A stretch of DNA of 64,000 bases from Escherichia phage EC150. Positions 1 to 64,000 of the stretch are shown here, piece after piece. Under the pieces are notes generated by a model. It did not search any database. It had not been told where the DNA came from and saw only the letters and a program-made list of their open reading frames with translations. The position numbers and the translations under genes were made by a program. The DNA lies in sequence record ON210137.1, one strand, 5' to 3'. Within the stretch, counting starts at the first letter, position 1, and each line of letters opens with the position of its first letter.

Positions 1-156
1 CTTTATGAGGCAAAAGGACTTATTATTGATGGAAGGCAAATTGTCTTCACGGTAGTCAGCGGAATGCATTGGTTCGTGAAGCGTGATGTCGAGGGCCGTG
101 ACATGTTTGTCGCAGGATTTCCAGAAACAAGATTCCAATTGGAGAAGGTTAAATGA
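1..156 (+). CDS. hypothetical protein, C-terminal fragment (gene starts upstream of window)
   Basis: Frame-1 ORF open from window edge to TGA at 154-156; overlaps next start in ATGA arrangement. Confidence 0.4.
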   Translation, partial: LYEAKGLIIDGRQIVFTVVSGMHWFVKRDVEGRDMFVAGFPETRFQLEKVK

Positions 157-485
157 AATTGAAATGGTACGTGGACCCTGAGACGACAGGCTCATACAGG
201 TCATTCCAACGTCGCGGCTGGCCGATTTGTTACAGCGGCAATCCCGATAAAGAAGACTGCGAGATGCTCGCCGCGATAGTAAGTCTTAATCATGACGGCT
301 ATGAAGGCCACTACGCGAGAGCAACCAACCTTCGGCTCAAGGTGCGCATCCATTTCAAGGTCGCAGGCGAGGACCGCACCGGACTCTCCAAAGAAGAGTT
401 CAGCAGCATTGCCGAAGCAAAGGCATGGCTAAAGGCGTTCTACAAGGCCAATCCTAAATTTTATCCAACTAAGGGTGCATCATGA
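153..485 (+). CDS. hypothetical protein (110 aa)
   Basis: ORF track; GGAGAAGG Shine-Dalgarno 5-12 nt upstream of ATG 153. Confidence 0.5.
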   Translation: MKLKWYVDPETTGSYRSFQRRGWPICYSGNPDKEDCEMLAAIVSLNHDGYEGHYARATNLRLKVRIHFKVAGEDRTGLSKEEFSSIAEAKAWLKAFYKANPKFYPTKGAS

Positions 486-973
486 CTAACAAAACGCAAC
501 GCATCAATTTTGAAGGTAAAGAATACGAAATAGACGCTCGTGCAAGATTCGTTGCGCGCGATTCTAACGGAACCATCTGGGCGTATGAGGGAAAGCCTGC
601 ATGGAACGATTGGTGCGGCCAGTGGGGATATGCAATTGGCGATTCACTTTGGTGTAAGCAAATTGGTGATGGAAAGATGTTCAAAGAGAATAAACCATCA
701 TCACGTGATTCATTGAAGGAAGTCGAATCAATCAAAATCCAAGACCAAGCGCCATCGACAGATAACCAATACGCAGTCGGGCAACGTGACATCGAGCAAC
801 TCGACGAGGGCGGCTATTATACGCGCCACATCTATGCCATGACGCATGAAGGACTTTGCAGCAAGTCGGACATCGCCGCTGAACTGGCCCATCGTGACTT
901 ACAAATCGACCTTCTCAAGATAGAAGTGCAGAACTTACGAAACACCCTGTTAAATACTTGGAGCTTAAAATGA
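482..973 (+). CDS. hypothetical protein (163 aa)
   Basis: ORF track; ATGA start/stop overlap with upstream gene (translational coupling). Confidence 0.5.
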   Translation: MTNKTQRINFEGKEYEIDARARFVARDSNGTIWAYEGKPAWNDWCGQWGYAIGDSLWCKQIGDGKMFKENKPSSRDSLKEVESIKIQDQAPSTDNQYAVGQRDIEQLDEGGYYTRHIYAMTHEGLCSKSDIAAELAHRDLQIDLLKIEVQNLRNTLLNTWSLK

Positions 974-1395
974 TACAACGTTACGACCTGACATATGATG
1001 TGGTATCAGAAGATTGCTCCATCACTCCCGTTCCAGAGAGTCATGAAGGACGTTTTGTTGCATATGAGGACTATGCCGCGCTGGAAGCGAAATACAGTGA
1101 AGCGCAACGCGAGTTGGTTGCATTACGCTCACAGGTCCGTGATGCATCGGTGCTTGTTAAGCAGTTGCACGACGTTGTTGCTACTATAGGCGTGGATGAT
1201 GATGCGCCGAAGGAGGAAGCGTGGACCGTGTGGCTTGGTGGCGCGAATCCGGTGCCTGGGAAGATGGTTGAGTTTGAATTACTCAACGGTTATAAATCAA
1301 AAGAGGCCGTCCCTTCGGATAATTTGAACTGGGGTGCAGTGGCAAGCCCGACTGGCGCAAAGATTGTTGCTTATCGGGTCGTTAAGGAGGGGTGA
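970..1395 (+). CDS. hypothetical protein (about 141 aa)
   Basis: ORF track frame; ATG 970 overlaps upstream TGA 971-973; track start 958 is a TTG. Confidence 0.5.
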   Translation: MIQRYDLTYDVVSEDCSITPVPESHEGRFVAYEDYAALEAKYSEAQRELVALRSQVRDASVLVKQLHDVVATIGVDDDAPKEEAWTVWLGGANPVPGKMVEFELLNGYKSKEAVPSDNLNWGAVASPTGAKIVAYRVVKEG

Positions 1396-1928
1396 TGGGC
1401 GGCTTTTGGCGTAAAGCTAAATACTCTAAAGACTTGCATTACTTCTTGGATAATGAAGGCATAAGTATATGTGGTAGGTACAGAAGGGATAATGAATCAG
1501 CGTCGCAAAGTAATAAGGCTGAATGGTTACTCAAGGAAGAATGCAAAGTTTGCCGCAAACGTTTTTGTGACAAAACTAGCATAACTGATTACATAAAGGA
1601 GCTTAGAAAAAGATGTAAAAGCCCGCAAGAGTTTGCCATAGCTCTTTGGGATGATCACCCTGAGTTGAGAAGCGAATGGTTAAAGACTGATGCAATCAAT
1701 TATATCTTCAAATCGAAATACAGGACGACAGCAAGATATAAAATGGATGAAGCAGTAATTCAGAAGGTATTTTCTTATTGGAGGGATACAGTCGATATTG
1801 TGAAAATAAAGAAATACCAAAACGAAGTGCTGCTGGAATTGGAGAGGATTGGCTATAAAGTCACCAATAAAATGATAAAAGAAGAAATAAAAAGGAGAAC
1901 GGAAAAGGGACTGATGCCTAAGATATAG
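1395..1928 (+). CDS. hypothetical Cys-rich protein (CxxC...CxxC, putative zinc-binding), AT-rich gene
   Basis: ORF track; AGGAGG at 1386-1391; ATGA overlap with upstream gene; cysteine pairs CGRY / CKVCRKRFC in translation. Confidence 0.45.
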   Translation: MGGFWRKAKYSKDLHYFLDNEGISICGRYRRDNESASQSNKAEWLLKEECKVCRKRFCDKTSITDYIKELRKRCKSPQEFAIALWDDHPELRSEWLKTDAINYIFKSKYRTTARYKMDEAVIQKVFSYWRDTVDIVKIKKYQNEVLLELERIGYKVTNKMIKEEIKRRTEKGLMPKI

Positions 1929-2177
1929 TGAATAAACGAACACTGTTTACGTGTTTTGAAGAATGGAATGTGTGCAATGGGTCGCTTTATGCGGCCTTTT
2001 GTCGTTTGGGTCGTGTTTTGCGATGGAATAATTATGATGAGGTGTTTTATTTATTGATTGTGCGGAAATATTTAGAAATATATTTCATAGGTCGTGTCTA
2101 TTGGTCCGTGGTGTTTGTTAGATTATATCTATGGATTGAAATTTTAGTGTCGTGAAACGTGGTGTTTGAACACATTT

Positions 2178-2540
2178 GATACGCCTAAAATACGGCTAAA
2201 AATTAAGCGTATCATGGCTGCAGGCCGCGTCGTTCCTGGATTCTTCTTTTTAAAATTGGTACACCCTTACGTCATGATACGTCATGGTTTTTTATCCGTA
2301 TCAGTGTACAGCCCTTGCCGCGCCTGGCTTGTACATTAATCTTACGGATGATACGGATAAAACTGGGCATCGTTATATATAAAACTCCAAAAATAAATAA
2401 ACTCCATTTTAAAAACATTTATATTAATTTTTTTCATATCCTCATACTTATGTTAATTTATATATTTAACGTATCATCCGTAAGATATAAGTAAAAACAA
2501 AGACTTGCGGCAATACGGATGATACGTCATGATACGCTTC
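2178..2540. repeat. Repeat locus A: inverted GATACGG/CCGTATC-type repeats (CTTACGGATGATACGGATAAAA at 2341-2362; inverse CGTATCATCCGTAAG at 2470-2484) flanking a ~105 bp AT-rich core
   Basis: Read directly; further copies at 2178-2196, 2208-2218, 2269-2304, 2511-2537. Confidence 0.6.
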
Positions 2541-2763
2541 AACCAGCCAGCAGCGGCTAAGTCATTGATTTGCATAACAAGCGGCGAAAGGGATGGATTT
2601 CTTTTATACGTATCAAACAGTACACCACGCACCACGGTCCGCTATTCATTCAGTACTATGATTTGTGTACGTTTACAGCCAATTTGAACATCAATCTGCA
2701 CTTGAATATAATGTTCATTCATTGTATAATTCACACTATTAATTTGCACTATGGGATTTGCAC

Positions 2764-3238
2764 TATGAGTCAAGATTATGTAGCAATGCCTGAAGACTTT
2801 GAAGACCCGCGATTTGCAGAGCATAATCAGGCATTATTCGATGAGTTCATTGACCTTGTTATTCAGGGCCATGACATGCGCGCAGCTTTTGCACTAGTAT
2901 TTGGCATGGAGGTTGCGACCGATAACTACACTGGCCAGCGAGTCCTCTGCACGCAACGCAATCCGTACTACAAGATGCGCTACAAAAAGCGTATGGAAGA
3001 GATGCCATTGAAGGAATTGTGGAGCGTAAAGAGTTCCATCCACAATTTAGTGAAGCTTGTGCGTGATCCAGAAGTCGCGGCGTCAGCCAAGCTTAATGCC
3101 ATTCGTGAACTGAATATCATCTACGGCATCACGATGATTGATGAGAATGGCAATAGTAAAATGGGCCGTTCCATGGACGATTTCTACAAGGATTTTGGAG
3201 AGGCAGCCAAAGAGGGTGAGCAATTCTCCCGCCACTAG
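2764..3238 (+). CDS. hypothetical protein (158 aa)
   Basis: In-frame ATG 2764 (MSQDYVAMPEDFED...) inside track ORF 2570..3238; upstream extension starts at TTG and is low-complexity; start codon overlapped by an ATTTGCACTAT copy. Confidence 0.5.
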
Positions 3239-3258
3239 CCAATTTGCACTATAAAACG

Positions 3259-3291
3259 GCCCTAGAACACATTTTCTCCACTTCTAGGGCC
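3259..3291. terminator. Perfect 10-bp stem hairpin (GGCCCTAGAA / TTCTAGGGCC, 13-nt loop) between convergent genes
   Basis: Inverted repeat read directly; 20 nt after stop of CDS 2764..3238; weak U-tract on minus strand only. Confidence 0.45.
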
Positions 3292-3666
3292 ATCGGTAAT
3301 ACGACGGGGAAGGTTACAACCATAAACGCGTTAGAAAGTGTATTATTATAAGTCATCTTTTAGTCACTTTACGTAACAATTTACGACCTTCCGCCGTCCA
3401 GTCGAACGACTCCACCAGCAGATTTGCACTATAACCTAAGACGATGCGCCCTTTCTCGTTATCGACCCGCCAACAAGTCTCGAATAGCATTCGATTTGCA
3501 CTATTAACTATCGCCGCAACGCGCGCTGGGTAAGCGCAATTTGCACTATGGTCGTAAAGGGATAAGGTGCGACCACTTCCGATGGACAACGTAGCGATGA
3601 GAATAAGCGTATTCATAAGCCACCAATTTGCACTATGAAAAGCGACCCCGAAGGGCCGCCATTCGA

Positions 3667-4293
3667 TTAGATGATCTGGAATGTGTATGACTTGTTGCCG
3701 AACTCGAAGTTCAAGCGCCCAGCTTCCTTAAGCTTCATGCGGAAGCGAATGTGCTTGCTATCCGGTAATCCCAGCGCGATGAAAGCTACGCGGACCGATT
3801 TGAACTCGCCTACACCCTCGACCATAACGCCGTTACGGGTGAGACGCTTTTGCGCCACTTCCTTATTATCCCAACTTTTTGCAATGCCTTCGCTATTCGA
3901 ACGGCGATGGGAAGAAGTTCCATTTTGCACTACGCAATTTGCACTATCGTTTAGGCCGCTCTTAACGAAGGCTTCATACTCTTCGTCGGTCATCGCGTCG
4001 AGTTCTTCCTGAGTCGGCTCAGACTTTTTAACGACCGCACGCGCCTTATGCGTTTTTACATCGCTGGGCACTTCCTCGCGCGGCTTCGCGTCGGGAATGG
4101 GCGATTCGTTGGACGGCTCATCGAGCGCGTTCAAGGACTCGATTAACGCGATTACGCGAGTCTCGGCGGTCCGGCGGTCCGCGAACTTTTTAATCGGCTT
4201 CGAACCGGAATTTGCGTTGTAAAATGCAACGAGGTCGGCGGTCTTAGTTGCGATAACGTCGCCGCTAGTCGAGAAGCGATTTAAGCTAACCAT
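3667..4293 (-). CDS. hypothetical protein (208 aa)
   Basis: ORF track; long ORF; no recognised motif. Confidence 0.5.
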   Translation of the reverse strand: MVSLNRFSTSGDVIATKTADLVAFYNANSGSKPIKKFADRRTAETRVIALIESLNALDEPSNESPIPDAKPREEVPSDVKTHKARAVVKKSEPTQEELDAMTDEEYEAFVKSGLNDSANCVVQNGTSSHRRSNSEGIAKSWDNKEVAQKRLTRNGVMVEGVGEFKSVRVAFIALGLPDSKHIRFRMKLKEAGRLNFEFGNKSYTFQII

Positions 4294-4373
4294 AATAAAC
4301 TCCTATTTGTTAGGGCGCTAAGCGCGAAAGAATTTTATTAAAGCGCCGCGCACGACGCTCTTAAAATCCTCTC

Positions 4374-4658
4374 TTACGCTTCGACGAGGGAGAAGGTTTC
4401 AAATTCTTCTTCGCCCATAACGAGTAAAATATTCCCGATTTCGACCGCTTCGAAGAAGTATCCGTTAACGTTTACTTCGAAGGCTTCGCGGTCCGATTCC
4501 GGTAACGCCGCGTAAAGTTTAAAAGCCTCGGCGACCGTTACCCCACCCGCTTCGATAGTTTGGTCTACGTTCGCGGCGTAGACTTCGGATAAATTTTGTT
4601 TTACGCCGTAGTTCTCGACGATAGCGTTACGGATAGAAGAAACGTTAAGAATAGCCAT
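4374..4658 (-). CDS. small acidic protein, paralog family member 1 (94 aa)
   Basis: ORF track; shares EVYAANVDQTIE / VNVNGYFFEAVEIG blocks with CDS 5292..5582; conserved promoter and leader upstream. Confidence 0.6.
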   Translation of the reverse strand: MAILNVSSIRNAIVENYGVKQNLSEVYAANVDQTIEAGGVTVAEAFKLYAALPESDREAFEVNVNGYFFEAVEIGNILLVMGEEEFETFSLVEA

Positions 4659-4726
4659 TTTAAACTCCTAGTTGGGAGAGGCGTTAACGACCTATTCGTT
4701 AACTCATCCCGTCCCGATATGAGTAC

Positions 4727-4756
4727 ATTATAATATAGTGTAGAAAAAAGTAAAGC
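4727..4756 (-). promoter_or_regulatory. sigma70-like promoter TTTACT-16-TATAAT for CDS 4374..4658
   Basis: Reverse complement of 4727-4756 reads TTTACTTTTTTCTACACTATATTATAAT; same architecture as the two promoters below. Confidence 0.5.
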
Positions 4757-4798
4757 ACTTTTTCGATAAAAATGCGATAAATTATTTTATCTTTTTCC

Positions 4799-4826
4799 TT
4801 TACTTCTTCGTACACTCGCGTATACT
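4799..4826 (+). promoter_or_regulatory. sigma70-like promoter TTTACT-16-TATACT for CDS 4882..5184
   Basis: CCTTTACTTCTTCGTACACT...TATACT read directly; followed by TATATCGAGACGGG leader element. Confidence 0.5.
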
Positions 4827-4881
4827 TGTTTATATCGAGACGGGCGATGGCCTTCCTTCTACTAGCATCGGGAGTTTTATT

Positions 4882-5184
4882 ATGACTACTTTAATCTCTT
4901 CTATCCTTACTTACGACGAAGACCGTTTAACCGTTCGTTCTCTTATCGCCGCCGTTAACGCGGAACTAGAATCCACCATCATTAAGGTCCGCGCGGTCGC
5001 TTTCGTCGGCCTTTCCTTCGACGATATTAAGTATGCCGAACGTAGCGCCATCCGCTTCGCGAAGACCGACGACGAAGCCGTTACCCTTATCGAGACGGTT
5101 ACGCCGCGCGGCGAAGCGTTAATTATCGTCGAGTATATCGACGTAGAGGGCGATAAGGCTTATAAATATTTTATCGCAAAATAA
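4882..5184 (+). CDS. small protein, paralog cassette member (100 aa), distant relative of the other two
   Basis: ORF track; GGGAG Shine-Dalgarno; shares the promoter/leader element. Confidence 0.55.
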   Translation: MTTLISSILTYDEDRLTVRSLIAAVNAELESTIIKVRAVAFVGLSFDDIKYAERSAIRFAKTDDEAVTLIETVTPRGEALIIVEYIDVEGDKAYKYFIAK

Positions 5185-5196
5185 CGAAAAAGTGCT

Positions 5197-5224
5197 TTAC
5201 TTCTTCGTACACTAAGACTATAAT
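5197..5224 (+). promoter_or_regulatory. sigma70-like promoter TTTACT-16-TATAAT for CDS 5292..5582
   Basis: GCTTTACTTCTTCGTACACT...TATAAT read directly; leader shares ATATCGAGAGGGG, GAATAGGTCG and CTCCCAACTAGGAG with the leader of CDS 4374..4658. Confidence 0.5.
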
Positions 5225-5291
5225 GTTTTATATCGAGAGGGGAGAGGAAGCGAATAGGTCGCCTTCCCGCCCTCCCAACTAGGAGAATATT

Positions 5292-5582
5292 ATGATTACT
5301 TTATCCGCTATCCGTTCCGCTCGCGTCGAGACTTCCGAAAACTCTAACGTATTTGGCGAAACCTTAGAGAGCGTTTATCTCTCTAACGTCGACGCGACTA
5401 TCGAATCTATTTATGAGCCGATCAACTTCCTCGACCTTTACAAGTATCGCGACGAGGACATCGTATCATCCCGCGTAACTATCAACGGCTTCGTCTATAC
5501 GATTACCGAAATCGGCGGCGAATATATCGCGGTCCCGCAACTCGGCGGCGAAGTAACTTATTTTAAAATCGTCTCCTTATAA
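5292..5582 (+). CDS. small acidic protein, paralog family member 2 (96 aa)
   Basis: ORF track; AGGAG Shine-Dalgarno; paralog of CDS 4374..4658. Confidence 0.6.
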   Translation: MITLSAIRSARVETSENSNVFGETLESVYLSNVDATIESIYEPINFLDLYKYRDEDIVSSRVTINGFVYTITEIGGEYIAVPQLGGEVTYFKIVSL

Positions 5583-5602
5583 TACCCTTCCGTTACTAAT
5601 AG

Positions 5603-5628
5603 GCCGCGCTTAGTCGCGGCTTTTCTTC
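5603..5628 (+). terminator. rho-independent terminator (GCCGCG-CTTAGT-CGCGGC then TTTTCTT)
   Basis: GC hairpin followed by T-tract, 20 nt after stop of CDS 5292..5582. Confidence 0.6.
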
Positions 5629-5746
5629 GTCCCTATCCCGATGCGCGTCTACGCGAAAACTCCTTTATCCTTCCCTTCGTCGTCGCATAATCTTCTTCGA
5701 GATGCTCCTTAGTTCGCATAACAGGTATTACGTTAAATGGAGAACA

Positions 5747-5820
5747 TCGCGTAAGTCCTTGTTTTATATAGACACCTATATCGGACCGTTAGGGCGGGTC
5801 GCGTAAGTCGTTGTTTTATA
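5747..5820. repeat. 22-bp direct repeat pair TCGCGTAAGTC(C/G)TTGTTTTATA (5747-5768, 5799-5820)
   Basis: Read directly; one mismatch; non-coding region. Confidence 0.55.
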
Positions 5821-5945
5821 AAGGCGCAAAACTTTCCCTTCGTTCCGAACTAAAACGAGAAATGTGCCGACCCTTCGCCCGAAAATAGTACGTATGCGAA
5901 ATTACATGCATCTCGAATAATCCCTCCCGATATTATCCTACACGC

Positions 5946-6008
5946 AATCATTCGCTTTCGAATCATTATGCTTCATATTGTTATGCGTCGAATCATTCGC
6001 TTTCGAAT
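5946..6008. repeat. 18-bp perfect direct repeat pair AATCATTCGCTTTCGAAT (5946-5963, 5991-6008)
   Basis: Read directly; non-coding region. Confidence 0.55.
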
Positions 6009-6096
6009 TGTAACGCTGGAAACTGTAACGGCGATTGATTATTGCGTTCGTGTGGTTTTTATGGCATGGGTCTTTTGGTGCGTTTTGGTACTTGAT

Positions 6097-6210
6097 GAAA
6101 TTTGCAGTACACTAATCAAAATACGACACATTTGGTCCACTAACTTTTCAAAGAAAAAGTCCTAGACAGTACCGTACTATTTTGTACCCACAGGAAATTT
6201 GCAGTACACT
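6097..6210. repeat. 17-bp perfect direct repeat pair GAAATTTGCAGTACACT (6097-6113, 6194-6210), related to the ATTTGCACTAT motif
   Basis: Read directly; shares ATTTGCA core with the 2.7-3.9 kb array. Confidence 0.55.
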
Positions 6211-6280
6211 CCTGCGCGGCAGGCAAAACAAAGGGCCGCACTAAGCGACCCACGATTCACGGTTAAATCAGCAACACCCA

Positions 6281-6661
6281 CTATTCGCTCTTATGGGCAT
6301 CACCAAAGCCATCCGCAATCTGGCTGATCAATGATTCAATGGACACAGTTTTACCAATTGATCGAGCGGTAATAGCAAGCATATTATCAATCAAACCATG
6401 ATTGGATGCGTATGGTTCAGGTTTTGAATCATCTTCAGGACAACCAAAAAGCTGGTCGCGCAAACTTTCGAGAGAACGCTCAACATTTTCCAACTTCTCT
6501 TCTAAATCGGATTGGCGACGTAAAACCCATGTCAAGTCACGGTTGCCAACTTCCAATCCATCAGAATAGCAAGGTGGAGCGTCAATTTTGTTGCTGGAAC
6601 CAAAAGCAGTGCCGCTGCCTTTAGTATAAGTATGGCTCATAGAATCATTTTTATTTGACAT
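6281..6661 (-). CDS. hypothetical protein (126 aa)
   Basis: ORF track; no recognised motif. Confidence 0.5.
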   Translation of the reverse strand: MSNKNDSMSHTYTKGSGTAFGSSNKIDAPPCYSDGLEVGNRDLTWVLRRQSDLEEKLENVERSLESLRDQLFGCPEDDSKPEPYASNHGLIDNMLAITARSIGKTVSIESLISQIADGFGDAHKSE

Positions 6662-6735
6662 ATCATTACCTTTAATATTTGGTGATTAACAATAACTATA
6701 ATAAAGCCGCATAGCGCGGCATTCAAATCGATTTA

Positions 6736-6984
6736 TTAATTGTGACGATTGGATTCATCAATCGATACCAATTGTGCAGGGTTGCCGGATACCGTTGCGC
6801 CGATGATTCCCATTTGAGAGAAAAATTCTGAATAAACCTCTTTCCAGTACTTGCGCGCTGCTTTCTGGGCTTGACCTTTGCGCTTATAACTTTTGCCTTG
6901 AAAGATGAAGCGGTCTTTTGGAGCGTAATACTCCACCACACCTTCCAGCCATTGTAAGAATGCTACTGATTCATTTTTATTCAT
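6736..6984 (-). CDS. hypothetical protein (82 aa)
   Basis: ORF track. Confidence 0.45.
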   Translation of the reverse strand: MNKNESVAFLQWLEGVVEYYAPKDRFIFQGKSYKRKGQAQKAARKYWKEVYSEFFSQMGIIGATVSGNPAQLVSIDESNRHN

Positions 6985-6991
6985 GTTAACC

Positions 6992-7387
6992 TCAATATTT
7001 TAATAAGAAAGCGCCCAACCAACTTTCCTCAATCTCGCGGCCAGTAGCCACACGGTCGGTCTTTGATATGGGTCTGGATTCGCCACAGGGCAACCCGTCC
7101 TGTAGTTGTGTACTATTGCCAATCCTCACCAGAACCTTTCCATCAGGGTCGATATAAGCGCGACAACCCATGATTTCGAGTCGTTGTAGACACTGGCGAA
7201 TCGTTTTCAGCTTCTCACCGGACCTGATAGAGCGCGGTCGCGACCGCTGACCGTTCTTATTCACTTTGCGCTTTGCAACCGGAATATCATTGATGCGCTG
7301 CGACTTGGGTCGATAATAGGCTTCTTCGCCAGGAGTTGCACCTGGCGTCAGTTCGCGTTTGAGATCCTTTTCAATATCGATGATCAT
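6992..7387 (-). CDS. hypothetical basic protein (about 131 aa; track start 7459 possible)
   Basis: ORF track; internal ATG at 7387 preferred because the N-terminal extension is Cys-rich low-complexity. Confidence 0.4.
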   Translation of the reverse strand: MIIDIEKDLKRELTPGATPGEEAYYRPKSQRINDIPVAKRKVNKNGQRSRPRSIRSGEKLKTIRQCLQRLEIMGCRAYIDPDGKVLVRIGNSTQLQDGLPCGESRPISKTDRVATGREIEESWLGAFLLKY

Positions 7388-7488
7388 GATTATGCCGCTG
7401 CAGCGTAAACAATTGCATAAGCAATTCCAAACAGCGCAGCAATACATACCGTGCCCCAAAATGCAAAGCGTCGTGACTCTTTATCCAT

Positions 7489-7722
7489 TTATTTATCCCC
7501 CAACGTCCATGAATTAAACACTAATTTTGCCATTTCATCTTGTGAAACCACATTATAGTGCTTAGGCAAATCGCTTTCTGATAATACCTTCTGGGCTTCT
7601 TCTTTTGTCTCAAAGAGAGGGATGAAAAAGACCAAGCGGTTATCTTCAGGATCAATGCCGCAGATGACGTATTTTGGCAATGCTTTTGCTTTTTGAGTCT
7701 TATCAATATCTTCAAATTTCAT
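7489..7722 (-). CDS. hypothetical protein (about 77 aa)
   Basis: ORF track; start set at MKFEDIDK methionine. Confidence 0.4.
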   Translation of the reverse strand: MKFEDIDKTQKAKALPKYVICGIDPEDNRLVFFIPLFETKEEAQKVLSESDLPKHYNVVSQDEMAKLVFNSWTLGDK

Positions 7723-7777
7723 AATACACCTCACTTGTTAACGTATAATGAGTATAACTTAATCGAGCATAAAGTAA

Positions 7778-7797
7778 AGGCGCTTTTCAGCGCCTTG
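7778..7797 (-). terminator. hairpin (GGCGC-TTTTCA-GCGCC) downstream of the minus-strand tail fibre gene
   Basis: Palindrome 7 nt below the stop of CDS 7804..10119; moderately T-rich downstream on the minus strand. Confidence 0.5.
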
Positions 7798-7803
7798 AGT
7801 GAA

Positions 7804-10119
7804 TTATTTTGCTGATTTCAGCACGGCTATCTCTGCCTTGAGTTCATCAATCTGATCCATCAATGCGAGAATAGCCTCGTGGTGCAATGCCGCTGCAACG
7901 CCGTAAGTGTCAACTGACTTGATATCTTCGACAACAGTCCCATCCTTGAGTTCCGTGTTTGAATATTTCAAAGTTTTTACTGCGTCAGGAAATACACCTT
8001 CTACATCTTGAGCTATAAATCCGATGCCATTCGGTTTCTCTGACTTATCAAGGCGCTCCCAAGTCACACCCTTGATCAATCTCATCTTTCCTAACGGGTC
8101 GGAAATCCTTTGAATATTTGTTTTGACCCTCTCATCAGACGTGCTGACCCAGTTCCCTGCAGTAGCAGTACCATCAGGCATAAATTTGAAATCTGCTGCA
8201 GCGCCTTGCCCATTGTTTATGGATATTTGCGCGTGCATCAAATCAGTTCCAGTACCTCGAACGCCTCCGAATGTATAGCTGCCAGCATACCAATCCCCTG
8301 AAAAATATGATACATACCCAGGCGTTGACTGGTTGAAGTTTATCATCCTCATACCGTTGCTTTCATACGCTGAAACGCCTACTGAATTCAACGGTTGCAC
8401 AACAAGGTCTTTTGGTCTGAGATATGCATTAACATTCAGCGCCCCGTCTGTCCTTTCCGTACTAATTTGATTTATGGAGTTAGGGAAATAAAATGTGCCA
8501 TCTTGCGCAAACTTCCATTCTTGCACCCCATTAGATATCACAGCACCTTGTTCAGACGTTAATCCATCAATCTTACCGTATGCTTGCAAGAATGCTTGAT
8601 ACGCAATGTTGGTGCCAATTTTATATTCAGATTTTACACTGCCGCCACTGACAAGCGTTCCGGTTGCAGGTTTTACTGCGTCACCATTAATAACGCTCCA
8701 AGTCGTATTCGCAGCAGCAAATCCACCCGATGCACGAATCACCCAAACGCCTACAAAGTTACGACCCATTATTTCACTGTTTGAACGGCCATAAACCGGA
8801 CTTACTCGCGAAGCATCAAAACTCACCCTAATAACACCATTACCAGTTACCGGTTCTGGTGACAATGGTGTTTCTACCTGACCCGGTACAATAGCACCCG
8901 TCTGCCCGTAGGCGACGACGCCACCAATATCCCCGTAAATGTTTGGTGCAGCTGAATCAAACACAACACCATCAGCGTTGGAGTTTGCGGTGCCATTTCC
9001 TGCGCCGTCACCTCGTCCATAAAGAGCGGCTAATGAACCGACTTGAACGCCGTTTTTGTCGGGCACACGGAAAGTCGTTGAGCCATTACCAAGAGAATAC
9101 TTTCCGCGCTTTGTTGGGTCCGCAAGCCAATCCGCATCAGCAATAGGAGTCAGCATTTGAGCATATGCCCAAAGCTCAGGCCAGTCTGCGCGGTTAAGCA
9201 ATTGCCCGTCTGCAACAACTTCATATGGCTGGATGTAAGCACGGCTATCACGAAGATGAAAATCACCAACACCATAGTTCATTACACCGTTCATGTTCGG
9301 TCCAACGGTGCCAGTGTTGATAAGGTTTTCAACCCAACGTTTAGTCGCAGCATCATAATCATTCACAGGGTCACCAGCAAGCGGAGTTGGGCCTGTCGGT
9401 CGAATATTCAACCAAGCCTGCGCATTATCCCCTGATCCTGTGCCGCCCATGGAAGTGGGCACGATATTTTGATCAGCGACTTGTCCGAATCCAAAAGCAG
9501 ACTTCATGCCCTGAATAGTACTCTGCCCTGTGCCACCGTTTGCCACTGGTACTACATCAAGTTCGCTATAAACCTTTTTCCAAGGTGACCAAAAGTCGCC
9601 ATTAAATACCCTGTTGTATTCAGGGCCAACCGTTGCTGTGTATTTTTGTGAACAAGCATTTGCTGAAATTTGGATTACTTCCAATACTCCAGACGATAAG
9701 GTTGGGTAGTTCAAAGCAGGTGATGCTGATAGACTGTTCGGCTGGTAATATTGGCCAAACCATGAACCAGTCAAAGCATTGAGATTTATTCCGTTAGGAA
9801 TCTCTCCAAAGTTTCGGACAGTACCCGTCAAAGTCGCAGCAGTAGTTCGAATGGAAAGCATGTCGCCAGCCGCCCATGCACGCGCTGCAGTTCCTTCCTG
9901 TGCACGCTGCACGGTCAGGACGTTTCCAACAACGGCTGTTACTGTGACGATTTCGAATTGGAGGCCTGTCGCAGCGTCTACGATTGTCGCCACTACACGC
10001 TCGTTTGCAGCCAAGGTCGGAAATCCCGACCCTGAGCGAATTGTGATTGTGGTGTCTGAAGTCGTCGTTGGCTGAGCGAGCGCGACCTCAAAGTTGTTTT
10101 TGAATATTAGCCTTGGCAT
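7804..10119 (-). CDS. tail fibre / tailspike protein with C-terminal intramolecular chaperone (peptidase S74-type) domain
   Basis: 771 aa; C-terminus contains SDERVKTNI and GIGFIAQDVEGVFP, which I recognise as intramolecular chaperone motifs of phage tail spikes/fibres; Gly-rich central region. Confidence 0.75.
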   Translation of the reverse strand: MPRLIFKNNFEVALAQPTTTSDTTITIRSGSGFPTLAANERVVATIVDAATGLQFEIVTVTAVVGNVLTVQRAQEGTAARAWAAGDMLSIRTTAATLTGTVRNFGEIPNGINLNALTGSWFGQYYQPNSLSASPALNYPTLSSGVLEVIQISANACSQKYTATVGPEYNRVFNGDFWSPWKKVYSELDVVPVANGGTGQSTIQGMKSAFGFGQVADQNIVPTSMGGTGSGDNAQAWLNIRPTGPTPLAGDPVNDYDAATKRWVENLINTGTVGPNMNGVMNYGVGDFHLRDSRAYIQPYEVVADGQLLNRADWPELWAYAQMLTPIADADWLADPTKRGKYSLGNGSTTFRVPDKNGVQVGSLAALYGRGDGAGNGTANSNADGVVFDSAAPNIYGDIGGVVAYGQTGAIVPGQVETPLSPEPVTGNGVIRVSFDASRVSPVYGRSNSEIMGRNFVGVWVIRASGGFAAANTTWSVINGDAVKPATGTLVSGGSVKSEYKIGTNIAYQAFLQAYGKIDGLTSEQGAVISNGVQEWKFAQDGTFYFPNSINQISTERTDGALNVNAYLRPKDLVVQPLNSVGVSAYESNGMRMINFNQSTPGYVSYFSGDWYAGSYTFGGVRGTGTDLMHAQISINNGQGAAADFKFMPDGTATAGNWVSTSDERVKTNIQRISDPLGKMRLIKGVTWERLDKSEKPNGIGFIAQDVEGVFPDAVKTLKYSNTELKDGTVVEDIKSVDTYGVAAALHHEAILALMDQIDELKAEIAVLKSAK

Positions 10120-10157
10120 TTTACGGTCCTCGTTTTGTCGACAACCGTATTATAACC

Positions 10158-10499
10158 TTAATTTCTTTTGAGAGGAATATGGCGGTTGCTGTCATTATTT
10201 GGTTTAATAATGAGCATAAAAACGATTAGAAAGATGATGGCTGATATACTTAATTCAATCAGCGCGGCTTGAGATATAGATTGATCTTCATGATACTGCT
10301 TTTGCATTTCTGCTTTCTTCTGAGCGCAAACTTCAGGTGATATGTAATCGCCTTTTGAGTTGCCATAATAAATCTCGCCATTCTCAGAAATAAGCCTGCC
10401 GCAAATATCCGTGTCAGCCTTTGCGCTTGACATCATAATAACGGTGCCGATGATAGCGGCAATTGTCCAGATTAGCAGTTGTGATAAGGTATTATTCAT
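10158..10499 (-). CDS. membrane-anchored exported protein (N-terminal signal peptide, C-terminal transmembrane helix)
   Basis: ORF track; hydrophobic N- and C-termini; AAAGAGG Shine-Dalgarno on minus strand. Confidence 0.5.
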   Translation of the reverse strand: MNNTLSQLLIWTIAAIIGTVIMMSSAKADTDICGRLISENGEIYYGNSKGDYISPEVCAQKKAEMQKQYHEDQSISQAALIELSISAIIFLIVFMLIIKPNNDSNRHIPLKRN

Positions 10500-10694
10500 G
10501 ATAACCTCTTTAATTCCCTTCCCATATCGGGAAGGGTGAATATTATTTTACGCGAAAGAATAGGCGCGTGCCACACAGCGAGTCCCAACGGCCCTCACCA
10601 TCCCATATCGACCCAACACCAGCGGTGATTGGGCCAGCAGAATTGGCGGCATTGGCCCAGGCTAGACGTTTCAACTTCCAACTGCACCAACGAT

Positions 10695-10928
10695 TCACAT
10701 TTCATCTCCAGATTGCAAAACAAGTCCCGCATAGATGATTGCTAAAGCTAAAGGCGCACCACTTCCCGCCTCTCTGTTCTCTTTAATCTGAAGAGCATCC
10801 TTAAGGAATTGCAACTGAACGTTGAATTCATTTTCAATTCCAAGCACTCCAGACAATCCTTTTACAGAATCTGCATATGCCTTGTCTAGCACTTCTTTTG
10901 GTACTGTTAAAGTCAATTCATTTGCCAT
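10695..10928 (-). CDS. small protein with C-terminal hydrophobic segment
   Basis: ORF track; internal Met start chosen to limit overlap with upstream gene. Confidence 0.4.
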   Translation of the reverse strand: MANELTLTVPKEVLDKAYADSVKGLSGVLGIENEFNVQLQFLKDALQIKENREAGSGAPLALAIIYAGLVLQSGDEM

Positions 10929-11139
10929 TTTCTTTCCACTCCACGAATGTACTGCCACTTGTTTCTCTATTTAGCAGGTATCTGCCGCGCATTCCATGAA
11001 GGCTGAACTCAACCGTCGATGGATTAGATTTTGAAAGCCACATCACTTGACCGTCGAATGGTCCGCCGATGCATGTGTATTTGGCCTTTGGCTCACTCCT
11101 TTTGGGTCGCTTTGCCCGCTCTTTGATTGATAGTCTCAT
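10918..11139 (-). CDS. hypothetical small basic protein (73 aa)
   Basis: ORF track. Confidence 0.35.
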   Translation of the reverse strand: MRLSIKERAKRPKRSEPKAKYTCIGGPFDGQVMWLSKSNPSTVEFSLHGMRGRYLLNRETSGSTFVEWKENGK

Positions 11140-11354
11140 CAGTCTTCACCTTGAGATTCAAGACAAGTAAGGACAAGCCACGTCATCGGAAGAATCAAAA
11201 CCAGAGAAATAAGTGACCAAATGGACCAACACAAGATGACAGACTTGAATGTGTGAACGTCGCCAAACGTAGCAGTGAAACAAAATCCCATTACGAAAGC
11301 AATCGCTGTGGAGTGATTATCAATGGCTTTGATGGCGCGGTCGATGAGTTTCAT
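11139..11354 (-). CDS. small membrane protein with two predicted transmembrane helices (71 aa)
   Basis: ORF track; two hydrophobic stretches. Confidence 0.45.
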   Translation of the reverse strand: MKLIDRAIKAIDNHSTAIAFVMGFCFTATFGDVHTFKSVILCWSIWSLISLVLILPMTWLVLTCLESQGED

Positions 11355-11435
11355 ATTACCTCCGGTTTTGAGTTAATATGATTATAATGCAGAATTTCAG
11401 AAAGGCAAACTTTTTGTGAATTTAAATTAAAAAAA

Positions 11436-11456
11436 TGGCCAGAAATAATCTGGCCA
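11436..11456. other. palindromic hairpin TGGCCAG-AAATAAT-CTGGCCA flanked by A-tracts on both sides
   Basis: Read directly; T-tract follows on the minus strand; lies at the boundary between the minus-strand block and terL. Confidence 0.4.
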
Positions 11457-11502
11457 AAAAGATCACCCTTTATCCACTACTAAGCTGGAATCATAATTTT
11501 AC

Positions 11503-11532
11503 TTGATATAGCTGTCTCAAGCAAACTATAAT
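11503..11532 (+). promoter_or_regulatory. putative sigma70 promoter TTGATA-18-TATAAT upstream of terL
   Basis: Hexamers read directly; TATAAT ends 1 nt before ATG 11533, which argues for ATG 11566 as the real start. Confidence 0.4.
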
Positions 11533-11565
11533 ATGAATAAAATATTAACACATAATTGGAAAGTC

Positions 11566-12993
11566 ATGTACCAGTTGAATCCTGCTTTAAGAGAAGTCTG
11601 GAAGACGAAAGCGCGATACAAAGTCATATACGGCGGTCGTGCATCTTCCAAATCGCACGATGCCGCTGGTTTTGCTATTTATTTGGCGGCAAACTTCAAA
11701 TTAAAATTCCTTTGCGTTCGACAATTCCAGAACAAGATTTCTGAATCAGTATATACGCTATTAAAAGACAAAATAGAAATTTCTGATTTCAAAGACGAGT
11801 TCAACTTATTAAAGAACTCTATTGAACACAAAAGAACAAAATCTGAATTCTTATTTTACGGTATCGCACGCAACGTTGATGAAATCAAATCAACAGAAGG
11901 CGTTGATGTTCTTTGGCTTGAAGAAGCGCATGCGCTGACTGAAGAGCAGTGGGACATCATTGAGCCGACAATTCGTAAGGAAGGGTCCGAAATATGGATC
12001 ATATTTAACCCTGATGAAGAGGCTGATTTTGTCTACCAGAACTTTGTCATGCGACCGCCGAAGAATGCCATCGTTAAGAAGATTAACTGGCAAGACAACC
12101 CATTCTTGTCGCAAACAATGCTGGATGTTATCGCTGGCATGTATGAGCGCGACCCGAAAAAGGCAGAACACGTTTATGGCGGAGTACCGAAGACTGGCGG
12201 CGACAAGTCGGTAATCAACCGTGCATTCGTCAAGGCCGCGCTAAACCTCCACAAACACCCTACGCTGGGATGGAGCTTGTCAGGGTCTAACCGTATAGGC
12301 TTTGACGTGGCGGACGACGGCGACGACTTAAACGCCACAGCATTTGTCACTGGCAACGTATTGCGCGGCATCAAGACATGGGAAGGTCTGGAGGATGAAT
12401 TGCTTAAGTCCGCAAGCGGAGTCTGGAAAGACGCATTGACATTCGGCGCATCAATCACCTATGACGCCATCGGTGTTGGTGCATTTGCTGGTTCAAAATT
12501 TGATGAGCTTAATGAGTGTGCAATCCATGAAAATCCAACATTCCCAAGAATCGAATTTAATGCGTTCAACGCGCAAGGTGCTGTTGATGATCCTGATGAC
12601 GTTTTCCTTGAGTTACCACACGTTGAAATACTCAATAAAGACCATTTCGCAAACATAAAAGCGCAAAAATGGACTGAGATTGCCGAACGATTCAGAAAGA
12701 CATATGAGTATGCGACAGGGCAAGCCGTATATCCGACCGATGAGTTGATTTCCATCGACACAGACGGCATCCCAGAACTTGGTATTCCCGCTTGGTCTGC
12801 GGAAGAGATTGAGACGTTTCTTTTTGAGATGTCAGCGCCGCGCAAAGATACGTCTGTTCTTGGTAAGTTCAAAGTTGAATCGAAAAAAGATATGGCAAAG
12901 CGTGGAGTCAAATCGCCTAACAAAGCGGACGCAGCAATCATGGCATTGATGAAACCAATTGTTGCAGCATCCGGCTTCTTCTCTAACCTTTAA
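11566..12993 (+). CDS. terL: terminase large subunit
   Basis: Walker A-like YGGRASSKSHD near N-terminus, Walker B-like VLWLEEAH; start of morphogenesis module; GGAAAG Shine-Dalgarno before ATG 11566 (track start 11533 has none). Confidence 0.8.
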   Translation: MYQLNPALREVWKTKARYKVIYGGRASSKSHDAAGFAIYLAANFKLKFLCVRQFQNKISESVYTLLKDKIEISDFKDEFNLLKNSIEHKRTKSEFLFYGIARNVDEIKSTEGVDVLWLEEAHALTEEQWDIIEPTIRKEGSEIWIIFNPDEEADFVYQNFVMRPPKNAIVKKINWQDNPFLSQTMLDVIAGMYERDPKKAEHVYGGVPKTGGDKSVINRAFVKAALNLHKHPTLGWSLSGSNRIGFDVADDGDDLNATAFVTGNVLRGIKTWEGLEDELLKSASGVWKDALTFGASITYDAIGVGAFAGSKFDELNECAIHENPTFPRIEFNAFNAQGAVDDPDDVFLELPHVEILNKDHFANIKAQKWTEIAERFRKTYEYATGQAVYPTDELISIDTDGIPELGIPAWSAEEIETFLFEMSAPRKDTSVLGKFKVESKKDMAKRGVKSPNKADAAIMALMKPIVAASGFFSNL

Positions 12994-12996
12994 CAA

Positions 12997-13236
12997 TTAA
13001 ATCATTCCGTGCTGAAGGTCGAGCTTTCTTGCGGCAAACGACCTGGCACGGAATCGCTTACCCGCCCTTACTGCCTGTCGAATTTTCTTTTGCAAACACT
13101 TACGGTCAAAATCGTTGCGGTCGACGGCTTCGAGTAAATCGCGACGCAGTGCACCCAGTGTCGACTTTTCGGAGACTTCAACGCCCAGCGCGGCTGCAAC
13201 ATCTTTCAAAACATCGAGTTCGGTTAAAGTTCTCAT
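12997..13236 (-). CDS. hypothetical small basic protein (79 aa)
   Basis: ORF track; second gene of an opposite-strand pair between terL and portal. Confidence 0.4.
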   Translation of the reverse strand: MRTLTELDVLKDVAAALGVEVSEKSTLGALRRDLLEAVDRNDFDRKCLQKKIRQAVRAGKRFRARSFAARKLDLQHGMI

Positions 13237-13649
13237 TTGATAATCCCCTTGATGTCTGATTCTGCCATAAAGATTGGAGTGCCGCCGCCAGGAACAATAG
13301 AGCGCGTGACCTTGTCAAACATATCGTTTTCTTCAACTTGAATACGATAAAATTTATTTTTGGATGAAGATGGGCACAATCCCATAAATTTTCCGATGCC
13401 GCGAACGCATTCATCTTCAAAGTATACTGTTTCACCTTGAATGGAGTCGATGTCGTCTACTGGATAGACCTTGCGACCCAATAGCCACTCATCCAAAGTC
13501 GCCTGCAAGACGTTGCGCGCATCTAAAATCCACGGGTCAATAGTAGCACCTTCATATCGCGCAGCAGTGGCCTTTGCCAGTTCTTCATATTCGCATACGT
13601 TAACGACTTCGCCGTTGTGCAAGACGACAAATACAATTGTTGTGCTCAT
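13233..13649 (-). CDS. hypothetical protein (138 aa)
   Basis: ORF track; 4-nt overlap with downstream gene; AT-rich divergent promoter region upstream. Confidence 0.5.
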   Translation of the reverse strand: MSTTIVFVVLHNGEVVNVCEYEELAKATAARYEGATIDPWILDARNVLQATLDEWLLGRKVYPVDDIDSIQGETVYFEDECVRGIGKFMGLCPSSSKNKFYRIQVEENDMFDKVTRSIVPGGGTPIFMAESDIKGIIK

Positions 13650-13744
13650 TTCAATCTCCTTTCGTTTGGTTAACTAAAATATAACTCAAAATGATACAAA
13701 AGCAAAATATTTTATGAACTATTTATGATCACCATACATATCAT

Positions 13745-13773
13745 TTGCTTACAAACACATGAATATTTATAAT
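13745..13773 (+). promoter_or_regulatory. putative sigma70 promoter TTGCTT-17-TATAAT upstream of portal gene
   Basis: Hexamers read directly. Confidence 0.45.
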
Positions 13774-13811
13774 ATAGATTGATTCCCTTTCACTGTCAGG
13801 TGGCGTTAACA

Positions 13812-16187
13812 ATGAAAATTCTTGGCATAAAACTCTGGGAGAAGACGCAACCAGAAGCCGAACCAGCGGAGATGCCGCCAGGCGACCCATTGGCACCGTT
13901 TGAACGCCTTGAAAGGCGCGGCAGCGGTCAACGCTGGGAAAAGACTGAAAGCAATCGACCGACCTTTAAAACGGTTGATGACTTCCCTTTATATGAGCCT
14001 GATATTAATGGCGATGGTGTTGCAATCATAAAAGGTCGTTCAGTCGATTCCGCAACAGTATCCAAAAAGGTTATGGATAATGCCTTAAAGAACATCAGTT
14101 CAGAAGGGCAAGTCAACCCATACACAGTACCTATTCAACTTCAAAACTGGTATTTGTCACAGTCATTCATCGGCTATCAAGCTTGTGCCATCATCGCACA
14201 GCATTGGCTGGTGAACAAGGCATGTTCCATGGTAGGCCGCGATGCGGTCCGTAAAGGTTGGGAAGTCAAATCCAGTTCTGAGTCAGAATTGTCAGTACAG
14301 GCAAGCGAACGCCTAAAGCAAATTGATAAAGAATTTAATATCAAAGAGCACTTAGTTGAAGCCGAACGATTCAAAAATATTTTTGGTATCCGCGTCATCA
14401 TATTTGATGTGCGTAGTGATGACCCAGAATATTACAGCAAGCCTTTTAACATTGATGGTGTGACAAAGGGGTCTTATAAGGGAATCATTCAGGTTGACCC
14501 TTATTGGATGATGCCGTTTCTGACGTCTGAAAACACAGCAGACCCTGCATCACAGCACTTCTATGACCCAGAATATTGGGTAATCAGCGGACAACGTTAT
14601 CATCGCAGCCACCTCATAATCTTGCGCAACGATGAGCCAGCTGATATTCTCAAGCCGACTTATATTTACGGCGGCATTCCTCTGACTCAGCAGATTTATG
14701 AACGCATCTATGCCGCTGAACGTACCGCCAACGAAGCGCCATTGCTGGCGATGTCCAAGCGTACAACGACGCTGCGGACCGACGTTGACAAGGCTATTGC
14801 CAATGAGCGGTCTTTTGCAGAACGTCTGATGATGTGGATCAAGTACCGCGACAACTATGCAGTCAAAGTGCTTGGCCAAAAAGAAGAGATGGACCAGTTT
14901 GACATCAACTTGTCAGACTTCGACAGCATCATCATGAACCAGTACCAGCTTGTGGCCGCAATCGCAAAAGTTCCGTCGACCAAACTGCTTGGGACTTCGC
15001 CAAAAGGCTTTAACGCCACTGGTGAATTCGAGATGGTCAGCTATCACGAAGAGTTGGAAACGTGCCAGCAGCATGACCTGACAAAAATTCTCGACCGCCA
15101 TTACAAAATCCTTCTCAAATCAGAAGGGGTGGATGTCGATGTTAAGGTTGCATGGGAACCAGTTGGCTCACTTACTGCTACTCAACTTGCAGAAATCAAT
15201 GATAAGCGAGCCAACACTGGCAAAACTCTTATTGATGCTGGCGTCATTTCTCCTGATGAAGAGCGCGACCGCATCAAAGACGACAAAAACAGCGGCTACA
15301 ACCGTCTGCCGGAAGACGCAGCAGAAGAAACCCCAGGGATGTCTCCAGAGAATATGGCATTGCTTGGCAAGTCTGCTGGTGAAGTCCTGCAAGGTAAGGC
15401 CGATATTGAACAGGCGAAAGCTGATGTCGTTAAGATGGGCGGCCAGTTCTATAGCGAAACAGGTATTATGCCAGAGGGTGCCGCGCGCGGTGAGTTGGCG
15501 GAAAACCCTGACAAAGCGCCTGTCGAAATCAACATGGACGATACCGATGATGAATCGAGCCATCACATTGATGTCCTAACGCAGTTGAAAGAAGGGCTGG
15601 AGGGTATTGCGGATTACTACCTGAAAGAAGGTCAGGATGTGGATTTTGACCCTCAAAAAGATTCACGGTCGGTGCAACCGTCTACCCTTCCAAGCGTTAA
15701 AGGACACGTAGTCAACTTACGCCACAACGTGGGTAAAATGGACGCAGCATCATTACCTAAGATGAAGTTGCACGGAATGATTCTTGGCATTGAGAATCCG
15801 CGAAACAGCATTCGTAGAGGAAACAGCATTGACGGTGAATGGGCCGTGAAGATGCCGCACCACTACGGATTCATCAAGGGCACCAAGGGCGCAGACGGTG
15901 ATGAAGTCGACTGCTTTGTGGGTCCAAATCTGAAGTCGCCGAAAGTCTTTATTGTGAACCAAAACGATAACTACTCTGGCGAGTTTGATGAACACAAGTG
16001 TATGCTTGGATTCGATTCAGCAGAAGAAGCGAAAGAAGCTTATCAAGCATCATTTGGTAACGGTTGGAACGGCTTCGACTCAATCCACGAATTAGATGTG
16101 AACTCATTCAAGGAGTGGTTGAAGGGTGATTGCTCTCAAGCATACGGAGCACTCAATAATCCTACTAATTCACCGAAGCAAGGTTGA
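13812..16187 (+). CDS. portal protein (putative)
   Basis: About 790 aa ORF just after terL and before a MuF-like head morphogenesis gene; GGTGG Shine-Dalgarno before ATG 13812; track start 13779 is a TTG. Confidence 0.6.
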   Translation: MKILGIKLWEKTQPEAEPAEMPPGDPLAPFERLERRGSGQRWEKTESNRPTFKTVDDFPLYEPDINGDGVAIIKGRSVDSATVSKKVMDNALKNISSEGQVNPYTVPIQLQNWYLSQSFIGYQACAIIAQHWLVNKACSMVGRDAVRKGWEVKSSSESELSVQASERLKQIDKEFNIKEHLVEAERFKNIFGIRVIIFDVRSDDPEYYSKPFNIDGVTKGSYKGIIQVDPYWMMPFLTSENTADPASQHFYDPEYWVISGQRYHRSHLIILRNDEPADILKPTYIYGGIPLTQQIYERIYAAERTANEAPLLAMSKRTTTLRTDVDKAIANERSFAERLMMWIKYRDNYAVKVLGQKEEMDQFDINLSDFDSIIMNQYQLVAAIAKVPSTKLLGTSPKGFNATGEFEMVSYHEELETCQQHDLTKILDRHYKILLKSEGVDVDVKVAWEPVGSLTATQLAEINDKRANTGKTLIDAGVISPDEERDRIKDDKNSGYNRLPEDAAEETPGMSPENMALLGKSAGEVLQGKADIEQAKADVVKMGGQFYSETGIMPEGAARGELAENPDKAPVEINMDDTDDESSHHIDVLTQLKEGLEGIADYYLKEGQDVDFDPQKDSRSVQPSTLPSVKGHVVNLRHNVGKMDAASLPKMKLHGMILGIENPRNSIRRGNSIDGEWAVKMPHHYGFIKGTKGADGDEVDCFVGPNLKSPKVFIVNQNDNYSGEFDEHKCMLGFDSAEEAKEAYQASFGNGWNGFDSIHELDVNSFKEWLKGDCSQAYGALNNPTNSPKQG

Positions 16188-16188
16188 T

Positions 16189-17040
16189 ATGGCTTTTAAA
16201 GCTTCGAAAAAACGTGAACGCCGCTCACCCGATAGAGTCGGGCGCGGCAGTCCGATAATCCCATCCAACGCTATTGCGATGGCCTATCGTCGTGAGATGA
16301 AAGGTCTTTGCTATGCGATGATTGACGACTATCAAGCAGGAATTGCTGAGTGGCTTGAAAAGAAGCAGGTTAAAAAGTTCTTTGCGCAAGACTCTGCTGA
16401 TTCAACTTTTCAGACCTTGATGAAGCGACTGCAACTGAAATGGGCAAAAGCTTTCGCCCGTGTCGGGTCAAAGATTGCCGCAGATTTCATCAAGTCAGTT
16501 GAAAAGGGCGCCACTTCTGCTACATTTGCAAGTCTTAAATCTGCAGGAATAGAAGCGCCAAAAGCCACATATAATAAATTCGTTGAGAACACTCTTAAAA
16601 CAAGCGAGACGTTCAACACGACTTTAGTGACTAAGGTTGGCGAAGATATTCACAACAGGGTGTACGAAGCGGTGATGCTTTCGCTGACTTCGCCAGACCC
16701 AGCACAACAAGGCACGTCAGGCATTCAGGCGGCATTGCGAAACGTAAAACACTTCTCTGCAAAGAGAGTCGACTTGATCGCTAAAGACCAGACAAGCAAG
16801 TTGTATTGCGTTCTAAGCGATGAAAGGATGCGCCAGAATGGAGTCGAAGAATTTGAGTGGGCGCACTCAGGAGCAGGAAAGGAGCCGCGAATCTCTCATG
16901 AACACGTCGACGGAATGAGATTCAAACTTGATGACAAGCGCCTATGGGAAGTTGGCGGCGAATTGAAGTTCAAAAAGGGTGACATCGGTCCTCCTGGATG
17001 GGCAATACACTGCAAGTGCAGAAAAATACCAATCATTTGA
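16189..17040 (+). CDS. head morphogenesis protein (Mu gpF / SPP1 gp7-like)
   Basis: Position after portal; C-terminal HEHVDG...CKCRKIP pattern typical of MuF-like proteins; ATG 16189 directly after portal stop. Confidence 0.6.
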   Translation: MAFKASKKRERRSPDRVGRGSPIIPSNAIAMAYRREMKGLCYAMIDDYQAGIAEWLEKKQVKKFFAQDSADSTFQTLMKRLQLKWAKAFARVGSKIAADFIKSVEKGATSATFASLKSAGIEAPKATYNKFVENTLKTSETFNTTLVTKVGEDIHNRVYEAVMLSLTSPDPAQQGTSGIQAALRNVKHFSAKRVDLIAKDQTSKLYCVLSDERMRQNGVEEFEWAHSGAGKEPRISHEHVDGMRFKLDDKRLWEVGGELKFKKGDIGPPGWAIHCKCRKIPII

Positions 17041-17047
17041 GGTCATT

Positions 17048-17968
17048 ATGACGATACCAATCAGCACGTTTCCTCTATCTGGACAAACGCCAGTATTGCC
17101 TGCTGTATATGCTAACGGTTTGGCGATTGTTTCAGAATTTACATCCGATAAAAACCTGATTGTTCCATTGAGTCCGCCATTGGCATCTGGATACAATTCA
17201 GTTGGTCAATTCTTTATGATCGGTAATGATGGCGATTCTACCAGCAAGCCGAATCTGACACTTTCAGTTCCCAAAATGAACATAACAGACGTGCAGACTG
17301 GTTTAACTGCATCTACAATCACCATCGCTTTTGGAGAAGCAGTGATTATAGGCATGGAGTCTGGAGGGTCCAAGAATGCTGTCGCCGTTAAGGTAGTCAA
17401 ATCCAGCGGCAACCAATACACGTTACCAGCGGCAACGGCTTCTGTTCTCGGCGGCGTCAAGATAGGAAGTGGCATAAGTGTTGCAGGTGACGGTACAATT
17501 AGTGTTACTCAATACTCGTTACCGATTGCATCAGCATCAACCTTGGGTGGCGTAAAAGTAGGAACGACACTATCAATTGATGGTTCTGGAGTTCTTAATG
17601 CTGCTGCAAGCAATGTGCAAAACACAAGCAATAGTGTAAGCAATCCTCCGACAACTCTGGTGAATCTGGCAACATTAAACCTGCCTGCAGGGAAATGGCT
17701 TGTGACAGCAAGTCAGTTGACTGTCGCAACAGAAGGAGTTCAAGCGAATACCGGAATTACAGTAAAATTGTCAACAAGTAATTCAGATATTACGGATGAT
17801 GCATTCACGATGTCTGCTGGCATTCGGGCTGCAGGTCGTTTCGGCGGCAATATTCCAACAAAGATAATTACTCTTGCCGCGCCTGGCAACGTGTATCTAA
17901 ACTATCAATGCACAGACGCATTGACATCTACCGTTTACGGACAGATCACCGCAATTAAGTTGAACTAA
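17048..17968 (+). CDS. structural protein with internal tandem repeat (putative head fibre/decoration or Ig-like)
   Basis: GAGG Shine-Dalgarno; tandem ~30 aa repeat YTLPAATASVLGGVKIGSGISVAGDG / YSLPIASASTLGGVKVGTTLSIDGSG. Confidence 0.45.
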   Translation: MTIPISTFPLSGQTPVLPAVYANGLAIVSEFTSDKNLIVPLSPPLASGYNSVGQFFMIGNDGDSTSKPNLTLSVPKMNITDVQTGLTASTITIAFGEAVIIGMESGGSKNAVAVKVVKSSGNQYTLPAATASVLGGVKIGSGISVAGDGTISVTQYSLPIASASTLGGVKVGTTLSIDGSGVLNAAASNVQNTSNSVSNPPTTLVNLATLNLPAGKWLVTASQLTVATEGVQANTGITVKLSTSNSDITDDAFTMSAGIRAAGRFGGNIPTKIITLAAPGNVYLNYQCTDALTSTVYGQITAIKLN

Positions 17969-18149
17969 AGAGGAAGTTATGCAAAAGATTATGCAGTCAC
18001 GTTACGTTAAAGTGCGAAATATTAATTGCAACTCTTTGCTTTCTTGGAAATGGGCTGTTTACGACTCGATGCTGATTGGCGTTTTAGTTGCTGGAGTGCT
18101 TTTTAATATTCACTGAATCGCCTGGCAATGGATTGCCGCAGGATTTCAC

Positions 18150-18425
18150 GCGTATAATGACGTATCATCCGTATCAAGTAAGTAGTTGTTTTCAAAAGAA
18201 TCTTACGGATGATACGGATGATACGCGTTGCCGCGATACTTTATAGGAATTCAAATAAATTAATTTAAAATTATATATCTAATTTAATTTTATTTTTTTA
18301 TAAACTCTTATATATGAAAAGTATCCGTATCATCCGTATCATCCGTAGCACACCAGTGATAGCGCGGCTTATACACCGATACGGATAAAAATACGCCTCA
18401 TTTTATCCGTATCATCCGTATCACA
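18150..18425. repeat. Repeat locus B: inverted arrays of GGATGATACG / CGTATCATCC units (CTTACGGATGATACGGATGATACG at 18202-18225; GTATCCGTATCATCCGTATCATCCGTA at 18321-18347) flanking a ~95 bp AT-rich core
   Basis: Read directly; shares the 17-mer CTTACGGATGATACGGA and TTTTATCCGTATCA with locus A at 2.3 kb. Confidence 0.6.
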
Positions 18426-18540
18426 CTAATTAAGGCGCGCGGCTATATCGGTTGTTATACATATTCAAACCATAATTATTGTTTGCCTAAGTTTTTTTCA
18501 TTAGATATAATACACAATACTTATTTGAGGGTGGATGCGA

Positions 18541-19953
18541 ATGCAAACGGCACGCGAAATTGACAAAAATGGATTCTTGACGATTGTGGGTTGTCCCATT
18601 TCGTCATTTGGCATTTTTGATTATTCTGCAGGTCAGGTTGGACTTGATGGTGATCCGAATCGCATCGTAAAAGTTTATCGCCCAGAGTCAGCGGTGAAAG
18701 ACCCCGAAGCGATAGATTCATTCAAAAATATCCCTTTCATCGACAATCACGAAATGCTTTCTGGATTCGAAGGTGATGAGGATAACACAGCACCCGAAGA
18801 GTATGGCGTTGATGGCGTTCTAACTGGCAATGTTTATTATGACAAGCCATGGATGCGCGGCGACCTTAAAGTTTTTAGCCGTCGTCTGAAGAAAGCCATC
18901 GATTCTGGAAAGGTTGACTTGTCTTTGGGCTATGACTGTGAATTCATCATACAGTCTGGAGAGTTTGACGGGCAGCCGTATGAAGTGGTACAGACAACTC
19001 TTCGCGGCAACCACATTGCTCTCGTGGACGTTGGTCGAGTACCAGGTGCACGGGTGCTGGATGGTCGTTGCTTTGACCATCTTTGTTTGACGACTGTAAC
19101 ACCATCCAACGAGGATTTAGACATGCCAAAACCGTTAAAAGGTAAAGCGCGTGATAATGCTGTTGAACAGCTGAAGTCGCTGATCCCTGCGCTCGAACAA
19201 TTTCTGAATGAAGAGAGCACCGAAGCTGCTCATCAGGACGAAGTTGAAGTGAAAGCAGAAGAGAAGGATTCAACCGAAGAACGTGAAGAAGTGATGGTTG
19301 ATCCAGAAGTCAAAGCAGAAGCTGAAGAGACTCCAGAAGGTGAAGAGAAGTTTGAAGTTGAAACTGAATCTCACGCTGGCGGCGAGCTTCCGCAACTGAT
19401 CAGCCAAATCGAAGCACTTATTGCAAAACTGAAAGGTGGCGCGGTAGGTGATGAAGAAGAAGTTGAAGCCGAAGTCAAAGACGAAGAAGTTGAAGTCAAG
19501 GCTGAAGATGTATCACCTTGCGACAAAGCTGAAGATGTGGTTAGCGGCCTGCAAAACAGCAACGTAAAGGGGGCTTCGGTCGAAAAAGATGACAAACCGA
19601 CAAAAGCGGCGAAAGCGTCGCCAGGTCCAGCAAAAGGGGAACACTCAATGGCATCTGATTCAGCAGTTGCTGCTTTCTACGCTGATTCTGCTCGTAAGAA
19701 TAGCCTCTACCAGCGCCTGTCTAAAGTTGTTGGTGCCTTTGATCATGCAACTATGGACTCCAAGTCCGTAGCGAAATATGGCGCTAAAAAGTTAGGCTTG
19801 AAGTGCGTTGATGGTGCTGAGTTTGACGTGGTGGATAATTATCTGCGCGGCGTTGAACACGGTCAAAAACAGCGTGTAGTCGCAAAACAAAAGGCTGCTG
19901 CGGATTCTGCAGCAACTGACGAAGCGTTTGAAGCTTGGTTGAAAGGGGAATAA
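18541..19953 (+). CDS. prohead protease / scaffolding fusion protein (putative)
   Basis: Globular N-terminal domain followed by long acidic Glu-rich coiled-coil region; immediately upstream of capsid genes; GAGGGTGG Shine-Dalgarno. Confidence 0.55.
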   Translation: MQTAREIDKNGFLTIVGCPISSFGIFDYSAGQVGLDGDPNRIVKVYRPESAVKDPEAIDSFKNIPFIDNHEMLSGFEGDEDNTAPEEYGVDGVLTGNVYYDKPWMRGDLKVFSRRLKKAIDSGKVDLSLGYDCEFIIQSGEFDGQPYEVVQTTLRGNHIALVDVGRVPGARVLDGRCFDHLCLTTVTPSNEDLDMPKPLKGKARDNAVEQLKSLIPALEQFLNEESTEAAHQDEVEVKAEEKDSTEEREEVMVDPEVKAEAEETPEGEEKFEVETESHAGGELPQLISQIEALIAKLKGGAVGDEEEVEAEVKDEEVEVKAEDVSPCDKAEDVVSGLQNSNVKGASVEKDDKPTKAAKASPGPAKGEHSMASDSAVAAFYADSARKNSLYQRLSKVVGAFDHATMDSKSVAKYGAKKLGLKCVDGAEFDVVDNYLRGVEHGQKQRVVAKQKAAADSAATDEAFEAWLKGE

Positions 19954-19955
19954 AC

Positions 19956-20573
19956 ATGACTTTCCAAACTAGTGTAGGCCGTCAATATACAACTGGCTTT
20001 CCTGGCGACATCGTTCGCGACGGCCCACAGCGTGGGAAGCCAGGCCGAATTGCCAACGCTAACGAAGGCGCAAACGTAAACGCCATCAGCCGTGTGTTCG
20101 GTTTTAAGACTGACGTATCCTTAATGGGTACTGGTCAAACCAAAACTTTGGGCGCGCAGGACTTTGAAGTTGAGCTGGGCGGCACTAACTACTACGGCAT
20201 CCTCGGCAATAGCAAGCGTTACGCGCTGTATGGCAACTCTACTGGCCCTTTGGGTGCCAGCATGGTTCTGCCTCAATATAGCGAAGGCGAGTTCTATGAT
20301 ATGTGCACGGGCCTCGTAGTTGAAGTATTCAACCCAAGCACCAGTCCGCAGACGCTTAACTATGGCGACCTGCTTGCTTATGTACCTAAAGGCATTTCCA
20401 GCGGTAACAACCCGAACAACTTGCCTATTGGTGCAATTATCGCCTATACTGGCTCATTGCCAACTGGCATGGTTGCCATCCCAGGCGGTATTGTGATTGA
20501 CCCGACGACTATTGCCCTTTCCGGCCCAAGCGTCCAGTCTTCCACTTATACCATTGTACAATTGACTCGTTAA
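19956..20573 (+). CDS. capsid-associated protein (putative decoration/minor capsid)
   Basis: Position between scaffold and major capsid genes; Gly-rich. Confidence 0.4.
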   Translation: MTFQTSVGRQYTTGFPGDIVRDGPQRGKPGRIANANEGANVNAISRVFGFKTDVSLMGTGQTKTLGAQDFEVELGGTNYYGILGNSKRYALYGNSTGPLGASMVLPQYSEGEFYDMCTGLVVEVFNPSTSPQTLNYGDLLAYVPKGISSGNNPNNLPIGAIIAYTGSLPTGMVAIPGGIVIDPTTIALSGPSVQSSTYTIVQLTR

Positions 20574-20587
20574 TAGGCAGGTGAATA

Positions 20588-21727
20588 ATGACTCGCATTA
20601 GCCAAACACACTCTCGCCTCCCAGCGAGCAAGGTGCGCCCTTTTGATATGCAATCCGTGACCGACGCGGCTGTTTCCCAGCTTGCGCGTATCGGTATTGT
20701 GTTTGATTCCGCGATTGTGCGTGATCAGATTGAGCACTTAAACCGTGCAGGCGCTTTCCGCGTAGGTGACGCCGCATTTACTGCGCCGCAGACCACGCCA
20801 TCAATCCCGACCCCGCTGCAGTTCCTGCAACAGTGGCTGCCTGGCTTCGTCAAAATCATGACCGCTGCCCGTAAAATTGACGAGCTGGTTGGTATTGATA
20901 CTGTTGGTCAGTGGGAAGATGCAGAAATCGTTCAGGGCATCGTTGAACCAGCTGGCACCGCAGTTGAATATGGTGATTTCACCTCTATTCCTCTGGCAAG
21001 CTGGAACGTGAACTTTGAACGCCGTTCCATCGTTCGCGGTGAAATGGGCATGGCAGTCGGCATGCTGGAAGAAGGCCGCGCGTCTGCGATGCGTCTGAAC
21101 TCTGCAGAGACCAAGCGCCAGCAGGCTGCTGTATCTCTGGAAATCATGCGTAACGCAATCGGCTTCTATGGTTGGTATAACGGGAACAACCGCACGTTCG
21201 GCTTCCTGAATGATCCAAACCTGCCAGCGGCAATGACTTCAAACACCACTTCCGGCTGGGCTACTGCGACCTTCCAACAGGTGACTGCAGACATCCGTTT
21301 GATGGTTCGTCAAATCCGTGTCAACTCTCAGGACCAGATTGATCCAGAGAAGGTTGATATGACTCTGGCGCTGCCGACCAACTCTATTGATTGGCTGTCA
21401 AACACCACCGACTTCGGTATTTCTGTACGTGACTGGATCACCCAGACTTATCCGAAGATGAAGATCAAATCTGCACCGGAACTCAACGGCGCACTTGGCA
21501 GTGACCCGACTTTCCTGAACGTGGCATATCTGTACGCTGATCACATCGATTCCTCAATTGATGGCTCAAGCGATGATGGTTCCGTATTCAGTCAACTGGT
21601 CCAGACTAAGTTTATGACTCTGGGCGTTGAGAAACGCGCTAAGAGCTACGTTGAAGACTACGCAAACGCAACAGCAGGCGTTCTGCTCAAGCGTCCTTTC
21701 GCAGTCGTCCGTATGACTGGTATCTAA
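20588..21727 (+). CDS. major capsid protein (putative)
   Basis: 379 aa ORF after protease/scaffold; followed by a strong hairpin. Confidence 0.6.
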
Positions 21728-21752
21728 TTGCTGTGATTACACAGTAAAACAC

Positions 21753-21782
21753 ATGGGGCGTGGTCGAAAGGCTTCGCCCCAT
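21753..21782 (+). terminator. GC-rich hairpin (ATGGGGCG ... CGCCCCAT) after major capsid gene
   Basis: Inverted repeat read directly; weak T-tract, so may be partial terminator or processing site. Confidence 0.45.
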
Positions 21783-21842
21783 ATCAATAGACCTCAAGGG
21801 CTGTAGGGGCTTATCTGAGGCTTATATAAATAGGACTACAAA

Positions 21843-22307
21843 ATGCCAAAATACATCGTTTCAACTATGTCTATGTCAGTCAACTACACTTTCTATACGG
21901 AAGTGAAAGAAAACCCGAATGCAAAAGCTGGTTCAGGCGCTCTTCCAAATATTCGCAAACAGATTCTGATCAAGGGCGGTGCTGGTCTTACTTCGGCAAC
22001 TTCCGGCTTTGGTGAAATGGCAAAAGGCGCTGATGGTGCACCTTTGTGGACTCCTGAAGGAATCGTCACCGTTGTAAGCGATGCTGATTTTGAACATTTA
22101 AAAGATCATCACGTATTCAAGCAGCACCTTGAAAAAGGTCTGGTTAAAGTGGTTAACCACGACATCGTTGGCAATCATAAAGCTGTCGCTAAAGAAGCGC
22201 GCGGCATGTCAGATGACCCGTTCGCACCTATGACGCGTGAGACGGCTGACAAGCGCATCAAGGTTAAATTGAGCGGCGAACAAGAAGATGATTTGTTCCG
22301 CGTTTAA
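21843..22307 (+). CDS. hypothetical virion protein (154 aa)
   Basis: ORF track; position in head-tail joining region. Confidence 0.5.
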   Translation: MPKYIVSTMSMSVNYTFYTEVKENPNAKAGSGALPNIRKQILIKGGAGLTSATSGFGEMAKGADGAPLWTPEGIVTVVSDADFEHLKDHHVFKQHLEKGLVKVVNHDIVGNHKAVAKEARGMSDDPFAPMTRETADKRIKVKLSGEQEDDLFRV

Positions 22308-22321
22308 ATAAGGTGAATGCC

Positions 22322-22777
22322 ATGTCATTAGATTACGAAAAGTTCAGAATAAAATTTCCACAGTTTGCTGATCAGGTAAAATTCCCTGACACAACGCTTC
22401 AAGTATTCTATGACATGGCATGTGAATTTATTGAATCACAAGACAGTCCTTGTCGTGTTTTAAATGGCAGTAAATTGGAGCTGGCATTGGAATATATGAC
22501 GGCTCATCTTTTATGCATAGCCACAGACCAACAGGTGTCTGTGTCTTCTGGTGACGGAGTTGAACAAGGCGGCTTCGTGACTGGTGCAACAATCGGTGAC
22601 ATCACCGTGAATAAGGTAGCGCCGCCTGCAAGTGATGGTTGGGAATACTGGCTTTCAAGCACTCCTTATGGCATGGCGCTTTGGGCGCTTCTGCAAGCAC
22701 TGGCTGTCGGCGGCTTGTCGTTTGGCGGTCTTCCAGAGCGCGAAGGATTTCGTAAAATTGGTGGGGTATTCTGGTGA
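22322..22777 (+). CDS. head-tail connector/adaptor region protein (hypothetical)
   Basis: ORF track; AAGGTG Shine-Dalgarno before ATG 22322. Confidence 0.45.
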   Translation: MSLDYEKFRIKFPQFADQVKFPDTTLQVFYDMACEFIESQDSPCRVLNGSKLELALEYMTAHLLCIATDQQVSVSSGDGVEQGGFVTGATIGDITVNKVAPPASDGWEYWLSSTPYGMALWALLQALAVGGLSFGGLPEREGFRKIGGVFW

Positions 22778-23160
22778 GGATTCCTGGCGTAAACTTATAT
22801 CGAGTTGCGACAAAGGTCATCGGTCGCCAACCGATTCAATATTACATGTACAAGGGGCGCACTCTTGATAAAATGCGCAACTACGTTACCACTTATGAAG
22901 AACCAATCACGCTACTTGCTTCGGTGCAGGCTGTTCTTCGAAATCAATACGTCGAGCTTGGATTGGAGCTTCAAAAGAACTATGTCAAAATCTGGGTAGA
23001 CAAAGACATTGTTGACCTTGACCGCGACGCTTCCGGCGACTATTTTGTGTTTGGTGGGAAAACGTATAAAATGGAAGATGAAACGACATGGTTTGACCAA
23101 GATGGTTGGACGACTTGCCTTGCCGTGGAAATAAAACAAAGCTTTCCAGTGTCTACTTGA
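22774..23160 (+). CDS. hypothetical virion protein
   Basis: ORF track; GTG start overlapping upstream stop; in-frame ATG 22846 is an alternative. Confidence 0.45.
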   Translation: MRIPGVNLYRVATKVIGRQPIQYYMYKGRTLDKMRNYVTTYEEPITLLASVQAVLRNQYVELGLELQKNYVKIWVDKDIVDLDRDASGDYFVFGGKTYKMEDETTWFDQDGWTTCLAVEIKQSFPVST

Positions 23161-23167
23161 GGTGTAT

Positions 23168-23743
23168 ATGACAGATGTCGACCTGATTGACATGCTGGCA
23201 ACGCGAATTGAAGAAGGTCTGGCGGCGTATAGTCGTGCAGACCTTTCTGCTGTTCCGGTCCAGAAAAAGTATCAACCGACTCAACAGGGTATTCCGACTG
23301 GTGACCAAATTTGGTTTAACCTTTTATTCTCAGTTCCGTTTGGATGGTCCATGAGGAAAAGTGAATTTGTCAATGATGAGTCTCAATTTGTAAACGGAAA
23401 ATTCAAAGATATTGAAGATCAAATATACGCTACACGTTTTCAAATCAGCGGCTTATTTCCAGAAGTTCCTGGCAATCCAGAAAAGCCTACTGCTAATGAC
23501 GTATTGACTTATTTGGCAAGATTCATAACTCATAAAGCGAATTTGAGGGATTGGTTCAAAAAGCATCAGGCATCAGTATATCGAATCGACATGAATAATA
23601 ATGAAAAGTTTTATGATGACATGTCGCAATTTGAATCATTCCCTTCTTTTGATTTGGTAATACTTCACAGAAACGCAATTTCAATTGATACTCCTGCTGT
23701 TGCAAGAGCTGTTAATAATGATTTGGGTGATATTCCGGTGTAA
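23168..23743 (+). CDS. hypothetical virion protein
   Basis: ORF track; GAGGTG Shine-Dalgarno before ATG 23168. Confidence 0.45.
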   Translation: MTDVDLIDMLATRIEEGLAAYSRADLSAVPVQKKYQPTQQGIPTGDQIWFNLLFSVPFGWSMRKSEFVNDESQFVNGKFKDIEDQIYATRFQISGLFPEVPGNPEKPTANDVLTYLARFITHKANLRDWFKKHQASVYRIDMNNNEKFYDDMSQFESFPSFDLVILHRNAISIDTPAVARAVNNDLGDIPV

Positions 23744-23744
23744 T

Positions 23745-24230
23745 ATGACAAAATCAAAAATGATAGAAAAACAGATTAAGGCGCTTCAGTCTATGAAGGG
23801 TCTTACTGTTGAGGCAGGATGGTTTGATTCTACCAGATACCCTTCAGAAACTGGTGGAGAAGGAATACTGGTGTCAGAAGTCGCGCGACTTAACGAGTTT
23901 GGTCACATAGCTGTTTTGAACTTTGGACAAGGCCCAGTCAGGGTAGAAGTGCCACCCAGACCATTCATGAGATATGCCTATGAATTATTCGTTAGTGAGC
24001 GCAGTGAAATAGAGAATAAAATTGCTAAAAAGATTTTTTCCGGTAAAATAGACGCTAGACAGGCATTGGGTCAAATTGGGCTTGCGATGGAAGCAAAGAT
24101 TGTCGAATCAATTAAAAACGGACCGTGGCAACCAAATGCCAGATATACTGTACGTGTGAAGGGATTCGACAAGCCTTTGATTCACACTAGCCTCATGTGG
24201 CAATCTGTCAGCAGCCAAGTCATTAAATAA
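23745..24230 (+). CDS. virion morphogenesis / tail completion protein (putative)
   Basis: ATG 23745 directly after upstream stop; position immediately before tail sheath. Confidence 0.45.
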   Translation: MTKSKMIEKQIKALQSMKGLTVEAGWFDSTRYPSETGGEGILVSEVARLNEFGHIAVLNFGQGPVRVEVPPRPFMRYAYELFVSERSEIENKIAKKIFSGKIDARQALGQIGLAMEAKIVESIKNGPWQPNARYTVRVKGFDKPLIHTSLMWQSVSSQVIK

Positions 24231-24242
24231 GAGGACACCGAC

Positions 24243-25781
24243 GTGATCAGTCAATCTCGTTATATTAAAATTGTATCAGGGGTCGGAGCAGGCGCGGCTG
24301 TTGCAGTTCGCAAACTGTCGCTTCGCGTCATGACTTCTAATACAGTTCTGCCGCCGGGCATTGTAGCAGAATTTTCAACGGCTGATGCTGTTGGATCATA
24401 TTTCGGTTATTCTTCCGAAGAATATAAGCGCGCAGCATTATATTTTGGATTCATCAGCAAGCAAATTAACTCGCCTGATTCAATCAGCTTCTCGCGTATT
24501 GTTTCAACTGCGATTCCAGCAATGGTCATCGGTGATACTGAGCCTAAAGTGCTTGCTACGTTTCAAGCATTCACTGGCGCTATTTTAAGCATCACTTATG
24601 ATGGCACAGACTACCTGACTGACGCAATTAACCTTTCAGCGGCAACAAGTCTGGCGAATGTGGCTGAACTTCTGGAAACGGCAATCAATACTAAATTTGC
24701 AGCAGAAGGTGGCACGTCGGTGCCTGCACTTGCTGATGCAGAAGTGTATTGGAACGCTAATACTCAGCAGTTCACGCTGGAAGCAGCGCCGTCGACCGCT
24801 GGCGCAGGCAACCTGTCTATCAACGTCACAGGCCAACCGACCGACCCGTCTCAAGCATTGGGTTGGACCACCACTGGCACCGTAACCGTTGCAGGCCAGG
24901 GCGTTTCAAGTCCGGTAGAAGCAATCGCAGCATCTGTGGAAATCTCCAACAACTTCGGCTCATTCCTTTTTGCTGGGGCTGACCGAACTCTGGAAGAAAT
25001 TACCGCTGTGGCAGCGTGGAATCATTCGCAGAATAATATGTACATGTATTTATTCTCGACTTCGTTTGCTAATATCGGGTCATACTACACCGCTCTGAAA
25101 GGGTACTCAGGCGTTGGCATGATGATTCGCGCAACTAACCTTGCCAACGATTACATCGACCAAGCACCTGCTGAAATCCTCGCGGCAACAAACTATAATA
25201 CTGTGAATGCGACTCAAAACTACATGTATTATCAGTTTGATACTCGCAACGTGACTGTTTCAACTGACTCTCGCGCAGATACTGCTGATCAAAACCGTGC
25301 GAACTACATCGGCGCTACTCAGCAGGCCGGACAAACCTTGGCATTCTTCCAGCGCGGCGTATTGATGGGCGGGTCAACAGCAGCAGTTGATATGAACACT
25401 TATGCCAACGAAATGTGGCTCAAGTCTGCTATTACATCTCAGCTGTTCAGCATGTTCTTGAATCTTGGTCGCGTCCCTGCTAACGAAGAAGGGAAAGCGA
25501 CTGTGCAAGCCATGATTCAGGTTGCTGTGGATAACGCAAAAGTGAACGGCACCATCTCTGTTGGCAAGGCGCTGACTGAGATTCAGAAACAATACATCAC
25601 GCAAACTTCCGGTGACAACACTGCTTGGCGGCAGGTTGAAACTATCGGTTACTGGCTGACTGTAGATTTTGATACTGAAACCACTTCCGATGGGCGCACC
25701 GAATACTATGCAACATACACGCTAATCTACTCTAAAGATGATGCTGTGCGTCGCGTTGAAGGTCGTGACGTTCTTATCTAA
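24243..25781 (+). CDS. tail sheath protein (putative)
   Basis: 512 aa ORF followed by a small tube-like gene; AAGAGGA Shine-Dalgarno; GTG start. Confidence 0.6.
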   Translation: MISQSRYIKIVSGVGAGAAVAVRKLSLRVMTSNTVLPPGIVAEFSTADAVGSYFGYSSEEYKRAALYFGFISKQINSPDSISFSRIVSTAIPAMVIGDTEPKVLATFQAFTGAILSITYDGTDYLTDAINLSAATSLANVAELLETAINTKFAAEGGTSVPALADAEVYWNANTQQFTLEAAPSTAGAGNLSINVTGQPTDPSQALGWTTTGTVTVAGQGVSSPVEAIAASVEISNNFGSFLFAGADRTLEEITAVAAWNHSQNNMYMYLFSTSFANIGSYYTALKGYSGVGMMIRATNLANDYIDQAPAEILAATNYNTVNATQNYMYYQFDTRNVTVSTDSRADTADQNRANYIGATQQAGQTLAFFQRGVLMGGSTAAVDMNTYANEMWLKSAITSQLFSMFLNLGRVPANEEGKATVQAMIQVAVDNAKVNGTISVGKALTEIQKQYITQTSGDNTAWRQVETIGYWLTVDFDTETTSDGRTEYYATYTLIYSKDDAVRRVEGRDVLI

Positions 25782-25787
25782 ATAATT

Positions 25788-25805
25788 GCCGCCGTAACTG
25801 GCGGC
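25788..25805 (+). other. hairpin GCCGCC-GTAACT-GGCGGC between sheath and tube genes
   Basis: Inverted repeat read directly; no T-tract. Confidence 0.35.
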
Positions 25806-25828
25806 CATCTCTCTGAGAGGAATCTGTA

Positions 25829-26296
25829 ATGATTAACGTTTCCGGTTTTGGCGCTTCGATTCGTTTAGTGGCATCAAACACTTTTCCAAATGGTGTAACC
25901 CTTTCTGATTTCGCAGATGATGCTGATCCGATTGACGCGCCTGATCTTCAAATCTCTGAAGCCGCAATGGGGCTTAACGGTGACCTGGTAGTCTGGAACC
26001 GTGCCAACCCTCTTGAAGTAGGCGTCAACATCATCCCTACTTCTGAAAGCGATGTAAACTTAGATGTTCTGGCAGCGGCTAACCGTGTAGGCAAGCGCAA
26101 GAACTCTGCGAAAGACGTGATCACCCTTATTCTGACCTACCCTTCTGGCATGGTCATTACACTGAACAAGGGCACTTTGACGACTGGTTCAGTAATTCCT
26201 GGCATCCAGTCTCAGGGTCGTGTAAAAACACGTCAATATCGCTTTAAGTTTGAGAACGTAGTCAAAACTGGCGTGAGCAACCAAGAGATTTTATAA
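25829..26296 (+). CDS. tail tube protein (putative), paralog A
   Basis: 155 aa directly after sheath; N-terminus MINVSGFGASIRLVA closely matches CDS 27247..27744. Confidence 0.55.
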   Translation: MINVSGFGASIRLVASNTFPNGVTLSDFADDADPIDAPDLQISEAAMGLNGDLVVWNRANPLEVGVNIIPTSESDVNLDVLAAANRVGKRKNSAKDVITLILTYPSGMVITLNKGTLTTGSVIPGIQSQGRVKTRQYRFKFENVVKTGVSNQEIL

Positions 26297-26625
26297 TGTA
26301 TCAAATACCACTTGACAGCGTACCTAACCAGAATATCAGCTTTAACGTTGACGGGGCTTATTGGCAGCTGCACATATTCGCCGCAATTGAGCACATGTGC
26401 GCAGATGTTTACCGCAATGGCGAATTGTTGATTCAAGGGGTGCGCTGTTTTGGTGGTATACCAATGGTGCCTTATAAATATCTCATGATTGGGTACGGCA
26501 ATTTTATTTTTGACAGCACGCCCGATTATGAGAACTTTAATTCTGGCGGCTGTAATTTATATTACATGTCAGAATCTGAGTTGGCTGAATTCCAGAAAAC
26601 TGCTGAAGCGGAGTTTGCAATTTGA
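26296..26625 (+). CDS. hypothetical tail protein (109 aa)
   Basis: ORF track; start overlaps upstream stop. Confidence 0.45.
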   Translation: MYQIPLDSVPNQNISFNVDGAYWQLHIFAAIEHMCADVYRNGELLIQGVRCFGGIPMVPYKYLMIGYGNFIFDSTPDYENFNSGGCNLYYMSESELAEFQKTAEAEFAI

Positions 26626-26978
26626 CAACTCTAACGATTGAAGTTAATGATAACAACGACCTGTTTCTGCCTGATGGAAGAAATTTGAATATTCTGTCAG
26701 GAGAAAAGGCCATGGTACAAGTTATCAAGGCAGCGCATCAAATGCGACTTGGTGAAGACTTGTACGATGTTGAAAACGGAGTCGATTATTTAGGCACTGT
26801 TTTCAAATCGCCCGTTGATGAAGACGGTGCGAGAAAGTCGATTGCAGATGCTATTCTGAAGAAAGCAGACGTTGCCGGAATCGACTCATTGACTGTCACC
26901 ATCCAAAACGGTATTCTTGGATTCACCGCTGAAGTGGTGACTATTTATGGCGAACGTATAAAGGTGAGTAATCAATAA
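26622..26978 (+). CDS. hypothetical tail protein (118 aa)
   Basis: ORF track; TTG start overlapping upstream stop. Confidence 0.4.
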   Translation: MTTLTIEVNDNNDLFLPDGRNLNILSGEKAMVQVIKAAHQMRLGEDLYDVENGVDYLGTVFKSPVDEDGARKSIADAILKKADVAGIDSLTVTIQNGILGFTAEVVTIYGERIKVSNQ

Positions 26979-27244
26979 TGGCACAAGTAATTCATTTTGC
27001 TAATGGCGTCATGAAATTTGGCGAAAAATTTGAAGACGCATCTGAATTATTTAACAAGACTTCAAAGCCTGTTGTGGAGAAGAAAGAACAGGTTGAAGAG
27101 AAGGCAGTAGAATCGAAAGTTGATTTTGATTCGATGAGCGTCTCTGAATTGAAGGCTTATGCAAAGGAACATGAGATTGACATCAAAGGTCTTTCTTATA
27201 AGGATGAAATTCTTGCAGCAGTTAAATCTGCATCTGCGGAGTAA
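26978..27244 (+). CDS. small protein with C-terminal HeH/SAP-like motif (88 aa)
   Basis: C-terminal MSVSELKAYAKEHEIDIKGLSYKDEILAAV resembles HeH/Rho-N type helix-extension-helix motif. Confidence 0.45.
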   Translation: MAQVIHFANGVMKFGEKFEDASELFNKTSKPVVEKKEQVEEKAVESKVDFDSMSVSELKAYAKEHEIDIKGLSYKDEILAAVKSASAE

Positions 27245-27246
27245 AC

Positions 27247-27744
27247 ATGGTCAATATTAGTGGATTTGGCACAAGCATTAGAATTGTCGCTCTCCAATCT
27301 TTTCCTGTTGGGCTGAATATCAGTTCTTTGTCTGATGACCAGGATTCGCTAATTATTGAGGAAGTTGAATCAGTAGGCTATCAACTTACTTATGACGGCG
27401 GCATTTGTATTTATGACAAGGCCGCCGTCGTTCGCGTATCCATTGCGGTGATCCCAAACACTGAAGATGACATAAACCTAAAGCTTTTGCTTTCCGCTCG
27501 TAAAGGCGGATTCAAGTGGCTTCCTATACAGGATGTCACGTCAATGCTTATTACATATCCTGATGGCGGCAGAGTAGCATTTTCGAACGGGACCATAATC
27601 AGCGGTCCGCTTGGCGACTCCATTGAGCAATCCGGTCGTCGCAAGACAAACAGATATACATTCGTGTTTGCCAGCTACGGCGGCGCACAGAGCACATCGC
27701 AAATTGCAAAAGGCGTGGTGCAGAGCATATTGGGGTCAATTTAA
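27247..27744 (+). CDS. tail tube-like protein, paralog B (putative tube initiator)
   Basis: 165 aa; N-terminus MVNISGFGTSIRIVA and overall pattern parallel CDS 25829..26296. Confidence 0.5.
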   Translation: MVNISGFGTSIRIVALQSFPVGLNISSLSDDQDSLIIEEVESVGYQLTYDGGICIYDKAAVVRVSIAVIPNTEDDINLKLLLSARKGGFKWLPIQDVTSMLITYPDGGRVAFSNGTIISGPLGDSIEQSGRRKTNRYTFVFASYGGAQSTSQIAKGVVQSILGSI

Positions 27745-28277
27745 TGGCTATCGATTTATTGTCATATAGTCTTTCAAACAGAAGCTTCAAAATAAGAAGC
27801 TTCAACCTTGGGGAAGTGTCAACGCTTGGTTGGGCTATTGTTAACGTAAAAATAAGACTCCAAGCAAAGATATTCAAAAACCAAAGGGAAGACGGAAGCT
27901 ATATCGTCGATGGCAGAGTCAAAATGCCTAGAATATTGACTGTGACTGTAATAGCACAGACAAAAAGCGCGTCCGACGCAATCGCAAAGATGTTGCAGAA
28001 CAGGTCCACGATATACACAATAAATTCTCGTGGGCTAATCTTTGAACGTATGGTACTGCAAAATAACAATTTCAGCCAAGATGCTGACAATATAACCTCA
28101 CAACCCATACAACTAGTCTTCCATGAGATATTAACACAGCAGGATGTGTCTATTCAAACAGCGCAAGCAGCCGACTCAACTGTCATTGAGCGCGGCATCG
28201 CTTACATAAAAGAGACTACTGCCAGCGTCACTGGCGTTGCAACAAAGGTGATGAATGGCATCAAGGGGATGTTCTGA
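27744..28277 (+). CDS. hypothetical tail protein (177 aa)
   Basis: ORF track; start/stop overlap. Confidence 0.45.
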   Translation: MAIDLLSYSLSNRSFKIRSFNLGEVSTLGWAIVNVKIRLQAKIFKNQREDGSYIVDGRVKMPRILTVTVIAQTKSASDAIAKMLQNRSTIYTINSRGLIFERMVLQNNNFSQDADNITSQPIQLVFHEILTQQDVSIQTAQAADSTVIERGIAYIKETTASVTGVATKVMNGIKGMF

Positions 28278-28837
28278 TGGACTTTGTTTCGATTCTGCTT
28301 TCTGGTCAATCTCTGACCATAACGAATGAGTCGACAGGGCTTCCTGTCTGGACAAGGCTTTCTCCAGTGTCTGCAGAAATAACATCACCAGCAGAAACTA
28401 CTCAATTTCCACTTGCTGGAACGGCGATGCAGGTGGTGGAAGTATCAAGCACATCCTCAGTAAGCAATTTACAGGCGGCAAAAGTAATAATGCCAGCGCA
28501 CATGGCGCTAAACGTAATTTGCAACGACCAATCGACTATTGAAAACATAATTAATACATTCGACAATGATGAAGTCACATTTTCAATAGCTTCTCGAAGC
28601 ATAATTGCAAGTAAAATGTCGATGTCTGATGTCGAAATAACTCAGTCAGAAGAAAACCTGAATGGAGTCTCAATTGTAATAACATTTGAACAGACGTCAT
28701 TTAGTATTCAAGGAAGCTTTGACCCTAAACAGTCCGCAGATGAATCGTCAAATGGCGTGGCTATTAAAGAGCCAGTCAGTTTGACTACAACTGTGAGTTC
28801 GTTATATAATAAAATAAAATCAACAGTAGGAATATAA
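28277..28837 (+). CDS. hypothetical tail protein (186 aa)
   Basis: ORF track; start/stop overlap. Confidence 0.45.
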   Translation: MDFVSILLSGQSLTITNESTGLPVWTRLSPVSAEITSPAETTQFPLAGTAMQVVEVSSTSSVSNLQAAKVIMPAHMALNVICNDQSTIENIINTFDNDEVTFSIASRSIIASKMSMSDVEITQSEENLNGVSIVITFEQTSFSIQGSFDPKQSADESSNGVAIKEPVSLTTTVSSLYNKIKSTVGI

Positions 28838-28838
28838 A

Positions 28839-29255
28839 ATGAAGATCACCAATAAACAAACTGGTCGTAAAGTAGAAATTAAAATCAGCAAAATGACTGC
28901 GATGGAAGGTTGGAACATACAGCGCCGATTTATCGAATTTGCAATGTCAAAAGACCCTGCATTCCGTTCAGAATACACAATGGAAGTATTAAGCTTTGCA
29001 AAGGTTGAACTTGATGTCGGGCAAGAAATTCCGCTGAGCACTGGCGCACTTATTGACAACCATCTTGGCGACTGGGAAAACTTGAAATTGGTTTTCGAAG
29101 CGGTGTTGATGGAAAACGGAATCAACCCAGAGACTCACGCTGAACGTGAAGGATACTGGGAACAAGCTGGCGGCGAAATGGCTGCAGCATTTATTGGCGA
29201 ATCGATGCGATTAATCGCGCCATTCCTCAGCGGCGAGACTCCAAACAAGGGGTAA
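28839..29255 (+). CDS. tail assembly chaperone (putative)
   Basis: Small acidic protein immediately upstream of tape measure gene. Confidence 0.4.
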   Translation: MKITNKQTGRKVEIKISKMTAMEGWNIQRRFIEFAMSKDPAFRSEYTMEVLSFAKVELDVGQEIPLSTGALIDNHLGDWENLKLVFEAVLMENGINPETHAEREGYWEQAGGEMAAAFIGESMRLIAPFLSGETPNKG

Positions 29256-29258
29256 ACT

Positions 29259-31439
29259 GTGTCTGACTCATTAGAAAAATTTGTTCTTCAATATACGGTG
29301 GACTTGAAAGAGTCCATCAATCGTCTTGAGCAATTGCAAGATAAGGTTGATCGGTTGATCAGACAAATAAAGGCCGCTGGTAAGGACTTCACCGGAGCAT
29401 TCAAAGATGTGTTTGGTGAGCTGAAGCCTCTCACAGCTGAACTGGGGTCCATTGACGGAATCCTTGCGCGGCTTACTTATCGCTTTGCCGCGCTCGTTCC
29501 TGTTGTCGCAGGATTGGCTGTCGTAGTCAAATCCATTGTTGATGTTCGAAAAGAATACGAAGCGCAAAGGAAGCTGGGTTTTGAAGCAGGACTTTCACCA
29601 ATTGGCGTGGAGCAACTACAGCGACAATTGAATGAGAGTTCAGGCGGAGTTCTTGGTGCGCAAGGGTCAAGGGATTTGATCAGCAAGGCTTCTAATCTCG
29701 CATTCAACGCATACACCAACCCAGATGTTATGAACAAGGACAACTTGTTACTTAACAAGATGGGAACCAGTCCTTTCAACAGTAACGGCGGCATCAAAGA
29801 CACAAACCGGCTGCTTGATGAAATTGGCACAAAGCTGAGAAGTGTGAATGAGCAAACCGCTCGTGCTATTGGTGCTCTGGCAGGTTTTACCGCTGATGAA
29901 GTCCGTGCGCTTCGTGAGCGAAATCAATCAGTCAAAGAAAGCACCCGTATAAGCGACGAAGAAACCGCGAAGCTGCAAAGACAGCAGGTCGCACTTGAAA
30001 CGATACGAAACAGCATGGGCCAAATTCAAGAAGACTGGCGACGCATTGAACTGGTAATCGGCGAGAACGTGATGCCGGCATTCTCGACGCTTGTCAGCAA
30101 GACTGCCGATACAGTCGAAGGATTCCAGATGATGTTTCAAAGAATGTCTGATGGATGGTCTGAATTTGTCGACAATTTCATCGCTGACTTGAAACACCCG
30201 TTTGATAAACAGGCGGCTGTCAACGAGCGCCACGAGCGTGCCGTTGATAGATGGATCACTCAGATGGCTGACGGCGATGTGAAACGCCAGAGGAGTCAGG
30301 AGCAAAACGCGGCTGAACAACGTTCTGCGCAAGCACTTTTCACTCGCGATATAAACCTGTTTTCAAGCGCCGTTTCAACCTTTGCTGGTGTTATTGATGA
30401 GCGACAAGCGTGGGCTGCATGGGCTGGTGAGATAGGACGAAGCGCAGGCCAATCCGCAATGCCTGGCACGCCAGCACTAAGCACTGGTGCGACCGTAGGC
30501 AACAACTTGGGGTCAGGAAATCCGACTGCATATGACTCAATCTATGAGGAAGCCTCCAAGCGTTATGGAATCCCTGTTGCGATGATGAAGGCCGTCACAG
30601 AAGTCGAATCTGGATTCAACCCTAATGCCGTAAGCGGAGCAGGCGCGACCGGACTGATGCAAATAATGCCTTCCAACTTCAAGGGACTTGGTATCACAGA
30701 CGGTAATGACCCAAGACAAAACATTATGGGCGGCGCTCAACTTCTCAAGGAATATTTAACTGCTGCCAATGGCGATTGGAATCTTGCACTGACTATGTAT
30801 CACGGCGGATATGACCGCAGCGGATGGGGAAAGAACACCCGTGCATACCCTGGCAAGGTGATGGCCGCTCTCGAACGACAGGCGAATGGAGAATACGCCA
30901 CGGGAGCGCCGCAAGGTGCACCAGTTACTCCAGTGCTTAGCGGTAGCGGAGTAGAAGCGTCAAAAGGCAGCTACGCTCCAGTACAGGGCCAATCCCGCCA
31001 AACGGTGCAATACAGACAGTTGCAAGAAGCCATTGCAGGATACCTAAACGTGCCAGTTGAGCAGCTGATGCAAGGACAAGTCAACAAAGGTGATATTGAC
31101 TTTGCTCAAACTTACCTTAAACTTGGAACGCAAAGGGATTATATTAAAAACATGCAGCTGGCTTCAACTCCAGGTGTAAGGCCGAACATTCAGGCCGAAG
31201 CCATGAAGAATGCTCGTCTCGCGGCATTCCAGCTTGAAGCATTCCAGAAATACGGCGGCGACCTTTCCGCGAATAGTCGACCTGGTGGGCGTGATATTAC
31301 TATGGGTCAGAAAAACGTTGTCATCAACGTCAACGGCGCTCAAGACCCAAGAAGCACGGCGATTGAGACTAAGCGTGTGCTTGAACAAGATGATATAAAC
31401 GACATAAACAACCTTACTGCTACACCTTTGAAGTGGTGA
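29259..31439 (+). CDS. tail tape measure protein with C-terminal lytic transglycosylase (SLT) domain
   Basis: Coiled-coil N-terminal part with hydrophobic segment; SLT motifs TEVESGFNPNAVS and GLMQIMP; GTG start with AAGGGG Shine-Dalgarno. Confidence 0.7.
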   Translation: MSDSLEKFVLQYTVDLKESINRLEQLQDKVDRLIRQIKAAGKDFTGAFKDVFGELKPLTAELGSIDGILARLTYRFAALVPVVAGLAVVVKSIVDVRKEYEAQRKLGFEAGLSPIGVEQLQRQLNESSGGVLGAQGSRDLISKASNLAFNAYTNPDVMNKDNLLLNKMGTSPFNSNGGIKDTNRLLDEIGTKLRSVNEQTARAIGALAGFTADEVRALRERNQSVKESTRISDEETAKLQRQQVALETIRNSMGQIQEDWRRIELVIGENVMPAFSTLVSKTADTVEGFQMMFQRMSDGWSEFVDNFIADLKHPFDKQAAVNERHERAVDRWITQMADGDVKRQRSQEQNAAEQRSAQALFTRDINLFSSAVSTFAGVIDERQAWAAWAGEIGRSAGQSAMPGTPALSTGATVGNNLGSGNPTAYDSIYEEASKRYGIPVAMMKAVTEVESGFNPNAVSGAGATGLMQIMPSNFKGLGITDGNDPRQNIMGGAQLLKEYLTAANGDWNLALTMYHGGYDRSGWGKNTRAYPGKVMAALERQANGEYATGAPQGAPVTPVLSGSGVEASKGSYAPVQGQSRQTVQYRQLQEAIAGYLNVPVEQLMQGQVNKGDIDFAQTYLKLGTQRDYIKNMQLASTPGVRPNIQAEAMKNARLAAFQLEAFQKYGGDLSANSRPGGRDITMGQKNVVINVNGAQDPRSTAIETKRVLEQDDINDINNLTATPLKW

Positions 31440-31443
31440 TAAT

Positions 31444-32316
31444 TTGAAAAAGAGAATCCTTAAGGTCACCTTATCTATGCCGGATGGCACAAGCCAAGTT
31501 CTTGATGAAGGATTGATGCTCAGATGCCGAATCAAAAAGGCAGCACTTTCCGTTCAGAATAAGGCCACGATTGAAGTCGCAGGATTAACAGGGTACTTGA
31601 GAGAGTACCTGCTTTCCAACTTCACGGCATTCAACAAACGTCTGCGTGATCAAGGTCAGTTGGCGGCGAACTACGTTAATGTGACTATTGAAGCTGGATA
31701 CAGAGAAGGGAGCGTAATCAGCAGCAACTTGGTATACAAGGGACAGGTGACTACGGTGGAGATAACAGCGCCGCCGCCGAATATCGTCATCAGAATCACG
31801 TGTTATACAAACCAAATAAACAGAACGAAGTTCATAACTCAAGCCGCGCCATCCAACCCGACTTTCAAAGAGTTTGTGGAATGGTCTGCAAAGCAAATGG
31901 ACATTGATACTGTTATTTGCGACACGTCGATTAACAATCAGCGCCTTGTAAACCCAGGAAGAACGACATATGTTGCTGCTGCGCTGCTGCTTGAGATCCA
32001 GAACTATCAACGCAACTCCATCGCGGCATACATTGATGACGATACGTTAATTGTTAAGGATAAAGACAAAATTCTAAATCCAGACCAGATTACGGTCATT
32101 GAGGAATTTGTCGGAATACCGATGTGGAACGAGTGGGGTGCAGACTTCACTTGTATGTATAACGCAGATTTGAAGCTTGCACAAGGTGTTAAATTCAAAT
32201 CAGTCTTAAACCCAAGCTTGAACGACACCACATTTGTCATCATGCAACTTGAATATGATTTAGCGAGTCGTGATGACATATTTACGGTGACGGGCGGCGT
32301 TGCACCATCGGCATAA
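31444..32316 (+). CDS. baseplate protein (putative)
   Basis: ORF track (TTG start; in-frame ATG 31477 is an alternative); position after tape measure. Confidence 0.4.
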   Translation: MKKRILKVTLSMPDGTSQVLDEGLMLRCRIKKAALSVQNKATIEVAGLTGYLREYLLSNFTAFNKRLRDQGQLAANYVNVTIEAGYREGSVISSNLVYKGQVTTVEITAPPPNIVIRITCYTNQINRTKFITQAAPSNPTFKEFVEWSAKQMDIDTVICDTSINNQRLVNPGRTTYVAAALLLEIQNYQRNSIAAYIDDDTLIVKDKDKILNPDQITVIEEFVGIPMWNEWGADFTCMYNADLKLAQGVKFKSVLNPSLNDTTFVIMQLEYDLASRDDIFTVTGGVAPSA

Positions 32317-32318
32317 AT

Positions 32319-32840
32319 ATGAGAAAGAATAAAATAATCGACTTGTTTGGCGTAACTTATGAAATTCATCAATTCAGCGCAATAGATGCATTTGAAATGG
32401 TCGATGACATAAGTATATTAACCCCACTTGAATTATTGAGTGAATGTTATGTAATAAAATACGACGGGTCCAAAGTAAGGCTTAATTCTGAAAAAGTAAT
32501 TAGTGAAGAAGTGAAAAGTATTCCTAATCACTTGCCGCCTAATCTTGTGTTGAAAGTGTTAATGGAAGCCGTTAAAAAGCACAACTTTGGATTCCTTAGC
32601 GATTGGAAAAGCACCAAAATTCCAAATAGATTCTTGGCGGATGCACCGACAGTAGAGCCTAATTATCTTGAGCCAATGGTTGCAAGTCTAATAAATAACG
32701 GCCTTGCATCTTTAAAGGAGTTGGAAGAATACTATTCACTGCGTGATGCATTTGCTATGTTTGATGGTTTAATAGCAAAATCACTTAATGAAGCCTACTC
32801 AAACGAAGCTGCCATTAAAGAATCAAAGTCAAATCGCTAA
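32319..32840 (+). CDS. hypothetical baseplate-region protein (173 aa)
   Basis: ORF track. Confidence 0.45.
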   Translation: MRKNKIIDLFGVTYEIHQFSAIDAFEMVDDISILTPLELLSECYVIKYDGSKVRLNSEKVISEEVKSIPNHLPPNLVLKVLMEAVKKHNFGFLSDWKSTKIPNRFLADAPTVEPNYLEPMVASLINNGLASLKELEEYYSLRDAFAMFDGLIAKSLNEAYSNEAAIKESKSNR

Positions 32841-32898
32841 AATATTGCTTATAGACTCCTTATAGATTATAATTTGTTGATCAGATATAAGGAGTCTA

Positions 32899-33626
32899 TG
32901 ATGGCAGAAAAGTTAACCCAACTTACAAGCCCCAACCAAACTGACAAATCAAGTATGTTTGCCGCGCTTCAGGGAATGCTGGACCGTGGCAAGTATACCA
33001 CTGATGGCATGATTCCTGCGCAAGTAATATCTTATGACCGCAAGAAAAATTTAGCAGTCATAAAACCTGTTATTCATTTCGTAAGTCTTGATGATAAGCC
33101 AGTGGAGCGTCAACCTTTGGTGTCAATTCCGGTACTGGCAATCGGCGGCGGCGGATTCGTGATCAACTTCCCTTTGAAGGAAGGCGACTTGGGCTGGATA
33201 TTCGCTGGCGACCGCGAGTTGTCGACATTCCTTGAAGAATTGAAGCCGGCCGCGCCTACCAATGGCCGTGTAAAAACTTTCGCTGATGGACTGTTCATAC
33301 CGGATGTATTCCGAAAATACACCATAAGCGGAGAGGATGCAGGGTCAATGGTAATTCAATCCCTCAGCGGCGCTGTGAGAATTGCACTAAGCGATGACTC
33401 AATAAACATAATTGCGTCTGCTGGAGTAAACGTCAAGACCCCGATAACCACTATCGATCAACAATTGATAGTAAATGGAAAGGCAACATTCAATGGTGGG
33501 ATAGAAGGCAAAGAAGGAACGACGGCAACGCTTCCGACTGGCACAACGGTCGGTGGCATTGATGTATCCACTCACGGGCATATCGGTAACGGGCCTGGAA
33601 ACAGAACTGGGAATATGATAGAATGA
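32899..33626 (+). CDS. baseplate spike/hub protein (gpV-like, putative)
   Basis: AAGGAG Shine-Dalgarno before ATG 32899; position before baseplate J-like gene; Gly-rich beta-type sequence. Confidence 0.4.
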
Positions 33627-34894
33627 GTGCACAATATTCTTACATAGTAAGCACTGGTGTGATCACCATTGACACGGCAGATTTATTGGCTGATATTCAA
33701 GGTGAATGGATTGAGTCTTTAGGGGTCGGGCTTGATGTTGATGCTTCGACGCCGCAAGGCACGCTAATCGCAACAGAGACGTTGGCAAGAACTTCAGTGA
33801 TGAAGAATAATGCCGAATTGGGAAGTCTCATCAACCCTAACTACTCATATGGAGTATACCTTGATGCAATAGCGGCGCTTCTTGGCATCGAGCGCACAAA
33901 GAATGTAAGCACAATGTTGAAAGGTGTGACTGCAGAGGGAACGCCGCTGCTGGAAATTCCTGCTGGAAGTCTTCTTACTGATTCAAATGGTACATACTGG
34001 TATGTGCTGGAAGACGTTCAAATCACTTCGACTGGCAAGACAAGCAATATGACTCTTGCTTCAAAAGAGTATGGCTCATTCACTGTTGCGCCTGATGAAG
34101 AGTTTACAGTTGTGCAAGGTTATGACGTCATCGGATGGTCAAGAACTTATTCAACATCATCAACGACGACCGTGCCAGGCACGCAATACATGGGCGACGG
34201 AGCATTAAAGGCCGCTCGCGTTAAGCGTCTTTACCAGCAGGGAATCGCATCGCTTGGTGCCATTCGCGCTCGCGCCATGTCGGTCGACGGTGTAGAATCT
34301 GTGATGGTCGTGGAGAATGACACGGGAGTCCCTGGAACGGTGCGCGGCATTACGTTCTCAACGCCTAACGGTGTTTGGGTATGTGCAAGCGGAACATTTG
34401 ACAAGCAGGTGTTTGCGGAGACGATATTCAAGGCGAAGATGGGCGGTCAACCTTGGGACTTTGGTGCTACTAATCAAGGGAATCCGGTAAACTCGCCTGA
34501 TGGAATCGAAGTGGTCGATGCAGAATCACAGTTGTCTTATTTCGTCAAATTTAACACTGCAGTGATATATGATTTGTATGTTGACATAACCGTTTCAAGA
34601 GGAACGGCGACCGCTGATGCAGAGTCCATTATTGCCGCTGTACTAAATTACGGAAATGGCAATTTTAACGGTGAGCAGGGATATACAGTAGGCCAATCTC
34701 AATCTTCTTTTGAAATTGCTTCGGCAGTATCCTGCGAATATCCAGGACTTTATATCAAAGATTGCAAAATTGCAGCAGTTAAAAGCGGACAGGCAGCGCC
34801 AACTTATCCTTCCGATTATGGCAGCGAGTGGATTGCCAATCCTTGGGACAAGGCCAATACTATGCGCGGCTTCATCAACGTTAAATTTGTGTGA
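33623..34894 (+). CDS. baseplate J-like protein (putative)
   Basis: 423 aa; position between spike-like protein and fibre genes; start overlaps upstream stop. Confidence 0.5.
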   Translation: MSAQYSYIVSTGVITIDTADLLADIQGEWIESLGVGLDVDASTPQGTLIATETLARTSVMKNNAELGSLINPNYSYGVYLDAIAALLGIERTKNVSTMLKGVTAEGTPLLEIPAGSLLTDSNGTYWYVLEDVQITSTGKTSNMTLASKEYGSFTVAPDEEFTVVQGYDVIGWSRTYSTSSTTTVPGTQYMGDGALKAARVKRLYQQGIASLGAIRARAMSVDGVESVMVVENDTGVPGTVRGITFSTPNGVWVCASGTFDKQVFAETIFKAKMGGQPWDFGATNQGNPVNSPDGIEVVDAESQLSYFVKFNTAVIYDLYVDITVSRGTATADAESIIAAVLNYGNGNFNGEQGYTVGQSQSSFEIASAVSCEYPGLYIKDCKIAAVKSGQAAPTYPSDYGSEWIANPWDKANTMRGFINVKFV

Positions 34895-34900
34895 GGAACT

Positions 34901-37639
34901 ATGCAAAAGTTTGACACAAACCTGTTGCAAAACCTTAAGTGGATGCAGAACAACGCGCCAAACATCACATCTTTGGTTCAGAAGAAGAGTGATTGGTATG
35001 AGCGATATCAAGATCAGTTTTGGATTGACTGGTACAAAAACATATTCAACATTGATACTTGTGATGCAATGGGCATCTATATTTGGTGCGACATCCTATG
35101 CATACCAAGAGACTTTGTTGACTTAAGTAACTATGAGCACAACTGGGCATTCGGGCCAACACGCGACAACTTTGAAGGGCCGGACAATATCGGCGGCAAC
35201 TTCTTTGGTGCTGGCGGAAAGGTTGTGAAAAACATTGAAGAAGCGCGCATCCTTCTGAAGCTTCGTTATCTGACGCTTACAAGTGATGGCCGCATCGAAA
35301 GCATCAACCGTATGCTTAAGTGGATTTTTAACCGTGGGGAAGCTTGGGATTACTCTTCATCCCGATACGCATATGTGACAGACAATACTCAAGGCGCGGT
35401 GTCTTCTTCTGAATCAACAAACGGTTCATTCCTTCTGTATGACTGGCAGGGGTCGACTGAGATTCAGCACGATTATAAACAAATTCTTTTGAGTCACGGC
35501 AACAACGCAGGACTTACCATAAGTGGGGTGGCAGGGACTGTTTCGCGAATGGCACACCCAGACTGGTATTCATGGGGTAATGGGTCCGGCGCTGGTATTG
35601 TCGGCGGTGATACACGCCAATATGGCGGCCCTGACTATTACGGCCAACTGTGCGGTGATTACCCAGGAGAGGCCATAGAGAATTTCGCCAACGCAGTACG
35701 GGTCATCAAGACTGCTTCCAGCGGCGAGCCTGTGTATTCTTTGGCCAGTAATCCAAGTGCCCAATCTATTGCGCTTCCTTCTCAGGCTGGTGTCAACGTT
35801 TGCTATAGCTTCTACATAAAAGTGCTTTCTGAAAACGTGGCTTCTGTTTCCGTAACAGAGAACAGTGATGCATCGAGTAATGGAAAACTTTTCGACCCAG
35901 TGACTGGGCAGTTCAACCTTGACTCTTCTTTGAGTTATTTCATCACAGGCAAGTTCGACGGTGTGAGAAGGGAATCAAACCGTGGTGGCATCAAGGCAAT
36001 CGGCGGCGATTGGTACAGAATCTGGATTGTAGAACAAACTGCGAACGCGACAGCTGGGGTAAACACAAGCTTTTCAATTGAGTTGAAAGCAACTGCCGCT
36101 GGATCAACCCAGACTCGCGAATTGCCTGAAGGGTCTGATGCACTTCTTTTTGGATACTCCATTTGCGTTTGCGACCCTGTTCAGAATCCTAATGGGCCTG
36201 AGCCTTATTTCTATGGGACTCAAAATCCGCCTGCAGATGGAACAGCAATTTTGTCTGTCACGGCAGGAACGCTCAACAGCATTTCTTGCGCAAACGGTCC
36301 GTTGACGACAAGAAATGGCGTGGTGGGCGAGTCATTTATGCAGCCTGGGTCATCACTTGCGTACTCTGGTTCAATCGGCGGCTACCCGTACCCAGGAAAC
36401 GCCACTCTAATCGCAGAAACAGACGGAATCAGACGCTCATGGAACGTTAGCCGATTGGACGGAGTACCGCCGCCGCCGACCGCTGACTATTACATGGAAT
36501 ACGTCATCGGGCCTTATTTCGCCAACAACTTGTCTGATAACTTTAAGACGCTAGTTGGTGACAGGAATGAAGGATTCTTGCCAGCAAATGCCGGAATACG
36601 TTGGCAGCTTTACCAAGAAGTCGCAGACTTATCTGATATTGATTTGACTGTCAGCAACATAACAGACACGCGAGTAGGATTCGAAACGGAAGGTGTCGCA
36701 TGGATTAACACTGACGGCATCATCAGAGTTGGCGGCATTAACGAGTGGCCGTTGAACAACTTCAAAGGTGTTATACGACAGCTTGAGTCTTTGAAAGGTG
36801 TGAACCAAGTTATCGACGGCGCACTTGTCAACGACTATTCAATCTCAAAAGCATCAAGAGATGACTTTGGTCGTGAAATCCCACGTGCCGCGATCACAAA
36901 CTACTGGCGATACACACAGCCCAATGACGGCACATCTTTTGGCAACATCGTCAAGGACGGAGACAACACGGTAACGGCAACGCCAATAAGCGGTGTGCCC
37001 AACCAGTTTCCATCATTCAAGCTTTCCGCTACAATAGGGACTGTGCCAGCGTCCGGCTATGCACGCGCTGTACTTGCTACTAAATACACTGGCAGCCTGA
37101 CTGGTCCTTTGTCATTTATCGCAATAGTTAAAAACAACACGGTAAACGGTCAAAAACTTTTCGTAACCGTACCGGATGGTATGGGCGGCTATATCCCTAA
37201 ATTCTACAGCATAGGCGCAGGTGATTTGCAACGTATCGAAATTGACCTTGCCGCTGAGATTGTTGCAGGAACGACTTGGGATGGTTCGACGGGTGGAGTC
37301 AGTATTGGTTTGATATCAGGGAAAGACTTGCCGACCGAAGTTGGTACGACTCTTGAACTTGATATTTTAAGCTTGATGCTTGTTTCTGGTAATACGATGA
37401 ATGCGCTTGCGATTTCAACAAGCGAAGATTTTGCAAAGAAAACTGCAACTTCTATATACATCAAAAACCCAGGGTCACTGGCGACTGGAGTGCAATTGAT
37501 AGCTTCGAATGGGGATGTTGTAGCGACAGTAAACTTTCCAAGAAGTGCTGCTGGCGGTTATGTTTCAAGCATGAATATAACTGACTTAACTGGTGATTGG
37601 GCATCAACCCTTTTATCAAAAATTAAATACATCGTGTAG
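34901..37639 (+). CDS. large baseplate wedge / tail fibre-associated protein (912 aa)
   Basis: GTGAGGAA Shine-Dalgarno; large Gly/Ser/Thr-rich protein preceding tail fibre. Confidence 0.5.
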   Translation: MQKFDTNLLQNLKWMQNNAPNITSLVQKKSDWYERYQDQFWIDWYKNIFNIDTCDAMGIYIWCDILCIPRDFVDLSNYEHNWAFGPTRDNFEGPDNIGGNFFGAGGKVVKNIEEARILLKLRYLTLTSDGRIESINRMLKWIFNRGEAWDYSSSRYAYVTDNTQGAVSSSESTNGSFLLYDWQGSTEIQHDYKQILLSHGNNAGLTISGVAGTVSRMAHPDWYSWGNGSGAGIVGGDTRQYGGPDYYGQLCGDYPGEAIENFANAVRVIKTASSGEPVYSLASNPSAQSIALPSQAGVNVCYSFYIKVLSENVASVSVTENSDASSNGKLFDPVTGQFNLDSSLSYFITGKFDGVRRESNRGGIKAIGGDWYRIWIVEQTANATAGVNTSFSIELKATAAGSTQTRELPEGSDALLFGYSICVCDPVQNPNGPEPYFYGTQNPPADGTAILSVTAGTLNSISCANGPLTTRNGVVGESFMQPGSSLAYSGSIGGYPYPGNATLIAETDGIRRSWNVSRLDGVPPPPTADYYMEYVIGPYFANNLSDNFKTLVGDRNEGFLPANAGIRWQLYQEVADLSDIDLTVSNITDTRVGFETEGVAWINTDGIIRVGGINEWPLNNFKGVIRQLESLKGVNQVIDGALVNDYSISKASRDDFGREIPRAAITNYWRYTQPNDGTSFGNIVKDGDNTVTATPISGVPNQFPSFKLSATIGTVPASGYARAVLATKYTGSLTGPLSFIAIVKNNTVNGQKLFVTVPDGMGGYIPKFYSIGAGDLQRIEIDLAAEIVAGTTWDGSTGGVSIGLISGKDLPTEVGTTLELDILSLMLVSGNTMNALAISTSEDFAKKTATSIYIKNPGSLATGVQLIASNGDVVATVNFPRSAAGGYVSSMNITDLTGDWASTLLSKIKYIV

Positions 37640-37649
37640 AGGAACGGCA

Positions 37650-39437
37650 ATGCCAACACTTATTAACAGACCTTTCGCGCAAAGCGGTGATGTATCCGTG
37701 GTGCCGGATGCAAGCCCAAGCGGTTATGTGAACTTCCAGCGCGGCTACACCCCTGACTATGCACTTGCCCTGGAGGCTGGAAACGTCGCCGCGAAAGCTG
37801 TTGAGCGCGAATCAATGAACTGGTTGCTGAATTTGATTACAGACAACCTTATGTTTATTCAAGATCATGGCGCTCAACAATATTTCTCTTCTGACTTGAA
37901 GCCGGATGGATACCCGAAAAACGCCATCGTAGTAAGCAACTCTGGAACGCCTTCAGCGCCTGAGTGGCGCATCTTTCAAAGCGTGGTCGACGGCAACACA
38001 AGCGCCGTACCAGCTAACGGAGAAACGGAATCTTGGCAGGAATTAACGTTGCCCAGCGAAGCGCGAAAATACATTCCGATGCCTGCTGGCGGCGATGCGC
38101 AAAACCCGTACTTTGTTCGCGGATTGATTTCAAGTTTTGTGGACTTCGATAATATTACGACTTCCACCACTATTGTAATTCAATCCGATTCCGTCGCTGC
38201 TCTGTGCTCTAACATCCCGAATGCGGTTGGCGCAACGAAGGTTGCAGGTCGGCTGCAGGTCTGCGCTTGGCAGGTCGATGCACAAACATTTGCCTTGCAG
38301 CAATATACATCAATGAATGGCTATTTGTTTACTCGCTCTTACACTTCTGGTGCTTGGAGTGCTTGGATTCAAAATGCCACTGTTCAAGACGTGCAAATCG
38401 GAACTCCAAACCTTGCATCTGGTAAAGGCGCGCAAGATATAATCCTCACCGTTCCAGCAGGGTATTCATGGCCACCTTCTGCGGGTAGTCGTTTGACCAT
38501 CGTCAATGACGTGACTACTACCGGACCTGTCACCGTGACCATTGGTGTAAACAAAGTTGCCGTTCTTGGATTCGACGGCGGCGAGTTACCAGCTGGCGCT
38601 ATCGTAGGCTTGTTGCCATTCACCATCATTTATGACGGCGCTGTTTGGCGTCTCCTTCAGGCATTTGGCGCGGCGCAAATCGGCGTTGATGCTACTGAGC
38701 CGCAACAGTTTGTTACAAAGCGCCAACTCGATGCTTTGGCTGCGAAGTTGATCACTATGGGTGATGTATTCGAAGTAGGTGAGACTCGATTCCTCACCAA
38801 CGGGACCAACCCAAACACTAAACTGGGCGCTTACGGTCAGGTATGGACACGACTTCCTGATAACATGGTCATCAGAACATCTGGCACGGCGCGAAACGGT
38901 CTTGCCACTGGCGGCGCGGACTCTGTTACTCTTACCGCCGCCATGCTTCCTCTCCACAATCACAGCGTCAACATAACAACGCGCCAGAGCGGACCATGGT
39001 CCAATACAACTGGAGACGCAGGTAACCATAACCACACAGGCGATACAAGCCAAAACGGCGCTCACGTCCACGGTATGGATGCAGCAGGGAATCACCATCA
39101 CGACAGCGGTTGGGGAGAGTCAAACGTTCAAGATGCAAGGTACGGCGTTTATGATGGAACGCAAAACAACTTCGGAAGTCGAAAGGGCGGCGACTGGGAT
39201 AACTACAAATACAATACTTCAACTAATGGCAACCATGTCCATAATATTCAATCTTCTGGATCACACACCCATGGTTTGAATATAAATTACGCTGGTAATC
39301 ATAGCCATGGCTATACACTTCCCGCTCACACTCACGATGTGGTCGGGAATACTGGCGATGCAGGACAGTTGGTGCCAACGGCTGTTGCGACTTTGCCGCG
39401 ATACGTTGTTTTGAATGGCTGGTACAGAAGCGCATAA
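37650..39437 (+). CDS. tail fibre protein with His-rich HxH repeats in distal part
   Basis: GAGGAA Shine-Dalgarno before ATG 37650; repeated HxH motifs (NHNHTGD, AHVHG, GNHHHD, NHVHN, SHTHG, NHSHG, AHTHD) as in metal-binding fibre tips. Confidence 0.7.
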   Translation: MPTLINRPFAQSGDVSVVPDASPSGYVNFQRGYTPDYALALEAGNVAAKAVERESMNWLLNLITDNLMFIQDHGAQQYFSSDLKPDGYPKNAIVVSNSGTPSAPEWRIFQSVVDGNTSAVPANGETESWQELTLPSEARKYIPMPAGGDAQNPYFVRGLISSFVDFDNITTSTTIVIQSDSVAALCSNIPNAVGATKVAGRLQVCAWQVDAQTFALQQYTSMNGYLFTRSYTSGAWSAWIQNATVQDVQIGTPNLASGKGAQDIILTVPAGYSWPPSAGSRLTIVNDVTTTGPVTVTIGVNKVAVLGFDGGELPAGAIVGLLPFTIIYDGAVWRLLQAFGAAQIGVDATEPQQFVTKRQLDALAAKLITMGDVFEVGETRFLTNGTNPNTKLGAYGQVWTRLPDNMVIRTSGTARNGLATGGADSVTLTAAMLPLHNHSVNITTRQSGPWSNTTGDAGNHNHTGDTSQNGAHVHGMDAAGNHHHDSGWGESNVQDARYGVYDGTQNNFGSRKGGDWDNYKYNTSTNGNHVHNIQSSGSHTHGLNINYAGNHSHGYTLPAHTHDVVGNTGDAGQLVPTAVATLPRYVVLNGWYRSA

Positions 39438-39445
39438 GGTGATTT

Positions 39446-40090
39446 ATGATTAATGCAAACGTAATATCTAAAGGGACCGGATGCAGCATGGATGTTGCAG
39501 AGAAATGGGTGGACCCTTTCAAGCAGGCTTGTGAGCACTACGGAATCAAAAGCAAGAATGCCATCGCGGCATTCCTTGCAAACGTAGGAGTAGAGACGGG
39601 CAGCTTGAAGACCTTTGTGGAAAATCTCAACTACTCTGCTCAAGGTCTTGCCAATACATGGCCTAGTCGTTACAGCGTCAGCGGTCGCTCTGGAAGTGCC
39701 CCGAACTCATTGGCCCTGTCGATTGCCCGTAAACCTGTGGAAATCGCCAATAATACATATGCAAACCGCATGGGCAACGGTTCAGTAGCATCTGGCGACG
39801 GTTGGAAGTACCGTGGCCGTGGTGCCATTCAGCTGACTGGAAAGGCCAACTATGCGGAATATACGCGTCAATCAGGCTATGATGCATTGAACAATCCTGA
39901 TATTCTGACTGAACCAAAATACATTGCTGACAGCGCGGCATGGTTCTTTAAGAATAGCGGCTGTATTCCTCTTGCGGATGCAGGAAATTTTGATTCAACC
40001 GTTAAGCGGATTAACGGGGCCGCGCCGAACGCAGCAAACCACGGTGAGTTGCGAAGAAAGCGTTACAAAGATGCACTAGCAGTTATGTAA
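39446..40090 (+). CDS. endolysin, glycoside hydrolase family 19-like
   Basis: Motifs AAFLANVGVETGSL and YRGRGAIQLTGKANY match GH19 chitinase/lysozyme catalytic region; last gene of late operon. Confidence 0.8.
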   Translation: MINANVISKGTGCSMDVAEKWVDPFKQACEHYGIKSKNAIAAFLANVGVETGSLKTFVENLNYSAQGLANTWPSRYSVSGRSGSAPNSLALSIARKPVEIANNTYANRMGNGSVASGDGWKYRGRGAIQLTGKANYAEYTRQSGYDALNNPDILTEPKYIADSAAWFFKNSGCIPLADAGNFDSTVKRINGAAPNAANHGELRRKRYKDALAVM

Positions 40091-40092
40091 GA

Positions 40093-40122
40093 AAAAGGCC
40101 CATATGGGCCTTTGTTTATTTT
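40093..40122. terminator. bidirectional rho-independent terminator (GGCCCA-TA-TGGGCC flanked by A-tract and T-tract)
   Basis: Perfect palindrome 40097-40110 with AAAAA upstream and TTTGTTTATTTT downstream; between convergent endolysin and minus-strand genes. Confidence 0.7.
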
Positions 40123-40328
40123 ACGGCTTCAACTTGGACGGGCGGAGCGGAACTTGTATCAATGTCTGGTAAGTCGAAATAATACCCCGCCATACCAATT
40201 GCACCCACAATCGCGGCCCGTGCCACCTTGCTGCTAATTGACTCCCCAATAAGCTTTACCAACAGGGATAAGATTTGAGACATCAAAGCCTTTTTCAGCC
40301 TTTTGTTTTCTTCCAAATCTTTCTGCAT
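40116..40328 (-). CDS. small membrane protein (one transmembrane helix), possible holin-like
   Basis: ORF track, internal Met start; hydrophobic AAIVGAIGMAGYYF; convergent with endolysin. Confidence 0.35.
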   Translation of the reverse strand: MQKDLEENKRLKKALMSQILSLLVKLIGESISSKVARAAIVGAIGMAGYYFDLPDIDTSSAPPVQVEAVK

Positions 40329-40342
40329 AACTACCACCCATG

Positions 40343-40885
40343 TCAACGCACTTCCTGTGTCTTAACATTACCTGAAGCATCTCTCAAGGGCAGTGGATAG
40401 TAGGCCATTTGGTAGTCTGATACGCCTTCAATGTGATAAAACACGATTACGTCTTTGCTGTTGATGAGCATGTTAACGATATCTGATTTATCTTCTGGAG
40501 TGAGTATTAGTGCGCCGCCTGTCCTGCTGTCTACTGCAACAGGGTATGTCTTGTCGACAAGGCCGCTGTCCAATGTATTATACCTGACAACGATTTCAGG
40601 GGCATCAACTTTTTCCATTGACATTCCGAACACAAACGACACGACCTGCCGACCGCGATCATTCATTACGCACATCTTTTCTTTGTCAAATCTTTCTTTT
40701 ATTGCGTCGTATTTATTCCAGCAAAACTCAAATGACTGCCCATTGTTGAAATATCTTGTCAAAACTTTTGCACTTCCATTCGGCGGCGTAAACATATTTT
40801 CAGCCGATGCAGTCTTGGTGAAGAATATAACTGTCAGCACAGCCATGATGATGATCAAAACAATCTTTAACTTGTTCGCTTTCAT
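40343..40885 (-). CDS. exported protein with N-terminal signal peptide (180 aa)
   Basis: N-terminal hydrophobic stretch then ASAEN (signal peptidase-like site). Confidence 0.5.
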   Translation of the reverse strand: MKANKLKIVLIIIMAVLTVIFFTKTASAENMFTPPNGSAKVLTRYFNNGQSFEFCWNKYDAIKERFDKEKMCVMNDRGRQVVSFVFGMSMEKVDAPEIVVRYNTLDSGLVDKTYPVAVDSRTGGALILTPEDKSDIVNMLINSKDVIVFYHIEGVSDYQMAYYPLPLRDASGNVKTQEVR

Positions 40886-40965
40886 TATAATTCACCTTTT
40901 GATTATGAATATTAATAGTATAGGCTCAAGGTTTTGAAAGTAAATACGCCGAAAGTAAATAAAAG

Positions 40966-40990
40966 AAAAGCCGGAAATTTCCGGCTTTAT
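40966..40990 (-). terminator. rho-independent terminator (AAAGCCGGAAATTTCCGGCTTT palindrome, T-tract on minus strand)
   Basis: Palindrome read directly; about 70 nt downstream of stop of CDS 41061..42038. Confidence 0.6.
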
Positions 40991-41060
40991 GTATACACTG
41001 TATATTAAATTCTAGAAAACGGCGCGATAGATTATACGCACCAATTATTTATCCAGTGTG

Positions 41061-42038
41061 TTAAAAATACTCCATATCGGTAATATCACGGAAGCATTTA
41101 TACAAGGCAGAGCGCGGCACGTCAACGATGCCAAAGTTGAAGAATTTATATGTCAGATACTTGTTGCGATAATTCTCGCGATTCTCCCAAAGCATTTTTC
41201 TCTCTGCCATAGGCATTGAACCAGCGGATACGCGGAAAGGAATCATTTCACCTTTCTCATCAACATATTTTGGATTGACAACCACAAATGATCCAAGGTA
41301 TCCTTTTGCAACTAAGCCTTCAGCCTCTTTCGAACGCTTAGTGCGACCCAACTCATCAATGAATGCTTCGTTGTTATTCTCCATCATCTCAACGAAGTCT
41401 ATGATCAGACCTTCTTCATCGGTCCACGGCTTGTCCTTCCACACATCACGTGACTTTGGCGTCGCGCGGCCATGCTTGTATTTGCCCGTCCAAGACTTGC
41501 CATACAAGCCTTCATAGCCAAGCTGGTCTGCTTCGATTTGCATCGCCGCGTACTGTTCCATATTTTCGATGTTTCGATATTCGAGAGCGCGAAGGAATGG
41601 GCGTCGACCATGGTTGAGGAGGTGCTGATTGACTTCAGCAACTCTAGCGCGATAGTTTGCATAACGCTTTTCAAAAGGCAAATCAGGGTCGCTGAAGTCA
41701 TCAAACACCCACCATGTAAAGTTAGTGATTGCATCAGTGTTCATGCATGCAGTATAGGCCTGTTGCATGACGTTCTTGTCGTTCGGATTACCGTCAATTA
41801 GCTCTCCATCAAGTCCGTGAATCAATTCACCCAAGAATAGGAACTCTTTTTTGATTTGAATATTGCGCAGCGCCATGCCGGACGTGCCCATTGGCAAGTT
41901 GTCATACGCCATCGCGCGTATGCCATCGACCTTGAAGGATAATCCGCAAGGCAGCGGCACATCTTCGCCGCGCTCGATGATTTGTTTACGCTGACAGCCT
42001 TTCATTGGTTTTAATGCTTTGATTTCTCCTGCCATCAC
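41061..42038 (-). CDS. ATP-dependent DNA ligase (putative)
   Basis: Nucleotidyltransferase motif I KVDGIR (KxDGxR) with downstream motif III-like FLGELIHGLDGELI. Confidence 0.55.
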   Translation of the reverse strand: MMAGEIKALKPMKGCQRKQIIERGEDVPLPCGLSFKVDGIRAMAYDNLPMGTSGMALRNIQIKKEFLFLGELIHGLDGELIDGNPNDKNVMQQAYTACMNTDAITNFTWWVFDDFSDPDLPFEKRYANYRARVAEVNQHLLNHGRRPFLRALEYRNIENMEQYAAMQIEADQLGYEGLYGKSWTGKYKHGRATPKSRDVWKDKPWTDEEGLIIDFVEMMENNNEAFIDELGRTKRSKEAEGLVAKGYLGSFVVVNPKYVDEKGEMIPFRVSAGSMPMAERKMLWENRENYRNKYLTYKFFNFGIVDVPRSALYKCFRDITDMEYF

Positions 42039-42628
42039 TCAAACTCCTTATTCATCACTTGTTCCAGCGCATAGGCATAAGCCTGATCAGTCGATTTGAT
42101 AAACGTTCCGTTGTACATCACACCTTTACGGTCCTTGATGTCTTCATAGGCGGCTTGAGCGCAATCAGACAGTCGAAGTCCATAATCATGTGCTACGCCG
42201 GAAAGATAATCGACTGCGCCCATGATGGTGACATCAATATCCATACTTTGATTTTTAGCAATGGCGTCACCAAGCCGTCCAAGAGTCTTTGCCAAGCGAA
42301 GGATAAACGAGTGAGGGTGAGCGCCTTTGTCAGCGCAACCGCCGCCGTTGATGTCTTCGATTTTTGCACCGTTTTGCGCGGCAAGAATAGTTAACACAAC
42401 AAGGCAATCGCCGATGTCATCCTTGATTGCGGATTGTAAATCACAGATGGCCTGCTCTGTATATCCGATTTCAGGGTCAAAGAACACAAGGTCATGTAAT
42501 TGATCAACGTGGTCGGTCAACTCCCCAAACTCGCTAATAAGCTTCGGGTATTGGTCCTTAAGGTCGCAGCCTTGGATGATGTTACGTTCAGAAGCCCACT
42601 GGCGAATGTTTGCATAAATCTGGTTCAT
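42035..42628 (-). CDS. MazG-like nucleotide pyrophosphohydrolase (putative)
   Basis: All-alpha protein with EFGELTDHVDQLHD and DIGDCLVVL acidic motifs reminiscent of MazG EExxE/D boxes. Confidence 0.45.
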   Translation of the reverse strand: MNQIYANIRQWASERNIIQGCDLKDQYPKLISEFGELTDHVDQLHDLVFFDPEIGYTEQAICDLQSAIKDDIGDCLVVLTILAAQNGAKIEDINGGGCADKGAHPHSFILRLAKTLGRLGDAIAKNQSMDIDVTIMGAVDYLSGVAHDYGLRLSDCAQAAYEDIKDRKGVMYNGTFIKSTDQAYAYALEQVMNKEFE

Positions 42629-43143
42629 TTATTTTCCTTTGATGCGTTGAATTGATCGATTTTAATTTTAGCCTGATTATAAGTATCAATCAAGCTATTA
42701 ACCTTCTCTTTTAATCGGTTTGTTTCTGCGGCGAACTGAACAAGAAATCTGACATCGTCTTCTGATAGTCCACAGTTTCCTTCTGGGATAGAGAGGCGTC
42801 CAGTGGTCGCAGAGTCGGGCACACTCCTGAGTAACTCACGGGAGCAGCTGAGTTGCTCGCGCAGCTTGATATTCCCAGACTTGTAACGAGCAATAGTGTC
42901 ATCAGCAACCAGTTGCGCTTCCTGGCGACCCTTCTCATATGCCGATGCCGATTCAACCTGTAAAGATGCAATTTGCTCTTCGAGTGCATTTATCTTGTCC
43001 TTACGCTCATTAAGCGATGTCAGATATTGATTATCCTTTGCCAGTGATGCGTTGGTTTGCTGCAGGTCTTCAACGTATGATCCAGCGGCAAACGCGCCAA
43101 CAAGGGCAAGAATCTTCAGGAGCGGTACAATTCTTTCTATCAT
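42625..43143 (-). CDS. Rz-like inner-membrane spanin (i-spanin, putative)
   Basis: N-terminal transmembrane helix IVPLLKILALVGAFAAGSYV then coiled-coil region; embedded alternative-frame lipoprotein ORF. Confidence 0.5.
   Translation of the reverse strand: MIERIVPLLKILALVGAFAAGSYVEDLQQTNASLAKDNQYLTSLNERKDKINALEEQIASLQVESASAYEKGRQEAQLVADDTIARYKSGNIKLREQLSCSRELLRSVPDSATTGRLSIPEGNCGLSEDDVRFLVQFAAETNRLKEKVNSLIDTYNQAKIKIDQFNASKENK
42711..42938 (-). CDS. Rz1-like outer-membrane lipoprotein spanin (o-spanin, putative), embedded in alternate frame
   Basis: Alternate-frame ORF inside CDS 42625..43143; signal MRRVARKRNWLLMTLLLVTSLGISS followed by Cys (lipobox-like ISSC). Confidence 0.4.
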   Translation of the reverse strand: MRRVARKRNWLLMTLLLVTSLGISSCASNSAAPVSYSGVCPTLRPLDASLSQKETVDYQKTMSDFLFSSPQKQTD

Positions 43144-43155
43144 GATGCACCAGAT

Positions 43156-43182
43156 AAATAAAAGGCCGCCAATCGGCAGCCT
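43156..43182 (-). terminator. rho-independent terminator on minus strand (GGCTGCC-GATT-GGCGGCC then TTTTATTTAT)
   Basis: Hairpin with one mismatch plus T-tract when read on the minus strand; downstream of CDS 43201..44061. Confidence 0.5.
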
Positions 43183-43200
43183 TGTTGATTTGATTGTCGA

Positions 43201-44061
43201 TTAAAACTCTTCTGCGTCGGTCGGAGTTTCATTGACAGGACCAGCGGCACCGCTTGCTTCTTCCTGCTTGCTGCGGTCAATGTTAACGTTGCCGCCAACT
43301 ACGTCGTTGTGGAATGCTTTGGCGACTTCGTACAAACCTTTGTCCTGCACCAGACCTTCCAGCTCAAACTTCAGAACTGACCATGTGTTGCCGTCTTTGG
43401 ACTGGGATGCAGTACCCATGCGAACGATGTTCATAAAGGTCGGCGGCGTTTTCAGACCCTGCGGAGTCTGAACTTTCTTCTGCTGCAGAGCGGTCATCAG
43501 CATGCGAGACGGCTTGATCATGGAAGAAGTCAGAGACAGCATTGCGCTACCAAATTCACCAGTTTCTTCGTTCAACAGAATCACAAAGTGGTTGCGTGTA
43601 TCTGCGTAGTAAGGCGATTTCTTCTCGTGCACCTTGCCGTTTTCGTCCGGCACGAATACCTTACCGTTGATCTCAACAGCGCGGCCTGCCGCGACTTCTG
43701 CATCAACGTGCTCTTTGGTGAATTCACCTTTAAAGCCTTTATCGTCGGACTCGCGACCGCCCCAAAGGATGAAGGTGCGTTTGAATGCGCAAGGGATGAT
43801 CTGCACGCCTTTCTTACCGTCATACAACTCACCAGTAACGGTGTTGTAAAGCATTCCGGCTTTTGCGCCAGGAACGTGTTTTGGATCATCTTCGTCGACC
43901 ATAGGAGACATCTTCTGCAGGACGACGATAAAAGGAATGGCATACGCATCGGCATCGGCACCTTCAAAACCAGCGCCAAAATCGGTCATGTCGACAAAAT
44001 CAGCCATAGCGGACATCTGGGTGTTTTTCACTGCAACTTCGGTAGTTTCTTTCTTAGACAT
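43201..44061 (-). CDS. putative single-stranded DNA-binding protein (acidic C-terminal tail ending in Phe)
   Basis: 286 aa; C-terminus ...ETPTDAEEF resembles acidic tails of SSB/T7 gp2.5-type proteins; replication module context. Confidence 0.35.
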   Translation of the reverse strand: MSKKETTEVAVKNTQMSAMADFVDMTDFGAGFEGADADAYAIPFIVVLQKMSPMVDEDDPKHVPGAKAGMLYNTVTGELYDGKKGVQIIPCAFKRTFILWGGRESDDKGFKGEFTKEHVDAEVAAGRAVEINGKVFVPDENGKVHEKKSPYYADTRNHFVILLNEETGEFGSAMLSLTSSMIKPSRMLMTALQQKKVQTPQGLKTPPTFMNIVRMGTASQSKDGNTWSVLKFELEGLVQDKGLYEVAKAFHNDVVGGNVNIDRSKQEEASGAAGPVNETPTDAEEF

Positions 44062-44120
44062 TTGATATTTTCCTATAGTATCAAGTTTCGTGGCAACCTG
44101 ATTTCAAGATAAAGGTTAAA

Positions 44121-44678
44121 TTACTTTTTGCTTTTAGGCAAGGTTATTTTAGCTTCTTTGTATTCAAAAACGCTAATATCTTCACTAACTGGATTGCCTG
44201 CTTCCAGCTGTTCTTTTACAAATGACTTCAGTGTAGCAGAATGAACGCCTTGTTTCAAGGTGGCTTCAACACCATCTTCACGCAGCGCGGCAACAATCTC
44301 TTGCGCCTGTTCGATTTCTTCGCGACCAAACTCAGCCGTGACGCTGGACTTGATCAGGCCGCCGTAACCGTTGTTTACAAGCCAATCGAAAACTTTTAAT
44401 TCGTTTTCTTTCTTGATTGAAGCGTTCACCTTGGACTCGACCTTGATTTTGGTCTTGTCCTCAAGCTTGATTTCGGACACGCCAAGCTCATCCATAACGC
44501 CAGGAAGCAAAACAGTTTTGATTTCACTGATACGCTGCTTTTGCATATCAGCTTCATCTTCAAGCTCTGTCAAAGCTTCTTGGCGTTCTGCCAGTTCAGA
44601 TACTAAGCGCGCAAGGCGCTCTTGAATGCTCTCAGGAGCAACCTGCGGCAAATCATCTTCCCAATTAATATTGCTCAT
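44121..44678 (-). CDS. hypothetical acidic coiled-coil protein (185 aa)
   Basis: ORF track. Confidence 0.5.
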   Translation of the reverse strand: MSNINWEDDLPQVAPESIQERLARLVSELAERQEALTELEDEADMQKQRISEIKTVLLPGVMDELGVSEIKLEDKTKIKVESKVNASIKKENELKVFDWLVNNGYGGLIKSSVTAEFGREEIEQAQEIVAALREDGVEATLKQGVHSATLKSFVKEQLEAGNPVSEDISVFEYKEAKITLPKSKK

Positions 44679-44938
44679 ATTTTACCTTCTTGCATTAGCC
44701 CTTCAACACGGGTCATTTGATAACGTTCAGGTTTCCAAGCCGCCAAAGCCTTCTCAGCGCCTTTTAAGGTTTTATACGCCTTGATGCCAGGCGTGATAAC
44801 AGTATTCACCCCAGCACCGTTGCCATAATCAAACTCTTTAACAACGCGAAACATTCCGTCAATTTCTTTGACCAAAAGACGTTTGAAAGCGATTGCGCCA
44901 GTAGCTTCATTTTTGTAACGTTCAAGGATGCGTACCAT
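44675..44938 (-). CDS. hypothetical protein (87 aa)
   Basis: ORF track; 4-nt overlap with downstream gene. Confidence 0.45.
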   Translation of the reverse strand: MVRILERYKNEATGAIAFKRLLVKEIDGMFRVVKEFDYGNGAGVNTVITPGIKAYKTLKGAEKALAAWKPERYQMTRVEGLMQEGKI

Positions 44939-45012
44939 TTTGTATTCCTCTGTTTCGTTTCGATGAAGTAATTATGACTCATCTTCCATGACAAGTCAAA
45001 TTATTTTTGATA

Positions 45013-46536
45013 TTAATTCATCTTTTTGCCGTCGAGGATGTGATCAGCAAGCATAGATTTCATGCTCAGTGAACGCTGAATTTCTTCGTCGATGGTATCA
45101 ACGCCAATAAAATCAACATACAACACGCTTGATTTGGTGCCGATGCGGTGATTTCGGTCTTCGGATTGTTTGCGCAGCTCGTTGTCGTAGTTGCAAGAAT
45201 AATAAATTGCCAAGTCAGCGGCGGTAAGCGTGATTCCGATGCCTGCCGCTGCAGCGTGACAAACCAAGACTTGCGTTCCACCGTTCTCGACTGTGTTTTT
45301 CTGGAAGTCATCAATCAAGAACTCGCGCTGCTCTTTTGACGTCTCACCGTTATATACACCAGTGACCACGCCTTCAGACTCAAGCCAATCCTTAATCTGG
45401 TTCATCTCTTCCTTAAAGATGGCCCAAACGATGAATTTGCGCTCTGGGTCGTCTTCCAGCACCCCTTCCACATAATCCTTAAAGGCCGTGAATCGTGGGT
45501 TGTCTTCCATGTAAACCATCTCATCATACACCTTAACAAAGCCTGATGTCACCTGCTTCATCTTAGTGCGCGACGCGATCATCTCAAACTTGACGTTTTC
45601 TTCTTCGCCCTTGTATTCCATCAAATAGTTGTACTCATTCTTGAGTTCATCGTAAACATCACGTTGTTTAGGCGACAACTCGAAGTCAATAAACTTGTAC
45701 ACCTTCTCTGGAAGGTCAGGCAAGTATTCTGCTTTTGTTGCACGAAAATAGTGCGGTTCCATCAGCCGGATAAGCTTGTCAAGGTTTTTGTACATCGGTC
45801 GGCCAAACTGGTCTTTGCGCGGCACTTGCGGAATCCCATAGCCATTGCCGCCGATTTTCTTGAGGATGGCTTGCATCTCTGGGTCGTGCGCTTCAAGCAG
45901 CACTGTAAATTCAGAGTTAAAGGCACGGAATGATTTAGTGCCGAGCAATCCTGCTTCAAGGAAGTGGTATTGCATGTAAATATCCGCAGGCGAGCGCGGC
46001 AACGGCGTGCCAGAAAGGATTCGACGGGCCTTTGCCAGCCGTCCCAATTCCACAACCTTGATGGAGCGTTTGGCTGTGTTATTCTTGATGCGCGTTGATT
46101 CGTCGATGATCATCAGGCAGCGGTACTTCTTCAAGACCGACTCGATGTGTTGATAACCGACTGGTGTGTTGACAGTGTCGATGTTGAATGAGAAGATGCG
46201 CGCAGGCACTTCGCCTTCGGGGTAGTGATCAGCAAACATCTTCTCCCAAAGCGCCTTGCCCTTTTTAGTTTTCATCTTATCGTTGCCGCGCCAGTAGTGT
46301 CCAATCCACTTGATGGAAAGGTGCTCTGGTGCTTCACGACGAATCCAGTTTGAGTGGACACCGTTTGGAGCGATGACGACCATGGCATCGAACGCGCCAG
46401 CGGCGAAGTGCTTTTCAAACTCTGCCAAAGCGGTCCAAGTTTTACCAAGACCCTGTTCCATGAAATAGGCAAAGTATTTTCTGCGGCCTGCTTTATCAAG
46501 CGCCAGAAGCTGGTGGCGCATCCCTTGTGTTTTCAT
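45013..46536 (-). CDS. SNF2-family (DEAD/DEAH-like) helicase
   Basis: Walker A EQGLGKT, DExx box MIIDESTRIKN, helicase C-terminal region. Confidence 0.75.
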   Translation of the reverse strand: MKTQGMRHQLLALDKAGRRKYFAYFMEQGLGKTWTALAEFEKHFAAGAFDAMVVIAPNGVHSNWIRREAPEHLSIKWIGHYWRGNDKMKTKKGKALWEKMFADHYPEGEVPARIFSFNIDTVNTPVGYQHIESVLKKYRCLMIIDESTRIKNNTAKRSIKVVELGRLAKARRILSGTPLPRSPADIYMQYHFLEAGLLGTKSFRAFNSEFTVLLEAHDPEMQAILKKIGGNGYGIPQVPRKDQFGRPMYKNLDKLIRLMEPHYFRATKAEYLPDLPEKVYKFIDFELSPKQRDVYDELKNEYNYLMEYKGEEENVKFEMIASRTKMKQVTSGFVKVYDEMVYMEDNPRFTAFKDYVEGVLEDDPERKFIVWAIFKEEMNQIKDWLESEGVVTGVYNGETSKEQREFLIDDFQKNTVENGGTQVLVCHAAAAGIGITLTAADLAIYYSCNYDNELRKQSEDRNHRIGTKSSVLYVDFIGVDTIDEEIQRSLSMKSMLADHILDGKKMN

Positions 46537-46955
46537 GACAATTCCTCTAAATACTTGATGATGTGGTGAATAGTTCCCTTCACGATTATCTCACGTTGAA
46601 CGTCTGCAATATTATAACGCTTTAATTCAATCGAAGGGTGGACTAAATAAAACATCTTCTCAGAATCGACTTTAAGCAAAACAAATGATGGGTATTTCCA
46701 ATCATTCCACGAAGAAAGAAAGCTGCACTGACCTTTCTCAAATGCATTTCTGAAAGGTGCAGTGGTGGCCCTTGCAGGCCACGATTCAAAGAACTTCATT
46801 TCAAGCCAAAAGCCGCGCCCTTTCCGGTTGGTGCCGATTACATCCGGCACACCATCACCCGTCATGGATTCGATTCTTTGAAGCTTCAATGCTGATTCTG
46901 AATGCTTCTTCAGGGGCACAAAAATGTATTTTTGTTCACGGTTGTTTGTTGCCAT
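46533..46955 (-). CDS. VRR-NUC domain nuclease (putative)
   Basis: GDGVPDVIG...GRGFWLEMK pattern resembles VRR-NUC; adjacent to SNF2 helicase as often seen; track start 47006 is an alternative. Confidence 0.5.
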   Translation of the reverse strand: MATNNREQKYIFVPLKKHSESALKLQRIESMTGDGVPDVIGTNRKGRGFWLEMKFFESWPARATTAPFRNAFEKGQCSFLSSWNDWKYPSFVLLKVDSEKMFYLVHPSIELKRYNIADVQREIIVKGTIHHIIKYLEELS

Positions 46956-49839
46956 CTGGATACACCTGTTTGATAACGTCGACGATGAACATATCAATGC
47001 CTTCAAGCTTGCGGCCTTTCATCAGGAAGAATGCACCGTTCCCGACGTACTCTGCAATGTACTTCCCGTATTTCTGGAACTTCTCTGGGCGAATCCTGAA
47101 GCGCATTGGCGAGTCGGTCGAATCGTCCTTGCACATAAGGTCGATGAATTGAGTTTCAAGCTTGTTTCCATACTGGTCAAATTCTGCGTAGCGGCCATCG
47201 GCCTGAAGACCCTTTTTAAGCTTGCCGTGCTTTGTATAAATGCCGCGCTCAAGACGTTTACGGATGCGTGTTGCTTCGTTCTCGTCTGCCAGCACTTTCT
47301 TGGTCAGCTTGCCGATTACTATTGCACGCTCATCATCGCCTACTTCCTTCATCTGGCGTATTGAAGCGCCGGAAGTGACGCCAATCAGATATGGGTCATT
47401 ATATGCCCAGCCGAACTTGGTGTGCATCTCTGTAAGGTCGCCGTATTTAACTTCAGCATTGGCCAATGCATCCTTCTGCTTTTGCGTTAAGGTTCCGGCT
47501 TCACGTGCTTCGATGTACTTCATCGCCTTCACCATTCCGTACCCTTTAGCGTTCATGATGCCGCCGATTAGCTTTCCGTTAGCGATGGTCCAGTTCATTG
47601 AAGAGTGATCAGGGTCGATTGGCACATAATCCACGCCTTCCTTCGCAAGTTCACGTAATATCGCAATCGTCTGGTCTTCGTCCTTAGCAGCGCGTAAGCA
47701 AGCAGCGGCAAATTCCAACGGGTAGTGTCGTTTAAGCCACAAGGTCCAGTAGGTTACGACCGCGTATGACACGGAGTGTGACTTGTTAAAGCCCCATGAC
47801 CCGAACGTCGCCATCGCCTGCCAAAGCTTTCTTGCATCCGCTTCCGGTACGCCGTTATTTATTGCGCCTGCAACGAAGTCTTCGCCAAGCTTGTTAAAGT
47901 ATTCCTCGCCCTTACGACCTGACATCGCCTTACGCACGGCTGATGTTTTCGCCCAGTCGAATGAACCAATCTCTTTAACCACGGCCATGATTTGCTCTTG
48001 GTAAAGAAACACGCCGTAAGTCTCTTTTAAGTACGGCTCAAGCTGCGGCACGTCGTACTCAATCGGCGCACGCCCTGCCGCGCGTTCAATGTATTTCTGG
48101 GCCATACCGGATGACAACGGGCCAGGTCGACCAAGTGCTGTCAGGTTATCGATTTTGTTGAAGTTGTCAACGTGCACAAAGTTGGTTACTGAGCGCACAG
48201 CGTCACCTTCAAACTGAAAGATTCCTGACATCTTGTTTTCGTTAAGGATATCAAGGACGCTTTGGTCATCAAGCTTGATTCCGTATAGCGTTTCAGCATC
48301 TATCACGCCAGTATCAGAAATGATTCCGAGGGTGCGAAGACCCAACGCATCAAGCTTCAAAAGGTTAAGGTATTCGCTGTCAGGCTTATCAATTTGCGCA
48401 ATCCCTTCCGCCGTTACCGTACAGTAATCAGAGATTGGGTCATTACACACGATGATTCCCGCTGCGTGAACGCCAGTGTGGGAAGGGTGAATCTCAAGGT
48501 CACCCATGCATCGCGCGGCGTCAGGATATTTCGCCACGAACTCTTGGCCCGTGGTCGTTGTTGCAAAAGTATCCTCCAGGCCGTGACCATAACGGGCGTC
48601 ACCGGATGAGTATTCAAGCAATGCGTTTTTAATGTTGGCCGTTTCGTGATATCCAATGTTGAACTTCTTACCAACCTGAGCCATTACTGAGTTGGCCTTA
48701 AGCGTGTTGATGTTGCCAAGCTTTGCAACGTTCATTTCGCCATATTTTTCTTTAAGGTAATCAAACACCATATAACGTTTGGTGTCCTCAAAGTCAATAT
48801 CAATATCAGGGAGGTCGGCGCGGCTTACGTCGATGAATCGGGCAAATAGCAGCTTATACGGGATTGGGTCAACTTCCGTGATGCCGAGGCAATAACAAAC
48901 CAGTGAACCAGCCGATGAGCCGCGTGCAGGACCGACAAGCATTTTTGTTTTTGCGAATCGTACAAGGTCCGCTACTACCAGAAAGTATGAGTCGAAATCT
49001 TTCAACTGAATCTGGTGAATTTCTTCGTTGAAGCGGTCCTCATATTCCTGAGTCCATTCTTTGATGTGACCTGCTTTGAGACGGTACTCCATCCCCTCAC
49101 GCGCAAGCTTTACCATATCACCAGCAAGGTGAATAATCGGTGCCTTGCGTAATTTCAGGTCAAGTCCGACTATGCCGTTTGCTATGTCAACAGCATTGGC
49201 CGTTGCCTGATTCAGCTCATCTTCCGTCAAGATGCCTTTAAGCTGTTTGCGCAAGTCTTCCGCGTCAACGATGCAGTGCGGCTTGACCGTGTCGCGCACT
49301 TCCCAAGCATAAGCAAAGTCAACGTGCTCAGGTGAAGGCATGTGGTTGTATCCGGTTAAAACCAGCGGCCTTCCGTTGCTGCGGTGAGCCAACACCTGGC
49401 GCTTAGCCAAAAGGAACGATGATGGGTTGACGTCTATATAATCGTAGTCCTCTGGCCGCAGCAGCTCAACGGCACCGCCACAGAATTTAACGACGCCATC
49501 AAGCGCACCGAACTCTTCACGGGTAAGCCCACCGCGCTGCGTTGAAAGTGTTGTAGCGTTGTAAAAAGATTTTAAGTCAAGGGACAGTATCCAAGCCTTC
49601 GGTTTGAATCCCTTTTTCGGGTCCGCATCAGGGTCGATGATTGGAATCTCCATCCCAAACATAGGCTTAATATCATTTTTCTGGCATTCCTTTTCCCAGC
49701 GGACGTGACCCCATGTGTTGTTATCAACTAATGCCGCGACTTCGCAGCCCAACTCTTTGAGCCGTGCTATAATTTCAGGATGCCGTCCATAAACTTCTTT
49801 GAACGTGTAACCGCTGCGAACTCTCAATTGTGGAAACAT
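46936..49839 (-). CDS. dnaE: DNA polymerase III alpha subunit-like replicative polymerase (DnaE family) with N-terminal PHP domain
   Basis: 967 aa; N-terminal PHP-like region; polymerase core motifs; adjacent DnaQ-like exonuclease. Confidence 0.8.
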   Translation of the reverse strand: MFPQLRVRSGYTFKEVYGRHPEIIARLKELGCEVAALVDNNTWGHVRWEKECQKNDIKPMFGMEIPIIDPDADPKKGFKPKAWILSLDLKSFYNATTLSTQRGGLTREEFGALDGVVKFCGGAVELLRPEDYDYIDVNPSSFLLAKRQVLAHRSNGRPLVLTGYNHMPSPEHVDFAYAWEVRDTVKPHCIVDAEDLRKQLKGILTEDELNQATANAVDIANGIVGLDLKLRKAPIIHLAGDMVKLAREGMEYRLKAGHIKEWTQEYEDRFNEEIHQIQLKDFDSYFLVVADLVRFAKTKMLVGPARGSSAGSLVCYCLGITEVDPIPYKLLFARFIDVSRADLPDIDIDFEDTKRYMVFDYLKEKYGEMNVAKLGNINTLKANSVMAQVGKKFNIGYHETANIKNALLEYSSGDARYGHGLEDTFATTTTGQEFVAKYPDAARCMGDLEIHPSHTGVHAAGIIVCNDPISDYCTVTAEGIAQIDKPDSEYLNLLKLDALGLRTLGIISDTGVIDAETLYGIKLDDQSVLDILNENKMSGIFQFEGDAVRSVTNFVHVDNFNKIDNLTALGRPGPLSSGMAQKYIERAAGRAPIEYDVPQLEPYLKETYGVFLYQEQIMAVVKEIGSFDWAKTSAVRKAMSGRKGEEYFNKLGEDFVAGAINNGVPEADARKLWQAMATFGSWGFNKSHSVSYAVVTYWTLWLKRHYPLEFAAACLRAAKDEDQTIAILRELAKEGVDYVPIDPDHSSMNWTIANGKLIGGIMNAKGYGMVKAMKYIEAREAGTLTQKQKDALANAEVKYGDLTEMHTKFGWAYNDPYLIGVTSGASIRQMKEVGDDERAIVIGKLTKKVLADENEATRIRKRLERGIYTKHGKLKKGLQADGRYAEFDQYGNKLETQFIDLMCKDDSTDSPMRFRIRPEKFQKYGKYIAEYVGNGAFFLMKGRKLEGIDMFIVDVIKQVYPDGNKQP

Positions 49840-50381
49840 TATTTACTCCAGATGTCATATACGCCAATTTGTTGGCAGACTTTGTGCAGTAATATTACGT
49901 CGTCTAATGCACGGTGCTTCTGTTCATATTTTCCGAAATATAATTCATACAGCTCTTGAAGCTTAACTCTTCGGCCAAAAATAGGCAAGGTTTGCTCAAC
50001 TGTACATATGTTTATTTCTGGAAAATTAACATCATCAAGCGTAAGTCCTTCGCGCTGTAGTGCATAATCAAGAATGTTTTTATCGAACGCATGGTTGTGC
50101 GCGATAGTTGCATCAGTCTTCTTGAAGATTTCTTTTAGCTGCGGGACGAAATTGATGAACGGTGGATTGCACTCAAGGTCTTCATTAGTTAATCCGGTAA
50201 TCTTTGTGATGATTTCTTCAATCACAATTTCAGGATTAATTATGAATTCAAACGTTTCAAGAATCTCTTTGCCGTCTGTCAACAGACCTGCAAATTCAAT
50301 AGGACGCGGCTGCATCCCAAGCGGCGCTTTCGGGTGCACGGTCAATCCGGTTGTTTCGAAGTCATAAGGGAGAAATAACAC
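49839..50381 (-). CDS. DnaQ-like 3'-5' exonuclease (proofreading subunit)
   Basis: Exo I motif YDFETTG near N-terminus; Exo III-like HRALDDV near C-terminus; 1-nt overlap with dnaE start. Confidence 0.8.
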   Translation of the reverse strand: MLFLPYDFETTGLTVHPKAPLGMQPRPIEFAGLLTDGKEILETFEFIINPEIVIEEIITKITGLTNEDLECNPPFINFVPQLKEIFKKTDATIAHNHAFDKNILDYALQREGLTLDDVNFPEINICTVEQTLPIFGRRVKLQELYELYFGKYEQKHRALDDVILLHKVCQQIGVYDIWSK

Positions 50382-50394
50382 ATTAGCCTCCTAC

Positions 50395-50419
50395 AAAAAG
50401 GCCGCCCATTAGGACGGCC
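50395..50419 (-). terminator. rho-independent terminator on minus strand (GGCCG stem, T-tract)
   Basis: Minus strand reads GGCCGTCCTAATGGGCGGCC then TTTTTGTAGG; between CDS 50436..50987 and the DnaQ gene. Confidence 0.5.
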
Positions 50420-50435
50420 ACAGATTCACGATTCG

Positions 50436-50987
50436 TTATACGGTGTACGGAGTACCGTCTTGATTCAAGCGCACGATAAACTTAAGGTCGACGCCAATAA
50501 TATCACGCGTGTCAAAGATCACATAGTTGTAGCGACGTTGACCAGCAATGTTAGGATTGGTGTGGGAGTCGGTGATGACTTCCTGCGCAACCTGAATATG
50601 TTCGTTCTTAAAGAACTCACGCCATTCGGCAAGTTCTGCGGCAGTCACGTGCATGCCAAGGTGGCTAACCTGATTATCGTGCGCATCGATGTATTCAATG
50701 TTTTCGTTAATCCAGTTGCAGCCCTTTGTGTAGTCAAGGATTTCAAGCTCAAGAGGCTTACCAGCGCTGCCATCAGTTCCGTTTCCAGCTTGATAGTTGA
50801 AGCGTAAATCAGCTTCGTTGGTGCAATCGCCGCGCTGGCCTTTAAAGTCATCAGATTCAAATACGCGACCAGTAGCAACAACGTGATCATGGAACCATTC
50901 TGTCAGGCCGATTTTAGCCAGGAAATTCTGTGCGCGCTGAGCACCTGGGATTGACAGGGCGATTTGTTCAATTTTAAAATGTGGCAT
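50436..50987 (-). CDS. hypothetical protein, possibly VOC/glyoxalase-like
   Basis: ORF track; weak resemblance only. Confidence 0.45.
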   Translation of the reverse strand: MPHFKIEQIALSIPGAQRAQNFLAKIGLTEWFHDHVVATGRVFESDDFKGQRGDCTNEADLRFNYQAGNGTDGSAGKPLELEILDYTKGCNWINENIEYIDAHDNQVSHLGMHVTAAELAEWREFFKNEHIQVAQEVITDSHTNPNIAGQRRYNYVIFDTRDIIGVDLKFIVRLNQDGTPYTV

Positions 50988-51083
50988 TTTGTTTCCTTAA
51001 TTAAATATTATTGATTAATTACTGTGTTATCTTCGTCCTGTTTCTTTTCAGGAGCGGGTGTGACAACTTCAAATGTTCGTGAT

Positions 51084-51767
51084 TTATTTCCCAAATGGAA
51101 TATCAGTACCAGACATAAAGCGCCATGCGCCCGTAATTAAGATATGGCGAATGAAGTCAGCAATTACTTGCGGCTCAGTCTCCAATCCATTCATCAGTGC
51201 CTTTTTCTGGTATTCAGCAGCATACTCAGGAGTCCAGCCGCGAGTCGCGCAAACAGCATCTTCAATCTGTTTGGACATGCCAGTACCACGTAGCTTGTTA
51301 GGACTAATAGAGAATACCGTGATGCCGTATTTAGGCGTAAGCTCGTGAGCCATCTGCTTGCTAATCATAAGCGCAGCAGCCTTGGATGCATTATAACACA
51401 AGCTGGACGTCATAGGAATGTGCGCAGCGTTAGAAACGATATTGATCACAAAACCTTTGTTGTCGATAAGACTTTTCAGCGCGGCTTGAGTCGTGTTAAC
51501 GAAAGAGAATGCGTTGGTGTGCATAACGCGATTGAACTCTTCGTAGTTAACATCTTCGAACCAGTTGTTGGAGTTGACGCCAGCGCAGTTGATCAAGCCT
51601 TCTACATCATATGGGCTTAAAATTTCTTTCATCTGTTTAGCGTCGCGGACGTCATATCCGTATGCTGAATCGATGCCAAGCACGTTATGACCGTAAGCGC
51701 CAAGGGTGTCAAAAATAGATTTACCAAGACCGGAATTGGAACCTGTTACAACAATTACTTTTTTCAT
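51084..51767 (-). CDS. short-chain dehydrogenase/reductase (SDR) family oxidoreductase
   Basis: N-terminal cofactor-binding VTGSNSGLGKSI (TGxxxGxG) and catalytic YNASKAA (YxxxK). Confidence 0.8.
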   Translation of the reverse strand: MKKVIVVTGSNSGLGKSIFDTLGAYGHNVLGIDSAYGYDVRDAKQMKEILSPYDVEGLINCAGVNSNNWFEDVNYEEFNRVMHTNAFSFVNTTQAALKSLIDNKGFVINIVSNAAHIPMTSSLCYNASKAAALMISKQMAHELTPKYGITVFSISPNKLRGTGMSKQIEDAVCATRGWTPEYAAEYQKKALMNGLETEPQVIADFIRHILITGAWRFMSGTDIPFGK

Positions 51768-51790
51768 TTATTTATCCTTTTTGGACTTCG

Positions 51791-51820
51791 TTTCGATGAG
51801 ATAAATATAACTCATCGAAA
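51791..51820. other. perfect 10-bp stem-loop (TTTCGATGAG / CTCATCGAAA, 10-nt loop) between HAD-like and SDR genes
   Basis: Inverted repeat read directly; no T-tract. Confidence 0.4.
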
Positions 51821-51832
51821 CGCACAAGTAAA

Positions 51833-52705
51833 CTATTTATTGAAATTAATATTATGGGTGTTGACAAGACGTTCACACATGGCGCTGTAAACACCATCGT
51901 CGTGTATTGAGTCTTCGTGCTTCAGGCCGCTGATTGCGAAGCGTGTAAGCTTGACAATCTTAAGCTCGAACAGATGCCACATGTGGTAGTCTTCCGGCGT
52001 TTTCAACGTTACGCCATTAGGGAAAAGCACCTGCATAACCTGGCCTACCATCACAGCGTTATCGCCATAGACAGCGTTGCGCTCACGAAAGGTTGCTGCC
52101 ATTGCATCAAGAATATCGGCGGCAGTTGCCGGAGATTGTTCAACTTCCACAGCCTTAGTCTCTTCTTGCCCTGTTGCGCTTGGATCAATTGCTAATTGTT
52201 GCACCACTTCACCTGCCTTGCAAAGATTAAATGTAAAAGCGATTTTATTTTGAGCAACGGAATTATAATACAATGCTTCATCTTGCATCCGCGCGAGTAC
52301 GTCTTGTCGGTCGTCGAATACGTTGATGATTCGATAATCGCCGTGGCGCAATGCGTGCGATAGCCATGCAGATTTCATAATAGTTGATGGACGTTTGTCG
52401 CCATAGTCTCTCATCTTGATTGTAAATTCATCAAAAGGAAAAACATTGTCCAGACGTTCAAAAGTCACTTGTCTGTATTTTTCTGGCCTTGCAGTCCAAT
52501 ATTCAACCGCCTCACCGCGAAGAGATGCCGACTCTACTGCTGATGCAATGTGAGGATAGAACTGATCATAACCAATACCGCTATGATAGTCATCATAGTC
52601 TGACAACGGACCTGCCACCTTGATGCGGTCTAAGCGCCAACGGTCATCAAACAGCGTTCCGTCAAGGTCGAATACGTTTAAGATTTCGCTGTTTTTAATG
52701 CTCAT
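51833..52705 (-). CDS. HAD-superfamily phosphatase-like protein with C-terminal domain of unknown function
   Basis: HAD motif I VFDLDGTLFDD near N-terminus. Confidence 0.5.
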   Translation of the reverse strand: MSIKNSEILNVFDLDGTLFDDRWRLDRIKVAGPLSDYDDYHSGIGYDQFYPHIASAVESASLRGEAVEYWTARPEKYRQVTFERLDNVFPFDEFTIKMRDYGDKRPSTIMKSAWLSHALRHGDYRIINVFDDRQDVLARMQDEALYYNSVAQNKIAFTFNLCKAGEVVQQLAIDPSATGQEETKAVEVEQSPATAADILDAMAATFRERNAVYGDNAVMVGQVMQVLFPNGVTLKTPEDYHMWHLFELKIVKLTRFAISGLKHEDSIHDDGVYSAMCERLVNTHNINFNK

Positions 52706-53505
52706 CCTTTTGATACTCCATCTTTAGCAACTGGATTGTTGGTGATTGGCATCGCACTCCAAAACTGGATGCGCAACTCTTCTTGCTGTGACGTGGTATC
52801 CATCCAATCACGATACCAAGGGCAATGGGCTTTGCCATGACGAGGAAACGCGCATTTACCCATACCGATGCATTGCGGCTGTAATAATGGATTTGCCCAC
52901 GGGTGCACCTTGAGGACTTCCGCAACCATTGCGCGGAATACTTCTTGATACTCGCCTTGAGTGCGCGTGCACAAGCGGTTTGACGCCATCTGCTGCAGCG
53001 TGCGCAAGTTGAACTTTGCCATGATATGCGTTTGCATATTAGAAGGCAACACGGCACGTGCATCTTGAATCTCTGCGCCAGCCGCGCGAAGCTCTTGATA
53101 CAAAGCATCGATAGTCGCCATCGCATCATCCCACTTCTCTGCCAGTTCAGCGGCCTTCTCGTCATGACGAGTCCATCCCTTTGGATCATCCTCTGGGTAA
53201 GTGAATTTAGCAGGACGAATCGCATCAAATGCAGACGACTCCTGAGCGCGGCTGGTGCGTTCTTGATATGCGCCTGTGCGTGTGCGTACCATCTGATGGG
53301 TCATGTTCTTTGATACATCTGTGATATCAAAGATATAGTCCACAAAGTCAAAAGGCGACTTGATTGTATCAAGCATGTAGCGCCAATGCTCTTGCTTCTC
53401 TGATTCCGTCATCTCAGAGACAGGCTTACCAGTCATGCGCGTGTTCTTTGTTTCCAGCAAAAGGTCAAGTGCATCTTGGGTGTATCGAATTAATTCAACT
53501 TTCAT
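52702..53505 (-). CDS. flavin-dependent thymidylate synthase (ThyX)-like protein with divergent signature motif
   Basis: HQMVRTRTGAYQERTSR resembles ThyX HxxVRHRxxSxSQxSxRY block but with RTR in place of RHR; C-terminal NLRTL...TQGEYQEVFRAM also ThyX-like. Confidence 0.55.
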   Translation of the reverse strand: MKVELIRYTQDALDLLLETKNTRMTGKPVSEMTESEKQEHWRYMLDTIKSPFDFVDYIFDITDVSKNMTHQMVRTRTGAYQERTSRAQESSAFDAIRPAKFTYPEDDPKGWTRHDEKAAELAEKWDDAMATIDALYQELRAAGAEIQDARAVLPSNMQTHIMAKFNLRTLQQMASNRLCTRTQGEYQEVFRAMVAEVLKVHPWANPLLQPQCIGMGKCAFPRHGKAHCPWYRDWMDTTSQQEELRIQFWSAMPITNNPVAKDGVSKG

Positions 53506-53518
53506 TTTAATTATCCTA

Positions 53519-53965
53519 TTAACGGTAATTCACTAGTTGCTGATCACCAGAGAAGGTGCAATGATAAACGAATTGTGCGTTATAAAGCAACTGAAAACTT
53601 TTCTTTGGTTCATTATTAGAACTCATCGATGTAAAGATTTCTGCACCAGAACGGTTTTCACCAATCAGATTAATAAAGCCGCCAGTTGAACGAGGCTGGA
53701 CGAAAGTGAAACGTTGCATCCACGGAGTACGGTTGGCACCTTTCCCTGTGAATCCCTGAATCTGAATATTCAGACCTTCTTGCTCGTTCACACCGATGTA
53801 AGTGGTAATCTTCGCACCAGTCGTTGCTGCGGTCTTACCGTCCATCGCTTCGCAATCGTAAACAGCGATTGAATCGGAAGTACGGATGGCAGCTTCAGTC
53901 GCTTCCATATACATGGTGCCGAGAATAGCAGTTGCGGCAAGCGCGATTCCAGTGATTCGTTTCAT
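53519..53965 (-). CDS. exported protein with N-terminal signal peptide (148 aa)
   Basis: N-terminal MKRITGIALAATAILGTMYMEATEAA hydrophobic signal-like segment. Confidence 0.5.
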   Translation of the reverse strand: MKRITGIALAATAILGTMYMEATEAAIRTSDSIAVYDCEAMDGKTAATTGAKITTYIGVNEQEGLNIQIQGFTGKGANRTPWMQRFTFVQPRSTGGFINLIGENRSGAEIFTSMSSNNEPKKSFQLLYNAQFVYHCTFSGDQQLVNYR

Positions 53966-54030
53966 TTCCGTTTCCTCTATGAGTTCTGCTTCAATGATTA
54001 AAGTATACGCCCATTGAAGCAGAAAGCAAA

Positions 54031-55026
54031 TTATTTATTAGCAATATAAGCAAATTTTTGATAGTTATTTGCTTTGATGAGTTTTTCAACTTCAACAAGG
54101 TCATGAGCGACGTCATCAAGCAAAATGTTGCGCCAGGTAGCAAATCGACCGACACTAAACACGTTCAAATCCATGGTCAGCTGCAGGAGTAGGGCGTGTC
54201 GCAAGTCTTTCGGAATGTCGACAATCTTGCCATATTTCTGGTCGACCTTTTCAACTTCTTCAAGAGCAATGTCACTCCATGAGAGGCCAAAAGCTGTCAA
54301 CACTTCGTCGACTTCTGCGCGCAGCTTGATGTCACGGTAACGAGTGATGCCGCCAGCGGCTTCAACTGCAGCTTCACTCACGCTGACCAAAGGAATTGTT
54401 TCAATGATCAGTGTGTCGCCAGTGATTGATGCGCGGTAAGTTCTGACGGAGTAGTCAGGGAAGTAAATTGTTTGATACAAATCACACTTACGTTTAATCT
54501 TAAAGCGGTAAACGCGAATGTTTGCTTTATCAAATGAGAAATCAAGCTTTTGATCAATCCCAGCCAGCTTCATCATGACTGGCAGCGGCGACGTGTTGAT
54601 GATTGGCGTCTCGCTATAGCCGCAAAGAGTATCAACCGGAGTATTAAAGAATATGCGGTCACCCAGTTTGTCGACAAGCTGATCATAAAAGTCATCAGGC
54701 GCAATATAACGTGTTGCAGTCTTAAGCTTCATGATTGAACGGCTGCCAAACTGATTGGTGACCTTCATGGAATACATATTGGCAAGGTTGATTGGGCAAT
54801 GGTCGTGGTAGTAGTTGCCGCGAAAATACACAGCCTTGTCAACTGTCACGGCCTTGAAAGGGATTCCGGTAATACGGCTTACTTCTTCGCCGCGAAAGCG
54901 TAGAAGCGCCTTGTGCTGTTGCGCTCGTTCCCCTGCTTCGTACACAATAGAGTTCGGGAAGTGACACGCTGTGATAAGTCCTGCCAGTCCGCCGCCGATA
55001 ATCATTACAGGTTGTTTCATGTTCAT
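54031..55026 (-). CDS. FAD/NAD(P)-binding Rossmann-fold oxidoreductase-like protein
   Basis: N-terminal dinucleotide-binding motif VMIIGGGLAGLITA (GxGxxG). Confidence 0.55.
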   Translation of the reverse strand: MNMKQPVMIIGGGLAGLITACHFPNSIVYEAGERAQQHKALLRFRGEEVSRITGIPFKAVTVDKAVYFRGNYYHDHCPINLANMYSMKVTNQFGSRSIMKLKTATRYIAPDDFYDQLVDKLGDRIFFNTPVDTLCGYSETPIINTSPLPVMMKLAGIDQKLDFSFDKANIRVYRFKIKRKCDLYQTIYFPDYSVRTYRASITGDTLIIETIPLVSVSEAAVEAAGGITRYRDIKLRAEVDEVLTAFGLSWSDIALEEVEKVDQKYGKIVDIPKDLRHALLLQLTMDLNVFSVGRFATWRNILLDDVAHDLVEVEKLIKANNYQKFAYIANK

Positions 55027-55104
55027 TTGTCCTTTGTGGGTGATATGAGAAGTATAATAGCTAAATTATTTTACAGCAACAAGTCATTTTATTTAGTACA
55101 GATG

Positions 55105-55131
55105 AAAAAAGACCCACAACAAGTGTGGGTC
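55105..55131 (-). terminator. rho-independent terminator on minus strand (GACCCACA-ACAA-GTGTGGGTC plus T-tract)
   Basis: Palindrome with AAAAAA on + strand (T-tract on minus) just below the stop of CDS 55159..56004. Confidence 0.6.
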
Positions 55132-55158
55132 AATTACCGCTGCATAACCGTCCTAAGG

Positions 55159-56004
55159 TTATTCCGCTTGATCACCGTCTTCGGCATCTTCGTTGGATTC
55201 AACATCGACAAACTCGATGTGACCCATCTCTTCCAGCTTGCTCAGGTAGGAGCGAACTGAAGCGCCAAACAGTTGATCTTTAACTTTTTCGCCCAGCTCA
55301 TCGATAGACTGTGCCACGCCAACTTCGCCTTCTTTGATCGCCGCCAGAACGCGTCCACGGGTGGAATGCTCTTGCGGCTGACTCAGGCCATTGCCAGTGT
55401 AGATGAAGTGAGTAGCTTTTGCACGACGCTGACCATTGGCCTTTTTGGCAGCCTTACGTTCTGCGATGGCTTTGCGACGTTCTTCAGCTTCTTGCTTACG
55501 CTGTTCTTTCTGCTGTTCTGCAGCTTCTTTCGCCGCAATCTTAGCAGCTTCACGCTCTGCCTTGCGTTTCGCTTTGGCTTCTTCTTTGGCCTTCTCTTTT
55601 TCGGCCTTCGCTGCAGCACGGGCTTGATCACGCTCTGCTTTCTTAGCAGCAGCTTGTTCAGCTTTCAGGCGCTTGGCTTCTTCTTTAGCCTTTGCCTTTT
55701 CGATTTCTTTCGCTGCTTTAGCGGCTTCACGCTCTGCTTTCTTAGCAGCAGCCTTTTCTGCACGCTCTTTGGCCTTCTTGGCTGCTTCTTCAGCACGCTT
55801 CTGAGCCTTCTCATCAGCAGCCTGCTTGCGTTTCAGGGCAGCTTCTTCACGCTTGGCTTGTTTTTCCTGCTCACGCTTCTGGCGTTTTTCTTCGGCTTCT
55901 TTCTTTTTAGCCAGACGTTTTTCTTCAGCCACGCGACGACGTTCTGCTGCAGCTGCTTGTTTTTCTTCTTTAGATAATACTTTGATTGCTTCGGCCATGT
56001 TCAC
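55159..56004 (-). CDS. Lys/Ala/Glu-rich repeat protein (long charged helix, histone H1-like / TolA-like repeats) with C-terminal acidic domain
   Basis: About 190 aa of KAEEAAKKA-type imperfect repeats then a globular region and acidic tail EDAEDGDQAE; repetitive DNA 55400-55950. Confidence 0.55.
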   Translation of the reverse strand: MNMAEAIKVLSKEEKQAAAAERRRVAEEKRLAKKKEAEEKRQKREQEKQAKREEAALKRKQAADEKAQKRAEEAAKKAKERAEKAAAKKAEREAAKAAKEIEKAKAKEEAKRLKAEQAAAKKAERDQARAAAKAEKEKAKEEAKAKRKAEREAAKIAAKEAAEQQKEQRKQEAEERRKAIAERKAAKKANGQRRAKATHFIYTGNGLSQPQEHSTRGRVLAAIKEGEVGVAQSIDELGEKVKDQLFGASVRSYLSKLEEMGHIEFVDVESNEDAEDGDQAE

Positions 56005-56157
56005 AGTCCTTAAATAAATTAGTTTATTTTATATTCCCCGTTTGGGATAACTTAATTATGCCTTCAGTCGCCGCCAGTAGCAACTAAAAACTCTGGCAGC
56101 AATGCCACTTTAATTAAACTGATTTTCAGTTTTATTTTTCGTAAATTTACGTCAACA

Positions 56158-57342
56158 TTAACGCGCTTTCAAATCACGGTACACGGTCAGATTCTTTTTA
56201 GCGCGGGTAATAGCGGTGTACATCATCTTTGCATACGGAACGCCGCGCAGGATTTCTTCCAACACGCACACATTGTCCCACTCGCTGCCTTGCGATTTGT
56301 GCACCGTTATGACATAGCCATAGTCCATGCCTCCAACGGCTCGTTGGGCCTCTTTGCGCACTTCCTGATCAGTAGAGAAGGAAAGAGGATTTATCTTCAC
56401 CTTTATATCTTTGCCATCGGTAAGCGAGCGCAAGTTGACATACATGATTTCATTAGACTCGTCTTCATCCCTTTCAAAGTCCGGCACTGGCTCATAACTA
56501 ATAACAATCCCTTGCTCGCCATTACAGAATCCTGGACCGTGTTGGTTGAATGTGCAAATAACTTTCTCTCCGATTCCTGGCATCGGCGTTATACGTCCGC
56601 TCACTTGCCGCAATAATGAATTCCATTTATCTTTGGTGCTATTATATGAGCAAATAATTTGATCATCTTCGCCCATGAATTTCTTCAACGCAGTAACGCG
56701 CGGCGATTCAGCCAACACCTTGACATCATCGTATTCACGCGGAGGAAGTCGGTTGCCCTGTCGCACGAAGAAGGAAGCGCGGATGATGTTGGACTCTTTC
56801 CCTTGCCGCATGATTTCGGTTAACAGTACGTCAACGGCATCTTCAGTAAAGTAGGCGGCGGCTTTTACCGGAGGGACTTGTCCAATGTCGCCTAATGCCA
56901 GAACAGGGATGCGGTGATCAAGAAGGCGCTCTGCGTCCCACTCGCCAACCATTGAAGCTTCATCAAGGACGACAAGATGCGGCCTTTCATCAAGCGTTGA
57001 CTTCCTTGCAAAGATTGGTTCATTGTCATCGTTAACGCCGCGCACGTTATAGATGAACTGGTGAAGGGTCTTAGCGCCACGACACCCTTTCTGCTTCAAT
57101 CGGCTGGCGGCCTTTCCGGTCGGCGCAATATAAATGGCACCGTACTCACCGACACAACGGCGCACAATCTCACGCGCAATAGAGGTTTTACCTGTTCCTG
57201 CATAGCCAGCGATGAAAAACACGCGCTTCGTTGTTTTGCCGTCCTGCAATCGCTTGTACCATGCAACGGCCTTTTCGATGGCGTCAATCTGTTGCGCGTT
57301 AAACTGAATCACTGGCTCATCATTAAATTCTGGAATGTTCAT
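56158..57342 (-). CDS. Dda/RecD/Pif1-like superfamily 1 DNA helicase
   Basis: Walker A AGYAGTGKTS, Walker B VVLDEASM, C-terminal YVITVHKSQGSEW motif. Confidence 0.75.
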   Translation of the reverse strand: MNIPEFNDEPVIQFNAQQIDAIEKAVAWYKRLQDGKTTKRVFFIAGYAGTGKTSIAREIVRRCVGEYGAIYIAPTGKAASRLKQKGCRGAKTLHQFIYNVRGVNDDNEPIFARKSTLDERPHLVVLDEASMVGEWDAERLLDHRIPVLALGDIGQVPPVKAAAYFTEDAVDVLLTEIMRQGKESNIIRASFFVRQGNRLPPREYDDVKVLAESPRVTALKKFMGEDDQIICSYNSTKDKWNSLLRQVSGRITPMPGIGEKVICTFNQHGPGFCNGEQGIVISYEPVPDFERDEDESNEIMYVNLRSLTDGKDIKVKINPLSFSTDQEVRKEAQRAVGGMDYGYVITVHKSQGSEWDNVCVLEEILRGVPYAKMMYTAITRAKKNLTVYRDLKAR

Positions 57343-57668
57343 TATAACTCCACTACGCTTTCAAGGTCCAGATATACTGGAATAAAATGGCAATCTTCTT
57401 TTCGTTCAAACATCTCACCGTCAACATGACTGAAGAAAACAGTTGTGTTTGGTATCTTCCACCCTTGCTCGCCGCGCACTAGGTATGCCATGGATTCAAC
57501 AGGGATGTAAAGCGATACCGGATTTGCGGCAAAGATGAATTTGATTCTGTCTGGTTGACCAAGGAATCGCATAATTGTAAGACTTGAATTCAGTCTTGTA
57601 TTAAGGAAGGACTCAACGATGCCGACGTGTGTTGCACGTTCGCGTTGCTTCGTATCTTTTTCGTTCAT
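57342..57668 (-). CDS. hypothetical protein (108 aa)
   Basis: ORF track; 1-nt overlap with helicase start. Confidence 0.45.
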   Translation of the reverse strand: MNEKDTKQRERATHVGIVESFLNTRLNSSLTIMRFLGQPDRIKFIFAANPVSLYIPVESMAYLVRGEQGWKIPNTTVFFSHVDGEMFERKEDCHFIPVYLDLESVVEL

Positions 57669-57771
57669 TTCAGGCGACCTTTGTTAGTGCGGAAATATTT
57701 TCTGATAGTATAATTGCAGATATAGTATAAAGCAAAGTAAATCGAAATTGTGAACTAAATGGTAAATATTG

Positions 57772-57799
57772 TTGACTTTGTATCACTCAATATTATACT
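57772..57799 (+). promoter_or_regulatory. putative sigma70 promoter TTGACT-16-TATACT
   Basis: Hexamers read directly about 30 nt upstream of the GGAAAGAAAG Shine-Dalgarno of CDS 57829. Confidence 0.5.
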
Positions 57800-57828
57800 G
57801 CAGGTATTGATCACCGAAGGAAAGAAAG

Positions 57829-58911
57829 ATGGCTAGTTTAAGAGAAGAAGCAAAAATAATCGAAGAGTTTTTGACAGAACTCCAAAGAGGCATTCCAGAA
57901 GATGAACGCGTCATGACCGTGTTTGCGCCTGAAGCAACGGTGCAGACCGACGAGCGCGGCAAAAAGATTAACAGCAGCTTCTGGCCTAAGCCTTGGAAGC
58001 TTGGCAAGCCGCTGATGCAACATCAGAACGGTTACGCCTGCATAAGTTCAATGCGTAAGTCTCCCAACCCAAAGACAGGCGAGATGCGATACTGGCGCAC
58101 GGAATCGGCTTTCGGTCATGGCATGGCGATGATGGTCGACGACATCGGTCACGGTAAAGGGTCCAAAGGCGATTTAGATTTAGAGTTCTTTTTCGAGCGT
58201 CTGAAGCCAACCGTCATTGTTGAGACTTCACCGAACAACCACCAGCTGTGGTATTTCTTTAAAGACCCGATTGACCATCTTATCCAGTTCAAAGCATTCC
58301 TTGGGTCTTTCGTAAACATGGTACTCAAGAAGGGCGGCGACAACACGATTAAAGACGTGACGCGCGTGGGCCGTGTTCCTGGTTGCATCAACAACAAGCG
58401 TGTGACTCACGACGGCCCTTACAAATATGTCGATGAGAACGGCGACCCGTTCCGCTGCCGACTTGTCCATGCAGACTATTCTTTGCGATACACAATCGAA
58501 GAGATTTGCCAAGCCTTCGGTTTCCACGTCGTTATGCCGCAAAAGCGTGAAATTCAAATTGACGTTGACGAATACAAATATGATGCTGTTTGGTATAAAA
58601 TAGCCCAGCAAATCCTTTCGCGCAATAAGATGGGTGAAGGGTCCGATGGCGATGTTGTTGAAAACATGTCAGGTAAATGCCGCATCATCTGCCCTTGGGG
58701 TGAAGAGCACACCAACGGCGACCCATATGGCGCTTACTTTCGCGGCCCAATCCCTGGCGCTGAACATGAATTCGTTTTCGGTTGCGCTCACGACTGTCAC
58801 CGGAAAGGTGAAGGTAAGAAAGGCTGGACAGCTTTTGTTGAAGCAGTAGTCATGCCTTATATTGAGAATCAACTTGATATGATAAATCGTCGCGCAGGTG
58901 GCATAAAATAG
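57829..58911 (+). CDS. archaeo-eukaryotic primase (AEP)-type primase-polymerase with C-terminal Cys/His zinc-binding region (putative)
   Basis: AEP-like motifs: DxD-type MAMMVDDIGHG, His motif NNHQLWYFF, RVGRVPGCINNK; C-terminal CPWGEEH...CAHDCH. Confidence 0.5.
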   Translation: MASLREEAKIIEEFLTELQRGIPEDERVMTVFAPEATVQTDERGKKINSSFWPKPWKLGKPLMQHQNGYACISSMRKSPNPKTGEMRYWRTESAFGHGMAMMVDDIGHGKGSKGDLDLEFFFERLKPTVIVETSPNNHQLWYFFKDPIDHLIQFKAFLGSFVNMVLKKGGDNTIKDVTRVGRVPGCINNKRVTHDGPYKYVDENGDPFRCRLVHADYSLRYTIEEICQAFGFHVVMPQKREIQIDVDEYKYDAVWYKIAQQILSRNKMGEGSDGDVVENMSGKCRIICPWGEEHTNGDPYGAYFRGPIPGAEHEFVFGCAHDCHRKGEGKKGWTAFVEAVVMPYIENQLDMINRRAGGIK

Positions 58912-58912
58912 T

Positions 58913-58940
58913 TTGCTTTTATTTTTCTAGCAACTATAAT
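58913..58940 (+). promoter_or_regulatory. putative sigma70 promoter TTGCTT-16-TATAAT
   Basis: Hexamers read directly; followed by AGAGGTGA Shine-Dalgarno and ATG 58970. Confidence 0.5.
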
Positions 58941-58969
58941 CATTTTATGAACTGAAGCAGAGGTGATTT

Positions 58970-59116
58970 ATGAAAAGCGAAGAATTGAATATCGAGCTTG
59001 AAGGTCTGTTAAAGTCGTTAGAACCTAAGCCCGTAGAGCTTCCCACCCTTGAAGGTGTCATGGCTCACCACCAATCGGCTGCGGCCAAACACTACTATGA
59101 ATTTATTAAGGAATAA
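58970..59116 (+). CDS. hypothetical small protein (48 aa)
   Basis: Below track size cutoff; strong Shine-Dalgarno and promoter upstream; stop abuts next gene. Confidence 0.35.
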   Translation: MKSEELNIELEGLLKSLEPKPVELPTLEGVMAHHQSAAAKHYYEFIKE

Positions 59117-59118
59117 AA

Positions 59119-59409
59119 ATGAACGAACCAAAAATGATGACTGTTGAAGAAGCGCAAAAGCTTCGTGTTGAAAACGAGCTTAAGCTTGTCAACCAGATTC
59201 TTCCCTTGTTTGCAGGCTACGCAGTTGAGGAAGTTGTTGGTGCAATCCTTAACGTATCCACGCACGTAGCGATGAATCTTCAGGCCGAGCGATTCAACAC
59301 GCTGCTGACTATTAAAAATCTTACGGTCAGTGCAACGTTCACCGTTGAGCCAGTCAATTTTGACGAAGCTTCAGCCGCGATTCAACAGCAAAGAGATCAA
59401 GAGGTGTAG
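59119..59409 (+). CDS. hypothetical protein (96 aa)
   Basis: ORF track. Confidence 0.5.
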   Translation: MNEPKMMTVEEAQKLRVENELKLVNQILPLFAGYAVEEVVGAILNVSTHVAMNLQAERFNTLLTIKNLTVSATFTVEPVNFDEASAAIQQQRDQEV

Positions 59410-59410
59410 C

Positions 59411-59674
59411 ATGGGCGCTTTCCGTAACGAGTTCATCTGGAACGTTACTAGCAATCTCTCGACTTGTCCTAACTGTGCGAGCGATGTGATCAAGGTGCGG
59501 CAGCATCGCAACGCAGAGGAAGGTGCCTGGGAGGACGGCGACCTTGTAGAGTGCCAGTGCTGCTCTCACGAAGGCGTGGTGGAGCTTTACGCAGGAGAAG
59601 GTTGTCCACCAGCAGAACGTTCAGCACGCGTTGAATGGGATGCGACAGACTCCATCGGTGATCCTCAACAGTAA
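59411..59674 (+). CDS. small zinc-ribbon protein (CPNC ... CQCC)
   Basis: AGAGGTG Shine-Dalgarno before ATG 59411; two Cys pairs. Confidence 0.45.
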   Translation: MGAFRNEFIWNVTSNLSTCPNCASDVIKVRQHRNAEEGAWEDGDLVECQCCSHEGVVELYAGEGCPPAERSARVEWDATDSIGDPQQ

Positions 59675-59793
59675 ATTTAGGTATAGATACATATGAAAGC
59701 CGTAAAGAAATACACATTAATCATTTCCCTTGTTATCATCCTGGGGCTATTATATGTATTGGATATGGCATATTATTTGGCAGGGGTGAGTAA

Positions 59794-60084
59794 GTGAATA
59801 TTGTAATTCTTTATGGTGAGAATATCAGCGATGACGACATCGAAGTTGCCGTTGATGTTTACGGTATCGATGAGGTGAAACGTGTTGAAGAAATTAATGG
59901 CGCAAATCTTAACGAGATTGTCAAAGAAGCTGGTTGCCCTTCGGAAGAGATTCTGGTGGTTACTAACGATGACCTGTCTTCTATGGATTGTTTGCGTCGC
60001 ATCTTCACCGATTGCCAATACCTTCATGCTGTTCAGTCAGTAAACAAATTGAGAAAGGCATACGCTGACCAATTTCCTTGCTGA
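59794..60084 (+). CDS. hypothetical acidic protein (96 aa)
   Basis: ORF track; GTG start with AGGGGTGAG Shine-Dalgarno. Confidence 0.4.
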   Translation: MNIVILYGENISDDDIEVAVDVYGIDEVKRVEEINGANLNEIVKEAGCPSEEILVVTNDDLSSMDCLRRIFTDCQYLHAVQSVNKLRKAYADQFPC

Positions 60085-60134
60085 TAGTTCACCAGTTATA
60101 TTGCTTTAAACTGAGTTTTACTATATTAATATAC

Positions 60135-60160
60135 AACGCCAGATTTCTGGCGTTTATTTA
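60135..60160 (+). terminator. rho-independent terminator (ACGCCAG-ATTTC-TGGCGT then TTATTTA)
   Basis: Hairpin plus T-rich tract about 50 nt after stop of CDS 59794..60084. Confidence 0.6.
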
Positions 60161-60220
60161 CCGCACCCTGAAAGGATATATCCATGCAACAATATAACAA
60201 AGCCGTATCAGGAGGATTAA

Positions 60221-61891
60221 ATGTCAATTGAACATGACAATCTTCCAGAGGATACAGGTGATGAATTTGGTGCAATCTTTGACGAAATTCAAGATGCTGG
60301 TGTTTCAGAAGAAATGCAAGCGGCAGAGCAGCAAGGCACCAGAGCTAAAATCAGCCTCCAGCACAAGGCTGTTGAGAAAGATGCAGAGCGCATGGAATGC
60401 TACGGTGAAGAAGACTTGGTTGAAAGGGCACGTTTGCTCGCCTCACTTCAGGTAATCAAGTTCCCTCACTACAAACCGACGAAAGATGATTTTGTTCTTC
60501 AGGCGGACCGGACGAGTGACATGAACCGTTATGCGGTTTTCGACGCGTTGTTTGATAAGGGAAGTGGCGTTGTTCCATTCCCTCACAAAGATACTTTTCG
60601 TGGGCGCTTAGTCGACCATCGCGGCGAAACATTCACCGACCGGACGTTGGAAGTCACAGAGATAGTTGCCGCTGTCGACGCAGCAGGGCTGTCCAACCCA
60701 AACTCACGTCAGGTCGCTCAATCCTATAAGGAATGGGCCATGCGTTATCAGCGCGACGACCTGATGGACTTCTTCTACAAGAAGCTGCCTGAATGGGACG
60801 GTACTGCGCGCATTGAGAAATACCTTATCGAGCTATTCCGACCGTTCGATACAGAGTTAAACCGACAAATCGGTGTGTATTTTTGGCTATCGCTCTATAA
60901 CCGCCTGACCAACCCTGGCTGTCAAGCGCCAATCTCCATCGCGCTCATCGGCGGCCAGAACGCAGGGAAAAGTTATTTTAGCAAGCTGCTTTGCGAAGCT
61001 ATTATGAACGACCGCCACGCAACACCGATTCCGTTGAACTTGGCCGCGCAGAACTTCAACCCGTTCTTGCGAGCTATTACGGGTCGCTCAATTATCGCGA
61101 ACGTTGGCGAGATGACAGGCTTTAAAAAAGCTGACATCGAAAACATGAAAGCATTCCTGACTAAGACGGAAGATGACCTGGACTTCAAATTTGAAGACAC
61201 GCAGGTTAAACCACGCCAGTGGATTGCTATCATGGACGGCAACGAATACGCAGGTATGCAGCGTGACGACACGGGCAACCGTCGTGTGTACCCTATATTT
61301 GTTGGCCAACTCGCTGACAAGGACGGGCAACCGAACTGGTCCAAAGACTTCCAAGCTGACCTTTCCACTTTGAAAGAAGACGTTTGGCAGCTGATGGCTG
61401 AGTGCGCCGCATGGATGGAGAAGCACGGCGAAGCAGGTTACAATGCCTTTGTTGGTGAAACATCTCGCATGCTTACTGAGTTCAGCAAGAACGAAATGGA
61501 ACGTGCTCGCGGCGTTATCCGTGATGAGATGGTCGACAACGACCTTGTTGAAGTAGTCATTACCGCGCCTTATGACCGACATCACAGCGGACGCTGGCAC
61601 ATCACCAGTGGTGCAATTGCTATGGGATTCAGAGCTAAGTGCGGCAAGTCGCCTTTCTCACGTACCCTTGCGCCGCACATGTCGAAGCTTGGATTTGAGC
61701 CTGCGACCTATCGCAACCAGCGTGGTTACTTTACGCCGCTGATTAAGAATGAAGCAGGGGAATACATTTCTGACTTGATGACTATCTTAGCGTATCTTAT
61801 CCGCGACGAGTCTGACCCTGAAGATATTGAATTCTTGAAGAAGGTTATTGAGCGCAAACGTTCTTTAGGAAGAGATAAGGATGAATTCTGA
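60221..61891 (+). CDS. VirE-family / primase-associated P-loop NTPase (putative replicative helicase)
   Basis: Walker A IGGQNAGKSYFSKLL; Walker B-like WIAIMDGNEY; AGGAGG Shine-Dalgarno; adjacent to AEP primase. Confidence 0.55.
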   Translation: MSIEHDNLPEDTGDEFGAIFDEIQDAGVSEEMQAAEQQGTRAKISLQHKAVEKDAERMECYGEEDLVERARLLASLQVIKFPHYKPTKDDFVLQADRTSDMNRYAVFDALFDKGSGVVPFPHKDTFRGRLVDHRGETFTDRTLEVTEIVAAVDAAGLSNPNSRQVAQSYKEWAMRYQRDDLMDFFYKKLPEWDGTARIEKYLIELFRPFDTELNRQIGVYFWLSLYNRLTNPGCQAPISIALIGGQNAGKSYFSKLLCEAIMNDRHATPIPLNLAAQNFNPFLRAITGRSIIANVGEMTGFKKADIENMKAFLTKTEDDLDFKFEDTQVKPRQWIAIMDGNEYAGMQRDDTGNRRVYPIFVGQLADKDGQPNWSKDFQADLSTLKEDVWQLMAECAAWMEKHGEAGYNAFVGETSRMLTEFSKNEMERARGVIRDEMVDNDLVEVVITAPYDRHHSGRWHITSGAIAMGFRAKCGKSPFSRTLAPHMSKLGFEPATYRNQRGYFTPLIKNEAGEYISDLMTILAYLIRDESDPEDIEFLKKVIERKRSLGRDKDEF

Positions 61892-62538
61892 TGAATAAAG
61901 CAATCAACATCGCTAAATTCTTTCAACATCTCGGTGAACTGAACAAAGAGAGTGACGTTCACGGAGAAGAAATGAACCGGATGATTTCAACCGTGTTGCG
62001 TGGTTTTGGCTACGATAAGGACTCCATCACCTGCAAGCGCACGAAGCTTGTCGATGAGACATACCTTTACTACGTTGAATTGCGCGTAGGGAAAGATTTG
62101 ATGATCATCGACCCTAAATTGGAAGGGGCGCACTGTTTTGGCGCTCACCCTCGTGCAAGTGAATTCAAGGGGCGCGGTCGCAACCGACTCCAGAAGCTTG
62201 ATGATGCAGGCGACCTGAACATCTCGATGTTCCTCAAAGAGTTCCTTGCTTTGCCGAAGGTTGCATCTTCAACAGGTCGTGATGACCTGTGCAAGATTGG
62301 ATTCAGAACTAAAGATTTGCGCAATGCGCTACGCAAGAAGGGATTTGTGCCTTCTTATGATAACGTCGCCGCGCTGATGGCTTCCATGGAGGAAGCTGAA
62401 GCAATGGACAAGGTGCGCGGCTATTTCCTGAATACAGGCTACACAATGTATGAGTGGCACACCAAAGGATTGACGGTCGCCGACTTCATCTATTCATTAG
62501 AGCAGAAGTATGTACGCAATATGCAGGCCACAGGATAA
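61891..62538 (+). CDS. hypothetical protein (215 aa)
   Basis: ORF track; ATGA overlap with upstream gene. Confidence 0.5.
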   Translation: MNKAINIAKFFQHLGELNKESDVHGEEMNRMISTVLRGFGYDKDSITCKRTKLVDETYLYYVELRVGKDLMIIDPKLEGAHCFGAHPRASEFKGRGRNRLQKLDDAGDLNISMFLKEFLALPKVASSTGRDDLCKIGFRTKDLRNALRKKGFVPSYDNVAALMASMEEAEAMDKVRGYFLNTGYTMYEWHTKGLTVADFIYSLEQKYVRNMQATG

Positions 62539-62577
62539 TTATCATCAAAATATTTGCTTTTCTGACGAGGTGATATT

Positions 62578-62802
62578 ATGATTAATTTAGACAGGATTGA
62601 GTTAGCACTTAGTACCTTAATCAAATATTACCAGTTTGCTTTTAAGGCCAGTTTGTTCGGCTTGTTCAATCCTCATCAAGCAGCAAAGGCGCGAAGCAAT
62701 GCCAACCGCCTGCGTTGTACTGGTATAGTCATCCACGACCGGATATTGACAGAGGGTAGATTCAGCCATGAATACACAAGGGAGAATAACAAATCAGCGT
62801 AG
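62578..62802 (+). CDS. hypothetical protein (74 aa)
   Basis: ORF track; GAGGTGA Shine-Dalgarno. Confidence 0.4.
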   Translation: MINLDRIELALSTLIKYYQFAFKASLFGLFNPHQAAKARSNANRLRCTGIVIHDRILTEGRFSHEYTRENNKSA

Positions 62803-62977
62803 GGCTTTACAAGTCCTCATCCACTACCTGACACGCCTTTATCCAACGGCGCACGAGCAGAATCCATCAACGGGTCACCTGTTTAAGCGCCGTAACCTTT
62901 CGTTGAAAACATTCGCTTTAATCCAATACGACCGCTACCTGGACGGGCGCTACTGCGGCCCGAAGGATTCACTATGA
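62768..62977 (+). CDS. hypothetical protein (69 aa)
   Basis: ORF track; 35-nt overlap with upstream ORF makes one of the two doubtful. Confidence 0.3.
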   Translation: MNTQGRITNQRRALQVLIHYLTRLYPTAHEQNPSTGHLFKRRNLSLKTFALIQYDRYLDGRYCGPKDSL

Positions 62978-63252
62978 TTACTACATACAAAGTATTCTTT
63001 GTCAAGTGCACATCATCGATTGATGACCAGTTTACTGCTGGAAAGAATTATCCCGTGATTTCTGAGTCAAGACTAGATATAATCTTGAACGATCATGAAA
63101 TCTATGAGCCGATGCCAGCGACTGCGTTTGATGTTATCGGTCACGTTCGGATTAAGACGAATGTTGAAACGATGCATGACCCGTTGTTCAAGAAGCAGAT
63201 TAAGAATGCCATGCAAGACTTTTGCGCGGCTATGTTTAAATACTATAAGTGA
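62974..63252 (+). CDS. hypothetical protein (92 aa)
   Basis: ORF track; ATGA overlap. Confidence 0.45.
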   Translation: MITTYKVFFVKCTSSIDDQFTAGKNYPVISESRLDIILNDHEIYEPMPATAFDVIGHVRIKTNVETMHDPLFKKQIKNAMQDFCAAMFKYYK

Positions 63253-63259
63253 GTTGAAG

Positions 63260-63481
63260 ATGAGCAAGAAAACTCTTAAGGCTGGCGACCGTATCCGTTG
63301 GATGTCAGGACAGAATATGCGCGCAGGCACCATCCTTGAGCTGGATGAACACCTTACCGATTCTCGCGGTCGCAATCATTACCGTGTAAGAATCGATACA
63401 GTAAAGGAAGATGACAAGTCACTGGTTGGTGAAGTCGTCATCGTAACTCCACGTCAAATCAAGGCGGCTTGTGAAGTATGA
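63260..63481 (+). CDS. hypothetical protein (73 aa)
   Basis: In-frame ATG 63260 with GAGTTGAAG upstream; track ORF 63095 overlaps previous gene. Confidence 0.45.
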   Translation: MSKKTLKAGDRIRWMSGQNMRAGTILELDEHLTDSRGRNHYRVRIDTVKEDDKSLVGEVVIVTPRQIKAACEV

Positions 63482-63633
63482 ATAAATATCAATTTAGCGA
63501 TAATAAAATCAGTAAGGCAGATGCAATCAAGCAGCTTCGCCGCGTACTTGAAGCCAGCGGACATACGAAAGAGCGTGCACGCGTCCTGGCCAAAGAGCAT
63601 TATAAACGTTTCGTGTCACAAATCAGAGGTTGA
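63478..63633 (+). CDS. hypothetical small protein (51 aa)
   Basis: ATGA overlap with upstream stop; below track size cutoff. Confidence 0.35.
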   Translation: MNKYQFSDNKISKADAIKQLRRVLEASGHTKERARVLAKEHYKRFVSQIRG

Positions 63634-63635
63634 TT

Positions 63636-64000
63636 ATGATTATCCATCGCCCTTTAATGTTAAACAAAGAAGAAGCTAAAGAAATTTTACACGCATTGAG
63701 ACGTGCAGAAGCAGATGTCAACCTTCGTGTAAGGGTAAGAAACTTCATCATGAAGGAGTTTGAAAGTGATGATGTTGACTATGCCATTGATGAATTGCTG
63801 AAGCGCAACGTCAAGGGTGCAACAAGACCTGTGTATCATTCAAATTCTCGCTGCATTGCCTTACCTATTAAAACTTATGTTGATAAAAAGCCGCGCCTTA
63901 AGCCAATTGACATATTTGACATCAAGAACGGCGACTCAATCATAAGCAAGGACGCGGAAGAGGGTGCAATTCCTGTTAATGGCCGGGTGATTTACGTGTC
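63636..64000 (+). CDS. hypothetical protein, N-terminal fragment (runs off window)
   Basis: ATG 63636 with AGAGGTTGA upstream; frame open to window end. Confidence 0.4.
   Translation, partial: MIIHRPLMLNKEEAKEILHALRRAEADVNLRVRVRNFIMKEFESDDVDYAIDELLKRNVKGATRPVYHSNSRCIALPIKTYVDKKPRLKPIDIFDIKNGDSIISKDAEEGAIPVNGRVIYV

Follow-up and report, generated by a model that had tools for sequence, protein, structure and literature searches.

Locus B occupies the non-coding gap between a conserved 45-aa ORF and the head maturation protease/scaffold gene of a phage genome, of which a stretch of 64,000 nucleotides (the window) was analysed as a whole. The window belongs to a Wifcevirus, a PB1-like myovirus of E. 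coli. The surroundings of locus B are 93.9 to 99.4% identical to 28 Wifcevirus records (E. coli and Shigella myoviruses that include WFH, Ro157lw, ECML-117, and FEC19), and Ro157lw shares 98.2% identity with the window over a 20-kb stretch. Wifceviruses are distantly related to Pbunavirus, the PB1-like phages of Pseudomonas, and their genomes have terminal repeats about 3.7 kb long (PMC6563267; BASEL paper; PMC6753283). The 45-aa ORF is annotated in all related records, and because it takes up part of what an earlier note on this DNA had given as a 570-bp gap before the protease gene, the truly non-coding gap is 418 bp (18117-18534).

A paralogous element, locus A, lies approximately 300 bp upstream of the gene for the small terminase subunit (terS), the product of which matches PDB 7uxe ("Small terminase") with a phmmer E value of 1.3e-32 and is also annotated as such in Mansfield. 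The primase and the VapE-like helicase are encoded by separate genes, the latter being called "DNA primase" or "helicase" in related records, and the annotation of the related WFH record includes no phage RNA polymerase. The coordinates of these genes and of the parts of locus B are collected in Table 1.

Table 1. Loci A and B, the parts of locus B, and the genes and promoter discussed in the text (window coordinates)
Feature	Position	Strand	Remarks
Locus A, paralogue of B	2176..2616		core about 2365-2468 (82% A+T); dyad centre between 2412 and 2413
Small terminase subunit gene (terS)	2765..3238	+	homologue of PDB 7uxe small terminase
Conserved 45-aa ORF	17979..18116	+	immediately 5' of locus B; one record predicts a membrane protein
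Outer-left triplet of 9-bp units	18150..18177 (units at 18150, 18160, 18169)	+	GCGTATAAT, ACGTATCAT, CCGTATCAA; oriented towards core
Inner left arm	18202..18227 (units at 18209, 18218)	-	two tandem units (18209-18226), CTTA before them
AT-rich core	18228..18320		93 bp, 85% A+T; within palindrome; dyad centre between 18275 and 18276
Inner right arm	18321..18351 (units at 18325, 18334)	+	two perfect units and one degenerate unit
Right outer units	18376..18424 (units at 18376, strand -; 18407 and 18416, strand +)		- unit 18376-18384; short inverted repeat 18378-18413; + dimer 18407-18424
Sigma-70-like promoter (predicted)	18483..18511	+	TTGCCT-17-TATAAT, 10/12 match; outside repeat element
Head maturation protease/scaffold gene (DUF2213)	18535..19953	+	downstream of locus B
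RepB-type DNA primase, separate gene	57829..58911	+	domain search
VapE-like helicase	60221..61891	+	structural homologue (by model) of SaPI1 Rep1 self-loading initiator helicase; candidate iteron-binding protein

Repeats and palindrome of locus B

Locus B (18150-18424) contains ten copies of a 9-bp unit (CCGTATCAT), counted with at most 2 mismatches and a required CGTAT core, which run in opposite orientations on either side of an AT-rich core. The density of such units is 22.9 per kb in loci A and B together, compared with 0.44 per kb elsewhere in the window. A 17-mer spanning two units, CCGTATCATCCGTATCA, has 10 matches with at most 3 mismatches in the 64 kb, where 0.12 would be expected, and all 10 fall either in locus A (2340-2527) or in locus B (18160-18423). 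The repeat strings quoted in the earlier note were found where it had placed them, but of the three tandem units that it counted in the right arm, two are perfect copies and the third is degenerate (CCGTAGCAC). The word TTATCCGTA matches the DnaA box at only 7 of 9 positions. The arrangement of GCCGC on the left and GCGGC on the right is consistent in every locus inspected; no enrichment is claimed for this pentamer because it is common (2 to 2.6 per kb).

The A+T content reaches 91% over 18240-18320, and that of the whole core likewise stands well above the 54% of the window. An inverted repeat around an AT-rich core had been described in the earlier note, and although both parts are real, the description understates the symmetry, which extends through the core as an imperfect palindrome of about 145 bp. 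When the segment 18204-18347 is compared with its reverse complement, the two match along 160 aligned nt (E 3e-13), and at the best dyad centre, 47 of 80 positions are complementary (scan mean 21.6, sd 4.6). As a single strand, locus B folds as one long hairpin (DNA z = -7.8; RNA z = -6.3). When locus B was searched against the whole window, it matched itself and locus A only, which confirms that it is a second copy of the locus A architecture and that locus A is the sole other copy in the 64 kb. The likeness of the two had been put down to architecture; it goes further, as A and B are homologous along approximately 300 bp, the core included. Beyond the window, a 23-mer of the iteron was found in IMG/VR in Wifcevirus contigs only, and a 20-mer gave 43 matches in 185,579 bacterial and archaeal genomes, all in unrelated taxa and none in an enterobacterial prophage or satellite. 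Both searches were aimed at finding a protein that travels with the iteron, and for that, they are uninformative.

Conservation of the pair and position of the genome end

The two loci are found as a pair at two fixed places, one 5' of terS and the other 5' of the head protease gene, in Wifcevirus, Kylevirus, Myosmarvirus, Pbunavirus, and several lineages known from metagenomes. In a set of 17 IMG/VR contigs that contain both the terS and protease genes, the regions upstream of the two genes were significantly similar in 13, with E values of 1e-8 to 1e-28 and in the same orientation. These 13 contigs cover the four genera and three metagenomic lineages; for XcP1 and two further metagenomic lineages among the 17 contigs, no A/B similarity was found. 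Pantoea phage PA1 (Kylevirus; TerS 43% identical) has both loci, with B located between a small ORF and the head protease gene, and its repeat word, TTTAAACCGTTATAACC, has 5 matches where 0.08 would be expected and none in the remaining 40 kb. The A and B loci of Pbunavirus contain GGTAATTTGG-type words; R12 and JG024 served as references for this genus, and PS44 was dropped as its ends do not join and it has been flagged as misassembled in another paper. In at least seven lineages, the repeat word is specific to the lineage, is common to A and B, and flips its orientation across the core. A lineage-specific word present at both loci means that one factor per lineage reads both, and to judge from these words, A and B are almost certainly recognised by the same sequence-specific factor. 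The suggestion of one DNA-binding factor for the two loci, made in the earlier note, is thus supported by their paralogy and by the words that they have in common.

Selection on locus B was assessed in six Wifcevirus genomes from both clades, with the adjacent upstream coding DNA (9.7% variable columns) as the reference. There are zero variable columns in 18242-18366 (p about 3e-6), and from the core to the protease ATG (18240-18534), only 7 of 295 columns vary (p about 6e-7). The aligned sequences indicate that the locus B core is under purifying selection. The left flank and left arm of locus B are variable among the six genomes, and Bas101 has exactly one 9-bp unit fewer in the inner left arm, which supports the 9-bp unit as the functional module. 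The same asymmetry is seen in locus A, the right half of which is nearly invariant. Two versions of its left half occur, one of them B-like, and their distribution does not track the clades. In the Pbunavirus A locus, the left 100 nt or so are divergent in about half of the records. Parts of the core (TATAGG... and TTTTTCTA...) recur across genera, with the TATAGG block situated at the left core edge in several of the inspected cores, though not in every one.

Locus A also contains the left physical genome end, for which record starts serve as a proxy. By homology, this end would lie between 2405 and 2406 in the window, and with the right boundary of the terminal repeat placed near 6075, the repeat would measure 3,670 bp. 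The WFH record (71,283 bp) has the repeat at both ends and begins with ATTTTGAATTAATTT..., which in the complete right-end copy sits centrally within the AT-rich core of that locus. Ro157lw begins with the same nucleotides, and the start nucleotide inside the A core is common to WFH, Ro157lw, and the PhageTerm-oriented Mansfield genome, for which PhageTerm gave a single direct terminal repeat (DTR) (PMC6753283). Relative to the dyad centre of locus A, the end is displaced to the left by 5 nt in WFH, by 7 nt in the window, and by 6 nt in a Kylevirus record that has a terminal repeat. Records of Kylevirus and Myosmarvirus also begin in A cores, the Myosmarvirus start being an AT-rich stretch upstream of terS. 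In JG024, a putative pac position has been given as 59,376 (PMC10913387), which is the nucleotide directly before GATTGCCC..., the start sequence of many Pbunavirus records; within the Pbunavirus A core, this sequence is situated on the left.

Possible functions of the two loci

The genes of two candidates for the protein that reads the repeats flank locus A, terS on the right and, in most relatives, the helicase gene on the left. The helicase contains a Pfam VapE-like domain and matches SaPI1 Rep1 (PDB 7pds) with a phmmer E value of 4e-11. A Foldseek search with its AlphaFold model (pLDDT 86.5) placed all six 7pds chains on top (E 2e-16, about 480 aligned columns, target 451 residues), followed by NrS-1, SaPI5 PriRep, and the poxvirus D5/E5 helicases. 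To judge from this model, the phage helicase and the SaPI1 Rep1 initiator are structural homologues. Residues from about 436 to 504 form a helix-strand-helix-helix-hairpin pattern in the model, and this secondary structure is read as winged-helix-like. The Reps of SaPIs serve as both initiator and helicase, with a C-terminal winged-helix domain for iteron recognition, and the SaPI ori lies directly 3' of rep and contains 6 to 12 iterons and an AT-rich centre, with at least 2 iterons per side in opposite directions, such that two hexamers probably load, one on each side (PMC9371898). By analogy, this description appears to fit loci A and B in every point. There are 10 units in locus B, with inner pairs at 18209/18218 (- strand) and 18325/18334 (+ strand) and outer sets on both sides, as well as an AT-rich centre, and the genome encodes a helicase of the Rep type, the winged-helix part of which is a reading of secondary structure. 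In 18 loci, from Pbunavirus, Myosmarvirus, and at least 6 metagenomic lineages, no more than 1.5 kb separates the 3' end of the helicase orthologue from the downstream terS, and locus A directly follows the helicase gene in those lineages. Wifcevirus differs, with about 8 kb of small ORFs inserted between the helicase gene and locus A. Two Kyleviruses that have different iterons have TerS proteins only 60% identical, and as both TerS and the helicase have diverged between them, this pair cannot discriminate which of the two proteins reads the iterons.

The explanation that we tentatively prefer, at somewhat less than even confidence, is that locus B is a second replication origin of the SaPI Rep type and that locus A represents the ancestral origin and the start of packaging as well. 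The C-terminal winged-helix domain of the Rep1-like helicase would bind the 9-bp units, two hexamers would assemble, one per side of the core, and the AT-rich palindromic centre of 81 to 93 bp would melt, after which the separate RepB-type primase and a DnaE-type polymerase could start synthesis. Locus A would then be the ancestral origin beside the helicase gene, doubling as packaging start, and locus B a second origin within the morphogenesis module, with the promoter of the capsid operon being separate and downstream of the locus B element. By analogy with SaPI, we infer that the helicase may bind the 9-bp units, and likewise that B may fire as an origin and escape cleavage. Several lines of evidence support an origin: the anatomy of locus B matches the published SaPI ori, the phage encodes an initiator of the matching type, A directly follows the helicase gene in relatives as the SaPI ori follows rep, the A/B paralogy is deeply conserved while the iteron is lineage-specific, locus B is under purifying selection, and Bas101 differs by one whole unit.

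Other observations argue against an origin. The only property of this family of elements with an experimental anchor is packaging, and the genome end in the A core fits a terminase site at least as naturally. Locus B is not beside the helicase gene, being about 22 kb from it going round the genome. The unwinding region of a classical origin needs AT-richness only, whereas the sequence of the B core is invariant in the genus, and this invariance, together with the recurrence of core parts across genera, hints at an extra sequence-specific function. The conserved half of each locus is the gene-proximal side, an asymmetry that a symmetric origin does not predict, and three lineages, XcP1 among them, are without A/B similarity. 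An analysis of GC skew in Pbunavirus placed putative origins in the region of the replication genes and not at A or B (PMC12390725), but this objection is weak because skew in phages largely follows transcription.

It is also possible, although we consider it unlikely, that end formation is coupled to the firing of origin A and that B is kept as an uncut second origin before the capsid genes. The genome end would lie at the A dyad centre, as DTR boundary in Wifcevirus and Kylevirus and as pac cut in Pbunavirus, because end formation is tied to origin firing. For example, rightward synthesis from the origin at A might duplicate the 3.7-kb terminal repeat, and the terminase might then resolve the branch or the melted centre.

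Alternatively, B may be a second binding site for TerS, its units being bound by the HTH of the small-terminase ring, with A as the true pac or terminus. This is the strongest competitor of the origin, if itself somewhat unlikely. Locus B would normally be uncut or only rarely cut and would have an accessory role, synapsing with A or concentrating terminase. T4 gp16 reportedly binds homologous sequences in genes 16 and 19. Most of what favours a terminase site concerns locus A, which adjoins terS and in which WFH, Ro157lw, and Mansfield start at the identical nucleotide, many Pbunavirus records start at the putative pac of JG024, and records of Kylevirus and Myosmarvirus start as well. The cut lies 5 to 7 nt from the dyad centre in two genera, as is expected of a symmetric cleavage complex, the repeats flanking the cleavage region resemble P1 pac and SPP1 pacL/pacC/pacR, and the conserved half of A and of B is the side that would be packaged first. 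At locus B, one Pbunavirus record, E215, begins inside the core, 13 nt away from where the A cut would fall by homology. However, this is the only start in a B core among 297 Pbunavirus records, with about 0.1 estimated to be expected by chance, and no genome end inside B was found among the 28 Wifcevirus records, as judged by record starts; in the literature on E215 and E217, no statement on their termini was found. One IMG/VR contig ends at the left arm of B, which is probably an assembly break at the shared repeat. Mansfield has one DTR only by PhageTerm, a cut at B would be wasteful for a DTR phage, and B, at 15.3 kb downstream of terS, is not adjacent to it. We know of almost no precedent for two pac-type sites in one genome. 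A terminase site also leaves unexplained that A is directly 3' of the Rep-type helicase gene in most lineages; the position of A is at the same time the boundary of the replication and packaging modules.

A role in transcription is less probable again, and we regard it as quite unlikely to account for the pair. Here a factor of the phage or the host at the A and B units would act as at an operator, enhancer, or regulated promoter to time the expression of terS and of the protease, scaffold, and capsid genes, and transcription might start inside the AT-rich core. Both loci do lie 150 to 300 bp upstream of a late-type gene and a strong sigma-70-like promoter, and the near-invariance from the core to the ATG is what a promoter with its 5' UTR would be expected to show. 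A weak promoter-like match, the best in the core (9/12), is present at 18314-18342, and the LMA2 record has a predicted promoter annotated inside the homologous core. The Pbunavirus B core begins with TATAGCCTGGG, which contains the CTGGG word of a phage-specific promoter class described in phage 14-1 (PMC10914365). The best promoter, however, is outside the element: the match at 18483-18511 is likely the proximal promoter of the protease/scaffold/capsid operon, to judge from its sequence, and a proximal promoter is likewise predicted in the LMA2 record, a short way 5' of the protease gene. In this region, promoter-like matches are no commoner than in shuffles (3 compared with 3.8), a palindrome of about 145 bp with 10 iterons is far beyond the needs of an operator, and terL and the portal gene are without such an element. 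The genome end at the A dyad centre and the position downstream of the helicase gene would also be left unexplained. Locus A is not simply a promoter region because it holds the genome end, adjoins terS, and follows the Rep-type helicase gene in most relatives. The proposal in the earlier note that locus B may be the regulated promoter of the capsid operon is not supported. Nevertheless, the invariance from core to ATG and the TATAGG block leave room for a function linked to transcription, and this need not conflict with the role of an origin. The origins of T7 and T4 consist of a promoter plus AT-rich DNA.

An element acting at the RNA level, in which the hairpin of a read-through transcript serves as an RNase III site, 3'-end stabiliser, or terminator, is very unlikely. 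For the RNA of 18195-18540, the folding energy is -93.4 kcal/mol (z = -6.3), the 145-nt palindrome making a single long stem, and A and B both lie between co-oriented transcription units, but no U-tract follows the stem, and the symmetry would be expected anyway of a dyad site for protein binding. The outer units in both orientations and the variation in unit number by steps of 9 bp suggest recognition of DNA by protein, and the end in A is a property of DNA. No Rfam family matched at the gathering threshold anywhere in the window. Least probable is a non-functional duplication or a MITE-like mobile element with terminal inverted repeats that landed twice; inverted terminal repeats, an AT-rich interior, two copies per genome, and the mosaic left half of locus A are set against just two copies, each at a fixed syntenic place, across at least seven lineages with completely diverged repeats, strong conservation of locus B relative to neighbouring coding DNA, long iteron words that are otherwise limited to Wifcevirus contigs and to unrelated occurrences by chance or in coding sequence, and no target-site duplication seen. 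With no copies beyond A and B, synteny and conservation effectively refute a mobile element.

No description of these paired elements was found in the literature or in sequence records, where existing annotations amount at most to predicted promoters, a 24-bp repeat_region, or spurious ORFs across the elements, and the JG024 pac position was proposed without mention of the surrounding structure (PMC10913387). An iteron and AT-rich origin for a Rep-type helicase is of a kind already known. What is new is the setting in large virulent myoviruses, a second copy fixed in front of the capsid genes, a palindrome that is both long and conserved, and the overlap with the genome end. PB1-like phages rank among those applied most often in Pseudomonas therapy, and their synthetic rebuilding is now under way, yet their origins, pac sites, and genome ends are undefined or disputed (PMC12390725, PMC10913387). 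The conserved pair offers concrete candidate cis-acting sites for replication and packaging and, for genome engineers, two stretches of approximately 300 bp to leave intact. If locus B is a second origin, the SaPI design of a self-loading helicase plus inverted iterons would reach large virulent myoviruses, with a possible physical coupling of origin function and end formation. Such an origin-coupled mechanism for long direct terminal repeats, if true, might explain the contradictory reports on Pbunavirus termini.

Comparison with known systems

The closest counterpart of loci A and B is the ori of SaPIs and PICIs (SaPI1 Rep1, 7pds; PMC9371898), in which two sets of short iterons flank an AT-rich centre, at least two per side and oppositely directed. 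The phage helicase has the same fold, including the C-terminal region, and the primase is encoded by a separate gene in both systems, while in most relatives locus A lies directly 3' of the helicase gene. The host, however, is a virulent myovirus of about 68 kb and not a satellite, the phage units are 9 bp rather than the 5 to 6 bp of SaPI iterons, and the whole phage centre is palindromic and conserved in sequence. The phage has two copies, with B 15.9 kb from A and not beside the helicase gene, and one of these (A) holds the end of the packaged genome.

Locus B may be compared with SPP1 oriR or P4 crr. In SPP1 (oriL/oriR) and P4 (ori/crr), one initiator acts on the same repeats at two distant loci beside AT-rich DNA, with one site near the initiator gene and the other elsewhere, in the late region in the case of SPP1 oriR. 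The initiator families differ from that of the phage, G38P in SPP1 and, in P4, the alpha protein, which is a primase-helicase fusion. These origin sites are, to our knowledge, not long palindromes, and we know of no coincidence with a packaging end.

In P1 pac, SPP1 pacL-pacC-pacR, and lambda cosN/cosB, protein-binding words flank the cleavage region, and as at locus A, there is partial twofold symmetry around the cut, a genome end at the centre, and terS nearby. Unlike these single-copy sites, locus B is not adjacent to terS and has no Wifcevirus end documented in it, and the central regions of the known sites are not known to be AT-rich palindromes of about 90 bp.

The origins of T7 are promoters for the phage RNA polymerase plus AT-rich DNA, unlike the iteron palindromes described here, and the sites in T4 genes 16 and 19, unlike locus B, are inside genes. 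As in T4, where gp16 is the terminase subunit reported to bind two homologous internal sites, a pair of related sequences is present in the genome. The primary origin of T7 is at about 15% of its genome, and this DTR phage resembles the Wifceviruses in having an origin-like element near the terminal repeat (phiOL/phiOR) and another about 15 to 22% in. In both T7 and T4, end formation is coupled to replication or transcription signals, much as the genome end at locus A may be coupled to the firing of an origin.

The direct terminal repeat

The window contains the entire direct terminal repeat of the phage, which is approximately 3,670 bp long, in agreement with the 3,673 bp of Mansfield and the ~3.7 kb of WFH, both relatives in the genus Wifcevirus. 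Direct repeats that bear no relation to the 9-bp unit are located just inside its right boundary, and these might mark the right-end cut. The positions of these and other features are collected in the table.

Features in the window and in related phage records (L-numbers denote stretches of the related records)
Feature	Position	Remark
Terminal repeat, left boundary	window, between 2405 and 2406	within locus A core
Terminal repeat, right boundary	window ~6075	
Direct repeats	window 5940-6035	TCGAATCATTCGCTTTCGAA x2; TGTAACG...CTGTAACGG
GCCGC, locus A left	window 2224, 2317	
GCGGC, locus A right	window 2507, 2553, 2581	
GCCGC, locus B left	window 18135, 18230	
GCGGC, locus B right	window 18364, 18439	
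TATAGG/TATAGC block	window 18228-18260; L008 20285-20310; L013/L014 junction	
'Phage protein' ORF	L012 514-1095	R12 gp40
'Phage protein' ORF	L025 56-637	JG024 gp77

Variation and record ends at loci A and B

The left half of locus A, the locus upstream of terS, is present as two sequence types (window 2150-2420 versus 37380-37580 of L002, together with L021, L022, and L023, all from related records). These types do not track the two Wifcevirus clades, and in the type carried by WFH and Bas101 the left arm is nearly identical to that of locus B, the paralogue upstream of the head protease gene. This pattern suggests that A and B have exchanged sequence by recombination or gene conversion, or that such exchange took place at the genome end. 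In Pbunavirus, the left ~100 nt of locus A is similarly divergent in about half of the records. Variation within locus B includes Bas101, which is missing exactly one 9-bp unit of the inner left arm (homologous to 18204-18212 in the window).

The record of Pseudomonas phage E215 (NC_042080.1; its two ends are L013/L014) is opened inside the Pbunavirus locus B core, which none of the other records among the 297 from Pbunavirus is. The counterpart in locus B of the locus A pac/record start lies 13 nt away from this opening; the E215 paper makes no statement on termini. The metagenomic Wifcevirus contig IMGVR_UViG_3300045988_152943 terminates exactly at the locus B left arm (homologous to ~18201 in the window), probably through an assembly break that arose from the 20-30 bp of sequence common to loci A and B.

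Gene annotations

Pbunavirus records carry an annotated 'phage protein' ORF of ~190 aa across locus A that, given the repeat and palindrome structure of the locus, is probably not a real gene. Related records label the gene at 60221-61891 in the window 'DNA primase'; its product is a Rep1-like (VapE/D5-type) helicase in which no primase domain was detected, and the actual primase is encoded by a separate RepB-type gene at 57829-58911.

Short motifs flanking the cores

At all A and B loci inspected, from four genera (both window loci plus those of PA1, Pbunavirus, and Hera), GCCGC is found only to the left of the core and GCGGC only to the right. The pattern of orientation is consistent; because the pentamer is common genome-wide, it need not be enriched at these loci. 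In several genera, the AT-rich core carries a TATAGG/TATAGC block at its left edge; the Pbunavirus locus B version of this block reads TATAGCCTGGG. This version includes the word CTGGG, which is reported to occur in a class of non-sigma-70 promoters of phage 14-1 (PMC10914365).

Follow-up and report, generated by a model that had tools for sequence, protein, structure and literature searches.

The window analysed here, 64,000 nucleotides of the Escherichia phage EC150 (ON210137.1), includes the tail module of an E. coli myophage that belongs to Wifcevirus and is a distant relative of the Pseudomonas PB1-like phages. Phages kaset, FEC19 and ECML-117 share 98% identity with it. The module aligns gene for gene with those of the Pseudomonas phages E217 (PDB 8FUV, 8ENV, 8EON) and Pa193 (PDB 9B42, 9B45), whose virions have been solved, with the sheath, helical bundle, sheath initiator, ripcord-1, ripcord-2, tape measure, hub, collar and gateway genes all occurring in matching order. 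The tail gene order of phages PB1, MyoSmar, XcP1 and Karil-Mokiny-1 is also the same as that of the window. The five open reading frames of positions 25829-27744 were all found to be present on the + strand and are closely packed, with stop and start codons that overlap or nearly abut. The features of the module are as follows:

22774..23743: neck-end collar and gateway (PF22755, PF22756)
24243..25781, + strand: tail sheath (512 aa); Pfam DUF3383, E 2.3e-120; PHROG 205 'tail sheath'
25829..26296, + strand: tail tube (155 aa), paralogue 1; Pa193 gp33, E217 gp32; PF22764
26296..26625, + strand: helical-bundle/plug adaptor (109 aa); Pa193 gp34, E217 gp33; Pam3_gp18 plug
26622..26978, + strand: sheath initiator by homology (118 aa, TTG start); Pa193 gp35, E217 gp34; PHROG 120
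26978..27244, + strand: 88-aa 'slot' protein; N-terminal motif and predicted C-terminal helix-extended-helix (HeH)
27247..27744, + strand: baseplate tube/tail tube-B (165 aa), paralogue 2; Pa193 gp37, E217 gp36; PF22764
27744..28277, + strand: ripcord-1 (177 aa); Pa193 gp38 'Ripcord-1', E 7.6e-20; E217 gp37
28277..28837, + strand: ripcord-2 (186 aa); Pa193 gp39 'Ripcord-2', E 2.5e-26; E217 gp38
28839..29255, + strand: 138-aa protein encoded directly ahead of the tape measure gene; PHROG 4627, unknown function
29259..31439, + strand: tape measure with lytic transglycosylase domain (726 aa); Pfam SLT, E 3.5e-24; PHROG 2013 'lytic tail protein'
31444..32316, + strand: baseplate hub (290 aa); Pfam E217_GP41 'Baseplate hub gp41', E 1.4e-118

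By gene order, the sheath gene corresponds to E217 gp31 and Pa193 gp32. The identity of order extends from collar to hub, and E217 and Pa193 share with the window two paralogous pairs, tube/tube-B and ripcord-1/ripcord-2. The second ripcord of the window (Pfam Gp38_E217, 240.9 bits) is a distant paralogue of the first (pairwise E 2e-5). The phage of the window differs from these two in being a Wifcevirus with E. coli/Shigella as host.

The first-pass annotation had read the 155-aa and 165-aa proteins as a paralogous tube-like pair, and this was confirmed. Their BLASTP alignment is ungapped, with 47 identities over 143 positions (33%), 61% positives and an E-value of 2e-32, a similarity far past chance, and both are members of PF22764, scoring 202.5 bits (155-aa protein, residues 2-144) and 180.4 bits (165-aa protein, residues 3-144) against a gathering threshold of 27 bits. 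This family, named E217_Gp32 and titled 'Tail fiber protein gp32', is in structural terms the tail tube family, and exactly two copies of it occur in each related phage record. The proteins of E217 (gp32 and gp36) and Pa193 (gp33 and gp37) belong to the same family, and each protein of the window has its counterpart as best match. For the 155-aa protein the best match among solved structures was Pa193 gp33, 'Tail tube' (9b42_M, E 1.9e-48), followed by E217 gp32 (8fuv_T, E 5.8e-42), with a much weaker match to the baseplate tube counterpart (3.4e-25). The 165-aa protein was best matched by Pa193 gp37, 'Baseplate tube' (9b45_M, E 1.1e-52), and E217 gp36 (8env_I, E 2.2e-49), its match to the tube counterpart being much weaker (1.4e-21). 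The gene of the former lies immediately downstream of the sheath gene and its product groups in the tube clade, which bears out the proposal that one of the pair is the tail tube; that of the latter lies just upstream of ripcord-1, and its product has a conserved C-terminal extension of about 20 aa and groups in the tube-B clade.

The second paralogue had been proposed to be either a tube initiator or a tube terminator. The solved orthologues of the pair are a tail tube and a baseplate tube (tail tube-B), which places the paralogue at the initiator (distal, baseplate) end. Tube-like folds are reused at both tail ends in some phages, and a protein that terminates or completes the tube at the end of the tail nearest the head, like gp3 of T4, could be entertained on that basis. 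However, E217 gp36 and Pa193 gp37 are found in the baseplate cap, below the last tube ring, the neck-end collar and gateway encoded at 22774..23743 belong to other families, and the 27247..27744 gene is surrounded by baseplate genes, all of which makes a terminator role extremely improbable. The further suggestion that the pair is arranged as in T4-like tails is valid only as an analogy, as searches gave no match to the tube or initiator families of T4: neither paralogue had a Pfam match other than PF22764 at E <= 0.1, the T4-type families gp19, gp48 and gp54 included. The resemblance is functional and at the level of the fold only.

A tree was built from ten tube and tube-B sequences of five genera and two single-copy tubes of more distant phages, and it splits cleanly into the tube and tube-B clades. 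The duplication arose before Wifcevirus, Pbunavirus, Myosmarvirus, Carpasinavirus and a Burkholderia phage diverged, and both genes are under strong purifying selection (dN/dS of 0.008 for the tube and 0.011 for tube-B). The phage collection yielded 28 Wifcevirus-type records, in all of which the tube-B protein is 99-100% identical, near-invariant although the DNA diverges by about 10%. The membership of both products in one Pfam family and the distance of 1 kb between the genes might otherwise suggest interchangeable or recently duplicated tube genes, one of them redundant or decaying, but the age of the duplication, the constraint on both copies and the C-terminal extension peculiar to tube-B leave this explanation with next to no credibility.

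Taken as a whole, the module is best read as encoding a tail tube and a baseplate tube-B ring, two adaptors and an 88-aa protein anchored by its N-terminus, an account to which we assign a probability of about 0.92. The product of 25829..26296 would polymerise as stacked hexamers within the sheath, and that of 27247..27744, as its ancient paralogue, would by analogy form a single hexameric ring under the tube. The ring stoichiometry and position are transferred from the E217 and Pa193 orthologues, which are about 52-55% identical to the proteins of the window. In those phages tube-B is a single hexameric ring beneath the tube and coaxial with its last ring, bearing the ripcord ring, hub and tip; it serves as platform to a 3+3 ripcord-1/ripcord-2 ring that reduces the symmetry from six-fold to three-fold for the trimeric hub and the channel-sealing tip, and it remains on the tube tip after contraction (PMC10329688, PMC11456595).

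The tube-B ring may also act as the tube initiator, templating the growth of the tube around the tape measure, a role that we infer by analogy with the assembly models of Pam3 and T4. In T4, gp48 and gp54 form a ring with a tube-like beta-barrel on the hub and start tube growth. Pam3 gp17 likewise forms such a ring on the hub, from which the tube starts to grow (PMC9942802). Neither gp17 nor the T4 proteins have a sequence-family match to those of the window, and Pam3 gp17 has an added helical C-terminal domain and is in direct contact with the hub (PMC9942802). In PB1-like phages, tube-B and hub are separated by the ripcord ring. The Pakpunavirus P7-1 has a tail tube (gp77) and two tube-like paralogues, tube-B (gp78) and tube-C (gp79), and its baseplate cap likewise contains additional coaxial hexameric rings built of such paralogues (PMC12697256). 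The likeness to the window is one of architecture, and P7-1 differs in that its extra tube-like rings number two and its ripcord proteins only one.

Mass spectrometry of CsCl-purified particles had previously detected the tube in both Wifceviruses tested, with six peptides and a score of 283 in vB_Eco4M-7, while tube-B was seen in vB_Eco4M-7 only and at a low score (3 peptides, score 4.5) (PMC7048862). The gene identities behind these detections were checked. This pattern fits many tube copies as against six of tube-B, bearing in mind that mass spectrometry protein scores are not copy numbers.

Of the three genes between the paralogues, two encode baseplate adaptors, a helical bundle or plug and a gp25-like sheath initiator. 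The 109-aa protein matches the 'helical bundle' Pa193 gp34 (E 3.9e-26) and E217 gp33 (E 7.5e-26), and passed the gathering threshold of the Pam3_gp18 plug family (PF22479) with 64 bits against 24.2. By homology to solved proteins, the 118-aa protein is identified as the sheath initiator, with phmmer matches to Pa193 gp35, 'Sheath initiator' (E 4.6e-23), and E217 gp34 (E 1.3e-21); its score against PF10934 (T4 gp25-like) was 13.8 bits, below the cut-off of 32.9. The TTG start of this gene is supported, because the alignment to the solved orthologues begins at residue 1-3.

The third gene, encoding the 88-aa protein, is the only one of the three left without an explanation. Its product is small, acidic and mostly disordered, with an N-terminal motif (residues 1-25), a linker (26-48) and a C-terminal HeH (49-88; nt 27122..27241), of which the N-terminus and HeH are conserved and the linker is free to vary. 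The HeH/SAP-like motif that had been noticed at its C-terminus is borne out at the level of the predicted fold. It scores 22.0 bits (E 1.2e-4) against Pfam SAP (PF02037), just under the 23.9 cut-off, and this domain is pre-annotated on two near-identical homologues; AlphaFold2 predicts helices at 55-64 and 75-87 with a pLDDT of about 88. The top Foldseek matches of the HeH were SAP, LEM and Rho-N motifs and the C-terminal motif of T4 endonuclease VII, all at E > 1 and none of them statistically significant. Residues 49-88 resemble the SAP/HeH/LEM/Rho-N motifs (PF02037 and relatives) in sequence pattern and predicted fold, and differ in falling just below the Pfam cut-off and in forming part of a tail-module protein whose family is otherwise unknown. 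Full-length homologues were found in Wifcevirus only and no homologue of solved structure was found. A search for the HeH motif in all window ORFs and all slot proteins did not turn it up anywhere else in the window or in any slot protein from beyond Wifcevirus.

The presence of such a protein in a tail module had been called unexpected, and it proved to be less out of place than this implies. In all 58 related loci surveyed, the slot between sheath initiator and tube-B is filled by a small gene whose product has an N-terminal motif of roughly i-f-t-Q-F-a-h-G-V-l-v-f. When the 703 ORFs of the window were scored with an HMM built solely from non-Wifcevirus N-termini, 26978..27244 came out on top (E 8.6e-4) and the runner-up reached 0.32. 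Judged by its position and N-terminal motif, the 88-aa protein falls within an unnamed slot family of PB1-like myophages, comprising PB1 gp34/ORF33 and relatives. The relatives carry low-complexity acidic tails in place of the HeH; the slot gene of PB1, for example, is a low-complexity one of 142 aa. A second 'PSFNP' motif and a basic 'KTTTKK' tip, common in relatives, are absent from the 88-aa protein. Ig-like domains were considered for the long slot variants (233 and 325 aa), for which Pfam gave none at E <= 0.01, and an argument for surface exposure was dropped.

One reading of the 88-aa protein is that of a putative DNA-binding regulator or genome-end handler that lies in the tail operon by chance. 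The predicted HeH/SAP-like fold would agree with this, as would the occurrence of the motif on phage endonuclease VII and Arc-like repressor families. On the other hand, the HeH is confined to Wifcevirus, whereas the position and N-terminal motif are common to relatives with low-complexity acidic tails, and SAP-like motifs can also mediate protein contacts, as indicated by the MANF/CDNF-BiP entries among the Foldseek matches. We consider this reading unlikely.

In the published mass spectrometry the 88-aa protein was detected in vB_Eco4M-7 with 10 peptides, 64.8% coverage and a score of 2929, among the highest and compared with 891 for the sheath, and in ECML-117 with 3 peptides; the same preparations also held non-structural proteins, namely a helicase and a lytic enzyme (PMC7048862). 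Because of the latter, the 88-aa protein counts as a candidate virion component. The positional counterparts of the 88-aa protein, E217 gp35 and Pa193 gp36, are absent from both cryo-EM models (PMC10329688, PMC11456595). It is accordingly quite conceivable, at somewhat less than even odds, that the protein assists assembly without becoming part of the virion, as a chaperone or scaffold of the baseplate cap or tube that departs before maturation, and that its mass spectrometry signal is carry-over, its small, acidic and mostly disordered nature being like that of many tail chaperones. However, a score exceeding that of the sheath and a second detection in ECML-117 speak against this, disorder alone would explain the absence from the maps, and the conserved gene 28839..29255 already occupies the place ahead of the tape measure gene where a tail chaperone is usually encoded. 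That gene holds the same position in PB1, MyoSmar, XcP1 and Karil-Mokiny-1, and its 138-aa product, which was not detected in the published Wifcevirus mass spectrometry, is by position only a putative chaperone.

In our overall account of the tail, the N-terminal motif of the 88-aa protein would be anchored to a tail or baseplate partner, and the flexible linker and Wifcevirus-specific HeH tip would project freely and therefore be invisible to cryo-EM. Extending this, we tentatively suggest, as a possibility of modest likelihood, that the protein belongs to a class of intrinsically disordered accessory proteins of the tail, so far undescribed and present throughout the PB1-like myophages, with a short N-terminal strand anchored in the tail or baseplate and a flexible, lineage-specific tail projecting from the virion or into the tube channel. 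In Wifcevirus this tail would be an HeH, and in other lineages either acidic, Pro/Ala-rich repeats or a basic tip, KTTTKK; the slot proteins would be real virion components missed by cryo-EM. The Wifcevirus HeH could then tether DNA (a genome end or extracellular DNA) or some other partner during infection. The slot position is conserved and its product is detected by proteomics, in a module that is otherwise fully explained; if a slot protein such as this were confirmed in the virion, the cryo-EM atlases of therapeutic Pbunavirus phages would be missing a component.

The tube/tube-B pair itself is already known, being real but ordinary, and involves no new biology. What it allows is the transfer of the solved E217/Pa193 baseplate-cap architecture to the Wifcevirus phages of E. 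coli, a group that attracts interest for its very fast replication and for the biocontrol of O157 strains. Public records call the tube, tube-B and both ripcords 'tail fiber protein', because of the titles of PHROG 2420, PHROG 2580 and Pfam PF22764. This label is wrong for all of these proteins and could mislead host-range engineering.

A scan of the 21.5-32.5 kb region for promoters and terminators gave numbers not above shuffled expectation (23 vs 18.2 and 15 vs 10.7, respectively), the one feature to stand out being a GC hairpin that lies between the sheath gene and the tube gene.

When the proteins of the window were searched against the sequences of solved structures, the outcome was a one-to-one map of the tail genes onto the virion structures of the Pseudomonas phages E217 and Pa193.

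Tail genes of the window and their solved counterparts
25829..26296, + strand, 155 aa, tail tube: Pa193 gp33 'Tail tube' (E 1.9e-48), E217 gp32 (E 5.8e-42)
26296..26625, + strand, 109 aa, helical bundle: Pa193 gp34 (E 3.9e-26), E217 gp33 (E 7.5e-26)
26622..26978, + strand, 118 aa, sheath initiator: Pa193 gp35 (E 4.6e-23), E217 gp34 (E 1.3e-21)
26978..27244, + strand, 88 aa, 'slot' protein: the only one without a solved relative in this search
27247..27744, + strand, 165 aa, tube-B: Pa193 gp37 'Baseplate tube' (E 1.1e-52), E217 gp36 (E 2.2e-49)
27744..28277, + strand, 177 aa, ripcord-1: Pa193 gp38 (E 7.6e-20)
28277..28837, + strand, 186 aa, ripcord-2: Pa193 gp39 (E 2.5e-26)

Tube and tube-B matched the counterpart of the opposite paralog far more weakly (E ~1e-21 to 1e-25). 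Among the flanking genes are matches to the collar, gateway and hub families of E217, to the sheath and to a tape measure protein that has a lytic transglycosylase domain. The two ripcords, immediately downstream of tube-B, form a second paralogous pair of weak similarity (23% over 112 aa, E 2e-5). Public records (e.g., NC_025441.1, NC_048073.1, PQ850618.1) label tube, tube-B and both ripcords as 'tail fiber protein', a label which stems from the titles of PHROG 2420, PHROG 2580 and Pfam PF22764 and conflicts with the cryo-EM structures.

The ORF listing of the window gave an unbroken series of + strand genes from 21.8 to 32.3 kb, with only short minus-strand ORFs, all nested within them, and the five ORFs from tube to tube-B lie where the first-pass annotation had placed them. 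Adjacent tail genes are joined by TAATG overlaps at 26296, 26978 and 27744 and by a TTG start overlapping a TGA stop at 26622, with a 2-nt spacer ahead of 27247. Sheath and tube genes lie 47 nt apart, and this spacer holds a perfect 6-bp GC hairpin (25788..25805, GCCGCC-gtaact-GGCGGC), at the same position as an annotated terminator in XcP1; it may serve in transcription attenuation or RNA stabilization. A 5-kb block of the window shares 97–98.5% DNA identity with the Escherichia and Shigella phages kaset, FEC19, ECML-117, WFH and Mansfield, all Wifcevirus, and 60–80% with ~300 Pseudomonas PB1-like phages. In the paper on the BASEL collection, Wifcevirus is described as a distant relative of Pbunavirus, with its structural genes annotated with the help of the E217 cryo-EM structure (PMC11990801).

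The proposed paralogy of the 155- and 165-aa proteins was borne out by a gap-free alignment of 143 residues (33% identity, 61% positives, E 2e-32), and both score far above the threshold of Pfam PF22764. PB1, Serratia phage MyoSmar, Xanthomonas phage XcP1 and Burkholderia phage Karil-Mokiny-1 have a common gene order: sheath, tube, helical bundle, sheath initiator, small gene, tube-B, two ripcords, small gene and tape measure. A neighbor-joining tree that covered tube and tube-B sequences of five genera together with two single-copy tubes placed tube and tube-B in separate clades, with identities of 43–60% inside a clade versus 26–39% across clades. In two phages further removed, Bordetella IFTN1 and Burkholderia Bm1, a single match was recovered at the sensitivity used, the copy adjoining the sheath gene. 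In the comparison with vB_Eco4M-7 (89% DNA identity), tube has a dN/dS of 0.008 and tube-B one of 0.011; the tube-B protein is 100% identical to that of this phage and 99–100% identical throughout the 28 Wifcevirus-type records. The duplication is ancient, with both copies retained. Tube-B also carries a conserved C-terminal extension of ~20 residues. Its residues ~149–165 (27691..27741, pattern GAQS..Q.....QS.L) are kept across genera, set tube-B apart from tube and apparently lie outside the solved models (Pa193, residues 1–151 of 167; E217, a chain of 152 residues).

In E217 and Pa193, tube-B has the tube fold (RMSD 3.6–4.2 Å to tube) and forms a single hexameric ring coaxial with the tube. 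This ring bears three ripcord-1/ripcord-2 heterodimers, whose 3+3 ring takes the symmetry from six-fold to the three-fold of the trimeric hub and tail tip, which together seal the channel. An outer 'nut' of wedge proteins is connected to this 'cap' through two adaptors, the helical bundle and the sheath initiator. Contraction sheds the helical-bundle adaptor and tip; tube-B, ripcords and hub are kept on the tube tip (PMC10329688, PMC11456595). In Pam3 the tube is seeded by a tube-like initiator ring, and Pakpunavirus P7-1 has a similar theme with two extra tube-like rings; by analogy with the Pam3 assembly model, the tube-B ring would also template tube polymerization. The 165-aa protein had been proposed as an initiator or terminator paralog, as in T4-like tails. 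Given the ring position at the baseplate cap and the Pam3 analogy, it belongs on the initiator side, and a terminator identity is ruled out by position. The T4 comparison holds only at the functional level, since no T4 family was matched. The original interpretation is essentially right, and cryo-EM of close homologs, together with published proteomics of near-identical phages, had already established the tube/tube-B biology.

Those proteomic data come from mass spectrometry (MS) of CsCl-purified vB_Eco4M-7 and ECML-117 (Necel et al.; PMC7048862), with entries matched to genes by locus tags and masses.

Virion MS of two Wifcevirus phages (PMC7048862)
Tube, vB_Eco4M-7_49: 6 peptides, 52% coverage, score 283
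Tube, ECML-117 PI34_gp47: 4 peptides, 21.9% coverage, score 13.7
Tube-B, vB_Eco4M-7_53: 3 peptides, 25% coverage, score 4.5
Tube-B, ECML-117: not detected
88-aa protein, vB_Eco4M-7_52: 10 peptides, 64.8% coverage, score 2929
88-aa protein, ECML-117 PI34_gp50: 3 peptides, 28.4% coverage, score 12.3

Virion proteomics, a check that the first-pass annotation had called for, had thus been published already, with tube detected in both phages and tube-B in vB_Eco4M-7 only. These semi-quantitative scores fit ~200 tube copies, our own estimate from the ~1,300 Å Pa193 tail rather than a measurement, versus six of tube-B. High scores were also recorded for vB_Eco4M-7_77, _83, _70 and _71 (a glyoxalase-family protein, a 'TolA' protein and two unknown proteins; PMC7048862, Table 1), which are either carried-over non-structural proteins or unrecognized virion components.

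Because of its MS signal, the 88-aa protein is favored to be a flexible, virion-attached component. A transient assembly factor is still a serious rival, as the MS preparations held non-structural proteins too. AlphaFold2 gave no confident structure for residues 1–45 and predicted a helix-extended-helix (HeH) for residues 55–87 (pLDDT ~88). The best fold matches, all with E > 1, were MANF/CDNF SAP domains, the T4 endonuclease VII C-terminus, Rho-N, the emerin LEM domain and Ku70 SAP, and the Pfam SAP score is slightly below threshold; DNA binding by the HeH is putative. Full-length homologs were found in Wifcevirus only. Within this genus, non-synonymous versus synonymous changes number 0 versus 5 in the N-terminus (residues 1–25), 12.8 versus 11.2 in the linker (26–48) and 3.5 versus 9.5 in the HeH (49–88), a substitution pattern that looks like that of an anchor, a linker and a tip.

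A gap of 217–1167 nt separates sheath initiator and tube-B in all 58 related loci. All 37 distinct loci studied closely have a slot ORF starting at, or no more than a few tens of bases from, the sheath initiator stop codon. Their products have a common N-terminal motif (roughly ..QFAhGVlv.), frequently a 'PLPSFNP.PE' motif, a low-complexity tail rich in Ala/Pro/Glu/Thr (62–325 aa) and, in about one-third of lineages, a terminal 'KTTTKK'. An N-terminal HMM of non-Wifcevirus sequences only ranked the 88-aa ORF top of 703 window ORFs (E 8.6e-4; runner-up 0.32). The counterparts E217 gp35 and Pa193 gp36 are missing from both cryo-EM atlases. In the window and across loci L001–L075, the slot family consists of small, mostly disordered proteins conserved in position, with lineage-specific tails (HeH, acidic or Pro-rich repeats, or a basic KTTTKK tip). 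Cryo-EM models include none of them, though the Wifcevirus member scores high in virion MS. Some metagenomic relatives have extra or enlarged slot genes (L039, 2732..3112; L051, 2478..3455; L052, 2085..2786; L056, 2466..2873), comprising a DUF1353 protein, 233- and 325-aa Thr/Val/Ala-rich slot versions and a GDK (collagen-like) repeat protein.

Follow-up and report, generated by a model that had tools for sequence, protein, structure and literature searches.

A protein of 726 residues, encoded in the tail module of Escherichia phage EC150, goes by different names in related phages. RefSeq and relatives' records label its 2181-nt gene 'lytic tail protein' or 'soluble lytic murein transglycosylase', while other GenBank entries have 'endolysin', 'internal (core) protein' or 'hypothetical protein'. 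Which of these names, if any, tells what the protein does? We considered the question in a window of 64,000 nucleotides (record ON210137.1), that is, the whole stretch of DNA analysed, which belongs to a Wifcevirus-type myophage of E. coli: Ro157lw, FEC19, WFH and ECML-117 are 95–98% identical to it at the nucleotide level. The gene product is very probably the tail tape measure protein (TMP) of this contractile-tailed phage, and it carries a lytic transglycosylase domain. An earlier, sequence-only reading had proposed as much and was correct in essence. The arrangement, real but ordinary, has already been described in Pseudomonas phage relatives.

The gene extends from 29259 to 31439 (+ strand, as for all coordinates given here) and comprises a GTG start, 726 codons and a stop, exactly as that reading had placed it. 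A Shine–Dalgarno sequence, AAGGGG (29247..29252), can be read directly 6 nt 5′ of the GTG. This start is backed by the conservation of M1, F8 and Y12 at the N-terminus in an alignment of 30 homologues, as well as by the Ro157lw protein, 98.3% identical in amino acids with a coverage of 100%. Among the matches listed, all 25 Wifcevirus records have a gene of 2181 nt, despite identity down to 88%. ORFs on the opposite strand within the gene, of at most 134 aa, were treated as spurious. The 79-kDa protein was found by mass spectrometry, with 30 peptides in preparations of vB_Eco4M-7 and 24 in those of ECML-117 (PMC7048862); because these samples also held non-structural proteins, its association with the virion is not proven thereby.

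The identification starts from a homologue whose place in the tail has been seen. Four collinear stretches, spanning the whole protein, match gp41 of phage Pa193 (PDB 9B45 chain a, E = 6e-72), identified by cryo-EM as the TMP, with its C-terminus built into tail-lumen density (PDB 9B45). Residues 840–858 of gp41 are the only ones resolved, forming a trimeric plug on the tail tip protein gp44; the authors of that structure place a putative transglycosylase domain at residues 491–582. Collinearity also makes the protein a member of the Pbunavirus/Wifcevirus 'lytic tail protein' family (PHROG 2013): its residues 1–626 match positions 1–656 of the 657 in the profile, with E = 1.8e-137. Pa193 gp41 and its orthologues in PB1, E217, 14-1, LBL3 and JG024 are true homologues with the same domain order. 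The conserved N-terminus, a hydrophobic segment, a helical body, the motif QAWAAWAGEIG, the transglycosylase domain (SLT) and a C-terminal module that finishes with lysine and an aromatic residue are common to gp41-type proteins and to ours. The Pbunavirus orthologues occupy the same slot 5′ of the hub gene, and their hub, tail tip and tube partners are conserved. By contrast, identity with gp41 is only about 29%, the hosts differ (P. aeruginosa versus E. coli), and the chain is 132 aa shorter (726 versus 858), mostly in the linkers that flank SLT and in the body before the motif.

Dedicated profiles say less. The Pfam TMP families give no match to the protein at E ≤ 1, TIGR01760 (tape_meas_TP901) stays below threshold (21.5 bits for a cut-off of 28.8, residues 143–290), and the PHROG TMP families 2276, 12506 and 8125 match weakly (E 1e-4 to 1e-5). 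No curated TMP profile being reached, the identity of the protein rests on synteny and on a homologue whose location is known from structure. It is on such grounds – collinearity with Pa193 gp41, and homologues of tube, hub and tail tip on its flanks – that the TMP proposal is borne out. The AF2 model of the whole chain is poor (pLDDT 66, pTM 0.36) and was relied on only for SLT and for the proportions of secondary structure; DSSP finds in it 67% helix over the whole chain and 76% in residues 1–397, with moderate confidence outside SLT. The chain is long and mainly α-helical, as befits a TMP.

Synteny is that of the Pbunavirus structures: sheath, tube, baseplate-tube/ripcord paralogues, a small ORF, TMP, hub, a small ORF, tail tip. 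The tail sheath protein is encoded at 24243..25781 (Pfam DUF3383, E = 2.3e-120; 'tail sheath' in the WFH annotation), and the tail tube protein at 25829..26296 (Pfam E217_Gp32, E = 2.8e-60; Pa193 gp33 tail tube, E = 1.9e-48). On the other side comes the baseplate/tail hub (31444..32316; Pfam E217_GP41, E = 1.4e-118; PDB 8EON/9B45 hub, E = 9.3e-86), the partner bound by the TMP C-terminus in Pa193. The tail tip or spike gene lies at 32874..33626 (PDB 9B45 gp44 tail tip, E = 3.9e-54); in Pa193, tail tip and TMP C-terminus make a six-helix bundle together. This is the slot of a TMP gene, in a tail module with tube/chaperone genes on one side and the baseplate hub on the other, and the module holds no second long helical ORF that could act as a ruler.

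The ORF of 138 residues directly 5′ of the TMP gene (28839..29255) belongs to PHROG 4627, to which no function is assigned, and its position makes it a candidate tail assembly chaperone. It has no match in Pfam or NCBIfam, and its positional counterpart in Pa193, gp40, is absent from the built virion proteins. An upstream chaperone pair, produced by programmed −1 frameshift, is common, not universal, for tape measure genes. Such a pair was not found here: there is no in-phase slippery heptamer, and a frameshift in it is impossible because both alternative frames downstream are closed by many stops. A tRNA scan of the window found none.

The lytic transglycosylase domain, of the SLT, GH23 type, covers residues 421–545 (30519..30893), with support from Pfam, AF2 and Foldseek. 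Pfam SLT (PF01464) matches residues 430–529 far beyond chance, with 85.1 bits for a cut-off of 21.3 (E = 3.5e-24). The sequence-only reading had recognized the domain from two motifs, TEVESGFNPNAVS at residues 447–459 (30597–30635) and GLMQIMP at 465–471 (30651–30671). Motifs and domain are real, as profile and fold attest, yet the location given to the domain, at the C-terminus, has to be revised: it is internal, at 58–75% of the chain, with some 180 residues after it. Its modelled structure (mean pLDDT of 80–93 in blocks of 10 residues, residues 421–540) finds its best Foldseek matches in Slt70, Slt, MltE, MltF, MltC and MltD, with a probability of 1.00 for Slt70, MltE, MltF, MltC and MltD, and has the lysozyme-like α-helical fold. 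The motifs of family 1 are all present (E450-S451, G465-L-M-Q468 and M513-Y-H-G-G517), with E450, S451, G465, Q468 and Y514 each conserved in at least 90% of the 30 homologues. The predicted catalytic glutamate is E450 (codon 30606..30608), which aligns with the ES motif of MltC and is kept together with S451 in 28 of the 30 family members, the two others carrying a different module. The earlier proposal of a catalytic glutamate in TEVES was right as to the place and ambiguous as to the residue: the conserved E-S pair designates the second glutamate, E450, rather than E448. Slt70, MltC, MltE, MltF and MltD share with the domain the catalytic fold and the E-S, GLMQ and Y-x-G-G motifs; here, by contrast, it is embedded in a ruler and lacks a signal peptide, a lipobox and the accessory domains, superhelical or LysM, that the bacterial enzymes have.

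Around the enzyme, the chain is made of a conserved N-terminus, a hydrophobic segment, a helical body that closes with the near-invariant QAWAAWAGEIG motif, a linker rich in glycine and proline, then SLT, a second linker and a C-terminal module of 146 aa. The helical N-terminal ruler body, delineated by AF2 helices and the weak TMP profile matches, corresponds to residues 1–397 (29259..30449). It includes a transmembrane-like segment, FAALVPVVAGLAVVVKSIV (residues 76–94; 29484..29540), with a Kyte–Doolittle mean of 2.36 over its 19 residues; no other window of the protein is strongly hydrophobic, and this hydrophobicity is retained through the family alignment. The conserved C-terminal module (residues 580–726; 30996..31436), ending in LKW, aligns with residues 703–854 of Pa193 gp41. 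It is 145–155 aa long in all 30 homologues, most of which end with K-Y/W, and is the predicted tail-tip anchor.

A chain of 726 residues had seemed short for a tape measure, and the tail tube had been supposed to be short as well. The tails of the relatives, of 107–120 nm, contradict this expectation and resemble those of T4-type phages. WFC and WFH, whose genes match nt 1–2181 end to end, have tails of 110±4 nm and 111±2 nm, and the T4-like phages listed in the same table have tails of 102–110 nm. ECML-117, again with a gene matching nt 1–2181 end to end, has a tail of 120 nm, and vB_Eco4M-7, of the same phage group, one of 107 nm (PMC7048862). In the two genera, and for the few TEM and cryo-EM values at hand, chain length tracks tail length: Pa193 has 858 aa for a tail of 130 nm (34 tube rings), and Wifcevirus (WFC/WFH) 726 aa for 110–111 nm, that is about 1.5 Å per residue in both (726 aa × 1.5 Å = 109 nm). 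The 132 residues that separate the two proteins match the shorter tail, about 110 nm versus 130 nm. The unrelated TMP of P7-1 gives 1.40 Å per residue, so that the figure of 1.5 Å is only approximate.

Could the protein be, instead, an ejection or internal virion protein similar to T7 gp16, borne by the particle and cutting periplasmic peptidoglycan, with tail length not set by it? The 'internal (core) protein' label of some GenBank records would say so, and the SLT domain is 31–51% identical to those found in T7-like internal virion proteins and in PRD1-type transglycosylases, with a PDB match to T7 gp16, while curated TMP profiles all remain below threshold. We nevertheless consider this reading improbable. 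A core protein of the gp16 type has its SLT at the N-terminus and would show homology beyond it, whereas the T7-like similarity is restricted here to residues ~420–535; the remainder aligns collinearly with gp41 of Pa193, a protein seated by its C-terminus in the tail lumen, on the tail tip. Between tube-like genes and hub, the gene has the canonical position of a TMP gene, tail length tracks chain length in two genera, and no alternative long helical ORF offers itself as a ruler. Even further from the evidence stands the idea of an endolysin that would lyse the host when the cycle ends, to which we give hardly any credit, despite an 'endolysin' annotation in phage F13 (OP745617) and a 'host lysis' grouping in the vB_Eco4M-7 paper (PMC7048862). 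Small soluble endolysins are encoded with lysis genes; this protein has 726 residues, is a helical homologue of a structurally located TMP, which is not the architecture of an endolysin, and its gene sits in the tail module with no adjoining lysis cassette. Furthermore, the phage encodes a dedicated, GH19-like endolysin (39446..40090; Pfam Glyco_hydro_19, E = 1e-07; 'endolysin' in the WFH annotation), which also means that SLT is not its sole muralytic enzyme.

A different doubt bears on the TMP reading from within: SLT might be degenerate or purely structural, a spacer or an anchor that binds peptidoglycan, with no catalytic role in infection. In its favour, the domain has no counterpart in family members P0053, P0058 and P0054, so that the family can do without SLT chemistry. 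The module found in its place, however, has matches among PHROGs that bear the annotation endolysin or tail injection transglycosylase, an argument that a muralytic function is under selection at this position. The E-S pair, GLMQ and the tyrosine of MYHGG are kept in 28 of 30 homologues, at an overall identity as low as 27%. The JG024 paper (PMC3008698) states, second-hand, that the PB1-like homologues of phages 14-1 and LBL3 degrade peptidoglycan, as reportedly shown in the primary work on PB1-like phages (Ceyssens 2009). A structural role for SLT is, in consequence, given a very slim chance; for proteins of this kind, the usual inference is that they cut peptidoglycan at entry.

Other phages combine ruler, enzyme and tail in different ways. 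In T4, the ruler gp29 has no enzyme domain, and gp5 is a hub/spike protein rather than a ruler, its fold being that of a T4 lysozyme-like hydrolase and not of a lytic transglycosylase. This tail lysozyme is a functional analogue: carried by the virion at its tail tip, it has a muralytic activity that serves in penetration (PMC6116005). T5 Pb2 and the TMPs of TM4 and of S. aureus phiIPLA35 are rulers with a peptidoglycan-cleaving module, expelled into the envelope at infection; they belong, by contrast, to non-contractile tails, those of siphoviruses for Pb2 and the TM4 protein, and carry muralytic modules of other types or positions (PMC6116005). None of the three gave a sequence match beyond generic motifs in the searches made. 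T7 gp16 and T7-like internal virion proteins have a homologous SLT, delivered from the virion for entry and, in the T7-like phage proteins, 31–48% identical over about 100 aa. Unlike our protein, gp16 is a podovirus core protein, internal to the capsid, with an N-terminal SLT and no ruler function, and the rest of it is dissimilar.

A mechanism may be proposed. During assembly, several TMP copies would fill the lumen of the tail tube – the location shown for the homologue Pa193 gp41 – their C-terminus plugged on tail tip and hub, and would fix the length of the tube, about 110 nm, as the length correlation suggests. The SLT domain is probably stored extended or unfolded in the tube, adding to the measured length, because several folded copies side by side probably cannot fit a lumen of ~37 Å. 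What follows transposes the ejection model proposed for Pa193, T5 Pb2 and HK97. Upon sheath contraction the tip would be lost and the TMP would exit, C-terminus first, into the periplasm. There SLT would refold and cut MurNAc-GlcNAc bonds locally, leaving 1,6-anhydroMurNAc ends, and this cleavage would give the DNA conduit a passage through the wall. As for the channel in the inner membrane, it may then be formed or seeded by the hydrophobic segment and the C-terminal helical parts.

With reference to applications, the value of this assignment is mainly one of correct annotation, TMP having to replace the diverse labels, from transglycosylase to hypothetical protein, that many GenBank records give to the gene. 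Wifcevirus phages are biocontrol candidates for O157 E. coli, and identifying a virion protein with a predicted muralytic activity at entry, together with its residue E450, is practically useful; it opens no new question.

Finally, we must comment on the most conserved motif of the family, which lies outside the enzyme, in residues 366–397 (30354..30449), and contains NLFSSAVSTFAGVIDERQAWAAWAGEIGR. Mean identity to the residue of our protein reaches 72% there across the alignment, with A384, A386, A387, W388, A389, G390 and G393 invariant, and 29 of 30 sequences have it at exactly 31 aa. The motif surpasses the enzyme domain in conservation, and muralytic modules of different kinds have been swapped beside it. 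It is conceivable, as a speculation that we would not favour, that this motif is the real functional core of the TMP family, as an element of oligomerization, tube locking or membrane channel, and that the enzyme domain and the linkers, stored unfolded, count as ruler length. The latter part of the proposal stems from the fact that, in both genera, the value of about 1.5 Å per residue is obtained with the whole chain and not with its helical part only.

The reading frame on the plus strand at 29259-31439, which starts with GTG and encodes 726 amino acids ending in TATPLKW, is found in the ORF listing as the sequence-only reading had it. A ribosome-binding site, AAGGGG, precedes the GTG by 6 nt, and the ORF in front has its stop codon between the two. 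The gene aligns without gaps over its full 2181 nt, at 95-98% nucleotide identity, with its counterparts in Ro157lw, ECO71P1, FEC19, WFH, ECML-117 and other Wifcevirus phages, and at 88-90% with those of the WFC/Bas98-101 subgroup. Wifcevirus genomes measure 66-72 kb, most of which the window takes in; across positions 1-64000 ARAGORN finds no tRNA gene, as has also been published for WFC and WFH. RefSeq labels the gene 'lytic tail protein' in these relatives, and further records have 'soluble lytic murein transglycosylase', 'transglycosylase', 'internal (core) protein', 'endolysin' or 'hypothetical protein'.

That the product is a tail tape measure protein (TMP), as had been proposed, is borne out by a homologue located in a virion structure. 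Its sole strong match among PDB sequences is chain a of 9B45, the 858-residue gp41 'Tape measure protein' of the Pseudomonas phage Pa193 (E=6e-72). The match consists of four collinear stretches: the N-terminal body (residues 1-282), the segment preceding the enzyme (342-404), the transglycosylase domain (422-537) and the C-terminal module (574-722). Residues 840-858 of the Pa193 protein were modelled into tail-lumen density (PMC11456595), and by analogy the EC150 protein would occupy the same place. Genes for its partners accompany it in the window: tail tip (32874-33626; 9B45 gp44, E=3.9e-54), hub (31444-32316; E=9.3e-86), tail tube (25829-26296; Pa193 gp33, E=1.9e-48) and sheath (24243-25781; DUF3383). 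Wifcevirus and Pbunavirus are distant relatives according to the BASEL paper, where Wifcevirus structural genes were annotated using a Pbunavirus virion structure. No Pfam TMP family matches the protein, TIGR01760 stays below threshold (21.5 bits versus 28.8, residues 143-290) and PHROG TMP families match weakly; its identity therefore rests on the structurally located homologue and on synteny.

The two peptides that had suggested a soluble-lytic-transglycosylase-type (SLT) domain are present, TEVESGFNPNAVS at residues 447-459 (30597-30635) and GLMQIMP at residues 465-471 (30651-30671). They are not a chance resemblance, since the Pfam profile PF01464 matches residues 430-529 with 85.1 bits for a cut-off of 21.3 (E=3.5e-24). 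We aligned 30 homologues, 691-860 residues long and 26-75% identical to the EC150 protein, from metagenomes and from myophages of about 65-72 kb infecting Escherichia, Serratia, Pantoea, Pseudomonas, Luteibacter and Cupriavidus. Motif conservation identifies the catalytic residue as E450, the second glutamate of TEVES, paired with S451; at each of these two positions, and at G465, Q468 and Y514, conservation reaches at least 90%. An AlphaFold2 model of the whole chain is poor (pLDDT 66, pTM 0.36, 67% helical) but confident in the SLT domain, with means of 80-93 over 10-residue blocks, and the top Foldseek matches in the PDB are all lytic transglycosylases (Slt70, P. aeruginosa Slt, MltE, MltF, MltC and MltD, probability 1.00 each).

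The alignment also reveals how the chain is organized. The N-terminus is conserved (M1, F8, Y12, L23, L26). It is followed at residues 76-94 (29484-29540; Kyte-Doolittle mean 2.36) by the one strongly hydrophobic stretch of the chain, FAALVPVVAGLAVVVKSIV, which resembles a transmembrane segment; its hydrophobic character is kept across the family, and it could join in forming a membrane channel after ejection. A helical body then leads to the most conserved part of the family, the block NLFSSAVSTFAGVIDERQAWAAWAGEIGR at residues 366-397 (30354-30449). Mean identity is 72% in this block and 48% in the SLT domain; seven of the block's residues are invariant, and its length is fixed at 31 residues in all but one of the 30 homologues. 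Its small-xxx-small/Trp pattern suggests, from sequence, helix packing or membrane insertion. Two variable linkers, the first rich in Gly and Pro, then flank the SLT domain (residues 421-545), and a C-terminal module of 145-155 residues closes the chain, usually with K-Y/W at its end. Most of the length variation among homologues falls in both linkers and in the body ahead of the conserved block. The enzyme had been placed at the C-terminus, but it is internal: some 180 residues follow it, precisely those whose homologous segment in Pa193 extends to the tail tip.

The E-S pair is absent from only two of the aligned sequences, both devoid of an SLT domain. Three homologues without this domain (P0053, P0058 and P0054) carry another module in the same slot; PHROG 873 ('endolysin') matches it in all three, and PHROG 7182 ('tail injection transglycosylase') additionally in P0053 and P0054. 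The matches of these three proteins to the TMP family PHROG 2276 are far stronger than that of the EC150 protein. This points, at the level of sequence comparison, to muralytic modules being swapped at a fixed position of the ruler. A catalytically inert SLT domain is unlikely, given its conserved motifs and these alternative modules. It is also unlikely that the protein is an ejection protein like T7 gp16, devoid of ruler function, as its similarity to proteins of that kind is confined to the SLT domain. Nor is it likely to be the endolysin of the phage, as some labels would have it: the gene belongs to the tail module, and another gene, at 39446-40090, encodes a GH19 endolysin.

The tail had been expected to be short because the protein seemed small for a TMP. 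This fails against the tails measured in relatives, 107-120 nm. WFC and WFH, whose genes have the same length (nt 1-2181 aligned; 726 residues here), have tails of 110±4 and 111±2 nm, about 1.5 Å per residue; ECML-117, again with the same gene length (nt 1-2181 aligned), has a tail of 120 nm (about 1.65 Å), and vB_Eco4M-7, with a TMP of 79.0 kDa by mass spectrometry, one of 107 nm. In Pa193, 858 residues go with 130 nm and 34 tube rings, about 1.5 Å per residue, and in P7-1, whose TMP is unrelated, 784 residues go with about 110 nm (1.40 Å). The tails of T4-like phages, listed in one table with WFC and WFH, measure 102-110 nm. A chain of 726 residues would give 109 nm at 1.5 Å per residue, and scaling from Pa193 puts the expected number of tube rings in EC150 at about 29. 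As T4 gp29 is shorter (about 590 residues), and lambda gpH (853) and P2 gpT (about 815) slightly longer, 726 residues are ordinary for a TMP. The value of about 1.5 Å is reproduced in both genera by the total chain, not by its length without the enzyme, which hints that the enzyme adds to the length of the ruler. Several copies of a globular domain of about 125 residues probably cannot fit side by side in a lumen of about 37 Å.

The best-supported model is that of a lumen-filling ruler, ejected to cut peptidoglycan. During assembly several copies would fill the tube, their C-termini plugged onto tip and hub and their SLT domains probably unfolded, the chain setting the length. Once the sheath has contracted and the tip is lost, the protein would exit C-terminus first into the periplasm, where the SLT domain would fold and make local cuts in the glycan strands; an inner-membrane conduit may be formed with the help of the hydrophobic segment and the helical modules. 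The homology, the domain and its motifs, the synteny and the tail lengths are observed; from them we infer that the protein is a ruler, that it is stored unfolded, in what order it is ejected and that it forms a channel. The 14-1/LBL3 orthologue is said second-hand to degrade peptidoglycan (PMC3008698, citing Ceyssens 2009). Detection of the 79-kDa protein in vB_Eco4M-7 and ECML-117 preparations by mass spectrometry (54% and 40% sequence coverage), in samples that also contained non-structural proteins, is supportive.

TMPs with peptidoglycan-cleaving domains are textbook knowledge, witness T5 Pb2, TM4 and phiIPLA35 (PMC6116005), and phiKZ gp181 has been described as lysozyme-containing and a likely tape measure. 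The sequence-only reading of a TMP with a transglycosylase domain is thus correct in essence and already known, because the Pbunavirus homologue has been described, its transglycosylase domain noted there, and near-identical genes are named 'lytic tail protein' in GenBank/RefSeq. Two modest points are left over, the strong conservation of the 31-residue motif and the hint that the enzyme serves as ruler length.

Just upstream of the TMP gene, in the same reading frame and separated from it only by TAA and one codon, a 138-residue ORF (28839-29255) matches PHROG 4627 and neither Pfam nor NCBIfam. Its position makes it a candidate tail assembly chaperone. A -1/+1 frameshift extension of it is impossible, so that the usual G/GT-type pair is absent; for ORF 32319-32840, a chaperone PHROG matches weakly (E=1.2e-4). 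Between tube and TMP genes runs a series of tube-fold paralogues (27247-27744, 27744-28277, 28277-28837), to which PHROG and RefSeq wrongly give the label 'tail fiber protein'; the last two, adjacent, both match PHROG 2580, and the tube protein (25829-26296) also matches Pa193 baseplate tube gp37 and E217 ripcord gp36. The hub, read from TTG at 31444, aligns from its residue 1 with residue 1 of the E217 gp41 and Pa193 gp42 hubs, and the WFH RefSeq start, 33 nt (11 residues) further downstream (31444-31476 region), probably makes that protein too short.

Follow-up and report, generated by a model that had tools for sequence, protein, structure and literature searches.

The 64-kb window analysed here (the whole stretch of 64,000 nucleotides from Escherichia phage EC150, ON210137.1, to which all coordinates refer) raises the question whether two nested reading frames on its minus strand, lying apart from the endolysin gene, form a spanin pair of the lambda Rz/Rz1 type, and whether such a placement is out of the ordinary. 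An earlier note on this DNA had proposed such a pair, with an i-spanin encoded at 42625..43143 and an o-spanin encoded by a smaller ORF (42711..42938) in another frame of the same gene. We are highly confident that the locus encodes a two-component spanin with the embedded lambda Rz/Rz1 architecture, in a Wifcevirus-type myophage of E. coli, with a presumed role at the outer membrane during lysis. The proposed lambda-type reading of the two genes is borne out by the PHROG family, by embedded homologues in distant phages, by the dual-coding constraint and by profile alignments with the lambda proteins. The features of the pair itself are as follows.

42625..43143, minus strand: i-spanin gene, 172 aa (from the ORF list; PHROG 1327; relatives annotated as i-spanin or Rz-like spanin)
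43075..43131, minus strand: predicted transmembrane anchor of the i-spanin, codons 5-23, IVPLLKILALVGAFAAGSY (Kyte-Doolittle maxima)
42711..42989, minus strand: o-spanin ORF, 92 aa from ATG 42989 or 75 aa from ATG 42938 (reading frame, conservation, homologues)
42861..42872, minus strand: lipobox codons I-S-S-C, ATA TCA AGC TGC (read from the sequence)
42998..43002, minus strand: AAGGA, a Shine-Dalgarno-like motif 8 nt 5' of ATG 42989, within the i-spanin frame

The outer gene product is predicted to sit in the inner membrane in type II orientation, through one transmembrane domain at its N terminus. Judged by hydropathy, its sole strongly hydrophobic stretch is the N terminus (roughly residues 1-23), which is where the earlier note had placed a transmembrane helix: the KD15 maximum (2.33) starts at residue 5, and the KD19 maximum covers residues 1-19. 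Outside this stretch the protein is highly charged (30% D, E, K and R). The AlphaFold2 model was built from the single sequence and is of moderate confidence because its mean pLDDT is 71.5 (70-85 over the helices, below 50 for residues 1-23); it has helices at residues 5-88, 94-114 and 128-170, with residues 115-127 non-helical. The overall layout is thus an N-terminal transmembrane helix, a long helix, Cys100, a linker with Cys124 and a second helix. The coiled-coil body proposed earlier agrees with this mostly helical model, and one coiled-coil segment is listed for the i-spanin orthologue of phage ECML-117 in the supplement of Kongari et al. 2018 (PMC6139136). In the model the periplasmic domain is largely alpha-helical with a linker, as expected of a two-component spanin. 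The protein matches PHROG 1327 (Rz-like spanin) over essentially its full length (E 2.7e-26, 93.3 bits), with i-spanin residues 6-160 aligned to positions 9-156 of the 158-position profile.

The close relatives of this locus all belong to one genus. The 2.1 kb around the pair has almost full-length matches, 94-97% identical at the nucleotide level, in 28 phage records of GenBank, all of them from Wifcevirus myophages of E. coli or Shigella (including WFH, WFC, ECML-117, FEC19, Mansfield and Bas98-101), and because it matches only Wifcevirus myophages the window can be assigned to this known genus. A scan of IMG/VR with the i-spanin returned four near-identical Wifcevirus contigs only, and no new diversity. 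More distant relatives of the i-spanin (27-37% identity) are encoded by the Yersinia phages PY54/P840 and P744, the Pantoea phages LIET2/Nafs113 and the Burkholderia phage Mica. In P840, P744, Nafs113 and Mica an out-of-frame lipoprotein ORF is embedded at the equivalent place, and its product is 40-50% identical to the o-spanin of EC150. An alignment of the o-spanins of five families has an invariant lipobox Cys, Cys-Pro and F-L-F, and a conserved D-[YF] position.

Neither protein of EC150 matches the Pfam models of the lambda proteins, PF03245 (Phage_lysis, Rz) and PF06085 (Rz1), even at E-values up to 10. This makes the pair a distant relative or an analogue that falls outside these models as drawn, and for the same reason the link to Rz/Rz1 was made through the homologues and hhalign. 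PF03245 does match the homologues in Mica (6e-17, 62.4 bits) and P744 (5e-10, 40.0 bits), both above the cut-off, and the Nafs113 homologue scores just under it (5e-5, 23.9 bits; cut-off 25.4). The hhalign comparisons, which use shallow profiles of 5 sequences and give moderate probabilities, align the i-spanin with lambda Rz (73% probability; Cys100 to Rz Cys99) and the o-spanin with lambda Rz1 (91% probability; Cys43 and Cys57 to Rz1 Cys20, which carries the lipid in lambda, and Cys29).

The i-spanin gene contains the whole of the o-spanin ORF in its +1 frame (the offset is 154 nt, and 154 mod 3 = 1), with the inner stop codon (42711..42713) 86 nt inside the end of the outer gene. The frame is free of stops over the 42711..42938 ORF of the earlier note, and it is open further up to 42989, so that ATG 42938, the start chosen in that note, is codon 18 of a 92-codon frame. 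In the encoded signal a basic part (MRRVARKRNW) is followed by a hydrophobic one (LLMTLLLVTSLG) and then by the lipobox ISS/C and A-S (the slash marks the predicted cut). The sequence across this point reads ...MRRVARKRNWLLMTLLLVTSLGISS/CASNS..., with Cys43 at the cut, Ala at +2, and a mature part of 50 aa that includes Cys57. The lipobox-like ISSC and the short peptide with a second Cys described earlier are therefore both present. The lipoprotein signal was judged by a regular expression and hydropathy only, and Cys43 is predicted to be the lipid-modified first residue of the mature o-spanin. The match of the o-spanin to PHROG 4306 (Rz-like spanin) is weak (E 9.4e-4).

Is the embedded ORF a gene at all? 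It might be that the outer gene alone is real, that the embedded ORF is an untranslated by-product of its composition, and that the outer protein acts solo or in something unrelated to lysis. The length of the ORF is no argument against this: an open +1 frame of at least 92 codons arose in 618 out of 5000 synonymous reshuffles of the outer gene (12%), and ORF length was rejected as evidence for the embedded gene. Because the frame length is not rare, we relied on the lipoprotein signal and on conservation. A lipoprotein-type signal in the +1 frame was seen in just three of the 5000 synonymous reshuffles and in none of 5000 codon-order shuffles. The frame is open in all 14 distinct Wifcevirus sequences, in which the two ATGs and the two cysteines are likewise conserved; the lipobox is ISSC in all but two of the 14, which have MSSC. 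The third positions of the outer frame point the same way: 7 out of 93 vary in the overlap (0.075), as compared with 17 out of 80 in the rest of the gene (0.21; Fisher p 0.014) and 205 out of 485 in the flanking genes (0.36 and 0.52; Fisher p 5e-12). Such a drop limited to the overlap is what selection on the inner frame would be expected to leave, since here the silent third positions of the outer codons coincide with second positions of the inner ones. Across the distant phages, too, the inner protein is better conserved than the outer one (by the identities given above); its lipobox Cys does not vary there, and neither does its second Cys. As would be expected of a spurious ORF, Pfam gives no match to the inner protein, and most GenBank records of the genus leave the inner ORF unannotated; however, unannotated embedded o-spanins reflect a documented bias of gene callers (Kongari et al. 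2018, PMC6139136). We consider a real outer gene with a spurious inner ORF extremely unlikely. The embedded ORF is a real gene, with purifying selection on both frames, as read from these sequence comparisons.

Where translation of the o-spanin begins is ambiguous, the candidates being ATG 42989 and ATG 42938. ATG 42989 has a good AAGGA motif, yet it gives an unusually long and highly basic signal of 42 residues; the record of phage Mansfield has a ribosome-binding site marked at the place equivalent to this motif. ATG 42938, which lines up with Met1 of lambda Rz1, gives a normal signal of 25 residues but is preceded by no Shine-Dalgarno motif. Both starts lead to the identical mature lipoprotein.

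The genomic context of the pair is made up of the following features.

43162..43183, minus strand: intrinsic-terminator hairpin between a Pam3 gp34-like gene and the i-spanin ATG (hairpin search)
42035..42628, minus strand: MazG-like pyrophosphatase gene, its ATG overlapping the i-spanin stop (ATGA)
41061..42038, minus strand: ATP-dependent DNA ligase gene, its start overlapping the MazG stop (GTGA); the last gene before the next terminator
40967..40988, minus strand: terminator hairpin 3' of the ligase gene (-13.6 kcal/mol; a terminator is annotated in Mansfield)
40116..40346 and 40343..40885, minus strand: two small ORFs between the endolysin and ligase genes
39446..40090, plus strand: GH19-type endolysin gene, the partner lysis gene (Pfam PF00182, PHROG 181)

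The endolysin assignment is supported by Pfam Glyco_hydro_19 (32.5 bits; cut-off 25.5) and by the PHROG 181 endolysin family (E 3.9e-70). The gap between this gene and the i-spanin gene is 2535 bp and the two are on opposite strands (endolysin plus, pair minus), which is what the earlier note had given as about 2.5 kb. That note had also named ligase and MazG-like genes as lying in between; both are there, together with the two further small ORFs listed above, which it did not mention. Its placement of the pair in the replication-strand operon with a terminator upstream holds as well, as the helicase and DNA polymerase III alpha genes share the strand of the pair, and the hairpin at 43162..43183 has a 9-bp stem with 6 G-C pairs (-15.9 kcal/mol) followed by the T-rich UUUAUUUAU. 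This terminator is annotated in Mansfield, and in WFH it is among the features listed beneath the match.

From the two terminators and the gene overlaps it follows that the pair opens, as first cistron, a unit of three genes (or four if the embedded one is counted) with a terminator on either side. The pair is probably co-transcribed with the MazG and ligase genes, with translational coupling, judging by the order and overlap of the genes. The upstream terminator ends 18 nt 5' of the i-spanin ATG. No sigma-70 promoter was found between this terminator and the i-spanin start, and 18 nt is too short for one; since no promoter fits there, read-through is the simplest inference, and the pair is probably expressed through read-through of the upstream terminator.

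The anatomy of the genes, the sorting signals, the homology, the purifying selection on both frames and the terminators are shown by the analysis. A role in lysis is what we infer for the pair, along with the lipid modification, the membrane locations, the complex formation, and the mode and timing of transcription. The N-terminal helix would fix the i-spanin to the inner membrane, and the long helical domain of the protein would be in the periplasm. The o-spanin would be translated in the +1 frame from a separate start, lipid-modified at Cys43 and cut by signal peptidase II, and it would then go to the outer membrane, because it has Ala and not Asp at +2. By analogy with lambda, the C-terminal ends of the two proteins would bind each other across the periplasm, and each protein may form disulfide-linked homodimers. 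In lambda the homodimer disulfides are formed by Rz Cys99 and Rz1 Cys29. The review sections of PMC6139136 agree with this. The periplasmic cysteines available in EC150 for such putative homotypic bonds are Cys100 and Cys124 of the i-spanin (either of which could serve) and Cys57 of the o-spanin. After the GH19 endolysin has cleared the peptidoglycan, the complex would disrupt or fuse the outer membrane and so complete lysis.

It could also be argued that the pair is a true spanin homologue that is now a relic or has another role in the envelope, with the outer membrane disrupted by some other product, e.g. a unimolecular spanin or disruptin-like peptide from another locus. The pair is indeed not part of a lysis cluster, it follows a terminator and it is coupled to nucleotide-metabolism genes, and the window (64 kb) is shorter than the genomes of the relatives (67-72 kb), so that a few kb would be outside it. 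However, unlinked functional spanins are established, as for pseT.3/pseT.2 of T4 (Kongari et al. 2018, PMC6139136), and the purifying selection on both frames extends across the genus. A search of the window for a holin or a second spanin gave no convincing candidate: two membrane-protein-like ORFs (10158..10499 and 11139..11354, both on the minus strand) have no PHROG family and were rejected. The embedded o-spanin is the only ORF of the window with a credible lipobox and lipoprotein signal, and the other lipobox matches, which are out-of-frame ORFs inside larger genes, were discarded. We regard a non-lytic pair as very unlikely, and a spanin pair acting in lysis as the preferred reading. Our literature search found no published experiments on Wifcevirus spanins, and the genome announcement of Mansfield makes no mention of lysis genes.

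A further idea about the regulation of the pair is that the two o-spanin starts give slow- and fast-exported forms, in the manner of S107/S105 of lambda, and that the dose is set by read-through of the terminator. It is based only on the conservation of both ATGs and on where the terminator lies, and we think it unlikely. If true, dual starts together with read-through dosing would be an undescribed way of regulating spanin supply, the dosing being exerted by a terminator 18 nt 5' of the i-spanin start, in an early or middle replication operon.

The embedded o-spanin has been missed in most deposited Wifcevirus genomes, and in several records both genes are called hypothetical; the call made in the earlier note is therefore a sound annotation fix. 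Beyond correct annotation it means little. The location of the spanin genes is useful to phage engineering and therapy, e.g. for lysis-defective or lysis-timing variants.

The earlier note had further implied that the placement of the pair is unusual, and this does not hold, as the identical arrangement is recorded for ECML-117 and annotated in Mansfield and Bas98-101, and T4-like phages provide a precedent. The census of Kongari et al. 2018 (PMC6139136) lists the ECML-117 pair (JX128258) as EIS/EOS, 'emb', on strand -1, with the i-spanin at 45375..45894 and the o-spanin at 45461..45689 (75 aa). It is the same gene pair as in EC150: the i-spanins are 99.4% identical, the outer gene has 519 nt and is on the minus strand, the inner gene is embedded, and the o-spanin start in the census is the 75-aa start of the earlier note. 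ECML-117, Mansfield and Bas98-101 also have the same neighbours (the Pam3 gp34-like gene, the terminator, MazG and ligase), and they differ from EC150 by a few amino-acid substitutions only. In Mansfield (MK903282) gp57 is annotated as the i-spanin and gp58 as the o-spanin, in its 92-aa form; i-spanin and o-spanin are likewise annotated in the Bas98-101 records, and in RefSeq the outer gene is named "Rz-like spanin". The o-spanin start annotated in Mansfield and Bas98-101 is 17 codons earlier (92 aa) than that of the census.

Further afield, both proteins have homologues in PY54/P840, P744, Nafs113/LIET2 and Mica, with the o-spanin at the same relative position, but the genomic contexts differ: in P840 and Mica the pair is part of a classical holin-endolysin-spanin cassette, whereas in P744 and Nafs113 it is found among unrelated genes, as in EC150. 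The pair shares with lambda Rz/Rz1 a small lipoprotein embedded in the +1 frame of an outer protein with a TM anchor at the N terminus and a helical domain in the periplasm, and the D-[YFW]-Q motif is common to both o-spanins. It differs from Rz/Rz1 in several respects: neither Pfam nor BLAST matches them directly; the mature o-spanin of EC150 has 50 aa with 4 prolines, whereas that of lambda has 40 aa and is proline-rich; and the second Cys of the i-spanin is in the linker (Cys124), whereas that of Rz is at the C terminus. There is also no S-R-Rz cassette in EC150 (the lambda R protein is a transglycosylase), the pair being grouped with MazG and ligase and lying 2.5 kb from a GH19 endolysin gene on the opposite strand. 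With pseT.3/pseT.2 of T4 it shares the position of a two-component spanin apart from the holin and endolysin genes (PMC6139136, Fig. 8 legend), but the architecture is separated in T4 and embedded in EC150. Lysis genes are unclustered in T4-like phages (Kongari et al. 2018, PMC6139136), and large lytic phages are known to have them in separate places. The embedded pair and its distance from the endolysin gene are thus already known, and the pair of EC150 is an ordinary, catalogued one.

The spanin pair (i-spanin gene with an o-spanin ORF embedded in it) forms, together with the genes for MazG and ligase, a compact unit at window 40967..43183 (-), in which stop and start codons overlap (ATGA, GTGA). 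Two strong hairpin terminators flank this unit, one on each side, and the space behind the first is too short for a promoter. Just upstream of the first terminator lies a gene matching both Pfam and PHROG 2402 (unknown function):

43201..44061, (-), Pam3 phage gp34-like gene (Pfam PF23977, E 4e-86)

Its product, a conserved protein of unknown role, is included in the replication block. No recognisable holin adjoins the GH19 endolysin gene (window 39446..40090 (+)). Small genes near it, and ORFs elsewhere in the window with predicted membrane segments, are:

40116..40885, (-), two small genes, just downstream of the endolysin gene and convergent with it
10158..10499, (-), ORF with predicted membrane segment(s), without PHROG family
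11139..11354, (-), ORF with predicted membrane segment(s), without PHROG family

One of the two small genes encodes a 76-aa protein of PHROG 5165 (unknown function), and the other a 180-aa protein without family, for which an N-terminal signal or anchor is predicted.

Two in-frame ATGs, both conserved, are candidate starts of the embedded o-spanin (window 42938..42989 (-)): the downstream one, giving a 75-aa protein, was chosen in the published census (Kongari et al. 2018, PMC6139136), and the upstream one, giving 92 aa, in the records of the related phages Mansfield and Bas98-101. An AAGGA is found 8 nt before the upstream ATG. The 17 additional residues of the longer form are very basic (MHSKSKLHLYRLNRHRH), and this extension is kept throughout the genus with three substitutions.

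The record of Pantoea phage Nafs113 (OK570186) labels ORF67, a separate lipoprotein upstream (signal ...AALSVG|C), as 'putative o-spanin'. We found an unannotated ORF embedded inside the i-spanin gene of this phage, matching PHROG 3198 (Rz-like spanin); ORF67 matched no PHROG family. Nafs113 therefore has two lipoprotein candidates beside one i-spanin, at these sites of its record:

5467..5733, lipoprotein candidate
5993..6187, lipoprotein candidate

The embedded ORF, not ORF67, is the true homologue (45% identity) of the embedded o-spanins of Wifcevirus, the PY54-like phages and Burkholderia phage Mica.

The spanins of ECML-117 (a Wifcevirus phage) and PY54 are listed as unrelated singletons by Kongari et al. 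2018 (PMC6139136). The window pair (42625..43143) was compared with those of Yersinia phages P840 and P744. The window i-spanin matches that of PY54 itself (tblastn, E 4e-13), with the same span and identity as its match to the i-spanin of Yersinia phage P840 (PY54-like), the phage used for the o-spanin comparison, whose embedded o-spanin is 50% identical to that of the window. By these two similarities, the window/ECML-117-type and PY54-type spanins belong to one wider family, with Mica and LIET2/Nafs113 included.
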